Shown here: positions 1 through 64,000 of the stretch, in pieces
Layout of the letters: each line of letters starts with the position of its first letter
Numbering within the stretch: the first letter of the stretch is position 1
Origin: an uncultured delta proteobacterium
GTDB taxonomy: Bacteria; Desulfobacterota; Desulfobacteria; Desulfobacterales; JAHEIW01
Reading direction: 5' to 3'
NCBI GenBank assembly: GCA_963706575.1
Contig: CAVPNL010000006.1
Coordinates: forward strand, 768,001 to 832,000
Length of the DNA: 64,000 nucleotides
The notes under the pieces: generated by a model
What the model saw: the letters and a program-made list of their open reading frames with translations, nothing else
Told to the model about the DNA's origin: nothing
The model's database searches: none
Translations under genes and position numbers: made by a program

Positions 1-427
1 GACGGCCCTTGAAAACATTACGCTTCCGATGATTTTCGCCGGGCTGAATAATGATGCTGCCGTCGAAAAAGGACTGCAGCTGCTTGAACTGGTCGGCCTG
101 GGTGACCGCTATAGCCATAAACCCTTTGAGCTTTCGGGCGGGCAGCAGCAGCGGGTGGCGATTGCCAGGGCCCTGGCCAATGACCCCGCCATTATCCTGG
201 CCGACGAACCGACGGGCAACCTCGACCTGACCACCGGTGAGGAAATAATTTCCTTACTCAAACGCTTGAGCGAGGAACGCAATGTCACGGTAATATCGGC
301 AACCCATGATTTTAAAATGCTGAACGTCTCCGATCAGGTGGTCTGGATTCGGGATGGAGCTGTTGACAAAATCGAAGACCGTGAAGAGCTGTCCATCTCG
401 ATCGGCAAAATCGATACGCGAGAATAG
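1..427 (+). CDS. ABC transporter ATP-binding protein, LolD/MacB type (5'-truncated by window edge)
   Basis: ELSGGQQQRVAIARAL signature, ILADEPTGNLD Walker B/D-loop, ATHD H-switch; frame open back to the window start. Confidence 0.9.
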   Translation, partial: TALENITLPMIFAGLNNDAAVEKGLQLLELVGLGDRYSHKPFELSGGQQQRVAIARALANDPAIILADEPTGNLDLTTGEEIISLLKRLSEERNVTVISATHDFKMLNVSDQVVWIRDGAVDKIEDREELSISIGKIDTRE

Positions 428-476
428 TCGATACCCTTATTTTTTTCGGATGATTTGGAACCAAACAGAAATTAAT

Positions 477-555
477 CCACGAAGGACACGAAGTTCACAA
501 AGGTTAAAAAGGAATTCATAAAGTTTTTTCTTCGAGTTTTTCGTGATCTTCGTGG
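477..555. repeat. 9-nt periodic inverted-repeat element
   Basis: CCACGAAGG-ACACGAAGT-TCACAAAGG ... CTTCGAG-TTTCGTG-CTTCGTGG. Confidence 0.7.
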
Positions 556-614
556 TGAACAGTGTTTTCGCAATGCACACAACTTTAATTTATAAGGTAC
601 CTTTTCCATTGATC

Positions 615-3600
615 ATGAAAACACGATCCACTCTTATTCTTCTGCCATCGAAAATCTGCAAGACGTTGAAAATAAACATATGGTTTTTTTTAGTTCTGCT
701 GGGTTGCCTGTTGTGGGTTCCTGCAGCAGCAGAAGCGGTTACCGTAAAAGATCTGCCGGATGCGTTTACCGATGTCATCCACAAGCTCTCATCCTTAGGA
801 GACCGTAGCACCGGCACCGCCGGCAACCAGGAATCCGCTCTTTATATCAAAGAAAAATTTGAAAAACTCGGCTATGAAAACCTGGGATCTTACCGGTTTT
901 CGACACCGGTTATGCGGCATGTAAAAAGTACGCTTACCCTGTCAAAGCGCAATAAACCAATTGAACTGCGCCCGATTAGCGGCAATGCGGTAACACCGCA
1001 AACCGTAGGGCCTCCCGGAATCTCGGCACCATTGATTTATGCCGGCCGGGGCGAGCTGCGGGATTTGAATGGCAAGCAGGTTGCAAATTCAATCCTTTTA
1101 ATGGAGATGGATTCCGGCAAAAATTGGCTGCAGGCCGCCAATCTGGGTGCGCGGGCGGTCATTTATATTGACCGGGGGGAATCGCCCAAACAATTTTTTA
1201 AAGAAAAATTCGAACTTTCACCGCTTCAGTTCCCGCGGTTCTGGATGTCACTGGCCGAAGCCGAAAAAGCTTTTGGCGATTTTGAAAATGCCCCGGATGG
1301 TGTGGTTGACGACGAAACGCAGTTGTTTTCTCAGATCAGATGGCAGGTTGCCAGTTCAGAAAATATCTACTGCTTTGTAGACGGCACGGATCCAGAGCTC
1401 AAAGAAAGACTTATCATGGTGGAGGCCTTTTACGATAGCACCGCCACTGTGGCCGGGCTCTCTCCGGGGGCTGATGAAGCGGTCAGCATCGCCACCCTTC
1501 TGGAGCTGGCCCGCTTTCTCAAGGAAAATCCCCCCCAGCGATCGGTGCTGCTGATTGCCAGCAGCGGTCACGCTCAGACGCTTGCGGGCATGCGGGAAAT
1601 GATCTGGAGTATTTCTGCGCGATCCAAAGATATGCGTAATTTAATAAAGTCATTTAAAGCGCTGGTTAAAGAAAAGCGCAAGACCATCAAGCTGTTAAAA
1701 AACATGCCTTTTGATTCGGCCGGCGCGGGGGATCCGGCAGATGAGGAAACCACCCGCCTGCTCAAAGCAGCCATTGACGAACGCTTGAAGACAGAATCGG
1801 ACCGGGTATCCCGGCGCCTGATGCAGCTTCGTTTGGAAAAAAGGGATAAGGCCAATACCGAAAAAATTCAGAAGCTGGCCGATGAAAGGCTGTTGCTCAA
1901 ACGCCTGATGTTCAGCAGCGATTTTACGGATCTTTCGGCTGAAGACCGCCAGGCGCTTTCACATTTGATTCCCAAGACGATTGAAGATCAAAAGGCCATT
2001 CTGACAGATGCCGCCAGACATTCCAGAGAGATCGGCGATGCCCGCAGTTTCAGGAGCCAGCTGAAGGCCTATGATCTGGATGTTGCCGTATCGCTGCATT
2101 TATCCAGCCATGGTGACGGATTCGGCGCCTTCAATTACGGCTGGATGTTTCCGTTCAGGCCCCGCATCAATCGTACCGCTATTTACAGCACGCTGGATGA
2201 GGTCCTGCGGCAGGGGGCAGACCGGATTGAAAAAGCCCTGGGGCATTCCGGCATGTATAAAGACAGCCTGCGGCCCAGTCGGAAACGGTCCTGGCAAAGC
2301 TATTTTCTCGATCAGCCGCCCCTTGGCGGGGAGTTGACCGCGCTGGCCGGCGTTCACGGGCTGACGTTTGCCACCACCCATGACGCCAGAGCGCGCTGGG
2401 GCACACCCTATGATAAGCCTGAATACGTTGATGCCGCCTTTGCGCTCAAACAAAGCGCGGTGGTCTGCAGGCTGATTGAACATCTGGCACGCACCCCCAG
2501 GCTGCATGACGATTTTTTTCCCCGAATCGGCTATTCGGCTGTCGTCGGAAGGGCCAAATTTCTGCGGCACGGTGAGCTGTTTGCCGATCAGCCGGCACCC
2601 GGAACCGTGCTTCTTTGCTATCAAGGTCCGGCCCGCTTTTACGTCATGGTCGATCACCTGGGCATGTTTTACCTCAGGGGTGTGGCGGACAAAAAACACA
2701 GTTATCATAAGATCATTTTTGAAGGCTATAAATTTGATCCTGAAAGCGGCAAGGTTATCTGGACCATCGATAAAAAGAAGACCGGAAAAGCCGCCTACCG
2801 CACCAAAATGTACCGGCGGTTAATGGAAACCGATATGGTGATGTTTGCCAGTGATGGGACGACCCTGTTCAATCTGCTGGAGCCGCGGACTTTCCGACAT
2901 CTGAGCAAAGCCAAGATTATTGATGGCCGACGGGAATCCGATCCGTTGCGCTGGTTTATGAGCAGGCTTGACACCTGGATTTCAGATTATTCCAACGCAT
3001 CGATTATCACGACCATCTTTTTAGAGCCCGGCACGCCGTTAAAATTAACCCTGTCTGATACAGTGCTGCGAAATAAAGCGGTATTGCTCAATGCCAGCGA
3101 TGAGAAATCCACCGGTACCGGATACATTGTGGGCAAAACACCCTTTTTACACCGCACCGAATATCATGTGGCCAAAGACATGTGGACGTTGCTGGAGCCG
3201 CGGATTTCCAATCTTGAAAAACGCGGGATTTTCAACGAACGCATCCGCAGCCTTCAAAAGGAGGGATTGGCTGCTTTAAGAGACGCACAGCAGGCCTATG
3301 AGAATAAGAAGTACGATCAATTTTCCGAGGCCAGTGTCCGGTCGTGGGCCCTGGCCACCCGCGTTTATGATGATGTGGAGAAAACTCAAAAAGACGTGCT
3401 TTACGGGGTCTTATTCTACGTTGCCCTTTTTGTTCCCTTCGCCTTTTGTATGGAACGTCTTTTGTTCTCCTATGCCAATATCTATAAACGCATCATCGCC
3501 TTCTCCATGATTCTCATTTTGCTGATCGCTTTAATCTATAATGTGCACCCGGCATTTCGCCTGGCATACAGCCCCATGGTGGTTATTCTGGCTTTTTTCA

Positions 3601-5531
3601 TTATGGGGCTTTCCTTTATGGTGACGCTGATTATCTTTTTCCGTTTTGAAGGGGAAATGACGCTGCTTCAAACCAGGGCGAAAATGGTTCAGGCCGAAGA
3701 ACTCGGGCGCTGGAAAGCATTTGCCGCGGCCTTCATGCTGGGGGTCAGCAATTTAAGACGCCGGCGCCTGCGGACCGCTTTGACCTGTGCCACATTGATC
3801 ATTTTAACGTTCACCATCATGAGCTTTACGGCGGTCAAGTCCATGCGGCACCATGCCAGGCTGCTGTACGAACCGACGGCGCCTTATAACGGATTTCTTT
3901 TAAAAAATGTCAACTGGCACGATTTGCCGCCCCAGGCGCTGGGATTTATCACCAACAATTTCGCTCAAAAAGGAATCAGTGTCCCGCGCGTCTGGATGGA
4001 GGATGAGGACAGAACCCGCACAACGCGCATTCCGGTTTATCATAACGGCCGATCATTTGAAGCCCAGGGCCTGGTCGGTCTTTCGCATCTGGAACCCCGT
4101 GTTTCGAGACTTGATGAGATCCTGATCGGCGGACGCTGGCTGGCGGAAAATGAGCTGAATACGATTTTGTTGCCCGAGCGCATGGCGAAGAATTTGGGGA
4201 TCAACCCCCAGAAGCCTCAAGGAGCGATCGTGTCCATGTGGGGTATGCCTTTTGAGGTGGTGGGAGTTTTTTCGGGCGAAAAATTGCAGCAGCGGCACGA
4301 CCTGGACGGAGAGCCGCTAACGCCGGCGACCTTTCCGCGTGAGGTTTCCACCGAAATGTCGGAAGAAGAGGTCGATGCCATGGACTCCGGTGATGATGTG
4401 CGCGAATTTCAGAGCCGCTATGAGCATATCCCCGGTGATTTGACCATGATCATTCCCTATCGCAGCCTGCTGGCGGCCGGCGGTCATCTGAAAGCTGTGG
4501 CCATCGTACCGCAGACCAAAATATCCATTCAGCAAGAAGCCCAGCACCTGGTGGACCGCTTTGGGCTGTCGCTGTTCAGCGGAGAGCCGGACGGGACCTA
4601 TCTTTATCATGCCAGCGATACCATGAGTTACAGCGGAGTGCCCAACATTATTATTCCCATTATCATTTCGGTGTTTATTGTTTTAAACACGATGATCGGC
4701 AGTGTTTATGAACGCAAGCGTGAAATCGCGATATACACCTCGGTGGGGCTGGCACCATCGCATGTGTCTTTTTTATTTATCGCCGAGGCCATGGCCCTGG
4801 CAGTCATCAGTGTGGTCCTGGGGTATCTGCTGGCCCAGACATCGGCCAAACTGTTTGCCGAAACAGCTCTCTGGTCGGGAATCACCGTTAATTATTCTTC
4901 CTGGTCCGGGGTAGCGGCCATGGTCCTGGTGATCATTGTCGTGCTGGTCTCCGTTCTCTACCCGTCAAAAGTGGCCGGTGAAATCGCCATCCCCGATGTC
5001 AATCGGGCATGGACGCTTCCCAAGGCAGACGGAAATGTCCTGGAGGTTGCTCTACCATTTTACATGAGCTATACGGAACATCGCAGCATCGGCGGGTTTT
5101 TGCTGGAATATTTCCAGGGCCACCAGGATGTATCGCACGGATTGTTTTCAACCGGTGATATCGATTTTGGCTTCAGCTGCCAGACGGCTCCCGGTCTTTC
5201 CGATGACGCTGACGACTGCCCGCAGGAAGCCTGTGAATATGATGCCTGCCTTCAGGTGCAGTCCAGCGTTTGGCTGGCACCCTTTGATTTTGGAATCAAT
5301 CAGAAAGTGGATCTGCAGTTTTGTCCGGCCGCAGATGAGCCCGGGTTTCTCGAGATCAAGATTCGTCTGATTCGTGAATCGGGCGAAGCCAATGCCTGGC
5401 GGCGGATCAACAAAGGATTTTTACACAGCATTCGCAAGCAGTTGTTGCTGTGGCGCTCTTTTGATTTTCCCACCAAGCAGCACTATGAACAGTTGTTGGC
5501 AGAAGCCGAAAAGAAAAAGGGAATCGGATGA
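615..5531 (+). CDS. Large fusion: signal/TM, PA domain, M28-peptidase-like domain and C-terminal FtsX/MacB-type ABC permease
   Basis: R.tGtaGn..sa.yi, ENIY..VDG, AFYDS..., SPGADEAVSIATLLELAR (M28 fold); SNLRRRRLRTALT and NTMIGSVYERKREIAIYTSVGLAP (FtsX). Start placed at ATG 615 because the longer ORF begins inside a repeat. Confidence 0.8.
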   Translation: MKTRSTLILLPSKICKTLKINIWFFLVLLGCLLWVPAAAEAVTVKDLPDAFTDVIHKLSSLGDRSTGTAGNQESALYIKEKFEKLGYENLGSYRFSTPVMRHVKSTLTLSKRNKPIELRPISGNAVTPQTVGPPGISAPLIYAGRGELRDLNGKQVANSILLMEMDSGKNWLQAANLGARAVIYIDRGESPKQFFKEKFELSPLQFPRFWMSLAEAEKAFGDFENAPDGVVDDETQLFSQIRWQVASSENIYCFVDGTDPELKERLIMVEAFYDSTATVAGLSPGADEAVSIATLLELARFLKENPPQRSVLLIASSGHAQTLAGMREMIWSISARSKDMRNLIKSFKALVKEKRKTIKLLKNMPFDSAGAGDPADEETTRLLKAAIDERLKTESDRVSRRLMQLRLEKRDKANTEKIQKLADERLLLKRLMFSSDFTDLSAEDRQALSHLIPKTIEDQKAILTDAARHSREIGDARSFRSQLKAYDLDVAVSLHLSSHGDGFGAFNYGWMFPFRPRINRTAIYSTLDEVLRQGADRIEKALGHSGMYKDSLRPSRKRSWQSYFLDQPPLGGELTALAGVHGLTFATTHDARARWGTPYDKPEYVDAAFALKQSAVVCRLIEHLARTPRLHDDFFPRIGYSAVVGRAKFLRHGELFADQPAPGTVLLCYQGPARFYVMVDHLGMFYLRGVADKKHSYHKIIFEGYKFDPESGKVIWTIDKKKTGKAAYRTKMYRRLMETDMVMFASDGTTLFNLLEPRTFRHLSKAKIIDGRRESDPLRWFMSRLDTWISDYSNASIITTIFLEPGTPLKLTLSDTVLRNKAVLLNASDEKSTGTGYIVGKTPFLHRTEYHVAKDMWTLLEPRISNLEKRGIFNERIRSLQKEGLAALRDAQQAYENKKYDQFSEASVRSWALATRVYDDVEKTQKDVLYGVLFYVALFVPFAFCMERLLFSYANIYKRIIAFSMILILLIALIYNVHPAFRLAYSPMVVILAFFIMGLSFMVTLIIFFRFEGEMTLLQTRAKMVQAEELGRWKAFAAAFMLGVSNLRRRRLRTALTCATLIILTFTIMSFTAVKSMRHHARLLYEPTAPYNGFLLKNVNWHDLPPQALGFITNNFAQKGISVPRVWMEDEDRTRTTRIPVYHNGRSFEAQGLVGLSHLEPRVSRLDEILIGGRWLAENELNTILLPERMAKNLGINPQKPQGAIVSMWGMPFEVVGVFSGEKLQQRHDLDGEPLTPATFPREVSTEMSEEEVDAMDSGDDVREFQSRYEHIPGDLTMIIPYRSLLAAGGHLKAVAIVPQTKISIQQEAQHLVDRFGLSLFSGEPDGTYLYHASDTMSYSGVPNIIIPIIISVFIVLNTMIGSVYERKREIAIYTSVGLAPSHVSFLFIAEAMALAVISVVLGYLLAQTSAKLFAETALWSGITVNYSSWSGVAAMVLVIIVVLVSVLYPSKVAGEIAIPDVNRAWTLPKADGNVLEVALPFYMSYTEHRSIGGFLLEYFQGHQDVSHGLFSTGDIDFGFSCQTAPGLSDDADDCPQEACEYDACLQVQSSVWLAPFDFGINQKVDLQFCPAADEPGFLEIKIRLIRESGEANAWRRINKGFLHSIRKQLLLWRSFDFPTKQHYEQLLAEAEKKKGIG

Positions 5532-7567
5532 CAGAGAATCAGCAACCGGCGACAAATGAAGAATCGCTGACAACCTACGGGGAAAAAAAATCCGGTCAAA
5601 AGATCCGGTTGCGGGCCATTGTGCTGGGATCGCTTTTTGCGCTGGCGATCTGTCTGATCACACCGTTTAACAATGCATACCGCCAGGCAACGCCGCTGGG
5701 CGGCGGCCATTTCCCGCTGGCGCCTTTTTATGTTCTGGTGTGGTTGATGATCTTAACGGCTTTTGCCCGCATGCTATTTAAAGGCCGCAAGCTCATTACC
5801 GGAAAAGAACTCCTGGTGTCCTGGGCATTGATGGTGCTGTTATCCGGAGTTGCCTGGACCGGATTGGCGCGCACCTTTTTTATCAATTTGACCGCACCGT
5901 TTCATTTTGCCACGGTTGAAAACCGCTGGTCGGAGGTGCTGCATCCCCTTCTTCCCAGCAGCTGGTATCCCCAGAGTAAAGACGCCATTGTCAGCGTATA
6001 CAACGGCCTTACCGATGGCCGGCAACTGGGGTGGTTCGACATTCTCACCCAGATTCAATGGGATGCCTGGCTCCCCCCGCTGCTGACCTGGACGATTTTT
6101 ATTCTGCTCTGCTATTTTGTCATGGTCTGTATCGTTAATCTTTTAAGCAAGCAGCCCTTGTACAATGAACGCATGAACTTTCCCCTGTTGCGGGTACCCT
6201 TCGTTATGCAAGAGGCGCTGGATGAGACAGGGCTGGGCCGGTTTTTTGCCAACCGCTTTCTCATCGCGGGGCTGGCGGTTCCAATTTGCCTGCACCTGCT
6301 CAACGGGCTGGGCTTTTATAATCCATCCATACCCCAGATTCCCACGCTGATTCTGGCGGGTAAGTATTTCCCGAAAGTCGGCCTTCTTTCCGGATTTTTT
6401 AAACTAAAAATCTACCTTTACCCGGCCTTTATCGGGTTTGCATTTTTGACATCCAAACAGATTTCCTTTTCTTTCTGGTTCTTTTTTATATTGGGGACTT
6501 TACTGTTCGGATTGCTCAGCGTGCTGGGTTTAAATATTCCGGCAGCCGCACTGGGCGTCACCTTCGGTCCGACAATTTCGCGTCCTGAAGAGACCCAGAT
6601 GATCGGCGCCTACATTGTTTTTTTTCTGTTTCTTGCCTGGTTGGCCCGATTTCATTTCATTAATATTGCCCGTTTAGGATTCGGTTTTAAAAAGGAAGAC
6701 AATTTGGAGTCCGAATGGCTGTCCACGCGCTTTGCATTCTGGGGGTTTATTGCCGGAAGCCTGGCCATTGTCATCTGGTGTCATTCTTTCGGTATTCCGT
6801 TGTTATTTTCAATTCTGGTGGTTTTTGCCTTTTTTATGTTTACCCTGGTCGCCATGCGCGTTATCTGCCAGGGGGGAATTGCTTATTTTACCCTGACCGC
6901 CGCTCCCATGGACGGGCTGATGGCCTTTTTCGGCGCCAAACCTTTCACCAGTCTCGGAATCCTGGTAGCCGCCGTCATTCAAAAGGTACTGTTTGTCGAT
7001 TTGCGGGAATCGCTGATGCCGTCATTGTTGCATGCTCGTAAAATAACGGACGAGGCACGCAACAATCGCTTCATATTTTTTGCTATTGCGCTCACCTTAA
7101 TTGCCGGTGTCGTGATTTCATTTCTGGCCATGCTGGCGCTTTGTTACAAATTCGGTATGCGTGAATTGCAGCTGGACTGGGCCACCCGGACGACCATCAC
7201 CGTTTACGATAATGTTTACAGCCTGGTTGAATCACCGCTAAAGCCCGGAGACTGGGTGCTGATCTTTTCCATTACCGGCGCCGTCGTCATGCTGGTGTTA
7301 GTTATTTGTTATCATCGGTTTTACTGGTGGCCGATTCATCCGATTGGCTACCTGACGGCTTACAGCTCCGCCATGCGGATCCTGTGGTTCAGTTTTTTCG
7401 TCGGATGGGCCTGCAACGCCCTGGCTATGCGTTACGGGGGTGTGAGACTGTTTAAAAAACTGCGTTACTTTTTTATCGGGCTGATTATCGGTGATTTTTT
7501 CATGGCCGGCACCTGGGCCATTATCGGAATCTTTAGCCATTCCAGCTATCTGGTGTTGCCCAATTAA
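5528..7567 (+). CDS. Multi-pass membrane protein, DUF6785/DUF6784-like (OPT superfamily-related)
   Basis: 679 aa with many TM segments; ERMNFPL and FYWWPIHPIGY...RYGG motifs; ATGA overlap with the upstream stop. Confidence 0.7.
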   Translation: MTENQQPATNEESLTTYGEKKSGQKIRLRAIVLGSLFALAICLITPFNNAYRQATPLGGGHFPLAPFYVLVWLMILTAFARMLFKGRKLITGKELLVSWALMVLLSGVAWTGLARTFFINLTAPFHFATVENRWSEVLHPLLPSSWYPQSKDAIVSVYNGLTDGRQLGWFDILTQIQWDAWLPPLLTWTIFILLCYFVMVCIVNLLSKQPLYNERMNFPLLRVPFVMQEALDETGLGRFFANRFLIAGLAVPICLHLLNGLGFYNPSIPQIPTLILAGKYFPKVGLLSGFFKLKIYLYPAFIGFAFLTSKQISFSFWFFFILGTLLFGLLSVLGLNIPAAALGVTFGPTISRPEETQMIGAYIVFFLFLAWLARFHFINIARLGFGFKKEDNLESEWLSTRFAFWGFIAGSLAIVIWCHSFGIPLLFSILVVFAFFMFTLVAMRVICQGGIAYFTLTAAPMDGLMAFFGAKPFTSLGILVAAVIQKVLFVDLRESLMPSLLHARKITDEARNNRFIFFAIALTLIAGVVISFLAMLALCYKFGMRELQLDWATRTTITVYDNVYSLVESPLKPGDWVLIFSITGAVVMLVLVICYHRFYWWPIHPIGYLTAYSSAMRILWFSFFVGWACNALAMRYGGVRLFKKLRYFFIGLIIGDFFMAGTWAIIGIFSHSSYLVLPN

Positions 7568-7709
7568 TGGCATGCGCGTACATGGCGCATTTGGCATTGG
7601 TTATTGGTAGGCATCTAGATTTGACATGATAAGAATTTTTTTGAACATGACCGGAATCACACCTGTATACACCAATTAATCGGTACAGTAACTAGGCGAT
7701 TGGATTATC

Positions 7710-9669
7710 ATGTACGAAGACAAGGAACTGCAAGAGTATCGGGACCTGTTGGAGACCCCGAATCATTTTGAGGAAGGCTTTGACTGGAAAACCGTTGTCG
7801 GTGCAATATTTATCGGGTTTCTCATGATGCCCGGCAGCATGTATCTGCAGCTGGTTATCGGCACCGGTATCGGGCCGGCGGCCCGCTGGGTAACGATCAT
7901 CCTGTTTGCCGAACTGGCCAAGCGGTCATACAGCGAATTAAGGCAGCAGGAAATATTTCTGCTTTACTATATGGCCGGAGCGGCCTTGTCGACACCCTTT
8001 CAGGGTTTATTATGGAACCAGTACCTGGTCCAGTCAGATGCCGCGCGCATGCTGGGTGTCACCGAGTTCATCCCCGCCTGGGTGGCACCGTCACCGGAGT
8101 CCGACTCGCTGGTGGAGCGTACCTTTTTCCACCGGGACTGGCTGATCCCTATTCTGTTGCTGGTCGGCACCCAGATCATTCAGCGTATCGATCAGTTCGG
8201 TTTGGGATATGCGCTTTTCCGGATTACCTCGGATGTCGAAAAGCTGCCTTTTCCCATGGCACCGGTGGCGGCCTTAGGAACCATGGCCCTGGCTGAATCA
8301 ACCGAGGACAAGAAAAAAAGCTGGAAATGGCGGGTCTTTTCCATCGGCGGTGTCATCGGGCTGGCCTTTGGCGCGATTTACGTATTGTTGCCCACCGTGT
8401 CGGGCCTCATCCTTATGGAGCCGATCCGTTTGATTCCGATTCCCTGGGTCGAGCTGACCGGCCATACCGAAGGGGTGCTGCCGGCCGTTGCTACCGGGAT
8501 TCAACTGGACCTGGGCCTGGTTTTTATCGGTATGGTGCTGCCCTTCTGGGCCGTCATCGGCGGGCTGGTGGGAATTACTCATTACGGTGATTGCCAATCC
8601 GATTCTTTATCATAACGGTATCCTGACCCGCTGGCACCCGGGCATGGAAACCGTCGATACCATGTTTGCCAATAATTTCGATTTTTACATGAGTTTCAGC
8701 ATCGGTTTGGGTCTGGCCATTGCTTTTGTGGGCATCTGGCATGTGGTGCGCTCCTTTGGAAAGAGCGAGGGGAATAGAGGCAGCTTGCGGGATCTATTTC
8801 GCCCACCACCCGGCCGGGGGGATTTCAATTTCTGGATTTCCATCGGCATATATGTTTTTTCCACAATTTCTTATGTGTTGCTTTGCCTGTGGCTGGTTCC
8901 CAATTTTCCCTGGCCCTTTTTTATTGCTTACGGCTTTATTTACACACCGATCGTTTCTTATATTACGGCCCGGATGGAAGGTATTGCCGGGCAGTTTGTC
9001 AGCTTGCCGCTGGTCCGAGAGATTAGCTTTATTGCCGGTGCCAAATATTTCGGCTATCAGGGCATCGAGATCTGGTATGCGCCGATTCCGATTCACAATT
9101 ATGGTGAGGCCACCGTTAATTTTCGGCAAATTGAGCTTACCGGCACCAGCATCCGCGGGATTATCAAGTCGGAAATCGTGGTATTTCCGATTGTCATGGT
9201 CGCCAGCCTGCTTTTTTCACAATTTATCTGGCGCCTGGCCCCCATACCCTCCAGCGCCTACCCCTTTGCCCAGGAAATCTGGCATCTGCAGGCGTTAAAT
9301 ACCCTGTTGATGCAAAGCTCGACCCTGGAAGGCAATGCTGCTTTCTATCAGGCGCTGAATTTTGTCTATGTGATTGCCGGTGTTGGATTGGGCGTGGTTA
9401 CCTATGCGATATTGACCACGTTTGGTTTGCCGATTATGCTGGTGTATGGTATGGTGCGCGGTTTGGGCCAGACCCTGCCGCACGCCATTATTCCGGAGGT
9501 GGTCGGGGCTCTGTTGGGCCGCTTCTTTTTTTTAAAACGTTACGGCGCGATGTGGCGCCAGTATGCGCCGGTACTGCTGGCCGGATTTTCCTGCGGTATG
9601 GGGCTGACCGGAATGTTTGCCATGGGCGTTACACTGATATTGAAGTCCTTGGGTCGACTGGCTTACTAG
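7710..9669 (+). CDS. OPT-like peptide transporter membrane protein, split by a +1 frameshift near 8573
   Basis: ORFs 7710-8615 and 8488-9669 join at GGGAATTACTC (..GLVGLLITVIANP..); contains EKLPFP; hydrophobic throughout. Confidence 0.7.
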
Positions 9670-9920
9670 GGTCGTGTCCCGCAAAAATGTTATAAAAATC
9701 GTTTGGTAAATTTTAATTCAGTTAAATTTTTTAAACAACACAATGTCTTTGGTTTCAGGTGTCAGAAAAAGATGACAGAATGCGAATTCCGATAATTTTT
9801 AACGTCATCAGGCTCCTTACCCTGACACCTGAAACCCGACACCTGAAACCTGTATTGTTGAAAGAGAAGATTGATAAGCTCAATCCGTATTTTATAAATT
9901 ACTTGTTGGACACAACACTA
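9667..9920. mobile_element. MITE-like element with imperfect TIRs and internal heptamer repeats
   Basis: TAGGGTCGTGTCC...TTATAAAA at the left, TTTTATAAA...GGACACAACACTA at the right; internal GGTTTCAGGTGTCAG / CTGACACCTGAAACC. Confidence 0.55.
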
Positions 9921-10213
9921 GAACCCATCTCAAAAATGTCTTTTGGCCCAATCCGCCAGAGGCGGATAAATCTCTTTGTTGGTGACTCGTTTCAAATCCT
10001 CGACATACATAAGTATGCCTGCGGTTTTCGACCCACAAGGATTATAAGATCAGGCGGGAAGCCCCGCTCAGCGGGCGACGCCCCTTAAAATAATAAAATC
10101 GATGCGGGATCCAGCTGAGCTGGAAAAACTCGGCCCCGCCGCGCGTGTCCCGGCGAAGCCTTTAGGCGAAGACAGAATCTTGAACCAAAAGCCTATTTTT
10201 GAGATGGGTTTTA
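9919..10213. mobile_element. MITE-like element
   Basis: Perfect 16-bp TIR AACCCATCTCAAAAAT (9922-9937) / ATTTTTGAGATGGGTT (10195-10210), TA at both ends, no transposase. Confidence 0.7.
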
Positions 10214-10233
10214 ATGCCCATCGTCTTCAGCCT

Positions 10234-10344
10234 TATAATGGTTGTTAAAAAAACGTTGCAGTATTCAAATATTTTTTCTACAACCGTCCATGCCTTTATG
10301 CCGCAATTTCGTATCTGGGAACATTATGATGGAAAGCGGTATAG
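10234..10344 (+). repeat. Left arm of ~110-bp imperfect inverted repeat flanking the radical SAM gene
   Basis: Reverse complement aligns to 12119-12230 (e.g. GGAACATTATGATG.AAAGCGGTATAG, TACAACCGT, TTGTTAAAAAAA). Confidence 0.85.
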
Positions 10345-10442
10345 ACCAAAAGAAACCTTGATTCTCTTGGATAAACACTTAATTTAATATTTTGAAAGCA
10401 TATTCGGCTTTTGCCGACCTTTTTTTTATTTAGGACCCAAAA

Positions 10443-11945
10443 ATGCTGCAACCCTCATCCACTCAACCGATCACTGTCGTTTTGGTTGCTTTGTATAAGT
10501 ATCAAAACTTTTCTATCCGGACGATGCACACCGTGTTGGAAAATATTGAAGGTGTTCATCCGCATACCATTTTTTTTAAGAATCATTATACCAATGACAT
10601 CAGATATCCCACCGCGAAAGAGGAAGAGCTGTTTGCTGAAAAAATCAGGGAGATCAACCCGCACATTGTGGGTTTGAGTGTCCTCTCACCCTATGTTTCT
10701 ATTGCAAAACGGCTGAGCCAGATCATCAAAAACCACTCAGCGGCTTCTGTCATCTGGGGCGGCATCCATCCAACCTTATCGCCTGAAACCAGCATCGAAG
10801 AAGCAGACATGATATGCTTGGGTGAAGGCGAGGGCCCTCTGACAGATCTGGTGCAATTATTGAAAGACGGCAAAGACTATCAACATATTGAAAATCTATG
10901 GTCAAAGAATAACGGGCGCATCACAAAGAATCCGATGCGGCCTTTAAACCAGGAGTTGGATTCCATTCCGTTCCCGGCATACGTCAGAGATTCGTTCTAC
11001 TTCATCGGGTCCAATCAGATTATTCAAAATGATCCTACGATCCTGGAGCCTATTTTGGCAATCATGCCGGCGCGAGGGTGTCCGTTCAGGTGTAGCTATT
11101 GTGTGAATAGCTTACTGCGACCTATGTATAAAAATATGGGGCACTTCAATCGCCGACGGTCGGTTCCCAATGTGATCGCCGAATTGAAGGAAAGTTTGGC
11201 AATTCCAGGAAACCGGAAAGAAATTGTTGAGTTCCATGATGAAAATTTTGGGATAGATGAATCCTGGTTGAGTGAGTTTGAATCGCTCTACCCCAAAGAG
11301 ATCGGATTGCCCTTTAAGGTTCAGTATAACCCAACCCTGGTAAAATCGTCGACGATTGGCCGATTGGTAAATTGCGGCCTTCACCGGGCCAAATTCGGCA
11401 TCGAAGCCGGGACGGATCAGATCAGAAATCAGATATTCAAGCGGCCGGGCAAAAACAGCGAAATCATCAAACTCGCCCATGAAATCGCCAATTACGACAT
11501 TAAAATCCGTTATGATTTAATTTTGGATATTCCTTATGACACGGAAGACACCCTGAAAGAGACCATTGGTCTTCTGCTGGAATTACCAAAGCCATTGCAT
11601 TTTAATTTGTATTCTCTTCAATATTTTCCGTATTATCCTTTAACCCAAAAGGCATTAACGGACGGACACATTAAGGAAGAGGAGGCAAGCGTTGACACGC
11701 TGGCGCAGCGATTATTTCGAACCTGGGGGTTTGCACCCAAGTTGTTTCCGTTAACCAAAAGACAGATGCTGCAAAATATTATCTGGTTAATTGCTTTTGG
11801 ACACACCAGCGATGGGATTGTTAAAGATGCCGTCTTTGCGGACTCTCTGGTTGCTAAAATTAAGTTTGTCTATTTAAATTTGAAATCGGTGTTTTGGGGC
11901 AAAATACGCGAGATTAAAAGAGTGATGAACAAAAAGATAGCTTAA
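10443..11945 (+). CDS. Cobalamin-binding radical SAM protein (class B methyltransferase-like)
   Basis: N-terminal B12-binding features (VGLS...WGGIHPT...GEGE), RGCPFRCSYC CxxxCxxC motif, FHDENF, FGIEAG. Confidence 0.9.
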   Translation: MLQPSSTQPITVVLVALYKYQNFSIRTMHTVLENIEGVHPHTIFFKNHYTNDIRYPTAKEEELFAEKIREINPHIVGLSVLSPYVSIAKRLSQIIKNHSAASVIWGGIHPTLSPETSIEEADMICLGEGEGPLTDLVQLLKDGKDYQHIENLWSKNNGRITKNPMRPLNQELDSIPFPAYVRDSFYFIGSNQIIQNDPTILEPILAIMPARGCPFRCSYCVNSLLRPMYKNMGHFNRRRSVPNVIAELKESLAIPGNRKEIVEFHDENFGIDESWLSEFESLYPKEIGLPFKVQYNPTLVKSSTIGRLVNCGLHRAKFGIEAGTDQIRNQIFKRPGKNSEIIKLAHEIANYDIKIRYDLILDIPYDTEDTLKETIGLLLELPKPLHFNLYSLQYFPYYPLTQKALTDGHIKEEEASVDTLAQRLFRTWGFAPKLFPLTKRQMLQNIIWLIAFGHTSDGIVKDAVFADSLVAKIKFVYLNLKSVFWGKIREIKRVMNKKIA

Positions 11946-12118
11946 CTGGAACCCCTGATCTCAAGGACCCATCATCCTCCTTAACATTACCGCGGATCAA
12001 ATTGAGGCGAGAAGTAAAATCCCGGTGCTTGCCAATCAACGCATTATTCGGTATAAAAACAGAAGCGCTTTTTTCTATCCGCGCCTGCAAGTTGTGTCGG
12101 TGATAAGCATTTAGGGTA

Positions 12119-12230
12119 CTATACCGCTTTTCATCATAATGTTCCGAAATGCGGAATTGCGGTATAAACGGGTGTACGGTTGTAAAAAAAATGTTTAAAT
12201 ACCGCTTCGTTTTTTTTAACAATCACTACA
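12119..12230 (-). repeat. Right arm of ~110-bp inverted repeat flanking the radical SAM gene
   Basis: Inverted copy of 10234-10344. Confidence 0.85.
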
Positions 12231-12279
12231 AAACCGACTCATGTCTGGTATGAACACTTCAAAGAAAAGAGAGGTTGCC

Positions 12280-12902
12280 ATGAAAACAAAGGTGATCATC
12301 GCTATGGCTGTGCTTCTTTTATTGGCCCCCGGTTTGACTCTGGCGGAAGCCCCCAGTCAGGTTGGCGGCTTTGTGCTCAACCAAAATATTAAAAAGTTTG
12401 AAGACCGGGTGATCATGGATACCGCTCTTCCGGTTCGCTATGCGGAAAATATTGAAGAAGTCGAAATCAAGTTTACCCAGGGCTTTAAAAGCGGATTGAT
12501 TTCCTATGGAACCTGCGCCAGATCGGGCAATATTTTCAGGATTAAGCTCAAATACGCGGATTCGAGCAAAAAGTTTTATAAAGATTTGCTCAAACGATTT
12601 AAAAAGCAATTTGGTGAACCCGCTGAGTACCGGGGAGATCCCTTTCAAATCGTGGATTGCCTGGAAATGGTCTTTTGTCGACCAGCAGAACCACCGTATC
12701 AGCCTCATCCTGCAGCACAACTCAAAGGATGAGGAGGAAAAAATGGGCAATTCGGTTAAAATTACCAGATACGACCCTGATTGAAGAAGATCTTTTGTGT
12801 TATAAAAACAGGAAACTCGACTATCGGGAAAGACTTCGACAGCGAGAATGGAAAGCCGTCAAGCCCGAAACGAGCGGCTGGGAGCTTTTCGTACCGCGCT
12901 AG
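12280..12902 (+). CDS. Secreted hypothetical protein, split by two apparent frameshifts (~12654, ~12768)
   Basis: GAGG RBS, signal peptide MKTKVIIAMAVLLLLAPGLTLA; three overlapping ORFs read as one continuous protein. Confidence 0.6.
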
Positions 12903-12909
12903 CGGATTA

Positions 12910-13797
12910 ATGATGTCGCGGAATCAATGGAAAGAAATCGCCTGGTACGGCGTTCGCTTCAAAATTCCGGCAGATTGGCAGCTGGGTCAGATTGGCACCC
13001 GCCACCTTTTAATCGAGGACCAATTCGGTCCGACAATGGAGATCAAATGGACCCCGGTTAAAGGCAAATTTTCCCATCAGGCCCATCTCAAACGATTGGC
13101 ATCTCTTCAAAAAAAGCAGGTTGGAAAATCGTTTAAAGCTGAACCGGTTTCTGCTGAATGGGAAACGGCTTTGAGCCATTTCGAAGCCAGTGAATTTTCC
13201 TGGAAATCGGATTCAACCCATGGTAGAGGCGTAATCTTGTTTTGCCCGACCTGCCACAATGCCAGTCTGATTCAATTTTTTCATAAATCCCCCCGCAAAA
13301 TCGACTTGGTCACATCGAATATTTTAAATTCGTTTCGTGATCACCGCAGCGACGACCAGATTCTGTGGTCTGCTTATGACATCCGGGCCCTGGTGCCCGA
13401 GACCTTTGAATTGAAGCACCACCGATTTGAAGCCGGCCGATATGAGCTTGATTTTGCGGACCGCGGCCAGCATATTATTTTGTATCGTTGGGCACCCGCT
13501 TCCGTTTTGCTGAGCAAGCAGGACCTGGTGCAGTTTACCAGATCCGTTGCCAATTTCAGTAAAACAGAACCGGTTGCCGGAAAAATGAATGGATGTGATA
13601 CGGTGGAATGGAGTGTTTCCCCGGCAAGCGACTGGGGGCGGTGGATGAGCCGTTTCTTAGGAAAAGCCTCATATTATTGGCTGGGAATCTGGCATCTGGA
13701 AGGCAAGAACCGTATCCTGGGAGTCCGTGCTGAAGGCAAAAAACCCCTCGACACCGAATTGCTGGACCGTATTTGTAACCATTATGAGAGTATTTAA
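12910..13797 (+). CDS. Hypothetical protein (Trp-rich, with apparent internal duplication)
   Basis: Long ORF; WYGVRFKIPADWQL and WSAYDIRALVPETFEL resemble each other; overlaps the PqqD gene. Confidence 0.65.
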   Translation: MMSRNQWKEIAWYGVRFKIPADWQLGQIGTRHLLIEDQFGPTMEIKWTPVKGKFSHQAHLKRLASLQKKQVGKSFKAEPVSAEWETALSHFEASEFSWKSDSTHGRGVILFCPTCHNASLIQFFHKSPRKIDLVTSNILNSFRDHRSDDQILWSAYDIRALVPETFELKHHRFEAGRYELDFADRGQHIILYRWAPASVLLSKQDLVQFTRSVANFSKTEPVAGKMNGCDTVEWSVSPASDWGRWMSRFLGKASYYWLGIWHLEGKNRILGVRAEGKKPLDTELLDRICNHYESI

Positions 13798-14167
13798 GAA
13801 AAAGCCGAAGGGCCCGTCAGTCAGCCGGGCGGAAGCATTGGACCGCATTCCGGTTAAAAACCGCCAAATTTCCGAAAACCAATTGGAAACCGGAGAGATC
13901 GTTATTAGCTATCCGGTAACTGTGCGGCCCTTTTTTGCAGGCCTGGCTAAGCGTTTCGGCGGCCAGGAAGCCCAGACACAGATGAAAAAGCTTGAGCTTG
14001 ACGAGTTGGGGACTTCGGTGTGGAATCTGATGGATGGAAACCGTTCTGTGCGACAACTGGTTAAAATGTTTGCCGAAACGCATCAGCTGGAAACCAGGGA
14101 GGCTGAGGTGTCGGTAACTCAATTTATACGGGAGCTTGGCAAGCGCGGCTTGATCGCAATGAGGTAA
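13784..14167 (+). CDS. PqqD-family / RiPP recognition element (RRE) protein
   Basis: LELDELGTSVWNLMDGNRSVRQLVKMFAE...EAEVSVTQFIRELGKRGLI matches the PqqD pattern. Confidence 0.85.
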   Translation: MRVFKKKPKGPSVSRAEALDRIPVKNRQISENQLETGEIVISYPVTVRPFFAGLAKRFGGQEAQTQMKKLELDELGTSVWNLMDGNRSVRQLVKMFAETHQLETREAEVSVTQFIRELGKRGLIAMR

Positions 14168-14222
14168 ATCTACCCGGCTTGCGTATCGGGCCGCAGGATG
14201 TTAACAGACAGGAGGTAGGATC

Positions 14223-14555
14223 TTAAAACGCCTGTAAGGCGTCATCCTTGGTGCCGACGATCGGCAGGAAAGAATCAAATCCGGCGATTTCAAAAACTTC
14301 CTTTACATAATCCTGCATATCGCACAACATCATCTTGCCTTCTTCGCGTTTGAGCGCTTTGGTTGCTTTGAGAATAACCCGCAAACCGGCGCTTGAAATA
14401 TAATCAAGATCTTTAAAATCAATAATCATACTTTTAGAACCGTCGTCGATTGCTTGAAAAATTTTCTTCTCGAACCCCTGGGATGTGTTGGAATCGAGGC
14501 GGCCGTTGAGTTTAAAAATGTTGATTCCGCTCTTGATTTCTTCAATGATTTCCAT
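14223..14555 (-). CDS. STAS-domain anti-anti-sigma factor (RsbV/SpoIIAA-like)
   Basis: GRLD...DLDYISSAGLRVIL...VKEVFEIAGF with the phosphorylatable Ser. Confidence 0.9.
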   Translation of the reverse strand: MEIIEEIKSGINIFKLNGRLDSNTSQGFEKKIFQAIDDGSKSMIIDFKDLDYISSAGLRVILKATKALKREEGKMMLCDMQDYVKEVFEIAGFDSFLPIVGTKDDALQAF

Positions 14556-14614
14556 TTACTCTCCTCCCTGCTAACTAATCCTAAAATGAGTGTTTCAAAT
14601 TTTGAAAAATGGGG

Positions 14615-15067
14615 TCAGCCTTTCGCCCGCTCTTTAGCAGGTTCAGCTTCCTTGATATTTTTTTTAAGCGTTAAAATATTTTTTTTCTTGCACCGCTGAT
14701 AACAAACTTCATCCATCAGGTTTTTGGCCAGATGGATCCCCAGGCCGCCAATTTTGCATTCTTCAATGGTACATTCCAGATCCGGTGTGTCAACTTCAGT
14801 GGGATTGAAAGGCAGGCCGTCATCTTCAATATGGAAAATCAGTTTGTTATTCTTATGTGAAATCGTAATTTCAATGGTGTGTTCTTTATTATCTTTGAAT
14901 CCGTAAGAAATGATGTTCGTAAACAGCTCGTCAAGGGCCAGGTTGGCTTCAAATATGCATTTTTTGGACAGTCCGAGGGATTGCCCGAACCGTTCCAGGT
15001 GCTGGCACAGGGTATCTAGCTCGGATAACTTACTTTTGAGTTTAAATGAAACTTTGTTTTTTGCCAT
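14615..15067 (-). CDS. Anti-sigma factor Ser/Thr kinase (RsbW-like, HATPase_c_2)
   Basis: LALDELFTNIISYG, IEDDGLPFNP, GGLGIHL. Confidence 0.9.
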   Translation of the reverse strand: MAKNKVSFKLKSKLSELDTLCQHLERFGQSLGLSKKCIFEANLALDELFTNIISYGFKDNKEHTIEITISHKNNKLIFHIEDDGLPFNPTEVDTPDLECTIEECKIGGLGIHLAKNLMDEVCYQRCKKKNILTLKKNIKEAEPAKERAKG

Positions 15068-15155
15068 GACGGTATAACCTATGGGTCCTCCTTGCGGAGC
15101 GTCCCTCATTGTAGCGCAAAAGAACCGATCTTGAAAACAATTTTTTTCTTGCGGG

Positions 15156-15680
15156 TCAAATCAGGCTGACACCGAGGTTTGCCATACATTCTCCGCACAT
15201 GTCGGCACGGTCGGCTAAAAAACGCTCCTCCCAGGAATCGATATTTTTGGCCACCGCTTTGAAGATCAGGGGCATGATGTTTGGAAACTGTTCGATGGCT
15301 TTTGTGAATCTTTCCCGCTCCAGTATCAGGCAGACCGTGTCCTCCACCGCCCTCAGAGAAAAAAGGCGGCGCACCTCGCCCAGTAGCGTCAGGCCGCCGA
15401 TAAACTCACCGATATGGCAGTCTCTAATTTCTTTGGTGCTTTCGTTATCCTCGCGCTCCAGTGTGGCTTTTCCATTGATGATGTAAAACGCCCGTCCATC
15501 TTCTTCATGCTGCTTAAAGATATACTCATCCTTTTTAAATTTTTCTCTGGTGCAAAGATAAGCAAAAACTTTCAGCGTTTCAAGGGGCAGCCCGGAGAAA
15601 AAGTAGGTTTGCCTCAAGATCTCCAGGTTCTCTTCCAATTCGCTGGACGGGTTGGCATCATTTCTTTCCGACGAGTTCAT
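15156..15680 (-). CDS. Cyclic-nucleotide-binding domain protein
   Basis: FFSGLP...IFKQHE...FYIINGK...GEFIG...RLFSLRAVED; no HTH. Confidence 0.85.
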   Translation of the reverse strand: MNSSERNDANPSSELEENLEILRQTYFFSGLPLETLKVFAYLCTREKFKKDEYIFKQHEEDGRAFYIINGKATLEREDNESTKEIRDCHIGEFIGGLTLLGEVRRLFSLRAVEDTVCLILERERFTKAIEQFPNIMPLIFKAVAKNIDSWEERFLADRADMCGECMANLGVSLI

Positions 15681-18168
15681 ATAACATTCCTTTCCGGGCT
15701 ATCAGTTCGTCATAAGTACCGATTTCAACGATTTTACCGGCTTTCATTACGGCCACGCGATCATAATTTTTGATGGTATCCAGGCGGTGCGCAACGGATA
15801 TGACGGTGCTTTTATCCTTCCAGCGCGTTTCGAGCAGGTTCTGTATGCGCGTCTGGGAATGGTTGTCCAGGGCCGATGTGGCCTCATCCATAATCAAAAG
15901 TCTGGGATGCTTCAAAAATATCCGCGCTATGGCCAGTTTTTGCTGCTGGCCGCCGGATAACCTGTCCCCTTTGGTGCCCACCTCGTAATGCATGCCGATT
16001 TCGATGATGGTCTCCAGCAGATCCTCTTCTATCAGCAACTGAATGATGCTCTGGTTGATCTTCTCCTGGGCCTGGGGGTTGACGGTTGTGGTTTTGCCGA
16101 AAAAGATATTGTTTAAGATGGTCTGAGAATAAATGTATTCCGATACATCGTAGAATGTAATCGCCTCCGGGGAATCAGTTGAGATCTTTTGGCGGAACAT
16201 GGCGCGGCCCTCTAGAATTAAATTTTCCAATATGGCCGGCAGGGCTACCATTTTGTGGATTCCCGGCACAAACCGCATGGCCAGTTGAAGCAGTTTTTCA
16301 TGATTTTCAGCTGAAAGCTCATGCAACTTCTTGCGCTTCAAGCGTTCCACTAATATTTTAAATTCGTCCAGTTCCTCCGGGCTGATGGGACTCTGTTCGA
16401 AAAATACGGCATCCGGCGGGAGATTGCCGATGATATCTACCGTTTGCCGGGCCAATTCAGAACCCAGGCTAAGCAGGGGGCGGGTGAGGTCCGCCTGTTT
16501 TAAAAAGTCAAGAAAATATTGATTATTACATAGATTGGCATCCATAAAATCATTTTTGTTGGGGGCGCCGAAAATCAAATTTTCGGCGACACTGGAGTAA
16601 AATAAATACTGATTTTCATCGAAAAATTCAACGTAATCGGACAGATCTTCTCCAAAATCCCGCTGAAAATTTTCGCGAATCTTTATAATAATGTTGACCA
16701 GTTCTTTGTGTTGGTCATGGACCAGTATGGTGTTCAGGCCAAATCGCAACACATCCACAAATATACCGGTCTGATGAAGCACTGCTATAACATCGTCGAG
16801 GGAAGGCTGCCCATCGGTTCCCTGATCGGTTCCATCGGATCTGGCCCGACAGGCGTAAAGCAGGTTTTCTTCAATGGTGCCTTCAAAGATAAACGGACGC
16901 TGGGCGACAAAGCCCATATTGCGGACCATGTCTTTTTTGGTCAGGTCGGAAACTTCCTTATCTCCGATTAAAACGTGCCCGCCGGTATACTTATAGAGCT
17001 GCCCGATACACAAAGCCAGGGTGCTTTTGCCGCTGCCGGAAAACCCGACGAGTGCGAGAAGCTCTCCCGGATTGAGGGATAGGCTGATGCCATCCAACAA
17101 ACGGATGCCGCTGTCGGTGACAAAAGACAGGTCCTTTACATCGAGGCTGGGCTCCAGATCGTAGGGTGCGCGGTCTTAAGGCTCGATGACATGATCCGGT
17201 TCCAAATCAAAAAATTCCATCGTACGTCTATAGGTCACCGAACCGTCCTGGTAAACCTGATAAAATTCGATCAGTTCTTTCCAGGGGTCATAAAGTTTTT
17301 CCTGGGCCGATAAAAAGGCCACCAGCGCACCCAGTTCCAGCTGGCCCTTTATGGTCAGATAACCGCCGAGGATGAAAACGATAAAGGGCCCCAGGCTGAC
17401 AAAAAGGCCGTTGGATGTTTTGACGGCGAAGCGGTACAGACTCCATACAACCCTGATTTTCTCTAACCGGTTTACCAGGCGGTCGTATTTTTTATTTTCG
17501 ATCCGGTAGGCGCCGTTACCGTGGATCTCGTGAATACCGGTAATGGACTCGGCGATACGGCTGGATAATATTCGAGCACCATCGACGCGCTTTTTGTTGG
17601 CACGGTTCACTCCTTTTTGAAGCATCGGCACCAGGAAAGCGACAAAGGGGTAAATGCTAAGGGACACTGCTGCCAGCAGGGGATTTAACCAGAACAGATA
17701 GACGGCAAAAGCCAGCAGTGTCAGCACATTGGTTACCGGAGCAGAAACCGCCATGCCGATGAAATTCCCCGGCATGGACAGCTCGCTGACGAGGGAGTTG
17801 ACCACCGAACCGGGTTGCGTATTTCTGAAAAAGCCCAGCGGCAGGGTCAGAATATGATGATAAAGTTCTTTGCGCATTTTACCTGTGGCGCGCTGGGCAA
17901 GAATGGTTTGAATGATGTTGGTCAGGTATTTGAGTATGCTGAAAAAAACAACAGAGGCCAGATAAATACCGCAGTATCGTAACAGTAAGTCTATATTTCT
18001 TAAATTGATGGCCTCATTGACAATGCGCTTTTGCATTTCCAGCGGCACCACTCTGGCAAAAACCATTATGGCAATGACCAATAAGAGCGAAAGCTGCAGT
18101 TTAGCATTGCCGGCAAATACCCAGGAAAAAAGCGATCGTTTGACCACGGGTATATCAGCTTTTTTCAT
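15658..18168 (-). pseudogene. Fused ABC exporter (TMD + ATPase with large insertion), interrupted by one in-frame TAA at 17176-17178
   Basis: TMD ORF 17176-18168 and ATPase ORF 15658-17100 share a frame (..VIEP*DRAPYDLEPSLDVKDLSFV..); GFSGSGKST, LSGGQQQK, MDEATSALD. Confidence 0.75.
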
Positions 18169-18351
18169 ATCAAAGCTCCTTTAAACCAGGTTTAAGGATA
18201 GTATTCGTACAATAATATTGAATTTTTCGCGGATTGGAACGCTGCAAATTATTACTATTAAACCCGGCCCTTTGACAAGCAGAAATTCTTGAAAGGCGCC
18301 TCACGGGTTCTAACGGCTTAAATTTTGTGTGTTTACAGCTTCTGATTTGTT

Positions 18352-18381
18352 TTGACAAAATAGACCGCAACGGACTATATA
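18352..18381 (+). promoter_or_regulatory. Putative sigma70 promoter
   Basis: TTGACA-18 nt-TATATA upstream of DUF2065/queA. Confidence 0.4.
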
Positions 18382-18447
18382 AATAAGTTTAATTCGATAA
18401 TAGAGCGATATAAATCTTATGCGGGGAGGATTGGGACTTAAAAGCCA

Positions 18448-18633
18448 ATGGAATTTTTTTTATGTGTGATCGGAATGGTAATGATTGTTGAGGGGCTGCC
18501 GTATTTTGCTTTTCCCAATAAGATGAAAACCTGGGTGGGAAAAATTATCGTATCTCCGGATAGCTCTTTAAGAAGATTTGGACTGGTGCTGATGGTGCTG
18601 GGTTTGTCCTTGGTTTATCTTGGACGGATGTAA
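18448..18633 (+). CDS. DUF2065 family small membrane protein
   Basis: GMVMIVEGLPYFAFP...LRRFGL pattern. Confidence 0.85.
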   Translation: MEFFLCVIGMVMIVEGLPYFAFPNKMKTWVGKIIVSPDSSLRRFGLVLMVLGLSLVYLGRM

Positions 18634-18682
18634 GGCGGTACATTTGATTTTAGATCTTTTAGCAGAAATCAAATCGTTTCAT

Positions 18683-18770
18683 TGGTTTAATTGGTTCGAT
18701 TGGTTTGATTGGTTGAAGGCTATTTCGAAACCAATTGAACCAATTAAACAAATCCAACCAATCAAACAAA
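18683..18770. repeat. 9-nt periodic inverted-repeat element
   Basis: (TTGGTTYRA)n ... (AACCAAT..)n. Confidence 0.75.
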
Positions 18771-18774
18771 AAAT

Positions 18775-19839
18775 ATGTTCTCTTTATCCGATTATAATTA
18801 CGAGCTTCCAGAGGAGCTGATCGCTCAGAAACCGGTTGACCGCAGGGATCAATCCAACCTTCTGATAATGGACCGCCAGGCCGGAGAACTGTCTCATCAT
18901 CGGTTCGATATGCTGGATGATTTCCTGAGGCCGGGAGACGTTCTGGTTATCAACAACACAGCCGTCATTCCGGGGCGGCTGGTGGGCAGAAAAGACAGCG
19001 GTGGTAAAGTCGAAGTTCTGATATGTAATTTTAGCGGCAACGGAAATCTAAAAACCCTACACACCCACCGGGTTTTCGAATGTCTGGTTAAAACGGCCAA
19101 ACCGTTAAAGCCGGGGCGAACACTTTATTTCGATGAAGGACTGGGTGCCGAAGTGATCGAGCGCCGCAATGGGACTTACATCATCCGGTTTTATGCCGAG
19201 GGGGATTTTGAAGCCTTACTTGACCGCATCGGGCAAGTACCCCTTCCGCCTTATATCCGGCGCAGCCCCAAGCTTGATCCGCCGTGCGATGATCGGGCCG
19301 CTTACCAGACCGTTTATGCAACCGAAAAAGGTGCCGTTGCCGCGCCCACCGCCGGGTTGCACTTTACTCCCGAACTTCTTGAAAAACTGAAAGCCAGAGG
19401 AATTGCAATCGTTTCGCTGACATTGCATGTAGGCTATGGAACGTTTTTGCCGGTGCGGGCGAAAGATATTCGCTCTCATCACATGCATGCGGAATCATAT
19501 TCGATTCCCGTACAAGCAGCGGATCAGGTTAATTCAGCCCGCAACGCCGGCCACCGAGTCGTAGCGGTCGGAACCACCTGTGTGCGCACCCTGGAATATG
19601 TTTGCGATTCCGCTGGATATGTGAGGGCCGAAAACGGCTGCTGTGACCTGTTTATCTATCCGGGATATCGGTTTAAGGCTATTGATGCCATGATTACCAA
19701 TTTTCATCTTCCCGAATCCACGCTGCTAATGCTGGTTTCAGCTTTTGCCGGACGTGAAAAAATCATGCACGCCTATCAAGAAGCCATTAAACGAAAGTAC
19801 CGGTTCTACAGCTACGGAGATGCGATGCTCATTCTGTAA
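18775..19839 (+). CDS. queA: S-adenosylmethionine:tRNA ribosyltransferase-isomerase
   Basis: LPEELIAQ, PLPPYI, YQTVYA, AAPTAGLHF, TNFHLPESTL, YRFYSYGDAM. Confidence 0.97.
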   Translation: MFSLSDYNYELPEELIAQKPVDRRDQSNLLIMDRQAGELSHHRFDMLDDFLRPGDVLVINNTAVIPGRLVGRKDSGGKVEVLICNFSGNGNLKTLHTHRVFECLVKTAKPLKPGRTLYFDEGLGAEVIERRNGTYIIRFYAEGDFEALLDRIGQVPLPPYIRRSPKLDPPCDDRAAYQTVYATEKGAVAAPTAGLHFTPELLEKLKARGIAIVSLTLHVGYGTFLPVRAKDIRSHHMHAESYSIPVQAADQVNSARNAGHRVVAVGTTCVRTLEYVCDSAGYVRAENGCCDLFIYPGYRFKAIDAMITNFHLPESTLLMLVSAFAGREKIMHAYQEAIKRKYRFYSYGDAMLIL

Positions 19840-19924
19840 GGTTGGTTGTCCGTTGTCAGTGGTCCCTGGCCACCAAAACCGCCGTGTCAGAAAGCAAGCA
19901 ACTACGGACCACGGACGACTGACT
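19840..19924. repeat. 7-nt periodic inverted-repeat element
   Basis: GTTGTCC-GTTGTCA-GTGGTCC ... CAACTACGGACCACGGACGACTGAC. Confidence 0.6.
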
Positions 19925-19954
19925 GATGATGACCGCTACAAAAAGTTTAACTGA

Positions 19955-21088
<1,134 letters not shown>

Positions 21089-21186
21089 TTTTATTTTGTA
21101 CTAATTTCTGCAAAGAAATTGCTTTGTATCGGAATGGGTGTGATACAAAATAAGAAATATAAAATCTACAAAAAGGAGATTTTATC

Positions 21187-21408
21187 ATGAGACAAAAAGT
21201 TGAGGAAGCCATCAATAAAATCAGGCCCATGCTACAGGCCGATGGCGGGGATGTGGAACTTGTCGACGTTCAGGACGGTGTTGTTACCGTCCGATTACAG
21301 GGGGCCTGCGCGGGCTGTCCCATGTCGCAAATGACGCTGAAAAACGGGATTGAGAAAATACTGAAAAAGGAAATTCCGGAAGTCGTTTCGGTCGAATCGG
21401 CACCCTAA
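21187..21408 (+). CDS. NifU/NfuA C-terminal domain protein
   Basis: IRPMLQADGGDVELV...GACAGCP. Confidence 0.9.
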   Translation: MRQKVEEAINKIRPMLQADGGDVELVDVQDGVVTVRLQGACAGCPMSQMTLKNGIEKILKKEIPEVVSVESAP

Positions 21409-21532
21409 AAAACGCATGGGGCATAGAGTAAAGCGCAAAGGAGCGTTAGAAAATTTTGCAGCTTACCGCTGTTCGCCACTGCTAAAGAAAAAGTTGATAT
21501 TGTAACCTATCCTGCATGTTAAGGAGATTTAG

Positions 21533-21937
21533 ATGAAGATTCTAAAAATTGATCACCTGGGAATTGCCGTAAAAAGCATTGACGAGGGGAAAAACTTTTG
21601 GACGGATGCGCTGGGCCTTGAGTTCGAAGGATCTGAAACCGTGGCCGAACAAAAAGTGACCACTGCCTTTTTTCCGGTGGGTGAAAGTGAAGTCGAGCTT
21701 TTGGAATCCACCGCGCCTGATGGGCCGATTGCCAAATACCTTGAGAAAAAAGGTGAGGGCATTCAACACGTTGCGTTTCGGGTGGCGAACATCGAAGCGG
21801 CTTTAAGTGAATTGAAAGAAAAAGGCATCCGCCTAATTGACGAACAGCCGCGCATCGGTGCCGGTGGCGCCAAAATTGCCTTTCTGCATCCTAAAGCCAC
21901 CAATGGGGTGCTTGTTGAGCTTTGTCAAAGAGATTAG
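21533..21937 (+). CDS. mce: Methylmalonyl-CoA epimerase
   Basis: IDHLGIAV, GEGIQHVAF, FLHPK..GVLVEL; next to the mutase. Confidence 0.93.
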   Translation: MKILKIDHLGIAVKSIDEGKNFWTDALGLEFEGSETVAEQKVTTAFFPVGESEVELLESTAPDGPIAKYLEKKGEGIQHVAFRVANIEAALSELKEKGIRLIDEQPRIGAGGAKIAFLHPKATNGVLVELCQRD

Positions 21938-21964
21938 CCCGGCTGCCGGTTGTAACTATCATTA

Positions 21965-22094
21965 GGTTCAGGTTTCAGGTTTCAGGTGTCAGGTGTCAGC
22001 AAACAGATGACAGAGAACAGAAAACAGAAGCCAGATAGGATGTGACGACCTCCCGGTTTTATCACCTGACTTCTGATCTCTGACACCTGAAACC
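21965..22094. repeat. 7-nt periodic inverted-repeat element (TTTCAGG/TGTCAGG family)
   Basis: GGTTTCAGGTTTCAGGTGTCAGGTGTCAG ... CTGACACCTGAAACC; same family at 9751 and 58922. Confidence 0.8.
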
Positions 22095-22161
22095 ATGGTT
22101 ATAACGACTAATTTAGAATTATCCATTTTGTGGGTAAATGAGAAAAGGGGAGCAAACGATC

Positions 22162-24291
22162 ATGGCGAAACAATCGGACATTAAAAAATGGAAGGACCTT
22201 GCAACTAAAGAACTAAGAGGAAAGCCATTGGAATCCCTGGATTGGAATACGCCCGAAGGCATAGCCGTCAAACCCTTATATACGGCTGAAGATCTCAAGA
22301 AAATGGAGCACCTCAACTCCATGCCGGGTTTCGAACCCTACTTGCGGGGCCCCAGAGCAACCATGTATGCGGGAAGGCCGTGGACCATCCGGCAATATGC
22401 CGGCTTCTCCACTGCCAAAGAGTCCAACGCATTTTACCGCAGATGTCTGGCCGCCGGCCAAAAAGGGCTGTCGGTGGCATTTGATCTGGCGACGCACAGA
22501 GGATACGACTCCGACCATCCACGTGTCGCCGGTGACATCGGCAAGGCCGGTGTCGCCGTGGACTCGGTCGAAGATATGAAAATTCTTTTTGATCAGATTC
22601 CGCTGGATCAGATGACGGTTTCCATGACCATGAATGGTGCGGTCTTGCCGATTTTAGCCGGGTATATTGTTGCTGCCGAAGAACAGGGTGTCAGCCAGGA
22701 CAAACTTGCCGGAACGATCCAGAATGATATTTTAAAGGAATATCTGACCCGCAACACGTATATTTACCCGCCGGAGCCTTCCATGCGGATTGTCTCCGAT
22801 ATTATCGGGTATTGTTCAACCCATATGCCCCGCTACAATACCATCAGTATCAGCGGATATCATATGATGGAGGCCGGAGCCGACTCTGTGCTGCAGGCGG
22901 CCTTTACTCTGGCTGACGGACTGGAATATGTCCGGGCGGCCCTTGCTGCCGGACTGGATATCGACACCTTTGCGCCGCGGTTGTCGTTTTTTTTCGGGAT
23001 CGGCATGAACTTTTTAATGGAAATTGCCATGCTGCGGGCGGCGCGGTTCCTGTGGCATAAAATTATCAGCCAGTTCAACCCCAAGGATCCGCGATCAACC
23101 ATGCTGCGCACGCATTGCCAGACTTCGGGCTGGAGCCTGACGGCCCAGGACCCCTATAACAATATTATCCGAACCACCCTGGAATGCCTGTCGGCAGCTC
23201 TGGGCGGCACCCAGTCGCTGCATACCAATTCTTTTGACGAAGCCGTCGGCCTGCCCACTGATTTTTCGGCCCGGATTGCGCGCAACACCCAGCTAATTGT
23301 TCAGGAGGAATCCCAGATTTGCCATGTCACTGACCCGCTGGCGGGATCATACTACGTCGAGTCTTTAACCGACGGCATTATTCGTGAGGCCGGTAAAATT
23401 ATCGATGAAGTCGAAGAAATGGGCGGCATGGCCAAAGCGATTGAAACCGGCAGGCCCAAAATGAGAATTGAAGAGGCGGCTGCCCGCCGGCAGGCGCGCA
23501 TCGATCAGGGCAAGGATGTCATTGTGGGTGTTAACAAGTATCAGATCGAAGAAGATGTGGATCTGGAGATCCTTGAAGTTCCGGCCAGCGTTCGGGACGA
23601 ACAGGTCACCCGATTAAAGGAACTCAAAGCGCGCCGGGATGCAAAGGCCGTAGAGCAGGCGCTGCAGGCGATCGTCAAGGCCGCGGAATCCGGCGGCAAT
23701 TTGCTGGAAGCATGTATTCCGGCTGTACGAGCCCGAGCCACAGTTGGTGAGATCTCGGATGCCCTGGAGAACTTATTTGGACGTTATGTGGCGACGACCC
23801 AGTGTATATCCGGTGTGTATGCTTCCGAATACGGTGATAGCGAGATCATTGACGCGCTCCGCAAGCGGACCGCAGAATTTGAGGAAAAAGAAGGCCGGCG
23901 TCCCCGGATTTTGGTCACCAAGATGGGTCAGGACGGTCACGATCGGGGGATTAAAGTCATTGCAACTGCCTTTGCCGATCTTGGGTTTGATGTGGATATC
24001 AGTCCGATGTTTCAAACGCCTGAAGAGGCGGCGCGCATGGCGGTGGAAAATGATGTCCATCTGGTGGGGGTATCCAGCCTGGCCGCCGGCCATAAAACCC
24101 TGGTACCGGAGCTGATAGCGGCGCTCAATAAAGAAGACGGTGGGGACATTCTGGTGGTTGCCGGTGGAATTATTCCGCCCGCGGATTATGAGGTGCTTTA
24201 TAGTGCCGGTGTGGTCGGTATTTATGGACCGGGTACACCCGTGACCGAATCCGCCGATCAGGTGCTTAATGCATTGGAACAGCGGAAATGA
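22162..24291 (+). CDS. scpA: Methylmalonyl-CoA mutase (B12-dependent)
   Basis: [28 protein letters not shown]12-binding motif. Confidence 0.96.
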
Positions 24292-25280
24292 ATCCAGCTG
24301 ATCCTAAAATATTGATCAAGGGTGTACGGGAACAGGACCGCAGGCTCCTTTCTAAAACCATCACCCTGATCGAAAGCTCACGCCGCGACCATCAGCAACA
24401 AGCGCGCAAGATCGTCGATCAGCTGCTGCCGCATACCGGAAAAGCGGTTCGTCTCGGCATTACCGGCGTACCCGGAGTTGGCAAAAGCACTTTTATTGAG
24501 AGTCTTGGAATATCGCTTGTGGACGCCGGTCATCGGGTGGCGGTTCTGGCGGTGGATCCCAGCAGCTCCAGAAGCGGTGGCAGTGTGATGGCCGATAAGA
24601 CCCGCATGGAAAAGCTTTCAGTCGAAGCAAAGGCGTTTATTCGTCCATCACCTTCCGGAGGTACTCTGGGAGGGGTGGCTCGCAAAACCAGAGAAACCAT
24701 GCTGGTTTGTGAAGCAGCCGGTTTTGATGTGATCATCGTCGAGACGGTCGGTGTCGGACAGTCGGAGACCACCGTGGCATCAATGGTTGATTTTTTTCTG
24801 GTTCTGATGCTCGCCGGTGCCGGCGACGAGCTGCAGGGGATAAAAAGAGGCGTATTGGAGCTGGCCGATGCGCTGGCCATTAACAAAGCGGATGGCGACA
24901 ACATTGCAAATGCGAAAAAGGCTGCGCAAGTATATGCAAGCGCCTTGCAGATGTTGCAACCCCCCTCGCCCAACTGGAAACCGCCGGTGTTGACCTGTAG
25001 TGCGTTGGAGATGACGGGCATTGCTGAAATCTGGCAAATGGTAATGAAATTCCATCAAAAGTTCAGTGACAGCGGTGAGCTGGCCGATAAACGCCAAAAA
25101 CAGGCCCTGGATTGGTTGTGGTCCCTGGTTGAAGATGGGCTGAAGGAACGTTTTTATACCCATCCTGATATTAAGAAGAGACTCGATCAAATCACCCGTG
25201 CGGTGGCAAAAGGGGAAACCGCTCCGACACTTGCCGCGGATAAATTACTTTTTTTTCTTGACAATCGTCGTTCGGTCTAG
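24288..25280 (+). CDS. meaB: Methylmalonyl-CoA mutase-associated GTPase
   Basis: [31 protein letters not shown]. Confidence 0.95.
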
Positions 25281-25458
25281 AAAATTGACCCTTTTGTCCC
25301 AAGTATTTAGCTTAAGTTGAAATGGGTGTGAATTGCGCTGGAATTTACCCCGTAATTTGTGGCTTTTGAGATAAAAAAGGGATCGGCGACTCGGCTGCCA
25401 AAATGGGCCATGGCCTAAAGCGATCCGGCACGTATTTTCAAATGAAAGGATACATATA

Positions 25459-27012
25459 ATGGGTGTTGTCGAAGATAAAATGGAAGAACTTAAATCACGT
25501 GAAGCCAAAACCCTTGAAATGGGCGGCGAAAAAGCGGTCGCCAAGCAGCATGAAAAAAACAAGCTCACCGCCCGTGAACGGTTGAATCGATTATTTGATG
25601 CGGGGACCTTTCGCGAGATCGATATGTTTGTCAATCATCGTTGCGTGAATTTTGGCATGGAAACGGTCGATATCCCGGCAGATGGGGTCGTCACCGGCCA
25701 CGGCCTGGTCGACGGCCGGCCGCTGTTTGCTTTTTCCCAGGATTTTACGGCTCGAGCCGGCAGCCTGGGGGAGATGCATTCTAAAAAAATCTGCAAAGTG
25801 ATGGATCTGGCCATGAAGGCCGGGGTGCCGTTTGTCGGCATAAACGACTCGGGTGGTGCCCGGATTCAGGAAGGCGTCGATGCTCTTTCCGGGTACGGCC
25901 AGATATTTTTTCGCAATTCTGCGGCTTCCGGTGTCATCCCCCAGATTTCCGCGATTATGGGACCCACGGCCGGCGGAGCGGTCTATTCACCGGCCATGAC
26001 CGACTGGGTATTTATGGTAAAAGGCAGCAGCTATATGTTTATTACCGGACCCGAGGTCATCAAATCGGTTACCGGTGAGGAAATTACGTTTGAGGAGCTG
26101 GGCGGCGCCAAAACCCATAATGAAAAAAGCGGTGTGGCCCACTTTGCCTGTGATAGCGACGAAGATGCCATCGATCGGATCAAACGACTGCTGTCCTATC
26201 TGCCGTCAAATAATATGGAAGATCCGCCTGTCGTTGATACGGGGGATGATCCCAAACGCACCGAATCGGCTTTAAATTCGATTATTCCGGATAGCCCCAA
26301 TAAATCCTACGATATGAAAGCGGTCATTCGGGCAATTGTCGATAACGGCGAGATTTTTGAACCCCATCAGTATTACGCAGGCAATATGGTGGTGTGCTTT
26401 GCGCGTTTGAATGGCAGAAGCATCGGGATTATTGCCAACCAGCCGAAAGTGCTGGCCGGCTGCCTGGACATCAACGCTTCGGACAAAGCCACACGCTTTA
26501 TTCGATTTTGCGACTCATTCAACATACCGATGTTAACCATCGCTGATGTGCCGGGATACCTGCCCGGCAGCCAGCAGGAATGGGGCGGCATCATCCGGCA
26601 TGGCGCCAAGCTTCTGTGGTGTTATTCGGAGGCCACGGTGCCCAAGCTGCTGCTGGTTACCCGCAAGGATTACGGGGGCGCATATCTGGCGATGTGCTCC
26701 AAAGATCTGGGTGCGGATATGGCATTTGCCTGGCCCACGGCGGAAATTGCCGTGATGGGTGCGGCCGGAGCGGCCAATATTATCCATCGCAAGGAAATTA
26801 CCGGGGCCGAGGATCCGGCAGCCAAGCGCCAGGAAAAGATCAAGGAATATGAGGACCTGTTTTCCAATCCTTATCAGGCAGCCAACCGGGGCTATATTGA
26901 TGCGGTTATCGAACCTAGCGAGACCCGGCCGCGCCTGATCGACGCCCTGGAAGTGATGTGCACCAAACGGGAGACCCGGCCGCCGAAAAAACACGGCAAT
27001 ATTCCCATGTAA
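25459..27012 (+). CDS. Acyl-CoA carboxyltransferase subunit (PccB / transcarboxylase 12S-like)
   Basis: DSGGARIQEG, AGGAVYSPA, DVPGYLPG, KKHGNIP. Confidence 0.93.
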   Translation: MGVVEDKMEELKSREAKTLEMGGEKAVAKQHEKNKLTARERLNRLFDAGTFREIDMFVNHRCVNFGMETVDIPADGVVTGHGLVDGRPLFAFSQDFTARAGSLGEMHSKKICKVMDLAMKAGVPFVGINDSGGARIQEGVDALSGYGQIFFRNSAASGVIPQISAIMGPTAGGAVYSPAMTDWVFMVKGSSYMFITGPEVIKSVTGEEITFEELGGAKTHNEKSGVAHFACDSDEDAIDRIKRLLSYLPSNNMEDPPVVDTGDDPKRTESALNSIIPDSPNKSYDMKAVIRAIVDNGEIFEPHQYYAGNMVVCFARLNGRSIGIIANQPKVLAGCLDINASDKATRFIRFCDSFNIPMLTIADVPGYLPGSQQEWGGIIRHGAKLLWCYSEATVPKLLLVTRKDYGGAYLAMCSKDLGADMAFAWPTAEIAVMGAAGAANIIHRKEITGAEDPAAKRQEKIKEYEDLFSNPYQAANRGYIDAVIEPSETRPRLIDALEVMCTKRETRPPKKHGNIPM

Positions 27013-27069
27013 AGTGCCTAAAGTGATCTAAAGTGATCTAAAATGCCTAAAGTTAAAAAAGGAAATCAA

Positions 27070-27297
27070 ATGGAACATGCTCAAAAAACTGCTGCAGCGA
27101 TCGCAGCGGTGATCCAATATATCAAAACCGAAGAAGAAGCCATTGCGATGCAAAACGCCATGCAGGCGGCTGCGTCTCAGATGCCGCGGTCTGCTCAACC
27201 ACCGGCCCCGGCAGTCAAACCCTGGGGTGTCAGCGGCCGACAGGCGCAAATGCAGATGCGCAATTTGATGCAACTCAGAACCTTTCGTAAGCTATAG
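27070..27297 (+). CDS. Small accessory subunit of the carboxyltransferase complex (epsilon/MmdD-like)
   Basis: AAAIAAVIQY...W..SGR..QMQMR; lies between the CT and biotin-carrier genes. Confidence 0.65.
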   Translation: MEHAQKTAAAIAAVIQYIKTEEEAIAMQNAMQAAASQMPRSAQPPAPAVKPWGVSGRQAQMQMRNLMQLRTFRKL

Positions 27298-27300
27298 GGA

Positions 27301-27397
27301 GTGTTTAGTGTTTAGTATTTAGTGTTTAGCATGTTTTCCCCGATTGCGCCTTACCAAATACTAAACACAAAACACTAAACACGAAATACCAAACACC
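27301..27397. repeat. 7-nt periodic inverted-repeat element (GTGTTTA family)
   Basis: (GTGTTTA)n ... (TAAACAC)n; second copy at 31808-31891. Confidence 0.85.
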
Positions 27398-27430
27398 AGG
27401 CTTATAAAGCCTATAAAGGAGTTTCAAAAC

Positions 27431-29452
27431 ATGAGTGATGACAATCAAGTAAAAATGACGACAATGAGCTATGACAAAGATCGGCCGAAGGCGGAGAACC
27501 CTGTCAAGGTAGAGGACTTGAGCCTTCGCGACGGCCATCAATCCCTGTTTGCCACACGGGGTCGCACCGAAGATATGATTCCGGTGGCCGAGATGATGGA
27601 CGACGTCGGCTACTGGGCCATGGAAGTATGGGGTGGGGCGACTTTTGACACCATGCACCGGTTTTTAAATGAAGACCCCTGGGAACGCATTCGCACCTTG
27701 AAGCGTTACATTAAAAAGACGCCGTTTTCGATGCTGCTGCGGGCCCAGAACCTGGTCGGGTATCGCAACTATGCCGATGATGTCGCCAAGGCCTTTGTCG
27801 AAAGAACCTGTGAAAATGGGATGGACATATTCAGAACATTTGATGCCCTCAATGATTACCGTAACTTTGAAACCGTGGTTCCGGTAATTAAAGAGTACGG
27901 CAAACATTTCCAGGGCTGCATGTGCTACACCCTGACCGAGCCGCGGCTGGGCGGAAAGGTTTACAACATCGACTATTTCGTCAACAAGGCCAAAGCTCTT
28001 GAAAAGATGGGAGCGGACAGCATCTGCGTCAAAGACATGGCCGGGCTGCTGGCGCCTTATGATGCTTATAATCTGATCAAAGCGCTGAAGGCGGCCGTAA
28101 AGCCGCCGATTCACCTGCACAGCCATTTTACATCAGGCATGTCGCCGATGACCCACCTGAAGGCCATCGAGGCTGGTGTGGATATCATTGACACCTGCAT
28201 GTCACCATACGCTTATCGCACCGCTCATGCCGCCATTGAGCCGCTGGTCATGACCCTGCTGGGAACCAACCGCGATACCGGCTTTGATATTCGACTGCTG
28301 GCCAAAATCAACGAGGTTTTCGAAAAAGAGATTCTACCAAAATACAGGCACTTACTGGATGATACGAAGATGTCCATCATCGATATCAACGTGCTGCTCC
28401 ACCAGACTCCGGGCGGGATGCTGTCCAACCTGGTCAATCAGTTAAGAGAAATGGATGCTTTGGATAAGATCGATCAGGTTTATGCCGAACTGCCGCGGGT
28501 CAGAAAAGAGCTGGGCCAAATCCCACTGGTAACGCCCACCAGCCAGATTGTGGGCACCCAGACCGTTAATAACGTTCTTTTTGACGACGAAAATGAACGC
28601 TACAAAATGATCACCGGCCAGGTAAAGGATCTGTGCTACGGACTGTACGGCAAAACCGCGGTTCCGATTGACAAGGAGGTGCAGAAAAAGGCACTGAAAG
28701 GGTATGAGCGCGGAGAAAAGCCGATTGAATGCCGGCCGGCGGAGGTTCTGGAACCCGAGCTGGACAAGGCAAAAGAAGAAATCGGAGATCTGGCCGTTGA
28801 TCTGGATGATGCGTTGATCTATGCCCTTTACCCGGTTACCGGGAAACGCTTTTTGAAATGGAAATACGGCAAGGAACAGCCCCCGGCAGATGTGAAACCC
28901 AGAACGCTGCAGGATGCCGCCGCCGAACAGGAGTTGATTAAAAAGGCGAAAGCCGGCCTTCTTGTTGAAAAAACGGATAAGGAAATTCCGGATAAAAGCG
29001 AAAATGCCCGAACATTTAATGTCTTTGTGGATGATGATTATTTTGAGGTTGACGTGGATGAAGTCGGCGGCTCGCCGGTGGTCAGCTATGTCCAGCCGAT
29101 GGCCACGGGAATGCAAATGCCGTTAGCGGCGCCTCCAGCGGCACCGGTTGCCGCACCTGCCGCTAAAAAGCAGCCGGCAGCTCAAGCCAAAGAAGCCAAG
29201 CCCGAGGCCCCGGCGGCTGCCCCTGCTGAGGCGGTGGAAGGCACCCCGCTTACCGCGCCCATGCCCGGTATGATTGTCAAGTATGAGAAAGAAGTCGGCG
29301 ACGCCATCAGCCAGGGCGAAACCGTAGTGGTTCTGGAGGCCATGAAAATGGAAAATGCCCTGCCGGCGCCGGCCAGCGGTACCATCAAGAGCGTTAATTT
29401 CAGCAGCGGCGATTCGGTCGCCAAGGGGGATGTGCTTGCGGTGATTGGCTAA
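27431..29452 (+). CDS. Pyruvate/oxaloacetate carboxyltransferase fused to biotin carrier (PycB/OadA/5S-1.3S-like)
   Basis: LRDGHQSL, WGGATFD, KDMAG, HLHSH, PGGMLSNL, Ala/Pro linker, EAMKM biotinylation motif. Confidence 0.92.
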   Translation: MSDDNQVKMTTMSYDKDRPKAENPVKVEDLSLRDGHQSLFATRGRTEDMIPVAEMMDDVGYWAMEVWGGATFDTMHRFLNEDPWERIRTLKRYIKKTPFSMLLRAQNLVGYRNYADDVAKAFVERTCENGMDIFRTFDALNDYRNFETVVPVIKEYGKHFQGCMCYTLTEPRLGGKVYNIDYFVNKAKALEKMGADSICVKDMAGLLAPYDAYNLIKALKAAVKPPIHLHSHFTSGMSPMTHLKAIEAGVDIIDTCMSPYAYRTAHAAIEPLVMTLLGTNRDTGFDIRLLAKINEVFEKEILPKYRHLLDDTKMSIIDINVLLHQTPGGMLSNLVNQLREMDALDKIDQVYAELPRVRKELGQIPLVTPTSQIVGTQTVNNVLFDDENERYKMITGQVKDLCYGLYGKTAVPIDKEVQKKALKGYERGEKPIECRPAEVLEPELDKAKEEIGDLAVDLDDALIYALYPVTGKRFLKWKYGKEQPPADVKPRTLQDAAAEQELIKKAKAGLLVEKTDKEIPDKSENARTFNVFVDDDYFEVDVDEVGGSPVVSYVQPMATGMQMPLAAPPAAPVAAPAAKKQPAAQAKEAKPEAPAAAPAEAVEGTPLTAPMPGMIVKYEKEVGDAISQGETVVVLEAMKMENALPAPASGTIKSVNFSSGDSVAKGDVLAVIG

Positions 29453-29470
29453 AAGCTTGGGTCTGCAACC

Positions 29471-29580
29471 GTTTGAGGCTTGAGGTTTGAGGCTGGAGGC
29501 AAACGGCCGTCTTTGCATGCCTCCAACCTAAAGCGAAGCGCTCCTCAAGTTTCCGGCCCTGCCGGGAACGATCCTCCAAC
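29471..29580. repeat. 7-nt periodic inverted-repeat element (TTGAGGC family)
   Basis: GTTTGAGGCTTGAGGTTTGAGGCTGGAGGC ... GCCTCCAACCT...CCTCAAG...CCTCCAAC. Confidence 0.65.
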
Positions 29581-29657
29581 TGTGTGTATCTATTAAGCAG
29601 CTGGTTGTGCGTTAAATTTGGATTTTGTCCTCTAACTTTGTTTGGAGTTTTACGACC

Positions 29658-30818
29658 ATGAAGATCCACGAATATCAGGCCAAAGAATTGTTAAAAAAAT
29701 ACAGCGTTCCCGTGCCGCAAGGCGGGGCTGCTTTTAATGCGGATGAGGCCGTTGCGATCGCCAAAAAATTGGCAGGCTATCCGGTGGTTGTTAAGGCCCA
29801 GATTCATGCCGGAGGCCGCGGCAAAGGCGGCGGCGTTAAATTGGCCCAGTCGGCTGATGAAGTCCAAAGCGTGGCCCGGGAAATTATCGGCATGAACCTG
29901 GTGACCCATCAGACCGGTAAGGAAGGTCGGATGGTTAAGAAAGTTCTGGTGGAACAGGGTTTAAACATCGAAAAAGAACTTTATTTGAGCATTATTCCTG
30001 ACCGAGCATCGGCCCAGATTGTGGTCATGGCCAGTGAAGCCGGCGGTATGGACATTGAAGCGGTCGCAGCAAAAACACCGGAACGAATTATTAAAGTCTT
30101 CATTAATCCACTGCTGGGAATGCAGCCTTATCATTGCCGCGCAGTGGCTTTTGGTTTGAATTTGAGCCCGGCTGTCATGAAGCCGTTTGTGGCCATGTTA
30201 AAGAATCTTTACCGGCTTTTTGTGGACTATGATTGTTCGCTGGCCGAAATCAATCCGCTGGTCATTACGGCTGAGGAAGCCGTGATAGCGCTCGATGCCA
30301 AAATGAATTTCGATGATAACGCGCTTTTCAGACATCCGGACATTCAGGAATACCGGGATTTTGATGAGGAAGATCCGCTCGAGGTTGAAGCCTCCAAATT
30401 CAACCTGAACTACATCAATCTGGACGGCAATGTGGGCAATATGGTCAATGGGGCCGGACTGGCGATGGCCACCATGGATATTATCAAGCAGGCCGGAGCG
30501 GAACCCGCCAATTTTTTAGATGTGGGCGGCGGCGCCGATGCCGAAATGGTCGAAAACGGGTTTCGAATCATTTTAAGTGATAAAAATGTCAAAGGTATTT
30601 TGATCAATATATTTGGCGGGATTTTACGCTGTGACGTTCTGGCCAACGGGGTGGTCGAAGCTGCTAAAAAGACCGGCATCAAAGTTCCGGTGGTGGTGCG
30701 AATGGAAGGCACCAATGTGGAAGCAGGGCGAAAAATTCTGGCCGAGTCCGGTCTGAACCTGATCACAGCAGTCGATTTAAAAGATGCCGCCCAAAAGATT
30801 GCACAAGTTGTTCAATAG
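29658..30818 (+). CDS. sucC: Succinyl-CoA synthetase beta subunit
   Basis: [41 protein letters not shown]. Confidence 0.96.
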
Positions 30819-30846
30819 AGCTGACAGCTGTTTGATTGATACAGCT

Positions 30847-30912
30847 CACCGCAGAGACGTAGAGACCGCAGAGAAAAAAAATTAACTTTGCGATCTCTGC
30901 GCCTCTGCGGTG
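30847..30912. repeat. 9-nt periodic inverted-repeat element
   Basis: CACCGCAGAGACGTAGAGACCGCAGAG ... CTTTGCGATCTCTGCGCCTCTGCGGTG. Confidence 0.8.
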
Positions 30913-30936
30913 AAAAATCAAATCAGGAGAAAAATT

Positions 30937-31809
30937 GTGAGCATTTTTGCAGATAAAAATTCCCGGGTTGTGGTTCAGGGAATAACCGGCAGGGAAGGGC
31001 AATTTCACGCACGGCATTGCATCGATTACGGCACAAAGATTGTTGCCGGAGTGACGCCCGGCAAGGCCGGGCAAAAAATGGATGAGGTTCCGGTATTTAA
31101 TACCGTGCGAGACGCCGTCGAGGATACCGCTGCCAATTGCAGCCTGATCTTTGTTCCCCCGGCTTTTGCCGCCGATGCGATTATGGAGGCCGCCGATGCG
31201 GGACTGGATCTGGTGGTCGTGATTACCGAGGGGATTCCCGTGCTGGATATGATGAAGGTCAAAAATTATCTGCAGGGCAAATCCACCCGCATGATCGGCC
31301 CCAATTGCCCGGGAATCATAACACCCGGCGAGGCCAAAATTGGCATTATGCCGGGGCCCATTCACAAACCCGGCGGCCCCATCGGTGTGGTGTCAAGGTC
31401 AGGGACCCTGACCTACGAAGTGGTTCATCAGCTGACCCTGCAGGGCATCGGGCAGACGACCTGCATTGGCATCGGGGGCGATCCCGTCAACGGCACGAGC
31501 TTTATTGACTGTCTGGAAGCCTTTGAGCAGGATGCCGCCACCAAAGGTGTGGTGATGGTGGGTGAAATCGGCGGGACGTCGGAAGAAGACGCTTCAGATT
31601 TTATCGGCCGCAATATGTCCATACCGGTTGTCGGCTTCATTTCCGGTCTAACGGCACCCCCCGGCAGACGGATGGGGCATGCCGGCGCCATTATTTCCGG
31701 CAGCAGCGGAACGGCCCAGGCCAAAATTGAAGCTATGAAAGCCAATGGCGTCCATGTGTGCGAGGATCTGGGCACTCTAGGAGAACTTTGTTCCAAAGTT
31801 TTTAACTAG
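30937..31809 (+). CDS. sucD: Succinyl-CoA synthetase alpha subunit
   Basis: [29 protein letters not shown] start after AGGAGA. Confidence 0.96.
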
Positions 31810-31891
31810 TGTTTAGTGTTTGGTATTTAGTGTTTAGCGTCTTTTCCCCAATCGCGCATTACCAAACACCAAACACGAAACACCAAACACC
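31808..31891. repeat. 7-nt periodic inverted-repeat element (GTGTTTA family, copy 2)
   Basis: AGTGTTTAGTGTTTGGTATTTAGTGTTTAG...TTTTCCCC.AT.GCGC.TTACCAAA...CCAAACAC; core shared with 27301. Confidence 0.85.
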
Positions 31892-31919
31892 AATTTACAA
31901 ACGAAGTTTGGAAATTGCG

Positions 31920-32288
31920 ATGCACGAAATGGGTATCGCCCTGCAGATCGTCGAAATTGCCACCGCCTCCCTACCGGCGGATTTGGGCGAGGTCCGGGTT
32001 GCTGCGGTCAATCTGAAAATTGGCAAATTGGCCGCGGTCGTGCCTGAAAGTCTGCGATTTTGTTTCGATGTGGCCGTCAAAGACACGCCGCTTGCGGGTG
32101 CCAAACTGGTCATTGACGAAGTGCCGGTTGTCGCTAGTTGTAACGACTGCCATGCACGCTGGACGATTGACGAGCCTGTTTTTATCTGTAAAACATGTCA
32201 GAGCGGTTCGCTGGAAATTCTTTCCGGACGTGAACTCGACATTGAATCCATAGAGGTCGTTGAAGAGGAAGAACATGATTCCGGGTGA
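31920..32288 (+). CDS. hypA: Nickel metallochaperone HypA
   Basis: MHE start motif, CxxC...CxxC, GRELDIESIE. Confidence 0.93.
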   Translation: MHEMGIALQIVEIATASLPADLGEVRVAAVNLKIGKLAAVVPESLRFCFDVAVKDTPLAGAKLVIDEVPVVASCNDCHARWTIDEPVFICKTCQSGSLEILSGRELDIESIEVVEEEEHDSG

Positions 32289-33081
32289 TGCCTTTAAAAT
32301 AAAACGCTATTTTCATCATAAAGATTTTCACAAACCTCACCATTCCCGTGCAAACCACGCCCAGACCGATGTAAGCACCCAAAAGAGCGGAACGCGAGAG
32401 ATCAAGGTCGTCCGCCGGGTTCTGGATGTAAACGAGAAGATGGCCGAACAAAACCGCCGGCTTTTTGCCGAAAAAGGCCTATTCGTGCTCAATGTCATGA
32501 GTTCCCCGGGCTCGGGCAAAACCACCACCCTGCAAAAAACCCTTGCGCGGATTATGCCGGAAATAAAATGCGCGGTGATCGTCGGCGATATCTGCACCAC
32601 CCACGATGCCGACCGCCTGGCGGAAACAGGCGCACCGGTGGTACAGATCAATACCGACGAGTTTGGCGGGGATTGTCACCTGGTTGCGCATGTGATTGAA
32701 AAAGCAGCCGTCACACTGGATCTGGATGATATCGACTTTCTGGTGATTGAAAATGTGGGCAATCTCGTCTGCCCGGCCGAGTTTGATATCGGTGAGGATT
32801 CACGCGTGGTGGTATTAAGTGTGACCGAGGGCGAAGACAAGCCGGTAAAATACCCGCTGATGTTTCGGGAATGTGAAGCGGCGCTTTTAAATAAGGTTGA
32901 TTTGCTGCCCTATCTGGATTTCGAAAAAGAAAAAGCGCTCGATTACATCCACCAGGTTCATCCGGGCATGCCGGTTTTTGAAATTTCCGCCAAAACCGAA
33001 GAAGGCTTCGAGCCCTGGATCGAGTGGCTAAAAGGCAAGATTAAAGAAAAACAAAAAAAAATAGGTATTGGCTGCTGGTAA
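32275..33081 (+). CDS. hypB: Nickel-incorporation GTPase HypB with His-rich N-terminus
   Basis: SSPGSGKT, CHL, ENVGNLVCPA, GEDKPVKYP, NKVD. Confidence 0.95.
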   Translation: MIPGDAFKIKRYFHHKDFHKPHHSRANHAQTDVSTQKSGTREIKVVRRVLDVNEKMAEQNRRLFAEKGLFVLNVMSSPGSGKTTTLQKTLARIMPEIKCAVIVGDICTTHDADRLAETGAPVVQINTDEFGGDCHLVAHVIEKAAVTLDLDDIDFLVIENVGNLVCPAEFDIGEDSRVVVLSVTEGEDKPVKYPLMFRECEAALLNKVDLLPYLDFEKEKALDYIHQVHPGMPVFEISAKTEEGFEPWIEWLKGKIKEKQKKIGIGCW

Positions 33082-33243
33082 TTAGGTATCGGGTATTAGT
33101 GCAGAATGGTTTTGAACTTTGGGTGGCATTTTTTCACCGGATATCAAAATAGTAATTCAGTCTAAGGCGTTTAATCTCAAATGCTGCCCTTATAAATAAC
33201 GAATACCCAATACCCAATACCTAATACCCAATCTCCAATACCC
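33064..33243. repeat. 7-nt periodic inverted-repeat element (GGTATT/AATACC family)
   Basis: GGTATTGG...AGGTATCGGGTATTAG ... (AATACCC)n between convergent hypB and nifS. Confidence 0.7.
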
Positions 33244-33250
33244 AGCCAAG

Positions 33251-34426
33251 CTATCCTTCCATAGCTTGCTTCCAGAACGGCGACAGCTCTCTCAAGCGCT
33301 CGATAATGGGCGGCAATTTTTCCAGGATCACATCAATTTCATCTTCCGTACTATAACGGCTGAGGCTGAAGCGAATTGAGCCATGGGCCGCGGTAAAGGG
33401 GACTCCCATGGCACGCAAAACATGGGAGGGTTCCAGCGAGCCGCTGGTACAGGCGGAACCCGAAGACGCACAGATACCATATTCATTCATCATCAACAGG
33501 ATCGCTTCTCCTTCCACATATTCAAAGGCAACACTGGTGGTGTTCGGCAAACGGTTGGCCGGGTCGCCATTGATCAATGCATTGGACACCTTTTCCAGCA
33601 GGGTTTGCTCGAGTCGGTCCCGCAGTTGGCTGATGCGCTCATAACCATTTTCCGCCAGATGCGCAGCCGCCAATTCGGCGGCCTTGCCCAGGCCGACAAT
33701 TGATGCCGTATTTTCAGTGCCGCCGCGGCGGCCCTTTTCCTGATGACCGCCGATCATAAACGGTGAAAATTTGGTGCCTTTGCGGATGTACAGGGCGCCG
33801 ATTCCCTTGGGCGAATGAAACTTGTGGCCGGAAAGTGAGAGCATATCCACACCGGTTTCGCCGACATTGATGGGAAGTTTACCCACGGCCTGAACGGCAT
33901 CGGTATGAAACAAAATTCCCCGGCTTTTGACCTCCCGGGAGATTTCTTCGATGGGAAAAAGCACCCCGGTTTCGTTGTTGCCCCACATGAGGCTGACAAT
34001 TGCCGTATCATCGCTGAGGCTATCATATAGATAATCCATATCGAGCCGGCCGCTATGGTCAACCGGAACAAAGGTGGCCCGGTAGCCCTTTTTCGACAGG
34101 GCTTCATAAAGATTTTTTATCGCCGGGTGCTCGACTCTGGAAGTTACCAGATGCTTTTTAGCCGGATATGATTCGATGGCGGCGCGTATGGCGGTACCGT
34201 CACTTTCCGTACCGCAGCTGGTGAAAACAATCTCCTGAGGCGCGGCGCCAATCAGATTTGCCACATTTTCTCTGGCGATCTCAATTGCCCCGCCAACGTT
34301 TCCGCCAAAGGAATGCATACTGGATGGATTGCCGTAATTGGTGCTGAAATAGGGCAGCATGGCATCCAGCACTTCCGGCGCGACCATGGTCGTAGCGTTG
34401 TTATCGACATAAATCACTTTCATCAC
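33251..34426 (-). CDS. nifS: Cysteine desulfurase
   Basis: YVDNNATT, HTDAVQ, SGHKFH, SSGSACTS. Confidence 0.95.
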   Translation of the reverse strand: MMKVIYVDNNATTMVAPEVLDAMLPYFSTNYGNPSSMHSFGGNVGGAIEIARENVANLIGAAPQEIVFTSCGTESDGTAIRAAIESYPAKKHLVTSRVEHPAIKNLYEALSKKGYRATFVPVDHSGRLDMDYLYDSLSDDTAIVSLMWGNNETGVLFPIEEISREVKSRGILFHTDAVQAVGKLPINVGETGVDMLSLSGHKFHSPKGIGALYIRKGTKFSPFMIGGHQEKGRRGGTENTASIVGLGKAAELAAAHLAENGYERISQLRDRLEQTLLEKVSNALINGDPANRLPNTTSVAFEYVEGEAILLMMNEYGICASSGSACTSGSLEPSHVLRAMGVPFTAAHGSIRFSLSRYSTEDEIDVILEKLPPIIERLRELSPFWKQAMEG

Positions 34427-35250
34427 TGTACCTCCTCGACCACCAGTTCCGGCGAAACCAGTTCGCGCAGGCGGGATTCGACATAATGTTTAAGCGTAAC
34501 CGGCGATTTGGCACATGCCGCACAGGAGCCGCCCAAACGCACCAGGACCCGATTGCCGTCGACGTCGATTAATTCAAGTCGGCCGGCATCCTTTTTCAGG
34601 GTCGGATTGATCTCGCGCTCGATACTTTCTTCAATCAATTTAATTTTTTGCAGATTGGTTAAAGCCGGGGTTTTTTTCTTAACCGGGCGGTCGGCGCCCA
34701 GGATCTCGTCGATGATCTCCTGGATGCGGTCATGGCAGTTGCCGCAGCCGCCGCCGGCTTTGACGTAGTCAGTAACATCATCAATGGTTGTCAGGTGATT
34801 CTCACGAACCACGCGTTCGATTTCTCGGTCGGTGATACCGAAGCATTCGCACACGATTTCTCCCTCGATCTTTTTTTCAGGTTCGTCGAGGTAACAGCTA
34901 ATGGCCTTTTCCAGCGCGTCACGGCCCATGACCGAGCAATGCATCTTTTCTTTCGGCAGACCGCCCAGAAAATCGGCGATGTCTTCATTGGTGATTTTTT
35001 GCGCTTCCTCCAGAGTCAGGCCTTTGACCATTTCGGTCAGCGCCGATGAAGACGCGATGGCGCTGGCACAGCCAAACGTCTGGAAGGTGGCGTCCTTAAT
35101 TTTTCCGTTTTCATCGAGCTTGAAATAAAACGTCAGCGCATCGCCGCAGGCGATGGATCCGACTTCTCCCACCCCATCCGCATCTTCCAATACGCCGACA
35201 TTGCGCGGGTTGAGAAAATGATCTTTTACTTTATCGGTGTACTCCCACAT
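34423..35250 (-). CDS. nifU: Three-domain Fe-S scaffold NifU
   Basis: IscU domain (ACGD, GCASA, KMHCS), BFD-like CECF...GGGCGNC, C-terminal Nfu CAAC. Confidence 0.95.
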   Translation of the reverse strand: MWEYTDKVKDHFLNPRNVGVLEDADGVGEVGSIACGDALTFYFKLDENGKIKDATFQTFGCASAIASSSALTEMVKGLTLEEAQKITNEDIADFLGGLPKEKMHCSVMGRDALEKAISCYLDEPEKKIEGEIVCECFGITDREIERVVRENHLTTIDDVTDYVKAGGGCGNCHDRIQEIIDEILGADRPVKKKTPALTNLQKIKLIEESIEREINPTLKKDAGRLELIDVDGNRVLVRLGGSCAACAKSPVTLKHYVESRLRELVSPELVVEEVQ

Positions 35251-35502
35251 GGTATCCTCCTGTTTGCTGTAAAACCACTTCTACAATAATTCGGCCAAAC
35301 ACATCCGGTCCGAAAAATGTTCACAACAATAATAATCATCTTTTTTTAAAAAAAAAGTCAACCGTTCAAAACAACAATCGCTTTTTGGGTACCGGTATAT
35401 GTAAATCGACATAGACAACCGCTTTTATTTTCTTTATACTCAAACCCAATACTCATCATCAATTAAGAGACCGATACAGGGTGCACAAAGCACAATCCAA
35501 AT

Positions 35503-35652
35503 TTGAGCGTCCCCTTTCAGGGGACTCGAGGAGCGGCTCTTCGAGCCTTGAAGACCGGCCTTGCGGCCTCGAGATTGGAAACAATCAACACTTCTTCTCA
35601 AGCGAAGCGCTCCTAAAGTGAAACACTCATCAAGCGCCAGCGCTCCTCACGC
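35503..35652. repeat. Cluster of short GC-rich hairpins
   Basis: TCCCC-TTTCA-GGGGA, GGCTC-TTC-GAGCC, GGCC-TTGC-GGCC, then AGCGAAGCGCT and AGCGCCAGCGCT. Confidence 0.6.
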
Positions 35653-35678
35653 TTAGTTCTTTTTACGGGAGGTGAACC

Positions 35679-36539
35679 ATGAAATCCACAAAGCTCAGAA
35701 GAGCCGCTTTTGCGGGCAGCTGGTACCCTTCAAGTGCGGCTGAATGCGAAAAAGAAATCGAAGGGTTTCTGGCCGAGGGCAAAAAGATGGATTTTCCGGC
35801 CGGAGAGCGGGTGGGGGGCATCGTTCCGCATGCCGGCTGGTTTTTTTCGGGTAGTATCGCCTGCAATGTGATCCGCTGCTTGAAATCAGATGACCCCCCT
35901 GATGTATTCGTTGTTTTCGGGATGCATCTTCACCCGGATTCCCCTTGTGTAATGATGGCCGAAGGCGCATGGGAGACACCTTTCGGCGAAATTTGTGTTG
36001 ATGAGCAACTGGCCGGGGAACTGATAAAGCAATTTACCTTCACCCTCGAATCCCCGAACAGCTTTAGCCAGGACAATACCATCGAGCTGCAGCTCCCCTT
36101 TATCAAATATTTTTTCAACGAGGTGAAGATCGTTGCCATGGGTGTGCCGCCCGCCAAAAGCTCATTGGAAATCGGCCGGGCGGTCGTTGATATTGCCAAT
36201 CGTTTGAATTTACGAATTAAAGTGATTGGATCTACAGATTTGACGCATTATGGTCGTAATTATGGATTCGTATCTGAAGGAACAGGTCCACAGGCACTTG
36301 ATTGGGTGCGCAATCAAAACGATCGTCGTATAATCGATTTGATGCTGGACATGGATGCTGGAAAAGTGATCAGTGAAGCTTTGGCGAGCCAAAACGCGTG
36401 CTGTGCCGGCGCTGCGGCGACGGCAATCGAATCCGCGAAACACCTGGGGGCAGATCGGGCCGAATCCATTGCCTATGCCACAAGCCATGATAAAAGCCCG
36501 GGAGATAGTTTTGTGGGATACGTGGGGATTGTTTTTTAG
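35679..36539 (+). CDS. MEMO1-family protein (AmmeMemoRadiSam system protein B)
   Basis: AGSWYP, PHAGWFFSG, WETPFG, ELQLPF, STDLTHYG, VGY. Confidence 0.88.
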   Translation: MKSTKLRRAAFAGSWYPSSAAECEKEIEGFLAEGKKMDFPAGERVGGIVPHAGWFFSGSIACNVIRCLKSDDPPDVFVVFGMHLHPDSPCVMMAEGAWETPFGEICVDEQLAGELIKQFTFTLESPNSFSQDNTIELQLPFIKYFFNEVKIVAMGVPPAKSSLEIGRAVVDIANRLNLRIKVIGSTDLTHYGRNYGFVSEGTGPQALDWVRNQNDRRIIDLMLDMDAGKVISEALASQNACCAGAAATAIESAKHLGADRAESIAYATSHDKSPGDSFVGYVGIVF

Positions 36540-36554
36540 TTCAAATTCTAATGC

Positions 36555-36599
36555 AAAAGTGGCTTTTAAACCTTTGATGAGGGTATAAAAGCCACTTTT
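36555..36599. terminator. Bidirectional intrinsic terminator-like hairpin
   Basis: AAAAGTGGCTTTTA.ACC ... GGT.TAAAAGCCACTTTT. Confidence 0.65.
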
Positions 36600-36608
36600 A
36601 AAAATCAT

Positions 36609-36917
36609 CGAGGTGGCAGCCGTTTAGACGCTTGAAACCTTCCCCCTTATTGGTCCACAATGTTAATTGAATCCGAGATCACCCCTATTTAGAAAACCAG
36701 ATCTGCTCTCCTCCTGTCGTTGCCGGTAATTCATTCCATGGTAATTGGAATGCAGCAAAGCACGACAATATTTCCAAGCTGAACGTCATGCACCACGGTT
36801 TCCGTCCTCTTGACCGAAAAAGACATGGCGCCGGTGATCTCGAAATGGACGATGGCAAGCAGACAGTGCCGGGAATTAAATGCGGTCTAGATCAAATCTT
36901 AACAGGCTGCCACCCCG
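36609..36917 (-). ncRNA. Candidate structured ncRNA of unknown family (~310 nt)
   Basis: 13-bp terminal stem (perfect with one G-U on the minus strand), nested helix CGAGATCACC/GGTGATCTCG, further internal hairpins, terminator immediately downstream on minus strand; strand uncertain. Confidence 0.45.
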
Positions 36918-37146
36918 AAATCGGATTATCAGGATTTGAGTTTATTGTATAGGGAATCACCCCCTCATCAGGCTAAATGGGTACCATAATTTAGTATTTA
37001 TTTCAATTTTTTGTTGAAAAAATCTATATAAAATATTCTGTAAATTTTAATTATCTGATTTAATTATAAAATATGGCCACGCCCTTCAGGTTTCACTCGC
37101 TAAATGATTACCCATTAAGACGAATCCAGATATGAAAAGCGATCCG

Positions 37147-38877
37147 TTACGTTTTGTGCTGCTGGGCCTTGAGTATTTTTGCCCAGGTATCCCGTAAGGT
37201 TACCGTGCGATTGAACACCAGGGACCCCTCTGTGGAATCCTTCGTATCCACACAAAAATATCCCAGACGTTCAAACTGATAGCGATTTCCGGGTCCGGAT
37301 GTGGCCAGGCTGGGTTCAACCATGCAATTTGTTAATTTTTTCAGTGAATTAGGGTTAATAACATCGGTAAAATCTTTTCCGTCTTCCACCTCGTTGGGAT
37401 TTTCTTTTAAAAAGAGATGCTCATAGAGGCGCACTTCAGCCGCTTGCGCATGAGATGCTGAAACCCAATGCAGCGTCCCTTTTACCTTGCGGCCGTCAGG
37501 CGCATCACCACCGCGGGTTTGGGGATCATAGGTACAGTGCAGCTCGATCACCTCTCCGGTTGCGGGGTCTTTGACGACATCGACACAGGTAATAAAGTAA
37601 GCATAGCGCAGCCGGACTTCCCGGCCCGGGGCTAACCGGAAAAACTTTTTGGGCGGTTCTTCCATAAAATCATCCTGTTCGATGTACAGCTCCCGGGAAA
37701 AGGGAATTTTGCGGGTGCCCATAGCCGGATCTTCCGGATTGTTTATGGCATCCAATTCTTCCACCTGCCCCTCGGGGTAATTGTCAATGATGACCTTCAA
37801 GGGCCTCAGCACACCCATTACCCGGGGGGTAATTTTGTTCAGATGTTCCCGGATGCAATATTCCAACAGGGCAATGTCCACCATGCTGTCGGCTTTGGCC
37901 ACCCCGATCCGTTCGCAGAAATTACGAATGGATTCAGGGGTATATCCCCGTCGCCGCAAGCCGGATATCGTCGGCATGCGCGGATCATCCCAGCTGTCTA
38001 AGTGGCCTTCTTCCACCAGGCGGATCAGCTTGCGCTTGCTGAGCACCGTATAGTTGAGATTGAGGCGCGCAAACTCGATTTGCTGTGGATGGTAGACTTC
38101 CAGCTGGTCCAGGACCCAGTCATAGAGTTCTCGATTGATTTCAAATTCCAGGGTACAAATCGAATGGGTGATTCCTTCGATCGAATCCGAGAGGCAGTGG
38201 GTAAAATCATACATGGGATAAATCACCCACATACCCGCGGTGCGATAATGGGGGACTTTCTTGATCCGATACAGGGTGGGATCGCGCATCAGCATATTGG
38301 GGGACGCCATGTCGATTTTGGCCCGCAGCACATGCTCGCCCTCTTTATATTCACCGGCCCGCATGCGTTCAAACAGATCCAGGTTTTCTTCGATCGTGCG
38401 CTTACGATAGGGACTGTTTTTACCGGGTTGCGTCAGGGTGCCGCGATATTCCCTGATCTGATCAGAGCTCAGGCTGTCTACGTAGGCCTTGCCTTTTTTG
38501 ATGAGCTGAACGGCAAATTCAAATAGTTGCTCAAAATAATCGGAGGCATAGTACTGGCGATCCTGCCAGTCAAATCCCAGCCAGCGAACGTCCCCCTTGA
38601 TGGATTCGACATATTCCACCTCTTCTTTGGCCGGGTCGGTATCATCAAAGCGCAGATTGCAAAGGCCGCCGTATTCTTTGGCCAGCCCGAAATTTAAGCA
38701 GATGGATTTCGCATGCCCGATGTGCAGATACCCGTTGGGTTCCGGCGGAAAGCGCGTATGGACCCGCCCGTCGTTTTTACCATTTTTAATGTCTTCATCG
38801 ATGATGTGCTTGATAAAATTCGGCGGCGGTGAAAATTCGCCTGCCGTCTTTGAGGATTTGGTGCTGGCTGATTTCAT
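37147..38877 (-). CDS. glnS: Glutamine--tRNA ligase
   Basis: [44 protein letters not shown]. Confidence 0.97.
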
Positions 38878-39331
38878 AATGCTTCTTCCTTAATAAGGAC
38901 AGTGGCTCATATTCGATAACAAATTAGAATGATTTTTTTATAAAATCAAACTATTTGAGAAATATCAACGGGTTTGACGCTAAAACGATCGTTTGTCCGA
39001 AAAAATAAGGGTAAAATTGGAGTGGTGGGCGCCATCTACGACGTTCATAACGACAGGGTGACATTCATTCAAAATGGGAAATGGCGTCGGTTCGCTATTT
39101 CAAGAAAATCTTCTGGCCTCTGGAAAGGCTGAGGTTGCCAAAGCCTTCAGGTCATGCCATAAATACCGCATCCATATATAATTGAGATCTCAGCGCAACG
39201 GTTCCGATATTTTGAGTTCACCGGTTGAGGGTTTATGCTTGCGATTATCCTGCACGGTAAGGTTTTAATCTTTAATCCTATATGCCAATGATTGATCTGA
39301 CTAACTTGGGAAGTTGATTCCGGAGGGTATT

Positions 39332-40615
39332 ATGAAAAAGTGGCTGACACTTCTTCTGGCTATCATTGTTTTCTTTACAGGGCAGACCGTTTTTGCTCAA
39401 GGCGTTCGGGTGGGTCCGGATGGTGAATTTTCACAGCAAACCCTCAAGCTGCCGTACGCTTTTTACAACGAAAATTTCGGGTTCGCCGGAGGATTCGTTT
39501 ATGGTAAAGTCGGCAGCCTTCAGAAGCAGGCCACCATTCTGACCACGGCCATGGTTGGCACCAAAGGGGGTATGGGTTTTCTGGTGGGCAAAGATATCCA
39601 GATGCCGCGCATCGAGCGCCTGTTTTTGGATCCCATCGTTTCTGTGGGCTACTTTAGCGACAGTAAGTCCTTTGTTAACGGCAACCCTGATTTTGCGAAT
39701 GAACGCGCCGGCAGCAATGACTCGGACGAGGACAACTATGTTGAAGGCGACGGCTGGGACAATTTTTTCCGACTCAAGTTCAAATATCTGCTTCCGGTCG
39801 GCAACGGCCGGGATGACATCATCACCACTATTAAAATGAAGGACGGACTCCCGATATCCGAACCCAAAGGCGGAACCTCCTTGAATCCATTCAAAAGCGG
39901 CCGGAGCTACCTGGAGATGCGGCCCTTTTACCGCTCCCAGGAGATCGACGGCGACGATGTCGATGAAACGGTAAAAACCAACGGCCTTGATTTATCACTG
40001 TTCTGGGACAACCGTGACTTTGACGCCAATCCTTCCAAGGGATTCGGCTTCCGGGGCAAGATGTCGCGTGATTTTGGCTGGCTTAACAGCTCGGATTCAT
40101 GGACCAACCTGGAAGGTGAGCTGGACGTCTACTTTCCGTTAAAAATGGGGAACTGGCTGCGCCAGGGGGTGCTGGCCCTCAATCACTGGACCTCCTATTC
40201 GCCGACCTGGAATAAGGAATCAGGCGGGGAGGTTACCAACCGGCCGCCGGCTTACACCGGCTCGACCCTGGGCGGTCTCTGGCGCATGCGCGGCTTCCCC
40301 TCACAACGCTTCAACGACAGGGCCGCCACCTATTACGCGGCGGAGCTGCGCTTGATTCCCGAATGGAATCCGTTTAACAACTGGCCGCGCGTTCAGAAAT
40401 ATGTGGGCATCAAATGGCTGCAGTTCGTGCCCTTTGTGGAAATCGGGCGGGTGGCTCCCGAGTGGAGTTTTTCACGGCTGCACTCGGACATGAAATGGGA
40501 TGCCGGTCTGGGAATCCGGGCCTTGGCGCAAGGCATCGTGATCCGCATCGACTCGGCCTATTCCAATGAAGGCGTCGGTGTCCAGATGATGATCTCCCAG
40601 CCCTTTCAATTCTAA
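39332..40615 (+). CDS. Omp85/BamA-TamA-like outer-membrane beta-barrel protein
   Basis: Signal peptide, DNRD...PSKG, LGGLWRMRGF..RF motif, C-terminal QPFQF. Confidence 0.75.
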   Translation: MKKWLTLLLAIIVFFTGQTVFAQGVRVGPDGEFSQQTLKLPYAFYNENFGFAGGFVYGKVGSLQKQATILTTAMVGTKGGMGFLVGKDIQMPRIERLFLDPIVSVGYFSDSKSFVNGNPDFANERAGSNDSDEDNYVEGDGWDNFFRLKFKYLLPVGNGRDDIITTIKMKDGLPISEPKGGTSLNPFKSGRSYLEMRPFYRSQEIDGDDVDETVKTNGLDLSLFWDNRDFDANPSKGFGFRGKMSRDFGWLNSSDSWTNLEGELDVYFPLKMGNWLRQGVLALNHWTSYSPTWNKESGGEVTNRPPAYTGSTLGGLWRMRGFPSQRFNDRAATYYAAELRLIPEWNPFNNWPRVQKYVGIKWLQFVPFVEIGRVAPEWSFSRLHSDMKWDAGLGIRALAQGIVIRIDSAYSNEGVGVQMMISQPFQF

Positions 40616-40717
40616 TTCTGTCAGAACTTTCCACAGCGCTTGATAAAGTATAGCGAAAACGTCCAGACACTTTTTGATTCTTATACGTTAACTGGAAAAT
40701 GGATTCGAAAGTGATAT

Positions 40718-42565
40718 ATGCTTTTTGTTCAATACCGCAGCGCACTTGAACGACTCCGATTCGTTTTGAAACCGGCCATCGCTTTTGATATCTGGACCAC
40801 CCTGATATTCATGGTTTCTTTTGTGCCGGCATCCGGATGGTTGTTGAACCGGCTGGTGGCCGTCAGCGGGCAATTTGCGGTCTCCGATAACGACTTGTTG
40901 GCATTTTTCCTATCACCTCAGGGCATTCTTTTCCTCATCCTCAGTGTTGGCTTCGTCCTTGCCTTCTGGTTTGCAGAACAGGCGGGATTGTTGATTATTG
41001 CTCTTAAGGCGGTTTTCGGGAAGGAGGTTCCCGTCAGCCTTGTTCTATGGGAACAAATTACGCGTTTGCCGGCATTGATTCGTCTCGGGTTGCTCCAGGC
41101 TGCAGGCTATTTAGCGGTAAGTATCCCATTCCTTTTGGGAATTGGGCTGGTCTACTGGCTGCTGCTGCGCGAATGGGATATCTACTATTACGTTAACGTC
41201 CAGCCTTTGAGTTGGTGGATTGCGCTGATCATCGCGGGGACGATATCAGCTGCCTACCTCGTGTTGGCTGCCTGGTTGTATATACGATGGCTGTTTTCTA
41301 TTCCCATCCTTGTCTTTGAGAACGCCACGCCTTACGGAGCGTTGAGAAAAAGCTGGCGGCAGACGCGGGGACGGTTTTGGGAATTCGCGGTGCCATTGGC
41401 GGCCTGGTGGGCGGCTGTATTCCTATTGTCTCTGGCCATGACGTGGCTGTTGAGATCTGCTGCCGCCCAACTGCTTGATCATATCGGCCTGACCCTGAAA
41501 ATTGTGGTCCCAGTTGTGGTCGGGACCCTGGCGCTTATGGCCTTCCTGGATATCATGTGGCTGATCATCGGTAAAATTGTGCACGTTATGCTGATGGCGA
41601 ACTTTTACCTCGAAACAACGGAAGGGAAGCAAAAGACGAGCACATCGACCCCTTCAGTTGGAATACTTTCACCCAGGGCCTTAAAAAGAATCGGCTGGCT
41701 GATTGCCGGTGTGGTGCTGATTATGGGGATCGCCACCGGAGCCGCTTTTATTCATGGCCTCAAGATCAATCGCGCAATTGAGATCACGGGCCACCGCGGC
41801 AGCAAAGTCAGCGCCCCGGAAAATACCTTGAGTGCACTGCGCCAGGCGATTGCCGAAGGCGCCGACTATGCTGAAATCGATGTGCAGACCACCGCGGACG
41901 GTGTGGTGGTGCTCTTGCATGATGCCGATCTCATGCGGGTGGCATCAATTCGCCGAAGGCTGAGGGACATCAACTATCGCGAATTGAAAGACATCGATGT
42001 CGGCAGCTGGTTTGCACCGGAATTCAGCAGCGAACGCATACCCACACTTCAGGAAGCCATCGATCTTGCCCGGGGTCGCATCAAGCTGAACATTGAACTG
42101 AAATTCACCTGGCCGGATCCGGCGCTTACCCAGGAAGTCGCAAACATTATCCGGCAAAATGGATTTTCTGGTGATTGTGTGGTCAGTTCACTGAATTTTC
42201 AGGCGTTGACGGAAATCAAACAGGCATTTCCGGAACTCATCACCGGTTTCATCGTATTCAAAGTCGCCGGGAACCTGCTTAGGATGGAAGCGGATTTTCT
42301 GAGCCTCAATGCTGCCAGAGCCAAACCCAGGCTCGTGAGGCAATTGCACCGCCGCGGTAGAGCGGTTCACGTCTGGACGGTCAATGATTTCAACAACGTC
42401 ATTTCGATGATTGAGGTGGGGGTGGACAACATCATAACGGATTCCCCTCGGGAGGTGCGGCGTTATTTGGAAACATGGAATACGCTATCCGGTGGTGAGA
42501 AAATCGTACTGATGCTGAGAAACCTCATCGTGGGGCTTGAAAACCCCCAGCCATCGGAGCTTTGA
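40718..42565 (+). CDS. Membrane-anchored glycerophosphodiester phosphodiesterase
   Basis: N-terminal TM domain, GHRG...PENTL, EIDV..TADG..VLLHD, VWTVN, IITD. Confidence 0.9.
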   Translation: MLFVQYRSALERLRFVLKPAIAFDIWTTLIFMVSFVPASGWLLNRLVAVSGQFAVSDNDLLAFFLSPQGILFLILSVGFVLAFWFAEQAGLLIIALKAVFGKEVPVSLVLWEQITRLPALIRLGLLQAAGYLAVSIPFLLGIGLVYWLLLREWDIYYYVNVQPLSWWIALIIAGTISAAYLVLAAWLYIRWLFSIPILVFENATPYGALRKSWRQTRGRFWEFAVPLAAWWAAVFLLSLAMTWLLRSAAAQLLDHIGLTLKIVVPVVVGTLALMAFLDIMWLIIGKIVHVMLMANFYLETTEGKQKTSTSTPSVGILSPRALKRIGWLIAGVVLIMGIATGAAFIHGLKINRAIEITGHRGSKVSAPENTLSALRQAIAEGADYAEIDVQTTADGVVVLLHDADLMRVASIRRRLRDINYRELKDIDVGSWFAPEFSSERIPTLQEAIDLARGRIKLNIELKFTWPDPALTQEVANIIRQNGFSGDCVVSSLNFQALTEIKQAFPELITGFIVFKVAGNLLRMEADFLSLNAARAKPRLVRQLHRRGRAVHVWTVNDFNNVISMIEVGVDNIITDSPREVRRYLETWNTLSGGEKIVLMLRNLIVGLENPQPSEL

Positions 42566-42582
42566 CAAACCGGGAGGCCAAA

Positions 42583-42756
42583 ATGAGCGAGAATATGAAT
42601 AAAACAAGTACTACCAATGAGCTGGCCTGCGAACGCAACCGGCCAGCCGCCGACCGAACGCTGATGGCCTGGCTTCGCACGGCCCTCGCCATGCTCGGCT
42701 TTGGCTTTGGCATCCGAACATTTCCTGAGAAGAACAAACTCTGCAGCGGAACCTGA
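42583..42756 (+). pseudogene. Truncated DUF202/YidH membrane protein
   Basis: TNELACERNRPAADRTLMAWLRTALAMLGFGFGI, then an early stop. Confidence 0.65.
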
Positions 42757-42895
42757 TCTGAGATTTTGAAACCACTTCTATTCAACTAATCAACTATTTA
42801 ACTTATACCCTCTGACACCTAAGATAAAATCGTGTTTTGCAAATTATTTGCAGGAGGCAGCACCATATCCCGGCTTCTTGATAACCTTTTTGACC

Positions 42896-45800
42896 TCATT
42901 GCGAGTCAACCCCGGCAGCTTCCCGGACCTTTTCGACGGCCGCATCACAGGGGTTGGCGTCACCGGTGCCGGTGTCGCTTAAGGCAAAGATCAAGAAAAC
43001 GGGATTGATCAGTCCCGCAAGCAAGCTGGCACCTGCGCCCGCGGCGAGCCGACTTCCCTTGGGAATCCGGGTGACCGATACCTTGGGCTCGGATAGCGTG
43101 CCTCCAATTCGGACGGGATTGGCAAGACTGACCAGGCTCGCCCGCTTGGGCCTGGGCGCTATAAGCACATCGAGCGCTTCAGTTTCCAGGTTGAGTAATC
43201 CGCTGGCCGCAACCGTAACGCGCTGGGTGTCGAGCAGTAAATCCTCAATCTCCGCCTGCCCCTCTTTCAACTCGATGTGCGCTACCATACAATTCGTTTC
43301 GGTCACATCATCTCTTTGCCAGCTATTAGAGAGCATGGTGGGTATCAGGTCGGCCGCCCAGAGATCGATCTGCCGGCCCGTAATCTTTCCGGGTCCGCCA
43401 ATGATGGTGATGCGGCCGGCAGCATTCCCGAGAAAGCTGTAACGTGTGGCACCGGAGCCGGATAAATCGACAAGCAGATCGACTTGCCCCTCAACAAGGT
43501 CGGTCACGTCCATTCTGCTCAGCAAAAATCCGGAGTTAAGATCTTTGGCGTTGATATGGATCCGTTTCCGAGGTGGATCGGCCGCGGCGTCGACGTCAAA
43601 CTCGCTGATGATTTGCGCCCCCTTAAATCCTGTAATTCTGAGAGAAGACGTGAACCGGCCGTCTTTAAGACTGACTTTCGAGACGAATTCACCGAGATCT
43701 CCTAATGGAGCACGAATCCGATCGGCTTTGATATCCAGATCCAGGTCCGCCGCTAAAAGGATATCAACCGGAAGCGTGTAGTCAGGAATGACGCGGGGTT
43801 TTACCTGGGTTGCGCTGGCCGCTTTGTCCGCATCAAATAGATCCACGTCATCCATATGAATCTGGCTTGCCGATATACGACCCGTAATTTTATTGTGTGG
43901 CGGATCACGCAATACCGTTATATCCGCTTTAAGGTCACTCTTCCCGATGCGCAGATCCTCTTCAAATATGAATCGGTTGCCGCGACCCGTGATGCGGCCG
44001 CTGGCATGGAATTCGCCCCGCAGCGGCACTGCAAAATCAACCAGGCGGCCAAGCCTTTCGATTTCGGTGCCCGCCAGTTCATACTGAAGCTCAAACTCAT
44101 TATTTTCAAATGGCCTGGAAATGGTACCTTCGGCCTTAAACTGCAGATCTTCGGTCTGAAGCGTCCCCTGCACCGGCAGAGGGATATCGGCTTTCTGGAT
44201 TTCCATGAGATTTGCGGTGCTGATTTCCGCCTTAAAAGCAGCACCCTGCACCGTTCCGTTGAAAGCACCTGTTAACGGCTGGTCTTTGCGCGCGATGAGC
44301 TTTGCACTTTCGACCCGAATATCGACTGCCTGGTTGGCAATTTCAGCAGTATAGCTCAAATTGGCCGGTTTGATTTGCAAATTGAAGGCCGCTTTTTCGC
44401 CCAAGGCGCGCAGTGTCTTGCCGGTACTGCTGCCATCCAAATCAACCGCATCGGCCGTACCGGCAACGATATCAGAAATTTTCAGCTCCTTAAGGGTATG
44501 TCCGACATCAATGTTTCCGATCGTCATTTTGAGCGCAACGACAGGAACGTTTTTAGGCTGGTTCAACTGAACTTGACCGTCCAGGGGTGCGCCCGCCAGG
44601 CTTGCACGAAAGGGAGCACTCAGTTCGCCGTTTGCCAGCGTCACTATAGATCTGATATCCGCGACGGGAATTGGACTGTCCGCCACACGTTTCACCGTAA
44701 AGTCTAGCATAGCGTCAAAGTCCTTTAAACTGTCAAGCTTAATTGGACGATCCAGCAGCCCGGCCTCCCAGGTTTTAGACGAAGGTTTTGATGCTGTATC
44801 CAAAAGCTGGCCTAGCGTTAGGTGGTCTGAAAACAGTTTACCCTTCAGAAAGGGCCGCGGTGCTTTGTCCTCCCAGCGAACATTGCCGGTTAAGCGGTTA
44901 TCTCCCATCTGAATCTTAAGGTTATTGGCTTCGTGCACAGTACCATCGCTGCTGATGTCAGCACTCAGATTGAATTTGCCAATTGCCGGAAAAGAGCTGC
45001 CAATCGGGGGTCCCAGGGATTCAAAGCGGTTGCCTTTAATTTGTGTTGCGAGCTGCAACACCGTCCGCTTCTCGTTGGTGACGACGGACCCCTCGCCTGT
45101 CAATTTTGCCCCGGATGCTGATGCCTCGAGCTTAAGCGGCCAGGTCGCCGCACCGGATTTGCCGGAGGCTGCGGGGTCGCCCTGAAAAGACAGCGATAAG
45201 GGGACGTTGTCGAGCTCAGCGTTTATTGACGCTTTGACCGATCCTTTGTCATGCGCGGAGCCGTTGCCTTCAACAATTCGAAGCGTTTTCCAAGGCCCGG
45301 CATTTTCTATGGTGCCTTTAAGTTCGGTGAGCGTGTAACTTGCCTTTGCAACTTGTGTATGAAATGAGAACTGATAGGGTCCGGTCTTCGGGAGGTCGGT
45401 GTCCATAAGCTGGGCCAGCGTGTTAAGGGTTTCGCCCTGGAGTTGGGCGTCGAACTCAAAACCCTCAGCGACAGTCGCCGGGATCATCTCACCATCAATC
45501 TTCAGTTTCATGTCCGCAAGATTCAGCTGGGCCTCAATGGGCCAGGGCGTGGTCTGAGAGATGCCCTCTAACGGTTGCGCCGACGCGAATCTGAACGAAA
45601 GGGACGCATCGCCCAACCGACCCTGCAACGCTATCTGGAGTGGTTCGTCCAGCCCGCCGGACGCCTCTCCCTGTGAGATTTTGATCGCAGGTGTTTCCGG
45701 CGGCCCGTGGACCAGGGCGGCAATGTCCTTCGCGCTGAATAACCCATCTTTTGCGTTCACGTTTGCTGATAATTCAAAAGGACCGATGGTTGGAAATTCA

Positions 45801-46573
45801 ATGTCAAATAGTGTTTCGAGAGAATCCGCCTGGCTGCCGCTGAGCTTGATGCGGTAATCGCCCCGCTCCCATTTGAATGCTTCATCCATCCTCCCGGCAA
45901 GGGTCAGCGACATATCCGCTCCCTTGATGTCCAGCTCCAGGGACCAGGGATTTTGCGGGCCGGATAATTCCGCTGCACTTTCGGCGGCGAGCCGGATGGT
46001 GAAGGCTTTTCCTTTTGCCGTACCCCGGCCCTCAATCCGCTCCGGTTCCCCGGGGATGTTCCAGAGCCGGGCCTCGTTTATCTCGAAGCGATTGCTGTTG
46101 CCATCCACCGATCTATAATTAATGGTGGTTTCTTTGACCAAAAGTCGCTCAATGGGCGGAAGCACCCCGGGTGTTTCGCTGTCACCGAAAGTGTAATTGT
46201 TGGCACCGCCGGGACCTTCCTCAATGAGCAGGTTTAGACCGCTAAACGCAACGTCCAGAATCCTCAAATTGCCGCGCAGCAGCGGAAAAAGCGCCACCTG
46301 AAGACTGACTTTTTCAGCGGTGGCAAAATGCGCACCTGCGGCCCAATCCGGATTGCCGATGGTAATATCTTCGAGGATGATTCGCGGGCGCAGGGATCTT
46401 TCCAGACGGATGGGACCGTCGATCTGGACCTGCCGCCCGAAGGCGGCACTGGCCCGGGTTTCCAGTTGATTTCGATAAATAGAAGGATCCACAAAAACCA
46501 AAGCGGCAATCGCCGCAACGGCGAGCAGCACTAGCCCGATAAAGATAAAAAAAAAGATTTTATAGCTGCGCAT
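42896..46573 (-). CDS. AsmA-family protein (long, repeated beta-taco segments)
   Basis: N-terminal TM anchor, GRQVQIDG...IGNPDW...LFPLLRG..I, C-terminal G.LNL..E.LD...PV.IGGTLSEP. Confidence 0.8.
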   Translation of the reverse strand: MRSYKIFFFIFIGLVLLAVAAIAALVFVDPSIYRNQLETRASAAFGRQVQIDGPIRLERSLRPRIILEDITIGNPDWAAGAHFATAEKVSLQVALFPLLRGNLRILDVAFSGLNLLIEEGPGGANNYTFGDSETPGVLPPIERLLVKETTINYRSVDGNSNRFEINEARLWNIPGEPERIEGRGTAKGKAFTIRLAAESAAELSGPQNPWSLELDIKGADMSLTLAGRMDEAFKWERGDYRIKLSGSQADSLETLFDIEFPTIGPFELSANVNAKDGLFSAKDIAALVHGPPETPAIKISQGEASGGLDEPLQIALQGRLGDASLSFRFASAQPLEGISQTTPWPIEAQLNLADMKLKIDGEMIPATVAEGFEFDAQLQGETLNTLAQLMDTDLPKTGPYQFSFHTQVAKASYTLTELKGTIENAGPWKTLRIVEGNGSAHDKGSVKASINAELDNVPLSLSFQGDPAASGKSGAATWPLKLEASASGAKLTGEGSVVTNEKRTVLQLATQIKGNRFESLGPPIGSSFPAIGKFNLSADISSDGTVHEANNLKIQMGDNRLTGNVRWEDKAPRPFLKGKLFSDHLTLGQLLDTASKPSSKTWEAGLLDRPIKLDSLKDFDAMLDFTVKRVADSPIPVADIRSIVTLANGELSAPFRASLAGAPLDGQVQLNQPKNVPVVALKMTIGNIDVGHTLKELKISDIVAGTADAVDLDGSSTGKTLRALGEKAAFNLQIKPANLSYTAEIANQAVDIRVESAKLIARKDQPLTGAFNGTVQGAAFKAEISTANLMEIQKADIPLPVQGTLQTEDLQFKAEGTISRPFENNEFELQYELAGTEIERLGRLVDFAVPLRGEFHASGRITGRGNRFIFEEDLRIGKSDLKADITVLRDPPHNKITGRISASQIHMDDVDLFDADKAASATQVKPRVIPDYTLPVDILLAADLDLDIKADRIRAPLGDLGEFVSKVSLKDGRFTSSLRITGFKGAQIISEFDVDAAADPPRKRIHINAKDLNSGFLLSRMDVTDLVEGQVDLLVDLSGSGATRYSFLGNAAGRITIIGGPGKITGRQIDLWAADLIPTMLSNSWQRDDVTETNCMVAHIELKEGQAEIEDLLLDTQRVTVAASGLLNLETEALDVLIAPRPKRASLVSLANPVRIGGTLSEPKVSVTRIPKGSRLAAGAGASLLAGLINPVFLIFALSDTGTGDANPCDAAVEKVREAAGVDSQ

Positions 46574-46658
46574 TATTTAATGTCTATTCTGTGGACAGTT
46601 GATATGGATCAGAACTTGCTTTTCCGGCTGTTTAAATTAGAATGCATTTTTTTAAAAA

Positions 46659-46898
46659 TCAAACGAATAAGGCCTCTTTCTTCGCCCGAGACCAACGTTT
46701 AACCTGTGCTTCTCGTTGCCTCTCCTCAGAAAAAGAATCGTGTTCTTCAGAGTAGAAGAGTGAAAGGGGAGGGTTTAAGGAGGTGGTTCTGCCTGCGGAA
46801 CCAGCACGATGCGCTGCATAGCGTTTTTCTAGATTTTTTGTCGCACCAATATATAGAGTACCGGATTGAAGTCTCAGAATATAAAACCAGGCGGTCAT
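46659..46898 (-). CDS. GIY-YIG nuclease (UPF0213-like), C-terminally truncated copy
   Basis: FYIL...LYIGAT.NLEKRY..H...REAQVKRWSRAKKEAL; closely similar to 51603-51887. Confidence 0.8.
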   Translation of the reverse strand: MTAWFYILRLQSGTLYIGATKNLEKRYAAHRAGSAGRTTSLNPPLSLFYSEEHDSFSEERQREAQVKRWSRAKKEALFV

Positions 46899-47069
46899 AG
46901 ATTAGCTAAACAAAAAGCAATGGATTCAAAGCCATTCGAACCTCAGATAGGCCCTTCGACAAGCTCAGGGCCATTTCTCCGCTTTCATAAACAATCAGTA
47001 ATCTCACCGTGGCCGAAGGCCTTGAGCAAGAAAAGGGCATACATTGGTGTAGGCCCTTTTGGCGTCGAA

Positions 47070-47369
47070 ATGGCTGGCCGAACCAGTCGATACACGAACC
47101 CTGAAGCCATTATTGAAATCCCCTTTGATCCTGTCTTGTACCTTAAAATCATAACTGAACGTCGTGCTTATATTTCTTTTGATAATTATTTTGAGAAGGC
47201 CAAGTTGTATCAGAATTTGTTGGAATCTGGCAAGGTTAAAAACTTAGGTGAACTTGCACGAATGAAAAAGGTCTCTAAAGCGAGGATTTTTAAAATCTTA
47301 GACCACTATGATAATAAAGTTAAATCAGAATTGAACAAAGATAAAAATTCGAATAGGGCAGGTTTTTAA
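47070..47369 (+). CDS. HTH-containing remnant typical of integrative-element ends (start uncertain)
   Basis: KAKLYQNLLESGKVKNLGELARMKKVSKARIFKIL; begins at the att-like repeat. Confidence 0.45.
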   Translation: MAGRTSRYTNPEAIIEIPFDPVLYLKIITERRAYISFDNYFEKAKLYQNLLESGKVKNLGELARMKKVSKARIFKILDHYDNKVKSELNKDKNSNRAGF

Positions 47370-47702
47370 TACTGGTAAATCTACAAAATCCCAAAATTTC
47401 ATATTGCGTCAGCACATCCTAAAAATATTCGTCCCTTCAAAATTTCAACATCAGGCACGAAACCCAAACTTTTAGGCAAGCGAAATTTGATTGCCTTTCC
47501 TGATGTAATATCCAGTCAGACTCCTCTGCGGTCTACAGTTCACCGGTGATGCTTGAATTTACCGAAATTTGAATTCCTGGTTGATTGCACATTTTGTTTC
47601 GAGTGTCCGGATATTGTATGAAATATTCTCGTTTAATTTGATATTTGGACATCTCTCAATGTATAAATGTTTCAATAAAATTAGAAATTAGGTGGTGATT
47701 TA

Positions 47703-48197
47703 ATGAAAAAAGAATTTGGATCAAATTATGCGTCGATTTCTGATGTAAATTTTAAAGCCAAATACCGGGCAAGTTGTTACTGCAATGCGGTACAATACGA
47801 AGTATGCTCGGATCCTGTAGATGCAAAAATATGTCATTGCTTGGCATGTCAAAAACTGCATGGGGCTCCTATGCAATGGGCAGCTATATTTCATAAACAT
47901 GATGTCAGAATTACGGAAGGCATTGATCATCTTAACTTTTACAACAATGAACTCAACAAACACGAGAGAATTCTTCCTTGCAAAGTCAGTTGTGCTTTGT
48001 GTGGCACCCTTATTGCCGATGAAGGACGCAATATGTGGCTTGCGTTTCCATCACTTTTTAATTTTGGGGGTGTAGCAAAGGTTCCGACGAAATTCAAACC
48101 AACGTGCCATATTTTCTATGGTATGCGAGTTATTGATATAAATGATGATCTGCCTAAGTGGTTAGGTCACAAAAATCAAAGCCCAAAATTCGATTAA
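47703..48197 (+). CDS. GFA/CENP-V family Zn protein
   Basis: CYC..V.Y, CHCLACQK, CALCGT, PTCHIFY. Confidence 0.88.
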   Translation: MKKEFGSNYASISDVNFKAKYRASCYCNAVQYEVCSDPVDAKICHCLACQKLHGAPMQWAAIFHKHDVRITEGIDHLNFYNNELNKHERILPCKVSCALCGTLIADEGRNMWLAFPSLFNFGGVAKVPTKFKPTCHIFYGMRVIDINDDLPKWLGHKNQSPKFD

Positions 48198-48304
48198 TGG
48201 GGGTGTGAAATCATCTATCCGACACCTTTGATTCTGAAGTTAAAAAAACTATCATTGGCATGATTTATTTCGTGATAGGGACTAATAATTTAATGGGGGC
48301 CATT

Positions 48305-48682
48305 ATGGATTACGCTTTCGATAAACTAACAGGAAGGCTCATCATCCATGTCGATGGGTCTGATAGTCTCAGAAATAGAACAGTTAAATATCAAAAGGCT
48401 TTTGAATCCGAAAGGTGGTGGCCTGGGAGTGATGTATTGTTTTTTGTAAGTGATACCTATTCACCACCGGCGTTGCAGGAAATTGATGATTTGTACAAAC
48501 TATTTGATAGACACAGTGTTCGCAAGGTTGCTATTATGTCCGGAGATGTCTTAGCAAAAGCGACGGCTGATACCGCAAAGCGAATTGCGAAAATGTACCG
48601 AATCCCCTTAAAATACTTTACTGATTTGCAAGAGATGTTTGATTGGATTAACGATGATATCAGAATGGGCCATCAGGTATGA
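48305..48682 (+). CDS. Hypothetical protein, SpoIIAA-like/STAS-SEC14-like
   Basis: KVAIM...YFTDLQEMFDWI C-terminal pattern. Confidence 0.5.
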   Translation: MDYAFDKLTGRLIIHVDGSDSLRNRTVKYQKAFESERWWPGSDVLFFVSDTYSPPALQEIDDLYKLFDRHSVRKVAIMSGDVLAKATADTAKRIAKMYRIPLKYFTDLQEMFDWINDDIRMGHQV

Positions 48683-48896
48683 AAGACAGAGATACGATAG
48701 AAAAGGGGAGCATCTCTGCTGAATGTAAAAGAGGAGTTCAAGATCTATTCTGAAAATCTTAGGATTGGCAAATGAAATGCACAATAAATTGAAGGGAATT
48801 CTAAAGATTCGATACAGGCACGAAAGATAAAACCAGACAGATTGCAAAATGTTGCAGAATTGCATATGCAATATGCAAATCTATAACTGATGGACT

Positions 48897-49133
48897 ATGG
48901 TAAATTGTAATGCTCACATGGAGCGTTTCTTTGGTAGTTTGAAGTCAGAGCGTTTGGTATCCTGTCGCTTTGCAACTCGCCAAACAACAAAAATCAAGAT
49001 ACTTGAATACATCATTGATTTCAACTTTGCTCGTCTTCATTCGGCGCTGGGATATAAAAGCTCAAGGCAATATGAAAAATAACAATTTTTGAACGTAGCT
49101 TATGGACGTATCCATTTTTACTTGACCATTACA
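48897..49133 (+). mobile_element. IS3-family remnant (transposase C-terminus and right end)
   Basis: NAHMERFFGSLKSE...RLHSALGYKS; ends with TCCATTTTTACTTGACCATTACA (TG...CA-type IS3 end). Confidence 0.8.
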
Positions 49134-49498
49134 TTGTGTTCTGTTCCAGTTAGTCTTGGCCATAAAAGATGATTAAACATCCACTTTTAGGTTTATTTGT
49201 ACACCCTTCCTGCGCCAGTAACGGTTAACAAAGATCCCTGCCCTTGGCTTAAAGGGTTTAGCCTATTTATCTTCATTGCTTACGTTTAATGTGTTCTCGT
49301 CAATTACAACTTATATTTAACTGTAAGAATTTATTCGCCTGTACGACAAACTAAAAGATGAAACTAATTTAGAATATAATACGTAATGCAAGCACATGTA
49401 GCGTTGTATACTTGCAAGCGGCAATTTTTTTATTTAGCAACGACAATTCAAATTAGCAGAATCAAAAAAGTACAATATAATAATAATTTGTGACGATT

Positions 49499-51043
49499 AT
49501 GGACTATAATAAATCAATCCCAATTTCGGATCATGTTTTTTGGGTCGGCACATTTGATACACAGGATAATTTTCAGTGCAACACTTATCTGATTATCGTC
49601 GATGGGAAAGGAGTAATTATTGATCCCGGTTCGGTGCTTTATTTTGATTCATTAATGAAAAAAATTTCAGAGCGAATCGAATTGAAAAATATTTCCCATA
49701 TCATTCTTCAACACCAGGATCCGGATGTATGCGGCAACATTGCGATGTTGGTTGACGCCATTGTGGCTGCCGGCAACAAAAGTTTTAAGATACTAACCCA
49801 TTCAAGAACCTCCGCACTGGTGCGCCATTATGGGGCCAATATGAACTTTGAATTTACCAATAAGATTCCGGAGGAGAAAATATTCTTAGGTCTTGACCAT
49901 GAACTGGAGTTTATTCATACGCCTTATTTACATGCGCCAGGTGCCATTGCTACCTATTTTAATACCGATAAAATCCTTTTCTCCAGCGATATTTTCGGCG
50001 GGATGACGGATAAATGGAATCTTTTTGCCGGAGAGACGTATTTTGACGATATCTCAACCTTTCATAAAGAGTATATGCCTGCCAAGGAATTGCTTTTTTT
50101 TGCTATGACCAAGTTTGAACGCTACGATATTAATAAAATCGCCCCTCAACATGGCTCTGTCATTAACAAAGAACAAGCCAAAACTTTGATTGAGACTTTT
50201 AAAGATTTCGAATGCGGATTATTTATAGATAAGGCTTTCCGGGAAGAACTTCAGGAGGCCCGCAAAAAGATCGAGGAACAAAACCAGATTATGAGTAAGG
50301 ATTTATCCATGGCGGGCCATTTCCAGCAGACATTGCTTCCGGACAAAAAAAAGATAGCCTGGAAAAACGGCGTGGATTTAGCGTATTATTATAAACCCTA
50401 CAGCCAGGTTTCAGGCGACTTTCTCATCATCGATAAAATTGATGCGCACCATCTGGGGATTATGGTGGTGGATGTAGTCGATCACGGTGTAATGTCCGGT
50501 CTGGCAACTATCCAAATCAAAACCCTTTTTGATGAGTACAAAAGTACTACTCTAAACCCGGCCGATGTGCTGAGAACAATAAATGATAAAGCCTTTAGTA
50601 TCGCTGAAAATGATATTTTTTTTACCGCCTTTTATGCGATATATGATCTTGAGAATTCAAAGATTGAACTTGCTTCTGCAGGGGGCATTCCAGCAATATA
50701 TTTTAACGCCGCCAGAAATGAAAAGGAGCTTATTTCTTTAGCCGGCACTTCTTTAGGAGTGACAAGAGGTGATGATTGCCGCATCGATATAAAAAGCTTG
50801 TCAGTCAGTCAAGGCGACATATTAATTCTGCAAACAGACGGTTTAATGGATTCGACCAATGAAAGCAATATTCCCTTTGATCATGCGAGATCCCAAAAGA
50901 AATTTATGGCTGAAATCAAAAAAGAAAGAAGTGCCCAACAGATTCTTGATGCCGTCATAGAAAAAGCTGAAATTCATAAAGGCCTGGATAAATCTTTTGA
51001 TGATGATGTCACTATTGCCATATTAAAAATAGCCAAAGATTAA
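49499..51043 (+). CDS. MBL-fold di-iron (ODP/FprA-like) domain fused to a SpoIIE/PP2C phosphatase
   Basis: IIDPG, HQDPD, HAPG, FSSDIFG, IAPQHG; coiled coil; VSGDF, DVVDHG, TDGL, DDDVT. Confidence 0.85.
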   Translation: MDYNKSIPISDHVFWVGTFDTQDNFQCNTYLIIVDGKGVIIDPGSVLYFDSLMKKISERIELKNISHIILQHQDPDVCGNIAMLVDAIVAAGNKSFKILTHSRTSALVRHYGANMNFEFTNKIPEEKIFLGLDHELEFIHTPYLHAPGAIATYFNTDKILFSSDIFGGMTDKWNLFAGETYFDDISTFHKEYMPAKELLFFAMTKFERYDINKIAPQHGSVINKEQAKTLIETFKDFECGLFIDKAFREELQEARKKIEEQNQIMSKDLSMAGHFQQTLLPDKKKIAWKNGVDLAYYYKPYSQVSGDFLIIDKIDAHHLGIMVVDVVDHGVMSGLATIQIKTLFDEYKSTTLNPADVLRTINDKAFSIAENDIFFTAFYAIYDLENSKIELASAGGIPAIYFNAARNEKELISLAGTSLGVTRGDDCRIDIKSLSVSQGDILILQTDGLMDSTNESNIPFDHARSQKKFMAEIKKERSAQQILDAVIEKAEIHKGLDKSFDDDVTIAILKIAKD

Positions 51044-51391
51044 TTTGTCTCTCTAATTTCAGCAAATTTAAGTTTATCGCTATAACTGGGCCAATACGAT
51101 ACGGAGAATCTGGATCTAATTAAACTTTACATCCTCTGCGAAACCAATTCCCTTGATCCCCCCTCTTTGGTATCAATGACATATCTGCAATCCCATTGTT
51201 TGAAATTCCCCAGCCAACAGTTTTTTCAGAAAATTTTATATTAGGTATACAAATCCTAAAAACATCGAAAGATGCGATTACGGCTGATGAACCCATCATC
51301 ACAATAATTTGCACCTTATATCAGACCGTCTAAAAGGATGGTCCATTATATTTTTCTTTATTTATCTGAGCTAAAAAGAAAGGAGTTTATA

Positions 51392-51565
51392 ATGGGTCGT
51401 CGTTGTAAGTTGGATGGTTTGGAGGTGACCGTTGAAGAAGGTGATATGCTGCCTTATCATGAGCTTTTTGCATTGAAGGCGATAATTAAGAAGGTAGCTT
51501 TGCGAATGATGAAAGAAATGGAAGAACAGTTCGAATCTGAAAAAGCTATCATTGAGGCTACTTAA
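51392..51565 (+). CDS. Small hypothetical protein
   Basis: AAGGAG RBS, 57-aa ORF. Confidence 0.45.
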   Translation: MGRRCKLDGLEVTVEEGDMLPYHELFALKAIIKKVALRMMKEMEEQFESEKAIIEAT

Positions 51566-51602
51566 CAAAGAGTCGAACCGTCCTTACGAACTCACACAAA
51601 TT

Positions 51603-51887
51603 CTAATTTTTCTGGGATTTTGAGAGCGCTCGCAATTTATCCTTATCTCCAGCCACTAAAGCTTCTTTTTTAGCGCGAGACCAACGCTTAACCTGTGCTT
51701 CTCGTTGCCGAGCTTTAGAAAAAGATTCTTGTTCCTCAGAATAGACGAGCGAAACGGGAGGGTCTATGGCGGTTGTTCTGCCGGCGGAACCGGCACAATG
51801 CTCTGCATAGCGTTTTTCTAAATTTTTTGTTGCGCCAATATATAGAGAACCGGATTGAAGTCGCAGAATGTAAAACCAGGCGGTCAT
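51603..51887 (-). CDS. GIY-YIG nuclease (UPF0213-like)
   Basis: FYILRLQSGSLYIGATKNLEKRYAEH...ARQREAQVKRWSRAKKEAL. Confidence 0.9.
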   Translation of the reverse strand: MTAWFYILRLQSGSLYIGATKNLEKRYAEHCAGSAGRTTAIDPPVSLVYSEEQESFSKARQREAQVKRWSRAKKEALVAGDKDKLRALSKSQKN

Positions 51888-52072
51888 TTAATAAATGAGA
51901 AAATTCAGGTAATGGACAGATAAGAAGTTATTGAAATATTGAAGGGCCTTTCGACAGGCTCAAGGCCATTTCGACGCGCTCATATGATTATTGAGTATTT
52001 AACCCTGGCCAAAGGCCTTGAGCAAGTGAAGGGAGCACCCACTTTGTGGCGTACCCCCTGAGCGCGTCGAAA

Positions 52073-52146
52073 TGGCTGAGGGACCAGGATTCGAACCTGG
52101 GTTAACGGGGCCAGAACCCGTCGTCCTGCCGCTAGACGATCCCTCA
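52073..52146 (-). tRNA. tRNA-Gln (anticodon CTG)
   Basis: TGAGGGA...ACGGG-TTCTGGC-CCCGT...CCAGG-TTCGAAT-CCTGG-TCCCTCAG-CCA; 74 nt cloverleaf with encoded CCA. Confidence 0.97.
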
Positions 52147-52210
52147 GCGTGTTGTAATTATAACAAAATATATAAGATTCGCATACTCGTCAAGTCAATT
52201 TTTTACATGA

Positions 52211-52274
52211 GGTTCAGGGTTCAGAGGTTCTGGGTTAAAACAACCTTGAACGCTGAACCTGGAACCTTTGAACC
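52211..52274. repeat. 7/8-nt periodic inverted-repeat element (GGTTCAG family)
   Basis: GGTTCAGGGTTCAGAGGTTCTGGGTT ... AACCTTGAACGCTGAACCTGGAACCTTTGAACC. Confidence 0.75.
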
Positions 52275-52290
52275 CGGTGACTGACACCTT

Positions 52291-53727
52291 TTATGAAGGC
52301 CTTGCCTTGATGAACCGGATAGCCTTCTTAAGCCTTGAAACGACCTTGTCCTTGCCCAGGATGGCGGTTACTTCAAAGATACCGGGGCTGGCGGTTTTAC
52401 CGGTCAGGGCCACGCGCACCGGTTGCGCGATTTTGCCCAGCTTGAGGCCGGTTTGGCCCATAACGGTCTTAAAGGCGGTTTCCAAATTTTTTTCGGAAAA
52501 ATCTTCCATTTTTTCAAACTGGTCGATCAACAGCTGCAAGGCTTCGACCGCCATCGGTTTTAAAAATTTTTTGGCCGCCTTTTCTTCATAGTCGATATCA
52601 TTTGCAAAATAAAACAAAGAAATTTCAGCCATTTCATCCAGGGTTTTGCTGCGGGCGTGCAGGGTCTCGATTACCTTTATCAGGAGGCCGTTGTCATAAA
52701 TCTCTATGCCGCGGCGCTTTAAAAAGGGCTGAAGGGGCCCCACGAGTTTTTCAGGAGGCATGGCCCGAATATGTTCGGCACTCAGCGATAAAAGCTTTTC
52801 CAGGTCAAAAACTCCGGCTGAACGCCCGATGTGCTCCAGATCAAACACCTCTATCAGCTCCTGGCGGGTAAAAAATTCCTGATCGCCATGGGACCAGCCC
52901 AGTCTGACCAGGTAGTTGAGCATGGCATCCGGCAGTATCCCCATATCGCGGTAGGCGGAAACCGATACGGCGCCATGGCGTTTGCTGAAGCGGCTTTTGT
53001 CTGTTCCCAGCACCATGGGCACATGGCCGAAAATCGGCAGCGGGCAATCCAGCGCATTATAGAGAAGGATTTGCTTGGGGGTATTCATCACGTGATCATC
53101 GCCGCGGATAACGGTGTTCACCTGCATGGTCATATCGTCGATCACCACGGCATAATTATAGGTGGGAATACCGTCGCTGCGGCACAGAATAAAATCATCC
53201 AGTTCATCATTTTGAAATACGATGTTGCCTTTGATCACATCTTCAATAACGGTTGTCCCGCTTAAAGGCGCTTTAAACCGTATCACCGCCCCGGGCGTTT
53301 TCGATAGTTCTTTATCGCGACAGGTGCCGTCATATTTCGGTTTGCCGCCGGTGGCCATGGCTTTTTGGCGCATGGCCTCAATCTCATCGGGCGAACAGGT
53401 GCAATAGTAGGCCCGGCCGGAATCGATGAGGCGTTCCAGATAGTCGCTGTAAATATCGAGGCGTTTGGTTTGATAGTAAGGACCTTCATCCCAGTCGATA
53501 CCCAGCCATTCAAGCGCTTCAAAAATAACGTCTATGGCCTCCTGGGTCGAGCGTTCGGTGTCGGTATCTTCGATACGCAAAATAAATTTTCCTTTCATGC
53601 GGCGGGCGTACAACCAGTTAAAGATAGCGGTACGCGCATTGCCGACATGCATGAAGCCGGTGGGGCTGGGTGGAAATCGTGTCACAACTGAATCATTTTT
53701 TATTTCCGCAATCATTTTAGCATTCAC
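52291..53727 (-). CDS. gltX: Glutamate--tRNA ligase
   Basis: TRFPPSPTGFMHVG, LRIEDTD, RGDDH, FSKRHG. Confidence 0.97.
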   Translation of the reverse strand: MNAKMIAEIKNDSVVTRFPPSPTGFMHVGNARTAIFNWLYARRMKGKFILRIEDTDTERSTQEAIDVIFEALEWLGIDWDEGPYYQTKRLDIYSDYLERLIDSGRAYYCTCSPDEIEAMRQKAMATGGKPKYDGTCRDKELSKTPGAVIRFKAPLSGTTVIEDVIKGNIVFQNDELDDFILCRSDGIPTYNYAVVIDDMTMQVNTVIRGDDHVMNTPKQILLYNALDCPLPIFGHVPMVLGTDKSRFSKRHGAVSVSAYRDMGILPDAMLNYLVRLGWSHGDQEFFTRQELIEVFDLEHIGRSAGVFDLEKLLSLSAEHIRAMPPEKLVGPLQPFLKRRGIEIYDNGLLIKVIETLHARSKTLDEMAEISLFYFANDIDYEEKAAKKFLKPMAVEALQLLIDQFEKMEDFSEKNLETAFKTVMGQTGLKLGKIAQPVRVALTGKTASPGIFEVTAILGKDKVVSRLKKAIRFIKARPS

Positions 53728-54112
53728 CTTTGTTTTGCCTACAAGCGTTTAATGAGTAAACTGTTAAGTAATTTTTAAAGCGCCGATTATCTGATCATCA
53801 ATATAAGATCTTGATTTGTTGATAAATTAATAATATAAATGAATTTACGAATCAATATCTAAGCCCTGTGCTGAGTAAGTAAATCAAACTTGTCAAGGAT
53901 TCTAATAATTTAGGTTGTTCGGCCGCTGGGATCTGCCGCTGAAAAACGATCGTGCTGTAACTTGGCTTCCGGAGATCGCCGTATTTTAGTATAAATTTAA
54001 TAAAATTAGATAGTTGTTTAGAATCAACAGCCATTTTGGGGGTGGTGCATTTCAATAACACAGAAGATTGTCAAGCACAAGAGAACAAATGGCAAAAAAC
54101 CGATGAAAACAC

Positions 54113-54141
54113 TTGACAATCGTTTCAAGATAAATTACTAG
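54113..54141 (+). promoter_or_regulatory. Putative sigma70 promoter for rpmF
   Basis: TTGACA-17 nt-TACTAG. Confidence 0.4.
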
Positions 54142-54211
54142 AAGCGCAACCTTAAATCTAGGTCGATTAAATTAAAATAAATATAGAATTCAGATTGTTA
54201 GGAGATTACTT

Positions 54212-54394
54212 ATGGCAGTTCCGAAACGGAAGAAATCAAAATCGAAGCGCGATAAGCGACGAACTCACCAAAAACTTACCGCAGTAAATACAGCCACTTG
54301 CCCGGAGTGTGGCGAAGCCACCCTGCCGCACCATGCATGCCCCAACTGTGGGTATTACAAGGGCCGTAAGGTCGTCGAAACCGAAGAAGACTAG
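54212..54394 (+). CDS. rpmF: 50S ribosomal protein L32
   Basis: [15 protein letters not shown]...[10 protein letters not shown]. Confidence 0.97.
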
Positions 54395-54442
54395 TCTTTT
54401 ATTCCACAGTTAACAATTCAAATTTCAAAAGGACAGAATTCA

Positions 54443-56110
54443 ATGACCTCAGACAGGATGCCGACGGAAGGTGAACTTTACGGGTTGGATCCGGAATCCA
54501 GGCAGATGGTTCTGGATACGGTGGCACAGCTAAAAAAGCGTCTGCTGACACCGGAAAAAATTTTTGAATTTGATCGTGAAGAGATATTTCCTGAAGATAC
54601 CATTCGTGAAATGCTGGGCCCTGAAATTGGACTGCAGCTTTTGATGATCCCTGAAGAATATGGCGGTCTGGGTGGCGGTGCCCGTGACAGCTGCGCCATC
54701 ACCCGGGACATGGCCAAAATATGCCTGGGCATTACGACCGCGTTTTTTGCGATTCAACTGGGTGCGGATCCGATCATCGTCGGCGGCACCGAAGAGCAAA
54801 AACACAAATGGCTCGGGAAAATCGCCGCTGGAGAAGCACTTGTGGCTTACGCGGTAACCGAACCGGATGCCGGCAGCAATGTGGCTTCCATAAAAACCAA
54901 AGCCGATCCGGTTTTAAATGATGCCGGAGAAATCACCGGATATAAGATAAACGGCGCCAAGCAATTTATTTCCACCGGCGGATACGCTGAATTCATCACG
55001 CTGCTGGCCAACACCCCCGAGGGGGCCACCTTTTTTATCGTTGAAAAAGACACCGAGGGTTATATTCGCGGAAAAGGTGAAGAAAAGCATGGAATCCGGG
55101 CTTCAAATACGTCGCCGCTGACATTTACCGATGCTTTTGTGCCGGTGGAAAACATCATTGGCGGTGTAACCGGGCAGGGGCTCAAACAGGCCAGCAAGGT
55201 ATTCGGGTATACCCGGCTGATGGTGGCTTCGATGGCGCTGGGCGGCGGCGAATCCGCCCTGGATATCGTCATTCCGTATGCCAAGGAACGGATTCAATTT
55301 AAAACGCCGCTGTCGGAAAAACAGGGCTACACCCACAAGCTGGTTGTACCGCATGCCGTTCGGCTGGCGGCGGCCGCAAATTACATTGATGAGGTGGCCA
55401 TAAGATTGGATGCCCGCGAGCATGACCTCGAAGTCGAGGGTTCCATCGCCAAGCTGTTTGCAACCGAAACCGCCAACAAGGCTGCCGATGATGCCATGCA
55501 GGCTTTAGGCGGATACGGCTATATCACCGAATATGGCATTGAAAAAATAAAAAGAGATGTCAAAATTACCTGTATTTACGAGGGTACCAGTGAAATCCAG
55601 CAAAACATCATCAGTACCTTTCGCTGGAAAAAAACGCGGAAAACAAAAGGGGCCTTTTACGAAAGTCTGGCCGATGAAATGGATAAGCTCGAAGCCCAGT
55701 GCGGCGAGGCCGGATGCCGCTATATCGCCCTGGCGGCCCGTGCGTTAAACAAAACCGTTTTTTTGGTGAATGATAATCGACTGACCCGGGAACAGTATGT
55801 CATGTTTGCCCTGGCCGACATGATGATGCATGTGGAGGTGGCAGCCAGTCTGGTGCGGCAGGCAGCTGCAGTTAGCAGTGAAAATAATCCGGAGGCCGAG
55901 AAAACATGCCTTTTCTCACGCCTGTTCGCCCATGAAGCTGCCGAACTGGTATCCGCTAATATATTAAAAATATTGAGGGGTTCCGGCGTTTTTGAACCCG
56001 AGCAGGTATCGGCCTTTCTGGCGGAAACCTCGCACGCAGCCCTGGCGGATAGCTACCAGAACATCATTCCGGACATGAACCGCGCAGCTGACATTATATT
56101 TGATCGTTAA
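54443..56110 (+). CDS. Acyl-CoA dehydrogenase with C-terminal extension
   Basis: IPEEYGGLG, AVTEPDAGS, INGAKQFI, QALGGYGY, IYEGTSEIQ. Confidence 0.9.
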   Translation: MTSDRMPTEGELYGLDPESRQMVLDTVAQLKKRLLTPEKIFEFDREEIFPEDTIREMLGPEIGLQLLMIPEEYGGLGGGARDSCAITRDMAKICLGITTAFFAIQLGADPIIVGGTEEQKHKWLGKIAAGEALVAYAVTEPDAGSNVASIKTKADPVLNDAGEITGYKINGAKQFISTGGYAEFITLLANTPEGATFFIVEKDTEGYIRGKGEEKHGIRASNTSPLTFTDAFVPVENIIGGVTGQGLKQASKVFGYTRLMVASMALGGGESALDIVIPYAKERIQFKTPLSEKQGYTHKLVVPHAVRLAAAANYIDEVAIRLDAREHDLEVEGSIAKLFATETANKAADDAMQALGGYGYITEYGIEKIKRDVKITCIYEGTSEIQQNIISTFRWKKTRKTKGAFYESLADEMDKLEAQCGEAGCRYIALAARALNKTVFLVNDNRLTREQYVMFALADMMMHVEVAASLVRQAAAVSSENNPEAEKTCLFSRLFAHEAAELVSANILKILRGSGVFEPEQVSAFLAETSHAALADSYQNIIPDMNRAADIIFDR

Positions 56111-56198
56111 CCATTGCCCCAATTGAGTAAAAACCGAATTGGGCGTTATCGTTTTTTCGTTTTTCGTTATTTGTTAATCGTTTAAAAGGGAGGCAAAA

Positions 56199-56930
56199 TT
56201 GCGATTCGAAAACAAAGTGGTGATGGTTACCGGAGGAGCCGCTGGAATCGGTCTGGTCACGGCTGAAAACTTTGCCAACGAGGGCGCCAGGGTTGCGATT
56301 TGCGACGTCAACCCGGAAGCGGGAGAAGCTGCAGCAAAGGCACTGGGCTCCGAAGCCTCTTTCGAACAGGTCGACGTTGCCAGCAGTGCGGCCGTATCCG
56401 GCTGGATAGAGGGCGTTTTTGAAAAATACGGGCAAATTGATGTGATGGTTAACAATGCCGGGATCACGCGCGACGGTCTCATCATGCGCATGAAGGAGGA
56501 AGACTGGGATGCGGTGATCAGCGTCAACCTCAAAAGCGCATTTAACTGCATCAAGGCTGTTTCCAAGATAATGGTCAAGCAGCGTTCGGGCAGGATTATC
56601 AATCTGGCTTCGGTCGTAGGGGTGATGGGCAATCCCGGTCAGGCCAATTATGTGGCCTCAAAGGCCGGTATGATTGGTCTTACCAAAACGGTGGCCAAGG
56701 AACTTGGCGCCAGAGGCATTACCGTAAACGCCGTTGCACCGGGTTTTATCGAAACCGATATGACAGCTGTGCTGTCTGACAAAGTCAAAGAGGCCATGCT
56801 GGCTACGATACCTTTACAAAGAGCCGGCAGCCCCCAGGATGTGGCTGATGCCATTACATTTCTGGCTTCAGACCAGGCGGCTTATATTACCGGTCAGGTC
56901 ATACACGTCACCGGAGGGATGTACATGTAA
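56199..56930 (+). CDS. fabG: 3-oxoacyl-ACP reductase
   Basis: TGGAAGIG, NNAGITRD, YVASK, PGFIETDMT; next to acpP; TTG start after GGAGG. Confidence 0.93.
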   Translation: MRFENKVVMVTGGAAGIGLVTAENFANEGARVAICDVNPEAGEAAAKALGSEASFEQVDVASSAAVSGWIEGVFEKYGQIDVMVNNAGITRDGLIMRMKEEDWDAVISVNLKSAFNCIKAVSKIMVKQRSGRIINLASVVGVMGNPGQANYVASKAGMIGLTKTVAKELGARGITVNAVAPGFIETDMTAVLSDKVKEAMLATIPLQRAGSPQDVADAITFLASDQAAYITGQVIHVTGGMYM

Positions 56931-57074
56931 AAGCGGATTCAAAAATTCATCTCGCACCAAATAGCCGCGTTCCGCTCCGGCAAAAAATGCTCACGTACTG
57001 CCGTGTACGCTCCGCTTTTTTTCCGGAGCGCGCCTTGCTCTTTGGCACGATCTAAAATTTTGAATCCGCTTTTA
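56928..57074. mobile_element. MITE-like element
   Basis: Perfect 17-bp TIR TAAAAGCGGATTCAAAA / TTTTGAATCCGCTTTTA; begins at the fabG stop codon. Confidence 0.75.
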
Positions 57075-57079
57075 GAAGT

Positions 57080-57208
57080 TTTAAAACGGCCATCTTTTGA
57101 CCGAATACGGCGTTGCGCGAAGGAGAAAACCGCTAACGTACCAAATGTACGCGGCGCGATTTTCTCCTTCCCGCGCCTTGTCTTCGGCCAAAACCTGACC
57201 GTTTAAAA
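57080..57208. mobile_element. Second MITE-like element
   Basis: TTTAAAACGG...TTTTGACCGAA / TTCGGCCAAAA...CCGTTTAAAA with internal CGTAC..GTACG hairpin. Confidence 0.55.
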
Positions 57209-57296
57209 GCCAATTCACATTGATTAACAGTTTTTTAAACTGAACTTGCAATTACAATTATTTTTGACCGGCTTTGGCCGGTAAGGAGGAAATGAG

Positions 57297-57524
57297 ATGT
57301 CTGTTGAGGAGAAAGTAAAAAAGATCATTGCTGAAAAACTGAGCGTTGAATTGGAAGAAGTTGTTCCTGAAGCCTCATTCGTGGATGATTTGGGGGCAGA
57401 TTCACTTGATCTCGTCGAGTTGATTATGTCCATGGAAGAGGAATTTGATACGGAAATTTCTGACGAAGATGCCGAGCAAATTACCACGGTTCAGGACGCC
57501 ATCGATTACGTTAATAAACAGTAG
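57297..57524 (+). CDS. acpP: Acyl carrier protein
   Basis: [12 protein letters not shown]. Confidence 0.97.
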
Positions 57525-57599
57525 GCATCCATTTTTATATCAAATTTTGTGTAAGTATCGGCTAACAGCATCGTTCTGCTGCTCAAACAAGGAGGTCTT

Positions 57600-58845
57600 T
57601 TGAACAGGCGGGTCGTCGTTACAGGTATGGGATTAATTACCCCGGTTGGGATTGGAGTCGAGGACAGCTGGTCGGCTATCTGCGCCGGTAAATCGGGCGT
57701 ATCTGAAATAACTCAATTCGACGCATCGGCGTATCAGACCCGAATTGCCGCTGAGGTAAAGGGGTTTAATGCCGAAGATTTCATGCCCAAAAAAGATGCC
57801 AAACGCAACGAGCTGTTTATATCGTATGCAATGGCAGCAACGCGTATGGCACTGGAAGATTCCGGTCTGAAGATCAACAGCGCCAATGCAAACCGTATCG
57901 GTGTGGTTACCGGCTGCGGCCTTGGCGGCCTTGGAATTATGGAAGATACGATTCTCAATGTTGCCACCAAAGGTCCCCGGCGGGTGAGCCCGTTTTTTAT
58001 TCCCATGATGATCGGCAATATGGCACCGGGAATGATTTCCATCCACTTTGGAGCCAAAGGCCCGAATTTGTCCCTTGCCACTGCTTGTGCGGCCGGCGCA
58101 CATGCGATTGGCGACTCCTTTCAAATGATTCAAAACGGTCGCGTCGATGCCATGATTACCGGCGGAACCGAGGCGGTGGTTTCACCGACCGCTATTGCCG
58201 GTTTCAACGCCATGAAAGCGCTCTCGACCCGCAACGATGAACCGCCAAAAAGCCTCACGGCCTTTTGAGCGGGATCGCGACGGTTTTGTGATTGGTGAAG
58301 GCAGCGGGATTTTGATCCTCGAAGCCCTTGATCATGCCCTGGAAAGAGGTGCCCATATCTATGCCGAGCTGGTGGGCTTCGGGCTGACCGGCGACGGTTA
58401 CCACATGACTTCGCCGTGTCCGGATGGCGACGGTGCGGTGCGCTGCATGCAGGCGGCCCTGGATGACGCCGGTATTGCTGCCGGGCAGGTGGATTACATC
58501 AATGCCCATGGCACTTCCACCGAGCTCAACGATCTGTACGAAACCCGGGCGGTGAAAACCGTATTTAAAGACCATGCCTATAAAGTGGCGATCAGCTCCA
58601 CCAAATCGATGACCGGTCATGTGCTGGGCGGCGCCGGCGGTATAGAGACGGTGTTCAGTGCCTTGAGTATCTATCACGATATGATCCCGCCCACCATTAA
58701 TTATGAGAATCCGGCGGAAGAATGCGATCTGGACTACGTGCCCAATGTTGCCCGCCAGAAGACGGTCAACGTGGCCATGACCAATTCTTTCGGTTTCGGC
58801 GGAACCAACGCCACGCTGATTTTGAGAAAATACACCGATCAATAG
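57600..58845 (+). CDS. fabF: Beta-ketoacyl-ACP synthase II, with an apparent +1 frameshift near 58246
   Basis: [26 protein letters not shown]; halves join at GAACCGCCAAAAAGCC (..EPQKASRPF..). Confidence 0.92.
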
Positions 58846-58921
58846 CCGCTCGTACGGCCTTTGATATTCACTCAAAAGCATCATATAAGGGATGTGGCAC
58901 AGAGCACACATAGAATTAATG

Positions 58922-59044
58922 GGTTTCAGGTGTCAGTGTTCAGGTGTCAGCAAAAAGATGACGGGAGACGAAAAAAGAATTAAGATTTGACGCTTCTTCT
59001 TCCAGTTTTTTCCATCTGTTTTCTGACACCTGACACCTGAAACC
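58922..59044. repeat. 7-nt periodic inverted-repeat element (TTTCAGG/TGTCAGG family)
   Basis: GGTTTCAGGTGTCAGTGTTCAGGTGTCAG ... CTGACACCTGACACCTGAAACC. Confidence 0.8.
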
Positions 59045-59116
59045 TACTTATTGCAGAAACCTCATACCTGGAATTTGTTGCCTTACTCAGTTGGCAATAT
59101 CTATGAATGTATCTTT

Positions 59117-59149
59117 AATGGCAAGGCACTTTCGGCCTTGCCATTTTTT
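59117..59149 (+). terminator. Intrinsic terminator downstream of the fab genes
   Basis: AATGGCAAGGC-loop-GCCTTGCCATT followed by a T run. Confidence 0.7.
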
Positions 59150-59237
59150 CGCTTGCGGTAATATGGTTTGACCTATATTATCAAAGTTAATCTTTTTATC
59201 AGACCTTCGGATGAAGTAAAAGGAGAAAATTAATTTA

Positions 59238-59717
59238 ATGGTACCGGATAATCCTCGACCTTCCTGGGAAGATTATTTTATGGATATTGCGATGCTCGTC
59301 GCCAGGCGTTCGACCTGTCTCAGGCGAGCAGTTGGGGCGATTATTGTAAAAGATAAACGGATACTATCAACCGGCTATAATGGGGCGCCCACCGGTGTGC
59401 GCCACTGTGCTGAAGTGGGGTGTTTGCGCGAAAAATTAGGGATTGAATCCGGCAAAATGCATGAATTGTGCCGCGGCATTCATGCGGAACAAAATGCTAT
59501 TATCCAGGCGGCTTATCATGGCGTATCTTTGAAAGGCGCCAGTGTATTTTGCACCAACTTGCCCTGTTCAATATGCGCAAAGATGATCATTAATGCAGGA
59601 ATTGATAAAATTTATTATCGTTCGGGTTATGCAGACGAATTATCGAAGGACATGTTGCAAGAAGCCCATATCGAGCTGATCCATCTTGAAACCAAACAGC
59701 AGGGAGAAGACTCATGA
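59238..59717 (+). CDS. dCMP/cytidine deaminase family protein (ComEB-like)
   Basis: [32 protein letters not shown]. Confidence 0.92.
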
Positions 59718-60172
59718 AGTGTCCGTACTGCGGGGAGATCGACAATAAGGTCATTGATTCCAGATTGAGTAAAGATGCCAGCGTTATCCGCCGCCGCCGG
59801 GAATGTATCGTATGCAGCCGCCGATTTACAACCTACGAGCATATTGAAGAAATTCCGATTATGATTGTTAAAAAGGACGGCCGGCGCGAAGTGTTCAACC
59901 GGGAAAAAGTGCGCTCCGGGCTGAAAAAAGCATGTCAAAAGCGGAATATCAGCGTCAATGTGATTGAAGAATTTATTGATGATCTGGAGCGGGATCTCAG
60001 AGAGACGGGCGAAAAAGAAATACCGGCCTCTTTTCTTGGGGAAAAGATCATGACAATGCTGCATGAACTCGATGACGTGGCCTATGTTCGTTTTGCCTCG
60101 GTTTACCGGGAATTTAAGGATGTCAACGACTTTGTCTCCGAGCTCAAAACCCTGCTCAGTAAACAGGAGTGA
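59714..60172 (+). CDS. nrdR: Transcriptional repressor NrdR
   Basis: [30 protein letters not shown]. Confidence 0.97.
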
Positions 60173-60178
60173 TTTTTA

Positions 60179-60271
60179 ACAGAAAACAGATGTCAGAAAA
60201 CAGAAGACAGAAAGTGAAAATTTATTCATCGTGTTCTGTCATCTGACTTCTGCCGTCTGTCATCTGACATC
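60179..60271. repeat. 7-nt periodic inverted-repeat element (ACAGAAA/TCTGAC family)
   Basis: CAGAAAACAGATGTCAGAAAACAGAAGACAG ... TCTGTCATCTGACTTCTG...TCTGTCATCTGACATCTG. Confidence 0.75.
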
Positions 60272-60279
60272 TGGAGCTT

Positions 60280-61379
60280 ATGGATCACGAATTTTTTATG
60301 AAAAAGGCCTTGGCCCTTGCAAAAAAGGGGCAAGGCTATACTTCGCCCAACCCGATGGTCGGAGCCGTCATTGTCAAAGACGGCGAAGTGAAAGGCAAGG
60401 GATATCATCAAGTTGTCGGTCAGGCGCATGCTGAGGTTAATGCCATTGCGGATGCCGGCACCCGAGGCCAAAGGCGCCACGCTGTATGTAAATTTGGAGC
60501 CCTGCAATCACACAGGCAGAACGCCTCCCTGCACCCGCAAAATTACTTGAAGCGGGTATTAAGCGCGTCGTGGTGGCCCTGAACGACCCGAACACCATCG
60601 CCGGTGGCGGCTCCGTTTTTTTAAAGCAGAACGGCATTGATGTTATAACAGGTGTATGTGAAAACCAGGCTGCGAGGCTCAACGAGGCCTTCCTAAAATA
60701 TGTGAATACAAAAGGCCCGTTTGTTACGATCAAATGCGCGGCTACCCTGGATGGGCGCATCGCTACCCGCAGCGGTGATTCCAAGTGGGTGACCGGGGAA
60801 AAAGCGCGCAGATACGTGCACCGGCTGCGACATGCCGTTGATGCTATTTTGGTGGGCATCGGAACGATCCATGCCGACAATCCGAACCTGACCACGCGTT
60901 TGGATTCGAATAAGGGGGCAGATCCGGTTCGAATTGTTCTTGATACACGTCTATCCATCTCACCGGATGCCAGAATATTGAAGCTGGACTCCAATTCTGA
61001 TACGATCCTCGTCACCGGCAATACGGTATCTGAAGCGAAGAAGAAAAAGGTTGCGAAAAAAGGGGTGCGCCTAATCGCGCAGCCGCTTAAAAATGGTCAA
61101 ATTGAGATGAAACCCCTGATGGTTCAGCTGGGTTCAATGGGTATCACCAGCCTTTTAGTTGAAGGTGGCAGCCGCGTGATTGCTTCGGCATTTCGCAGCG
61201 GTATTGTCGATAAGGCACTCTTTTTTTATGCGCCAAAAATTTTGGGAGGCGATGACGGCATACCCATTTGCCGGGGACCGGGACCGCAGCTGATGAAAGA
61301 CTGTATCCGGGCTACAAATATCCGTGTCCGCAGATTTGACGATGATGTTATGATTGAAGCATACATTGAAAAACAGTGA
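60280..61379 (+). CDS. ribD: Riboflavin biosynthesis deaminase/reductase, with two apparent +1 frameshifts (~60460, ~60545)
   Basis: [12 protein letters not shown], out-of-frame [25 protein letters not shown]. Confidence 0.9.
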
Positions 61380-61492
61380 TTCGGACTTATATTTTAGCAC
61401 TGAAAACAGGGGGTCGCCTGAAATACCACCTTGCGATGTAATTAAGTTCGTTTCGAAAAACGACACTTAATGGATAATGGTTAGTGGATATT

Positions 61493-62157
61493 ATGTTTAC
61501 TGGAATTATTGAAGGTCTGGGAACCATTGGCGCCATACGGCCTGACGGTCAGGGAAAACGCCTGACGATTGAGGCGGATTATGCCCTGGATCAAACTAAA
61601 ATCGGCGATAGCATTGCGGTAAACGGTGCCTGTCTGACGGTTGTAAAAATTAACGGTTCAAGGTTTGAAGTGGATCTTTCGCCCGAGACACTGGCAACGT
61701 CCACTTTTGGCAAGGCCAAGCAGGGCGACCGCTTAAACCTTGAACGCGCAATGCGATTGTCCGATCGCATTGACGGGCATTTGGTCTTGGGTCACGTCGA
61801 TGGTATCGGCATCATTCAGCAGCAGGAGAAACTGGGAAATGCCATTGGCGTTACCATTGCCGTGCCGGAGGCCGTTTCGCGATATATGATCCACAAAGGC
61901 TCGGTTGCCGTAGATGGCATCAGTTTGACCATCAACGCGTGGCGCCCAAAAGCGTTACGGTCAGCATTATTCCGCATACCGGCCGATTAACGACCATTGG
62001 AATGAAGCAAAAGGGGCCGCCGGTTAATATCGAAACCGATATGATCGGCAAATATGTCGAACGATTTATGCGGGGCGAATCGATGCCTGACAGCGAAAAA
62101 TCGACGATATCCCCCGGTATTGATATGGAATTTTTAGCCAAGTCCGGGTTTTTATAA
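61493..62157 (+). CDS. ribE: Riboflavin synthase alpha chain, with an apparent 1-nt deletion near 61941
   Basis: MFTGII, GDSIAVNGACLT, NLERA, GHVD, KGSVAVDGISLT, then IIPHT...NIETD in the next frame. Confidence 0.9.
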
Positions 62158-62268
62158 GATTTTTTGGGAGAGAAGCAGAATTCGAAGCGATAATTTTAGC
62201 ATAATTTTCTTGCGCCTTTGAACCTTTGGATGAATTGTAAAAAAGAAAACTTAGGAGATCAATAACCC

Positions 62269-63483
62269 ATGCCACATCTGACAATTGAACAAGCGATTCG
62301 AGATATCAAAGATGGCAAGATGGTCATCTTGGTGGATGATGAAGATCGTGAAAACGAGGGCGATCTTTGTATGGCGGCTGAAAAGGTGACACCGGAAGCC
62401 ATCAACTTTATGGCAACTTATGGCAGAGGTCTTGTCTGCCTGGCGATGACCGCGCAGAAATGCGATTCGCTGGATTTGCCCCCGATGGTCGACAATAATA
62501 CCTCACCCTTTGGGACCGGTTTCACGGTGTCGATAGAAGCCCGTTGCGGCGTGAGCACCGGTATTTCAGCGCATGACCGTGCGACCACTATTTTGACGGC
62601 CGTTGCCGATGATTGCCAACCCAGGGACCTGGTGCGGCCGGGGCATATATTTCCGTTAAGAGCGAAAAGCGGCGGGGTGATTGTGCGGGCCGGTCAGACG
62701 GAAGGCTCGGTGGATCTCGCCCGTTTAGCCGGGTTGACATCCGCCGGAGTGATTTGTGAAGTGATGGACGAAGACGGGACGATGGCCCGCATGCCGGCGC
62801 TGGAAAAGTTCAGTGAAAAACACGGGGTCGGTATCTGTACCATCGAAGATTTAATTGAATACCGCATGCGGACGGAGTCCTTTGTTCGCCGTTCCGCAGA
62901 AACGGTTATCCCCACCGCGATCGGTGGTGAATTTAAAGCCATTGTGTATGAAAATGATGTCGATAATCTATTACACATTGCGATGGTCAAAGGCGAGATT
63001 GATTCTGAAAAACCGGTATTGGTGCGGGTGCATTCCGAGTGCCTGACCGGAGACATTTTCGGTTCCCTGCGATGCGACTGCGGGCCACAGCTGTACCGGG
63101 CTCTGCAAATGATTGAAGCGGATCAAAGCGGCGTTCTGCTTTACATTCGGCAGGAGGGCCGTGGCATCGGGCTTGTCAACAAAATCAAGGCCTACGCCTT
63201 GCAGGACCAGGGGTTGGATACCGTCGAGGCCAACGAAGAGCTCGGATTTAACCCGGATATGCGCAATTACGGTATCGGGGCGCAAATCCTGGTCGATCTG
63301 GGTGTTCGCAAAATGAGGCTGATGACCAACAACCCTAAAAAAATGGTGGGCCTTGACGGGTACGGGCTCAGTATTGTTGAGCAGGTTCCGATTGAAGTCC
63401 CGCCCAATGAGTACAATAAGTGTTATCTGGAATGTAAGAAATTAAAAATGGGGCATCTGTTGAATATTGATGCGGCACCTTAA
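62269..63483 (+). CDS. ribBA: Bifunctional DHBP synthase / GTP cyclohydrolase II
   Basis: [35 protein letters not shown]. Confidence 0.97.
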
Positions 63484-63590
63484 GGAACCCCGGTAAAATC
63501 CCGGTTCATAAAATAGTGAAGGGTAATTTTGCTTGTAAAAAGTGAATTTTATGCCCTTGGTGGCTAAACTCTATTCTGAAAGGAGTTTTT

Positions 63591-64000
63591 ATGGCTAAGA
63601 CGCTTGAAGCTCATTTAAGTGCAAAAGGTAAAAAGTTTGCGATTGTGGTGAGCCGATTTAATGATTTTATTACCGACAAACTTTTAAGTGGCGCCCTGGA
63701 CGCCCTGGTGCGCTCCGGCGCTAAAGACAGTGACATCCAGGTTGTCAAGGTACCCGGCTCATTTGAGATTCCATTAGTCGCCAAAAAAATAGCAAAAAAG
63801 AAAGGGCTGGGCGCTATTATTTGCCTGGGTGCGATTATCCGCGGCGCAACCCCCCATTTTGATTATGTCAGTGCCGAGGTATCCAAGGGTATTGCCCAGG
63901 TCAGCCTGGAATCTGAAGTGCCGATTATTTTTGGCGTCATCACCACCGATACCATCGAGCAGGCCATCGAACGCGCCGGTACCAAAGCCGGCAACAAAGG
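63591..64000 (+). CDS. ribH: 6,7-dimethyl-8-ribityllumazine synthase (3'-truncated by window edge)
   Basis: Manual translation: [10 protein letters not shown]...VPGSFEIP...[11 protein letters not shown]...[14 protein letters not shown]. Confidence 0.95.

What the first reader, a model, noticed from the sequence alone, without database searches (positions are those of the whole stretch)
36609..36917. Candidate large structured ncRNA between the MEMO1-family gene and glnS
Seen: a ~310-nt non-coding segment closed by CGAGGTGGCAGCC/GGCTGCCACCCCG, with nested pairs TAGAC/GTCTA, TTAATT/AATTAA and CGAGATCACC/GGTGATCTCG, and inner hairpins TGTCG..CGACA, CATTCCA/TGGAATG and GGCA..TGCC. On the minus strand a terminator follows immediately and a GATAAT -10-like hexamer lies just upstream. 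It lacks the hallmarks I know for tmRNA, RNase P, SRP and the common riboswitches. Inference: an independently transcribed multi-branch RNA, possibly undescribed.
Basis: partly seen in the sequence, partly recalled or inferred. Interest (0 to 1): 0.7.

Follow-up and report, generated by a model that had tools for sequence, protein, structure and literature searches.

The report
Undescribed structured RNA gene beside memo
A roughly 320-base, intricately folded non-coding RNA gene with no match to any catalogued RNA family lies between glnS and memo in uncultured sediment Desulfobacterales; it is conserved, its base pairs co-vary and it turns up in RNA libraries, so it looks like a real bacterial RNA whose job is still unknown.

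Summary
Window 36600-36920 (minus strand) carries a non-coding, multi-branch RNA closed by a 13-19 bp end-to-end helix. It is not coding. It is not a repeat: BLAST finds one canonical copy in the MAG. It matches no Rfam 15 family. 6S, RNase P and SRP RNAs lie elsewhere in the genome, and tmRNA lies elsewhere in relatives.

Homologues occur in 19 of 21 same-genus genomes, 3 of 3 of the sister genus, 25 of 27 of a genus in a second family, and 8 of 23 of a third family, where only a 93-nt core is kept. None was found in 37 other families of the order or in 39 of the phylum.

Helices P1, P5, P6 and P6a co-vary. On alignment A6, 16 of 38 pairs changed on both sides, against 11.1±1.5 in shuffles. 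G·U outnumbers A·C 83 to 15, which fixes the strand.

RNA-library contigs from three runs of two studies lie on the element. It always faces the 3' end of memo (AmmeMemoRadiSam protein B).

Verdict: a real, apparently undescribed structured ncRNA class. Function is unknown; a partner-binding RNA or a sensor gating antisense transcription into memo are the leading models.

The parts
36600..36920 (-). Inferred mature RNA, about 320 nt, from the 5' strand of P1 to the U-run after the 3' strand of P1
   Evidence: Fold. Homologues. RNA-library contigs lie on 36612-36889, with loose ends running on to about 36910. Exact ends not determined.
36905..36920 (-). P1, 5' strand (UUUCGGGGUGGCAGCC)
   Evidence: I2. 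6 of 13 P1 pairs changed on both sides across 30 sequences.
36608..36621 (-). P1, 3' strand (GGCUGCCACCUCGA)
36600..36607 (-). U-rich run directly after P1; possible terminator tail
   Evidence: A T-rich stretch follows P1 in most but not all homologues.
36833..36844 (-). P5, 5' strand (UUCGAGAUCACC), base of the conserved core
   Evidence: I4. 4 of 12 pairs changed on both sides; 6 of 12 on A5. A high-GC homologue keeps the helix with a different sequence.
36672..36683 (-). P5, 3' strand (GGUGAUCUCGGA)
36789..36832 (-). P6 with inner hairpin P6a
   Evidence: P6: 2 of 7 pairs changed on both sides. P6a: 4 of 6; 5 of 8 on A5.
36715..36767 (-). P7 (UGUCGU/ACGACA) with inner hairpin P7a (CAUUCCA/UGGAAUG)
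   Evidence: By eye, other clades pair UGCCGC with GCGGCA, and AUUCCC with GGGAAU. This domain is absent from the 93-nt core form.
36702..36714 (-). Invariant purine-rich junction strand GGAGGAGAGCAGA
   Evidence: Invariant in 43 of 43 genus-level sequences. Kept as GGAGGAGA(A/G)CAG in the other families.
36680..36686 (-). Invariant AGGGGUG at the junction with P5
   Evidence: Invariant columns.
36625..36659 (-). 3' strands of the tentative long-range helices P2 (36625-36631), P3 (36640-36646) and P4 (36653-36657)
   Evidence: Little variation within the genus. Other families pair different sequences at these places.
36846..36889 (-). 5' strands of the tentative helices P2 (36882-36889), P3 (36871-36875) and P4 (36846-36850), plus a clade-specific hairpin at 36854-36870
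36554..36599 (.). Hairpin between the RNA and memo, followed by T-runs on both strands; probable two-way terminator
   Evidence: (I1). It is not a genomic repeat.
36925..36930 (-). -10-like GATAAT, ending 7 nt before the CGGGG of P1
   Evidence: An A/T-rich hexamer sits at this place in the relatives. No experimental start site.
36951..37006 (-). Genus-conserved upstream block. It holds a -35-like TTGAAA (37001-37006), TGGTACCCA (36978-36986) and a small leader hairpin (36951-36965)
   Evidence: Alignment, coordinates. Whether this block is a promoter is inference.
35679..36539 (+). memo (AmmeMemoRadiSam system protein B), convergent with the RNA
   Evidence: Pfam Memo, 6.1e-45. TIGR04336, 1.2e-67. 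Adjacency.
37147..38877 (-). glnS, upstream on the same strand as the RNA
   Evidence: Upstream neighbour in family f1 only; a UDP-glucose dehydrogenase gene takes that place in G131.

Best explanation
The element is the gene of a stand-alone, stably folded non-coding RNA on the window's minus strand (about 36920 to 36600). It belongs to an RNA family that no catalogue I could search describes. As far as I searched, the family is confined to three families of Desulfobacterales.

Shown: it is non-coding; it is present as one canonical copy; it is conserved with co-varying helices P1, P5, P6 and P6a; the RNA strand is the minus strand; and sequence from it occurs in RNA libraries.

Inferred mechanism: P1 clamps the two ends together, and P5/P6 display an invariant junction (CACC-G-GC ... 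GCA ... GGAGGAGARCAGA ... AGGGGUG). The outer domains can be swapped or lost: the third family keeps only a 93-nt core. An invariant core with a free periphery is the signature of a specific binding pocket, so I read the RNA as acting in trans by binding a partner, either a protein or a small ligand, at that junction. Its constant position at the 3' end of memo suggests that the partner or pathway is tied to the AmmeMemoRadiSam system.

My odds: about 0.9 that it is a real, undescribed structured ncRNA, and about 0.4 for the trans-acting partner-binding mechanism.
For: - Fold: minus strand z = -4.12, 0 of 100 shuffles as good.
- No catalogued family: no Rfam family in the window or in divergent homologues.
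- Copy number: one BLAST copy in the MAG.
- Not coding: the inner ORF is intact in 2 of 19 genus members.
- Distribution: 19 of 21 genomes of genus g1, 3 of 3 of g2, 25 of 27 of g31, 8 of 23 of g12.
- Covariation on MAFFT alignments not fitted to the structure:
  - A5: 92.2% of cells paired against 86.6% in shuffles; 18 of 41 pairs changed on both sides against 9.4±1.8 (0 of 500 shuffles reach it); slid partners 33-47% paired.
  - A6: 94.6% against 89.2%; 16 of 38 against 11.1±1.5 (0 of 500); slid partners 33-53%.
- Strand: 83 G·U cells against 15 A·C cells.
- Expression: contigs from RNA libraries of 3 runs in 2 studies lie on 36612-36889 at 90-100% identity.
- Core and periphery: the invariant junction is kept while P7/P8 and the 3' domain vary or are missing.
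- Link to memo: memo is convergent next to the element in 18 of 19 g1 loci (the other ends at a contig end), 3 of 3 g2 loci, 22 of 22 g31 loci and one g12 locus, 7 of 7 g12 loci with enough flank and 27 of 32 metagenome loci. The upstream gene differs between families.
Against: - No partner is known, and nothing here tests binding.
- RNA-library contigs cannot show strand, ends or level, and the tool warns that DNA may be present in such libraries.
- The structure was derived from these same sequences, which favours it over the slid controls. The sequences are also related, so shuffle counts overstate significance (tool notes).
- Within the window's own genus most stems barely vary: only 6 of 63 RNAalifold pairs are compensatory.
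- The convergent pairing with memo, and two divergent copies that sit like 5' leaders, fit a cis-regulatory reading at least as well.
- memo is far more widespread than the RNA, so the RNA cannot be an obligatory partner of the system. That statement about memo's spread is recalled knowledge of the family, except for the control genomes.
Confidence: 0.45

Rival explanations
1. The RNA is a sensor that regulates memo in cis by antisense transcription. The conserved core would act as an aptamer-like sensor, and P1 plus the following U-run (or a downstream hairpin) as a conditional terminator. When termination fails, transcription runs antisense into the convergent memo gene and lowers or alters its expression. 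Riboswitch-controlled antisense RNAs of this layout are known in Firmicutes (recalled).
For: - The constant feature of the locus in four genera of three families is the head-on position at the 3' end of memo, while the upstream gene changes.
- The gap from P1 to the memo stop codon can be as short as 5-11 nt.
- The pattern of an invariant 93-nt core with a variable downstream domain and, in the third family, an intrinsic terminator in front of memo resembles an aptamer plus expression platform.
- Two divergent copies lie upstream of same-strand ORFs, like 5' leaders. One is in G000 contig C18, before an Hpt-domain gene. The other is in G249, followed by a run of eight U and a small ORF.
Against: - At 310-400 nt with both ends clamped, it is large for an aptamer and looks built for stability.
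- The distance to memo ranges from 5 to 387 nt, with unrelated insertions tolerated.
- Several homologues have no U-run after P1.
- I found no consistently conserved alternative (anti-terminator) pairing; the candidates seen by eye differ between sequences.
- The two leader-like copies have lost the otherwise invariant GGAGGAGA motif.
- In the window a separate two-way hairpin already isolates the two genes.
Confidence: 0.3
2. It is a ribozyme: a self-processing or trans-acting catalytic RNA whose active site is the invariant junction.
For: It has a large, multi-domain fold with an invariant junction and a variable periphery. A leader segment (36962-36970) is complementary to the trailer hairpin loop (36575-36583), with one compensatory change between the window and six relatives. 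That hints at a longer precursor that is trimmed.
Against: No resemblance to any ribozyme family in Rfam. There is no evidence of cleavage. The leader-trailer pairing is present in only 7 of 19 genus members.
Confidence: 0.06
3. It is a 3'-UTR element, or a processed 3' fragment, of the glnS mRNA and not a gene of its own.
For: It lies downstream of glnS on the same strand. In part of the genus only about 14-25 nt separate the glnS stop codon from the conserved upstream block. glnS is also upstream in the sister genus.
Against: In the second family the upstream gene is different: UDP-glucose dehydrogenase in G131. No glnS match was found in any of the 22 g31 loci. A T-run plus TTGAWT box upstream is conserved across families. 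In the window, 229 nt of AT-rich spacer separate glnS from P1.
Confidence: 0.04
4. It is a diverged copy of a known housekeeping RNA (tmRNA, RNase P, 6S, SRP), a mobile repeat (MITE), or a small protein-coding gene.
For: Its size (about 320 nt) and end-to-end closing helix recall tmRNA and RNase P, and its terminal inverted repeats recall a MITE. tmRNA was not found over the cut-off in this MAG.
Against: - 6S, RNase P and SRP RNAs are present on other contigs.
- Relatives that carry the element also carry a normal tmRNA elsewhere, in 4 of 5 genomes checked.
- ARAGORN finds nothing here, and Rfam gives no hit.
- There is one BLAST copy per genome, always at the same locus.
- The ORF is broken in 17 of 19 genus members.
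Confidence: 0.02

Closest known systems
Orphan large structured bacterial ncRNAs such as OLE, raiA, ROOL and GOLLD (recalled)
   Same: It is several hundred nucleotides long, with multi-domain, covariation-supported folds, no coding capacity and unknown or only partly known function. It was found by comparative genomics.
   Different: There is no sequence or structure match to any of their Rfam models. The host group (Desulfobacterales) and the gene neighbourhood (facing memo) are different, and the distribution is much narrower.
smtA motif ('Soda Lake RNA'), Nucleic Acids Res 2024, PMC11109978 (passages read)
   Same: That motif is a >350-nt motif with a complex fold supported by covariation. 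It is confined to one bacterial group, tied to one neighbouring gene, and of unknown function.
   Different: The host (Thioalkalivibrio) and the neighbour (a methyltransferase gene) are different. I did not compare the sequences, because that paper's supplement could not be read.
Riboswitch-controlled antisense RNAs (recalled: a B12 element facing pocR in Listeria; a SAM element facing a cysteine-metabolism operon in Clostridium)
   Same: A structured, promoter-driven RNA faces the 3' end of one particular gene, with a terminator just before that gene.
   Different: No ligand, no demonstrated switching and no conserved alternative pairing. The element is far larger than those aptamers and has its two ends clamped.
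tmRNA, RNase P RNA and 6S RNA
   Same: Similar size class, a closing helix joining the 5' and 3' ends, single copy, and likely abundance.
   Different: Defining motifs are absent. The dedicated Rfam models find these RNAs elsewhere in this genome or in relatives, not here, and ARAGORN is negative.

Membership tests
Any Rfam 15 family (4227 models) | Score at or above the family's gathering threshold | tested here: not met
   The whole window gives only a tRNA, at 52076-52146. At E<=10 on 36400-37200 there are only five microRNA-model hits of 17-19 bits against cut-offs of 80-94. Divergent homologues give nothing relevant.
tmRNA (RF00023) | tRNA-like domain with tag reading frame; match to the model or to ARAGORN | tested here: not met
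   ARAGORN finds 0 genes in 36300-37200. Relatives carrying the element have a separate tmRNA of about 355 nt at 193-203 bits.
RNase P RNA (RF00010) | Match to the bacterial type A model | tested here: not met
   The genome's RNase P RNA is on contig C2 at 319 bits. The element gives no hit.
6S RNA (RF00013) and SRP RNA (RF00169) | Match to the model | tested here: not met
   6S is on contig C4 at 97.8 bits and SRP RNA on C14 at 61.3 bits. Neither matches at the element.
MITE or other interspersed repeat | Many copies per genome at unrelated sites | tested here: not met
   One full-length BLAST copy in 5.67 Mb. One copy at the same locus in each of 19 relatives. The covariance model finds one further, divergent copy only.
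Protein-coding small gene | Reading frame conserved among relatives | tested here: not met
   The 57-codon frame is kept in 2 of 19 genus members. In the others the homologous stretch is not a multiple of 3 in length, or it has early stops or no start codon.
Classical riboswitch or 5'-leader element | Lies upstream of, and on the same strand as, the gene it controls | tested here: not met
   The next gene downstream (memo) is on the opposite strand in every canonical locus. Only two divergent copies sit like leaders.
Riboswitch-gated antisense RNA | Ligand-dependent termination just before a convergent target gene | not testable with these tools
   The layout fits. Ligand, switching and read-through cannot be assessed here.
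Structured ncRNA in general | Conserved secondary structure supported by compensatory changes on the transcribed strand | tested here: met
   (0 of 500 shuffles reach the observed number of pairs changed on both sides). G·U 83 against A·C 15.

The most novel reading that the evidence does not exclude
The RNA is a ligand- or protein-sensing element dedicated to the AmmeMemoRadiSam system. It could be a new, unusually large riboswitch-like sensor that gates antisense transcription into memo, or it could be the system's RNA partner or substrate. Either way its invariant junction would recognise a molecule connected with the still unknown chemistry of Memo, AMMECR1 and their radical-SAM enzyme. 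That would give the first experimental handle on a widespread, unexplained protein triad.
Probability: 0.25. Interest if true: 0.85.

Novelty: categorically new. Interest (0 to 1): 0.68.

Why it matters
Structured bacterial RNAs of more than 300 nt with real covariation support are rare, and the classes characterised so far have revealed unexpected biology. This one is new as an RNA family: it has no Rfam model and I found no trace of it in print. Its mode of action may still prove to be of a known kind.

It occurs in sulfate-reducer relatives from marine and estuarine sediments and is present in sediment RNA libraries. Its only constant neighbour is memo, one third of the AmmeMemoRadiSam triad, whose function is unknown from bacteria to humans. 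An RNA that binds, senses or regulates something in that pathway could make a long-standing question testable.

The natural series of forms (a 93-nt core, about 320 nt, and about 350-400 nt) also offers ready-made minimal constructs for biochemistry and structure work.

Tried and rejected
- **BLAST and exact-pattern searches understate the distribution.** BLAST found nothing in the sister genus (0 of 3). The exact motif pattern found only 1 of 12 genomes of the second family. The covariance models later found 3 of 3 and 25 of 27.
- **Strict filters lose matches.** Model searches over more than 40 genomes use stricter filters. One search found 1 of 2 g31 genomes in its sample, and one search found 1 of 3 g12 genomes. 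'Not found' at order or phylum level is therefore a sample result, not absence.
- **Chance pattern hits.** Of the 32 loci from the genome contigs pattern scan, 14 were unrelated; those with the fixed 18-nt gap read as one conserved protein frame by eye.
- **Brute-force covariation scan.** A scan of all column pairs within the genus gave mostly noise.
- I built a shorter model from A5 instead.
- **RNA-library cover.** In runs X15-X17 no listed piece lies on memo, on glnS or on the leader. Contigs of two studies stop at 36612-36618 without loose ends; this is at most a weak hint of a 3' end, and I laid no DNA run beside them.
- **Anti-P1 pairing.** I looked for a conserved alternative pairing of the P1 5' strand in the longer forms. 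The candidates differ from sequence to sequence (by eye), so I dropped the idea.
- **Shine-Dalgarno mimic.** I considered that GGAGGAG and GGGGUGAU might mimic or bind the Shine-Dalgarno or anti-Shine-Dalgarno partners (recalled). The third family changes the P5 strands in a compensatory way instead of keeping that sequence. This was not tested further.
- **Promoter.** The simple sigma-70 scan found no convincing site next to P1: 2 sites in the region against 1.8 expected. The start site stays open between the proximal GATAAT and the conserved upstream TTGAAA / TGnTA block.
- **Earlier findings of this scan.** Nothing by place, sequence or words.
- **Literature.** Full-text searches and term look-ups in two 2026 preprints gave no description. 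The supplement of PMC11109978 could not be read and bioRxiv supplements are closed, so a listing there cannot be excluded.

Full report
**What is there.** The 607-bp gap between memo (35679-36539, plus strand) and glnS (37147-38877, minus strand) lies between the 3' ends of two convergent genes. Within it, 36608-36918 is bounded by an inverted repeat with 19-nt arms (84% complementary) and contains a perfect 10-nt inverted repeat at 36674-36683 and 36833-36842. A separate hairpin lies at 36555-36599. The minus strand folds markedly better than shuffled sequence: -116.2 kcal/mol, z = -4.12, 0 of 100 shuffles as good. The plus strand does less well: -96.5 kcal/mol, z = -2.58, 1 of 100. Of the nested pairs it listed, the closing helix, CGAGATCACC/GGTGATCTCG, TGTCG/CGACA and CATTCCA/TGGAATG stand up. 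TTAATT/AATTAA is neither in the best fold nor conserved, and GGCA/TGCC is confined to the closest relatives.

**What it is not.**
- No Rfam 15 family matches, either at gathering score over the whole window (only a tRNA at 52076-52146) or at E<=10 over 36400-37200 (five microRNA-model hits of 17-19 bits).
- ARAGORN finds nothing.
- The MAG has its own 6S, RNase P and SRP RNAs on other contigs.
- tmRNA is missing from this 92%-complete assembly. Four of five checked relatives that carry the element also carry an ordinary tmRNA elsewhere.
- BLAST finds one copy in the genome, so it is not a MITE.
- The 57-codon frame inside it survives in only 2 of 19 genus members, so it is not coding.

**Relatives.**
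- BLAST finds the element at 72-93% identity in 19 of 21 other genomes of the genus. The two misses are 68% and 79% complete.
- It is always in the same place. 17 of 19 loci show both glnS and memo, and the other two end at a contig end.
- Record titles call these genomes uncultured Desulfobacterales MAGs.
- A metagenome pattern scan raised the set to 40 distinct full-length sequences and gave three more divergent ones.
- A covariance model of the core (R1) found the RNA in 25 of 27 genomes of a genus in a second family, 14 of 14 among the high-quality ones.
- A second model that includes those sequences (R2) found it in 3 of 3 genomes of the sister genus and in 8 of 23 genomes of a third family.
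- With the sensitive filters, one genome from each of 39 families of the order gave hits only in the two families already known. 39 genomes from other families of the phylum gave none.
- These are samples, and the large searches use filters that lose weak matches, so the true range may be wider.

**Architecture.** Four size classes share one core.
- The window's genus has about 310-320 nt.
- The sister genus and two metagenome variants have about 390 nt, with a long 3' domain.
- The second family has about 345-360 nt.
- The third family keeps a 93-nt core flanked by its own 5' hairpin, a 3' domain and a clear intrinsic terminator.

What all of them share is helix P5, the P6/P6a hairpin, and a junction of invariant letters: CACC-G-GC at the 5' side, GCA after P6, GGAGGAGA(A/G)CAG, and AGGGGU(G/A) running into the 3' strand of P5. 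P7/P8 and the outer domains are variable or absent.

**Structure evidence.** I counted pairs on MAFFT alignments that were not fitted to the structure.

| Alignment | Sequences | Cells paired (shuffled) | Pairs changed on both sides (shuffled) | Shuffles reaching it | Slid partners, % paired |
|---|---|---|---|---|---|
| A5 (cores) | 27 | 92.2% (86.6%) | 18 of 41 (9.4±1.8) | 0 of 500 | 33-47 |
| A6 (full length) | 30 | 94.6% (89.2%) | 16 of 38 (11.1±1.5) | 0 of 500 | 33-53 |

- On A6 I tested P1, P5, P6 and P6a. P1 alone has 6 of 13 pairs changed on both sides.
- A homologue in 72%-GC DNA keeps P5 with a largely different sequence.
- Two cautions apply. I derived the structure from these same sequences, and related sequences inflate shuffle tests.
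- Within the window's own genus the stems hardly vary: 6 of 63 RNAalifold pairs are compensatory.
- The strand is settled by wobble pairs: 83 G·U cells against 15 A·C cells. Intrinsic terminators on that strand in the third family agree.

**Expression.** Six runs on record as RNA held a small share of the 901-bp query. I laid four of them. Contigs of three metatranscriptome runs from two studies lie on 36612-36889 at 90-100% identity. One contig of 284 nt consists of little else, and loose ends continue in variant sequence to about 36910. Contigs cannot show strand, ends or level, and DNA can be present in such libraries. This shows presence in RNA libraries and is no more than a weak hint about the ends.

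**Ends and promoter (inferred).** P1 is followed by a T-rich run in most but not all homologues. In the window a two-way hairpin follows. An A/T-rich -10-like hexamer ends about 6-8 nt before the CGGGG of P1 in the three longer forms (g1, g2 and the metagenome variants, g31); in the window it is GATAAT at 36925-36930. Further upstream, a T-run plus a TTGAWT box is conserved across families. In the window's genus this box is followed after 17 bp by TGnTA, with n variable. The simple promoter scan is uninformative. A 9-nt leader segment (36962-36970) is complementary to the trailer hairpin loop (36575-36583), with one compensatory U-A to A-U change between the window and six relatives. This hints at a longer precursor in 7 of 19 genus members.

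**The constant neighbour.** memo is convergent next to the element in every canonical locus that reaches far enough:

| Group | Loci with memo |
|---|---|
| g1 (window's genus) | 18 of 19 (the other ends at a contig end) |
| g2 (sister genus) | 3 of 3 |
| g31 (second family) | 22 of 22 |
| g12 (third family) | 7 of 7 with enough flank |
| Metagenome loci | 27 of 32 (five loci too short or truncated to show memo) |

- The upstream gene is not constant. It is glnS in the first family and a UDP-glucose dehydrogenase gene in G131.
- The gap between P1 and the memo stop codon ranges from 5 to 387 nt.
- memo here is AmmeMemoRadiSam system protein B (TIGR04336, 1.2e-67). Its two partner genes lie on other contigs.

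**Interpretation.** I am confident (about 0.9) that this is a real, structured, independently maintained ncRNA of an undescribed family. The mechanism is inference. An invariant junction with an expendable periphery points to a specific binding pocket, and clamped ends point to a stable RNA. I therefore favour a trans-acting RNA that binds a protein or small ligand and is functionally linked to memo (about 0.4).

The main rival (about 0.3) is a sensor that gates antisense transcription into memo. It explains the head-on layout and is helped by two divergent copies that sit like 5' leaders. Against it count the size, the variable spacing and the lack of any conserved alternative pairing. Ribozyme, glnS 3'-UTR, known-RNA, repeat and coding readings rank low for the reasons given above.

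**Novelty.** There is no Rfam family. Nothing turned up in this scan's earlier notes or in full-text searches. Two 2026 preprints on prokaryotic non-coding space do not mention Desulfobacterales, AMMECR1 or glutaminyl in their main text. The 2024 survey of 50 genomes describes other motifs, including a comparably large, narrowly distributed 'Soda Lake RNA' (passages). Its supplement and those of the preprints could not be read, so a prior listing there cannot be excluded.

Noticed in passing
L126:1501-1662 (G000 contig C18:64584-64745, minus strand; outside the window): A second, divergent copy of the core in the same MAG (R2, 65 bits). The otherwise invariant motifs are altered. It lies between an MlaA lipoprotein gene and a same-strand Hpt-domain ORF, like a 5' leader, with no memo nearby. 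Contig C18 has the same composition as the rest of the MAG. Two other genus members show only one copy.
   Followed up: partly
L141:1589-1727 (G249 contig C101): A second, weaker copy (37 bits) in one genome of the second family. It lacks the GGAGGAGA motif and is followed by a run of eight U, a same-strand 99-codon ORF and lipoprotein-like genes.
   Followed up: partly
window 36962-36970 and 36575-36583: A leader segment upstream of the RNA is complementary over 9 nt to the loop of the trailer hairpin. Six relatives have a 10-nt version with one compensatory change. This may be a processing stem of a longer precursor.
   Followed up: partly
window 36951-37006: A genus-conserved upstream block: TTGAAA/TTGAAT, then after 17 bp TGnTACCA with n variable, then a small hairpin whose loop repeats the GGGGUGAU of the core. 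In three relatives (L010, L011, L013) the hairpin loop lacks GGGGUGAU, and in one (L008) the hairpin is deleted.
   Followed up: partly
L009, L015, L020, L021 (downstream of the RNA in some genus members): The two arms of the trailer hairpin (GTGGCTTTTAAACC / GGTTTAAAAGCCAC) lie about 150 nt or more apart, with extra conserved sequence between them, as if something had been inserted into the hairpin.
   Followed up: no
G000, whole genome: No tmRNA above the Rfam cut-off in this 92%-complete MAG, nor in relative G012. Other relatives have one, so this is probably an assembly gap.
   Followed up: partly
G000 contigs C2:50402-50860 and C15:366990-367991: The AMMECR1-domain protein A and the radical-SAM protein of the AmmeMemoRadiSam system are on contigs other than memo's. 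The radical-SAM match contains one in-frame TAA.
   Followed up: no
window 33251-35250: NifS-like (33251-34426) and NifU-like (34423-35250) genes lie on the minus strand, diverging from memo. An Omp85-family gene lies at 39314-40615.
   Followed up: no
L027, L030, L033, L034, L037, L040, L042, L047, L043, L052 (genome contigs pattern hits): The search pattern also hit unrelated genomes, all with one fixed 18-nt gap. By eye these read as one conserved protein frame, not an RNA.
   Followed up: partly

Follow-up and report, generated by a model that had tools for sequence, protein, structure and literature searches.

A tRNA-Gln gene of an uncultured delta proteobacterium is followed by a palindromic leader and a gene for a small GIY-YIG nuclease, and this locus is probably (we would put it at roughly 0.6) one copy of a small, nuclease-driven selfish DNA cassette that lies behind tRNA genes in many bacterial phyla. 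The same architecture recurs in relatives, is tied to tRNA and tmRNA ends across phyla, has covarying helices with a strand bias, and in part of these loci ends in a copy of the host tRNA tail whose start is fixed in the T-loop.

The tRNA-Gln locus

In the window (the whole stretch of 64 kb that was analysed) the cassette lies on the minus strand, with gltX and fatty-acid genes as upstream neighbours. Its parts, in the order of the sense strand, are:

52073..52146, minus strand: tRNA-Gln(CTG), the target gene (ARAGORN; Rfam RF00005)
52059..52076, minus strand: arm a, consisting of discriminator, CCA, TTTCGAC core and an extension
52030..52059, minus strand: V1, a variable inner hairpin with a weak T tract here (from folds)
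52014..52023, minus strand: arm b (GCTC-AAGG-CC), the antisense-strand partner of arm a
52007..52017, minus strand: 4-bp mini-hairpin, whose loop in the window, AAA, deviates from the usual antisense G..A
51965..51982, minus strand: arm c, which on the sense strand pairs with arm a, CCA included (helix P1)
51945..51967, minus strand: hairpin B (CCYTGAG..CGAARGG, with tandem G·A), REP-like, which closes the leader
51888..51944, minus strand: AT-rich spacer ahead of the start codon, without a Shine-Dalgarno-like sequence
51603..51887, minus strand: single-domain GIY-YIG nuclease gene, 94 aa, UPF0213-like (PF01541, E 7e-16)

The GCCA end of the tRNA (discriminator G plus CCA, 52073-52076) doubles as the first four bases of arm a. 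An earlier, sequence-only reading of this DNA had drawn attention to a perfect 18-bp inverted repeat between 51965-51982 and 52059-52076, one arm of which contains the discriminator and CCA; the repeat is present, and it is the only perfect inverted repeat of at least 18 bp with a loop of at most 200 nt in the window, with none in 10 Markov-null windows. The 10-nt pairing of 51958-51967 with 52014-52023 and the hairpin at 51945-51967 that the same reading described are likewise in the sequence, as is a GIY-YIG gene some 185 nt past the CCA on the same strand (185 nt separate the CCA from the ATG). Both gene and leader are intact in this copy, and a recognisable right end is absent.

Rfam covariance models, run over 46000-54500 at E values up to 1, matched the tRNA alone, and the leader fits no curated motif. 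A promoter and terminator scan of 46400-52400 gave counts that were not clearly above shuffles (21 vs 15.7 ± 4.8 and 6 vs 5.0 ± 2.1, respectively), and V1 was not called as a terminator in that scan. For transcription, 23 runs had matches, every one with a small share; four RNA runs, searched at 80% likeness, contained fragments of tRNAs and diverged genes from other organisms, with nothing that spans the leader.

Two further interpretations of the leader were considered. That the sequence after hairpin B is the native tRNA trailer is not established, since one of 14 comparisons with empty sites in congeners beat shuffles (L100 gave p 0.0125 and the window p 0.43). Arm c as a primer-binding site was dropped, just 4 nt of it being complementary to the tRNA itself. 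Between gltX and the tRNA promoter, at 52209-52275, lies a heptamer-like palindromic repeat with many related copies in the genome and in relatives.

Homologues and their association with tRNA ends

Homologous loci were taken from species genomes (36 loci), relatives, metagenomes (the best 80 of 173) and a phylum sample, a sampling that leaned on short peptide patterns and best hits. The 168 loci with a tblastn hit formed 123 clusters at 90% identity; the census left out seven loci without such a hit, three repeats and two close clusters with less than 170 nt upstream. A CCA-anchored motif is found in 67 of the 74 clusters that are at least 57% identical and have at least 170 nt upstream, in 8 of 31 clusters at 39–57% identity (one of the eight, L057, being a plain tRNA end) and in none of 16 below 39% (L034 has a leader by eye), and because the leaders are akin to one another, these association counts, like the covariation counts given below, are not independent. 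With regard to the 67 motif clusters, L008 and L036 match the first motif only, and leader parts of L020, L137 and L163 escaped the motif.

Of the 67 close clusters with the motif, 37 sit directly on a complete tRNA, 31 of them on tRNA-Asn and 6 on tRNA-Gln. Another 30 close leaders are without a complete tRNA: some are at contig edges, at least two (L006 and L024) lie directly behind the 3' half of an intron-split tRNA-Asn, and the others sit behind short displaced tRNA ends. Targets besides Asn and Gln include tRNA-Ser, tRNA-Met and tmRNA (Ser and tmRNA among the clusters at 39–57% identity), and the hosts include Nitrospirota, Planctomycetota, Lentisphaerota, Ignavibacteriota, Acidobacteriota and Patescibacteria. 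The earlier proposal that a structured element comes with a nuclease of its own and is linked to the 3' ends of tRNAs is supported by these homologues, which associate with tRNA or tmRNA ends, carry the same motifs and keep a CCA pairing that covaries.

Among 26 tRNA-Gln(CTG) loci from the same genome and its relatives, the trailer takes one of several forms: a full leader plus gene, a leader that lacks the gene, a leader remnant, or sequence unrelated to it. None of eight candidate relatives on viral contigs was confirmed, and all matches in plasmids (23 records) and phages (20 records) are below 60% identity.

Several loci have features of their own. Group I introns (RF00028, 78–93 bits) at L006:1381-1748, L024:1597-1877 and L150:286-548 end just before the 3' half of tRNA-Asn(GTT), and the tRNA-Asn genes of these three loci appear to be intron-split and to have been missed by ARAGORN; L168 and L171 have the same flanking motif. 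A literature search for introns in bacterial tRNA-Asn found nothing. At L042, L187, L193, L200 and L205, inverted pairs of the cassette's hairpin lie on either side of more distant GIY-YIG genes (40–47% identity), away from any tRNA, and these loci are likely a sister group or the ancestor of the tRNA-anchored form. GIY-YIG genes of 45% identity lie ∼110 nt behind tRNA-Lys in L195 and L199, with a different palindrome of the GAG..CGA type, and are in tandem in L195.

Leader structure and strand bias

The leader runs on the sense strand through arm a, V1, arm b, the 4-bp mini-hairpin, a spacer, arm c and hairpin B. Arm a reads NCCA, then T, TT, C or TC, then TCGAC; arm b reads GCTC, two bases and GG; and arm c ends in TGG. 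Arm a has two partners, namely arm c on the sense strand and, via tandem G·A, arm b on the antisense strand. The parser used here needs the TGG arm and parsed 62 of 77 distinct leaders. In the bases that follow the CCA, arm a agrees in type with arm b in all 56 leaders parsed for both and covaries with arm c in 58/58, and the stem of hairpin B is complementary at three covarying positions in 53 of 62. P1 and the mini-hairpin together show 16 two-sided changes vs 3.6 in shuffles (0/500), as counted in a 24-row alignment of the longer-arm type only; a 35-row alignment misregistered the shorter-arm type. The 18-bp repeat is present in the window, but its perfect length is untypical of the family, in which the conserved a/c core spans 11–12 bp and often contains G·A pairs.

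The interleaved pairing between arm b and hairpin B is weakly or not supported in relatives: it shows no two-sided change, its covariation is 0.127 vs 0.128 in shuffles, and 19 of 24 rows have one mismatch. It is perfect in just 7 of 56 leaders; as 90% of its alignment cells still pair, it may yet occur as an alternative fold.

In L021 and L022 the CCA is not encoded and arms b and c match the altered genomic letters, so that the pairing of these arms tracks the gene and not the mature tRNA. The last letters of hairpin B are CCA in 40 of 68 leaders. The leaders of L114, L120, L151, L154 and L176 contain hairpin units within hairpin units, in as many as three layers, both within arm b and in the hairpin B loop.

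Of the 58 non-Watson–Crick pairs in the P1 core, 54 are G·A or A·G, found at two positions of the sense strand. Hairpin B likewise has its tandem G·A on that strand. The T·C and C·T pairs of the a:b stem on the sense strand correspond to tandem G·A on the antisense strand, and the mini-hairpin loop, variable in length and middle bases, never reads G..A on the sense strand but does so on the antisense strand in 44 of the 52 leaders parsed. Loops of the GNA and GNNA type with sheared G·A pairs are reported to be exceptionally stable when made of DNA, and far less stable when made of RNA (PMC13037366). Given the tandem G·A pairs and the antisense-only G..A mini-loops, a structure kept on both strands suggests single-stranded DNA as the simplest explanation; the sense-strand helices (P1 and hairpin B) by themselves are equally possible as RNA.

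It might be expected that a structured tRNA trailer acts as RNA, the pre-tRNA trailer pairing the CCA and coupling 3' processing or read-through to nuclease expression, or that the nuclease cuts the tRNA. P1 and hairpin B do fold on the sense strand, where G·A and edge G·U pairs are tolerated, and the window leader folds strongly as RNA (z -7.8 against shuffles, 0/200 as good). Read-through from the tRNA promoter is moreover a plausible source of mRNA, given that Shine-Dalgarno sequences are scarce (3 of 55 nuclease genes) and that there is no significant leaderless promoter signal (a leaderless -10 in 10 of 55 vs 6 expected, p 0.06). However, it is on the antisense strand that arm b and the G..A loops fold, many leaders lie behind displaced tRNA fragments, and V1, which is terminator-like in many relatives, contains a run of TTTT in 14 of the 28 leaders parsed, enough to stop many transcripts before arm c. 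An RNA mechanism would also leave the T-loop-anchored tail duplication (below) unexplained, and the GIY-YIG nuclease SsnA is reported not to bind RNA (PMC11893778). An RNA-level element is in our view distinctly unlikely, and the switch coupling tRNA processing to nuclease expression that the sequence-only reading had offered is weakly or not supported in the face of an antisense-folding arm and mini-loop and the displaced tRNA fragments.

Covariation may also arise by other means. Template switching is reported to yield compensatory changes without selection (PMC8794818), and since this is seen in L099, whose leader (970-1060) is a perfect palindrome with an inverted loop and a lost arm b, the covariation of P1 alone is no proof of function. 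Template switching probably explains the short perfect forms of congeners and part of the 18 bp of the window; it does not account for the retained G·A mismatches. Just past its end, the gene in L099 has its 3' end repeated in a second small copy in inverted orientation, again with the look of a template switch.

Duplicated tRNA tails and dispersed hairpins

A copy of the host tRNA tail (20 nt, positions 57–76) lies downstream of the gene in 14 of 43 testable clusters, that is, close clusters with a T arm upstream and at least 150 nt downstream. The copy starts at G57 in the T-loop, with no further matching base in 10 cases and one in 4, in most cases directly abuts a right-end hairpin ending CGAAGG, and in 12 of the 14 matches its own host tRNA best among nine tail types. 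The units so bracketed are 481–593 nt long and hold the nuclease gene and little else, being too small for a recombinase. Of the 43 testable clusters, 29 have no tail copy, among them the window and those Gln copies that were tested, and right-end motifs occur in 26 of 71 clusters and not in the window.

Hairpin B is also found as a dispersed repeat, with 22, 13 and 40 copies in three of five searched genomes (vs 3, 0 and 1 in the control) and 1–2 copies in the other two, mostly far from tRNAs (a tRNA or tmRNA is present in 5 of 30 fetched loci). A 12-nt flanking direct repeat accompanies 6 of 28 hairpin B copies (local p ≤0.02), and two of these are tRNA-Pro tail copies. In L212 and L219 (genome G459, ∼1500) a tRNA-Pro is followed by a reverse-complement tail piece, hairpin B and a direct 11–12-nt tail copy, an arrangement that is a miniature, gene-less form of the cassette scar.

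tRNA ends are general hotspots of genomic islands, and the window has 4.5 kb of low-GC DNA at this one. It is conceivable that the palindromes are REP-like repeats which spread alone or via another nuclease, that the GIY-YIG gene is carried along as a passenger or encodes a structure-specific repair nuclease that has been domesticated, and that the tails are attR scars of lost integrase-borne islands. The dispersed copies of hairpin B, the existence of gene-less leaders (L082, L069, L072 and L079) and a protein fold closest to UPF0213 and Slx1 would all suit such a history. Nevertheless, we consider it unlikely: leader and gene are tightly linked (67/74), the short bracketed units have little room for anything but the nuclease gene, and the tail start is fixed at the T-loop, mostly abutting the element's own right-end hairpin. 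A profile search also found no tyrosine integrase (PF00589) or Y1 transposase on the window's contig (Y1_Tnp has six matches genome-wide), and a PF07508 recombinase has no match in the genome as assembled (92% complete). The third GIY-YIG homologue of the genome, a distant UPF0213 copy of the housekeeping type, is without a leader.

The nuclease protein

The window protein scores 58.7 bits against PF01541 (cut-off 22.6) and belongs to the GIY-YIG superfamily, and its catalytic-type residues (Y6, Y16, G18, R26, H30 and the metal-binding E63) are invariant in 26 rows. The structure model of the 94-aa protein has a pLDDT of 92.8. Its best sequence matches are the UPF0213 structures 1YWL and 1ZG2 (E 8e-9 and 4e-7), and a fold search ranks UPF0213 first (31% identity) and Slx1 next; the libraries searched contained no curated family model, and NCBIfam gave a sub-threshold match only. 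Values of dN/dS between 0.05 and 0.17 in 10 comparisons indicate purifying selection on the nuclease gene, and internal stops are found in 5 of 76 close clusters.

A quick tree of 80 rows (33 chosen close clusters and more distant ones) and 97 columns, in which 42 of 77 branches are open and which serves as a pointer only, places the window proteins in a Gln clade (SH-aLRT 96) inside a 31-row clade (96) that is wholly anchored at tRNA ends. More distant tRNA-end copies lie elsewhere in that tree, with 5 changes of the tRNA-end label, rather than 1, vs 27 when shuffled.

Relation to known systems

SsnA is described as cutting single-stranded DNA beside its own hairpin while ignoring double-stranded DNA and RNA, and NTS-ssnA-NTS was likened to a mobile unit by its authors (Chenal et al. 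2025; PMC11893778). The cassette nuclease is like Ssn (cd10448) in being a single-domain GIY-YIG protein of ∼94 aa, within the limit of <150 aa, with flanking imperfect hairpin repeats, and the SsnA catalytic mutants Y6, Y17 and E64 echo the invariant Y6, Y16 and E63, a resemblance of numbering and not of aligned positions (PMC11893778). The SRM/NTS pattern of Ssn, as given in PMC11893778, has no match around either window copy and lies near 1 of 76 close clusters, and the Ssn repeat described there differs from the GAG..CGA tandem G·A stems of the cassette. Unlike Ssn, the cassette is anchored at the tRNA CCA and has a T-loop tail duplication; the word 'tRNA' does not occur in the main text of PMC11893778. 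SRM-flanked L063 and L066, which stand in for Ssn, fall on a separate branch of length 2.8 in the quick 97-column tree (L190, labelled SRM, sits among non-SRM rows and may be mislabelled). By sequence, this separate branch and the UPF0213 best PDB matches would point away from membership in cd10448.

The CGTC and GTAG REPs are short imperfect palindromes, often in inverted dimers, and CGTC elements are reported to carry a CCA tail that stays unpaired (Di Nocera et al. 2013; PMC3733652). The cassette shares with REP/RAYT systems the short imperfect palindromes, and the CCA ends of hairpin B resemble the CGTC tails (PMC3733652). Its leader, however, has no GTAG or CGTC tag, and its enzyme is a GIY-YIG nuclease instead of an HUH transposase ('GIY' does not occur in the article text of PMC3733652). 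Many dispersed copies of the palindrome mark REP/RAYT systems; the core motif has only 2 copies in this genome, and hairpin B has 13–40 copies in three of five other genomes and 1–2 in the rest.

Stand-alone GIY-YIG proteins of the UPF0213/YhbQ type (1YWL, 1ZG2), together with Slx1, are the closest sequence and fold relatives of the cassette nuclease. Unlike the cassette genes, distant UPF0213-type genes in the sample are without a leader (0/16 by motif), and a literature search found no specificity for UPF0213/YhbQ proteins.

Integrase-borne tRNA islands lie between an intact tRNA and a displaced copy of that tRNA's 3' end. The tRNA-end duplication in 14 of 43 related clusters may be comparable (the window has just the possible decayed fragment at 47075-47100), but the cassette differs from such islands in its units of 481–593 nt without a recombinase, its palindromic ends and a tail start fixed at G57. 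Free-standing GIY-YIG homing endonucleases like T4 SegB are encoded near tRNA genes and may promote their own spread; the cassette nuclease, unlike these, has no separate DNA-binding domain, and the target tRNA gene is kept whole.

Because the SRM test fails and neither an HUH transposase nor a recombinase is present, we do not file the cassette under Ssn, REPtrons or integrase islands. It is best read as an element that works in the manner of Ssn/NTS, with a nuclease from the UPF0213 branch and with tRNA ends as its target. This tRNA-end hairpin/nuclease cassette is apparently undescribed: a literature search found no description of one, and subscription papers or the supplements of PMC11893778 and PMC3733652 could hold one.

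A possible mechanism

A complete cassette comprises the tRNA 3' end, the palindromic leader, the GIY-YIG nuclease, the right-end hairpin and the 20-nt copy of the host tRNA tail. Its hairpins may fold in single-stranded DNA, at a replication fork or in a transcription bubble, and the nuclease, like SsnA, would bind such hairpins and nick beside them, most likely in the T-loop at C56/G57. Cleavage by the nuclease and mobility of the cassette are both inferred. Host repair and strand annealing would copy the cassette in behind the CCA and duplicate the tail, and thus the tRNA would stay intact. We know of no joining activity in the GIY-YIG domain, so joining would have to come from the host. The tail copy may be a target duplication from staggered nicks or, alternatively, the homology arm of a circle or homing event. 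More speculatively, CCA pairing on both strands could mark the end of the element or shield an occupied gene from being cut again.

A more far-reaching and rather doubtful possibility is a class of mobile elements that uses neither recombinase nor reverse transcriptase, in which the nuclease would read a tRNA-like fold in single-stranded DNA and nick the T-loop, occupied genes would be immune via the two-strand CCA pairing, and the CCA tails of CGTC-type REPs would be tRNA mimicry. The fold would be formed by the T arm, acceptor stem and CCA of the single-stranded tRNA gene, with arm c pairing the CCA on the top strand and arm b on the bottom strand, both at once. Such mimicry, if true, would tie Ssn-type nucleases to the recognition of tRNA genes. 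If the reading as a nuclease-driven selfish cassette is right, a function and a natural substrate would be at hand for the large, uncharacterised UPF0213-like branch of GIY-YIG proteins, along with a minimal, integrase-free route for DNA insertion at tRNA ends, and the spread of REP-like palindromes could be tested with one 94-aa protein and short oligonucleotides. Small hairpin-guided single-strand nucleases are also useful as tools, as shown for Ssn.

The second copy and the surrounding genome

Leader and gene occur a second time, in decayed form, 5 kb further on and on the same strand as the first copy (46659-47074):

47075..51600, no strand: low-GC stretch (0.36–0.40) between the copies, with ODP/SpoIIE, an integrase-core fragment, GFA and small ORFs
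47075..47100, minus strand: possible decayed T-arm/acceptor fragment of tRNA-Gln before the second leader (from resemblance in an alignment, with no statistical test)
46950..47074, minus strand: second leader copy, with arm c of the G·A type, beginning at GCCA without a complete tRNA
46659..46898, minus strand: GIY-YIG gene of the second copy, with 83% identity across 78 aa and cut off after residue 77

The truncation point of the second gene is the junction with a flank common to relatives. In L099, a metagenomic relative with 90% protein identity, the first copy is joined straight to the AsmA-like flank, and both the low-GC stretch (4.5 kb) and the second copy are missing. The second copy of the window is displaced and truncated. 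The leader core motif occurs nowhere else in this genome, whose other 42 tRNA genes are without a leader.

A defence function is a further candidate. Site-specific restriction, in which the nuclease would cut incoming single-stranded DNA that carries tRNA-end att sites or hairpins and would guard the tRNA hotspot, mobility being secondary, would be in keeping with the report that SsnA lowers the integration of NTS-bearing transforming DNA (PMC11893778), and the cassette does occupy an island hotspot with a gene under purifying selection. Yet this site, although occupied, apparently went on to acquire 4.5 kb as well as a second copy, the patchy presence among congeners and the insertion scars fit a selfish element, and PADLOC matched none of five proteins. 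We regard a role in defence as very unlikely, and the nuclease-driven selfish cassette as the preferred reading of the locus.

The source genome (G000) also encodes tRNA-Pyl and tRNA-SeC, at C15:118432-118505 and C3:141925-142022, and no tmRNA was detected in it. An ORF of 167 aa at 46866-47369 on the plus strand overlaps the second leader; it has no Pfam match, is related by the Atlas to ParB-type HTH proteins (score 0.91, the family being on 42% of members), and may be a real gene in its C-terminal part only. A similar divergent HTH-like remnant is seen by eye upstream in L003 and L044. Within the low-GC stretch, both on the plus strand, 48897-49082 is an IS3-type integrase-core fragment (rve_2, E 3e-12), and 49490-51043 encodes a fusion protein of an ODP (oxygen-binding di-iron) domain with a SpoIIE/PP2C phosphatase.
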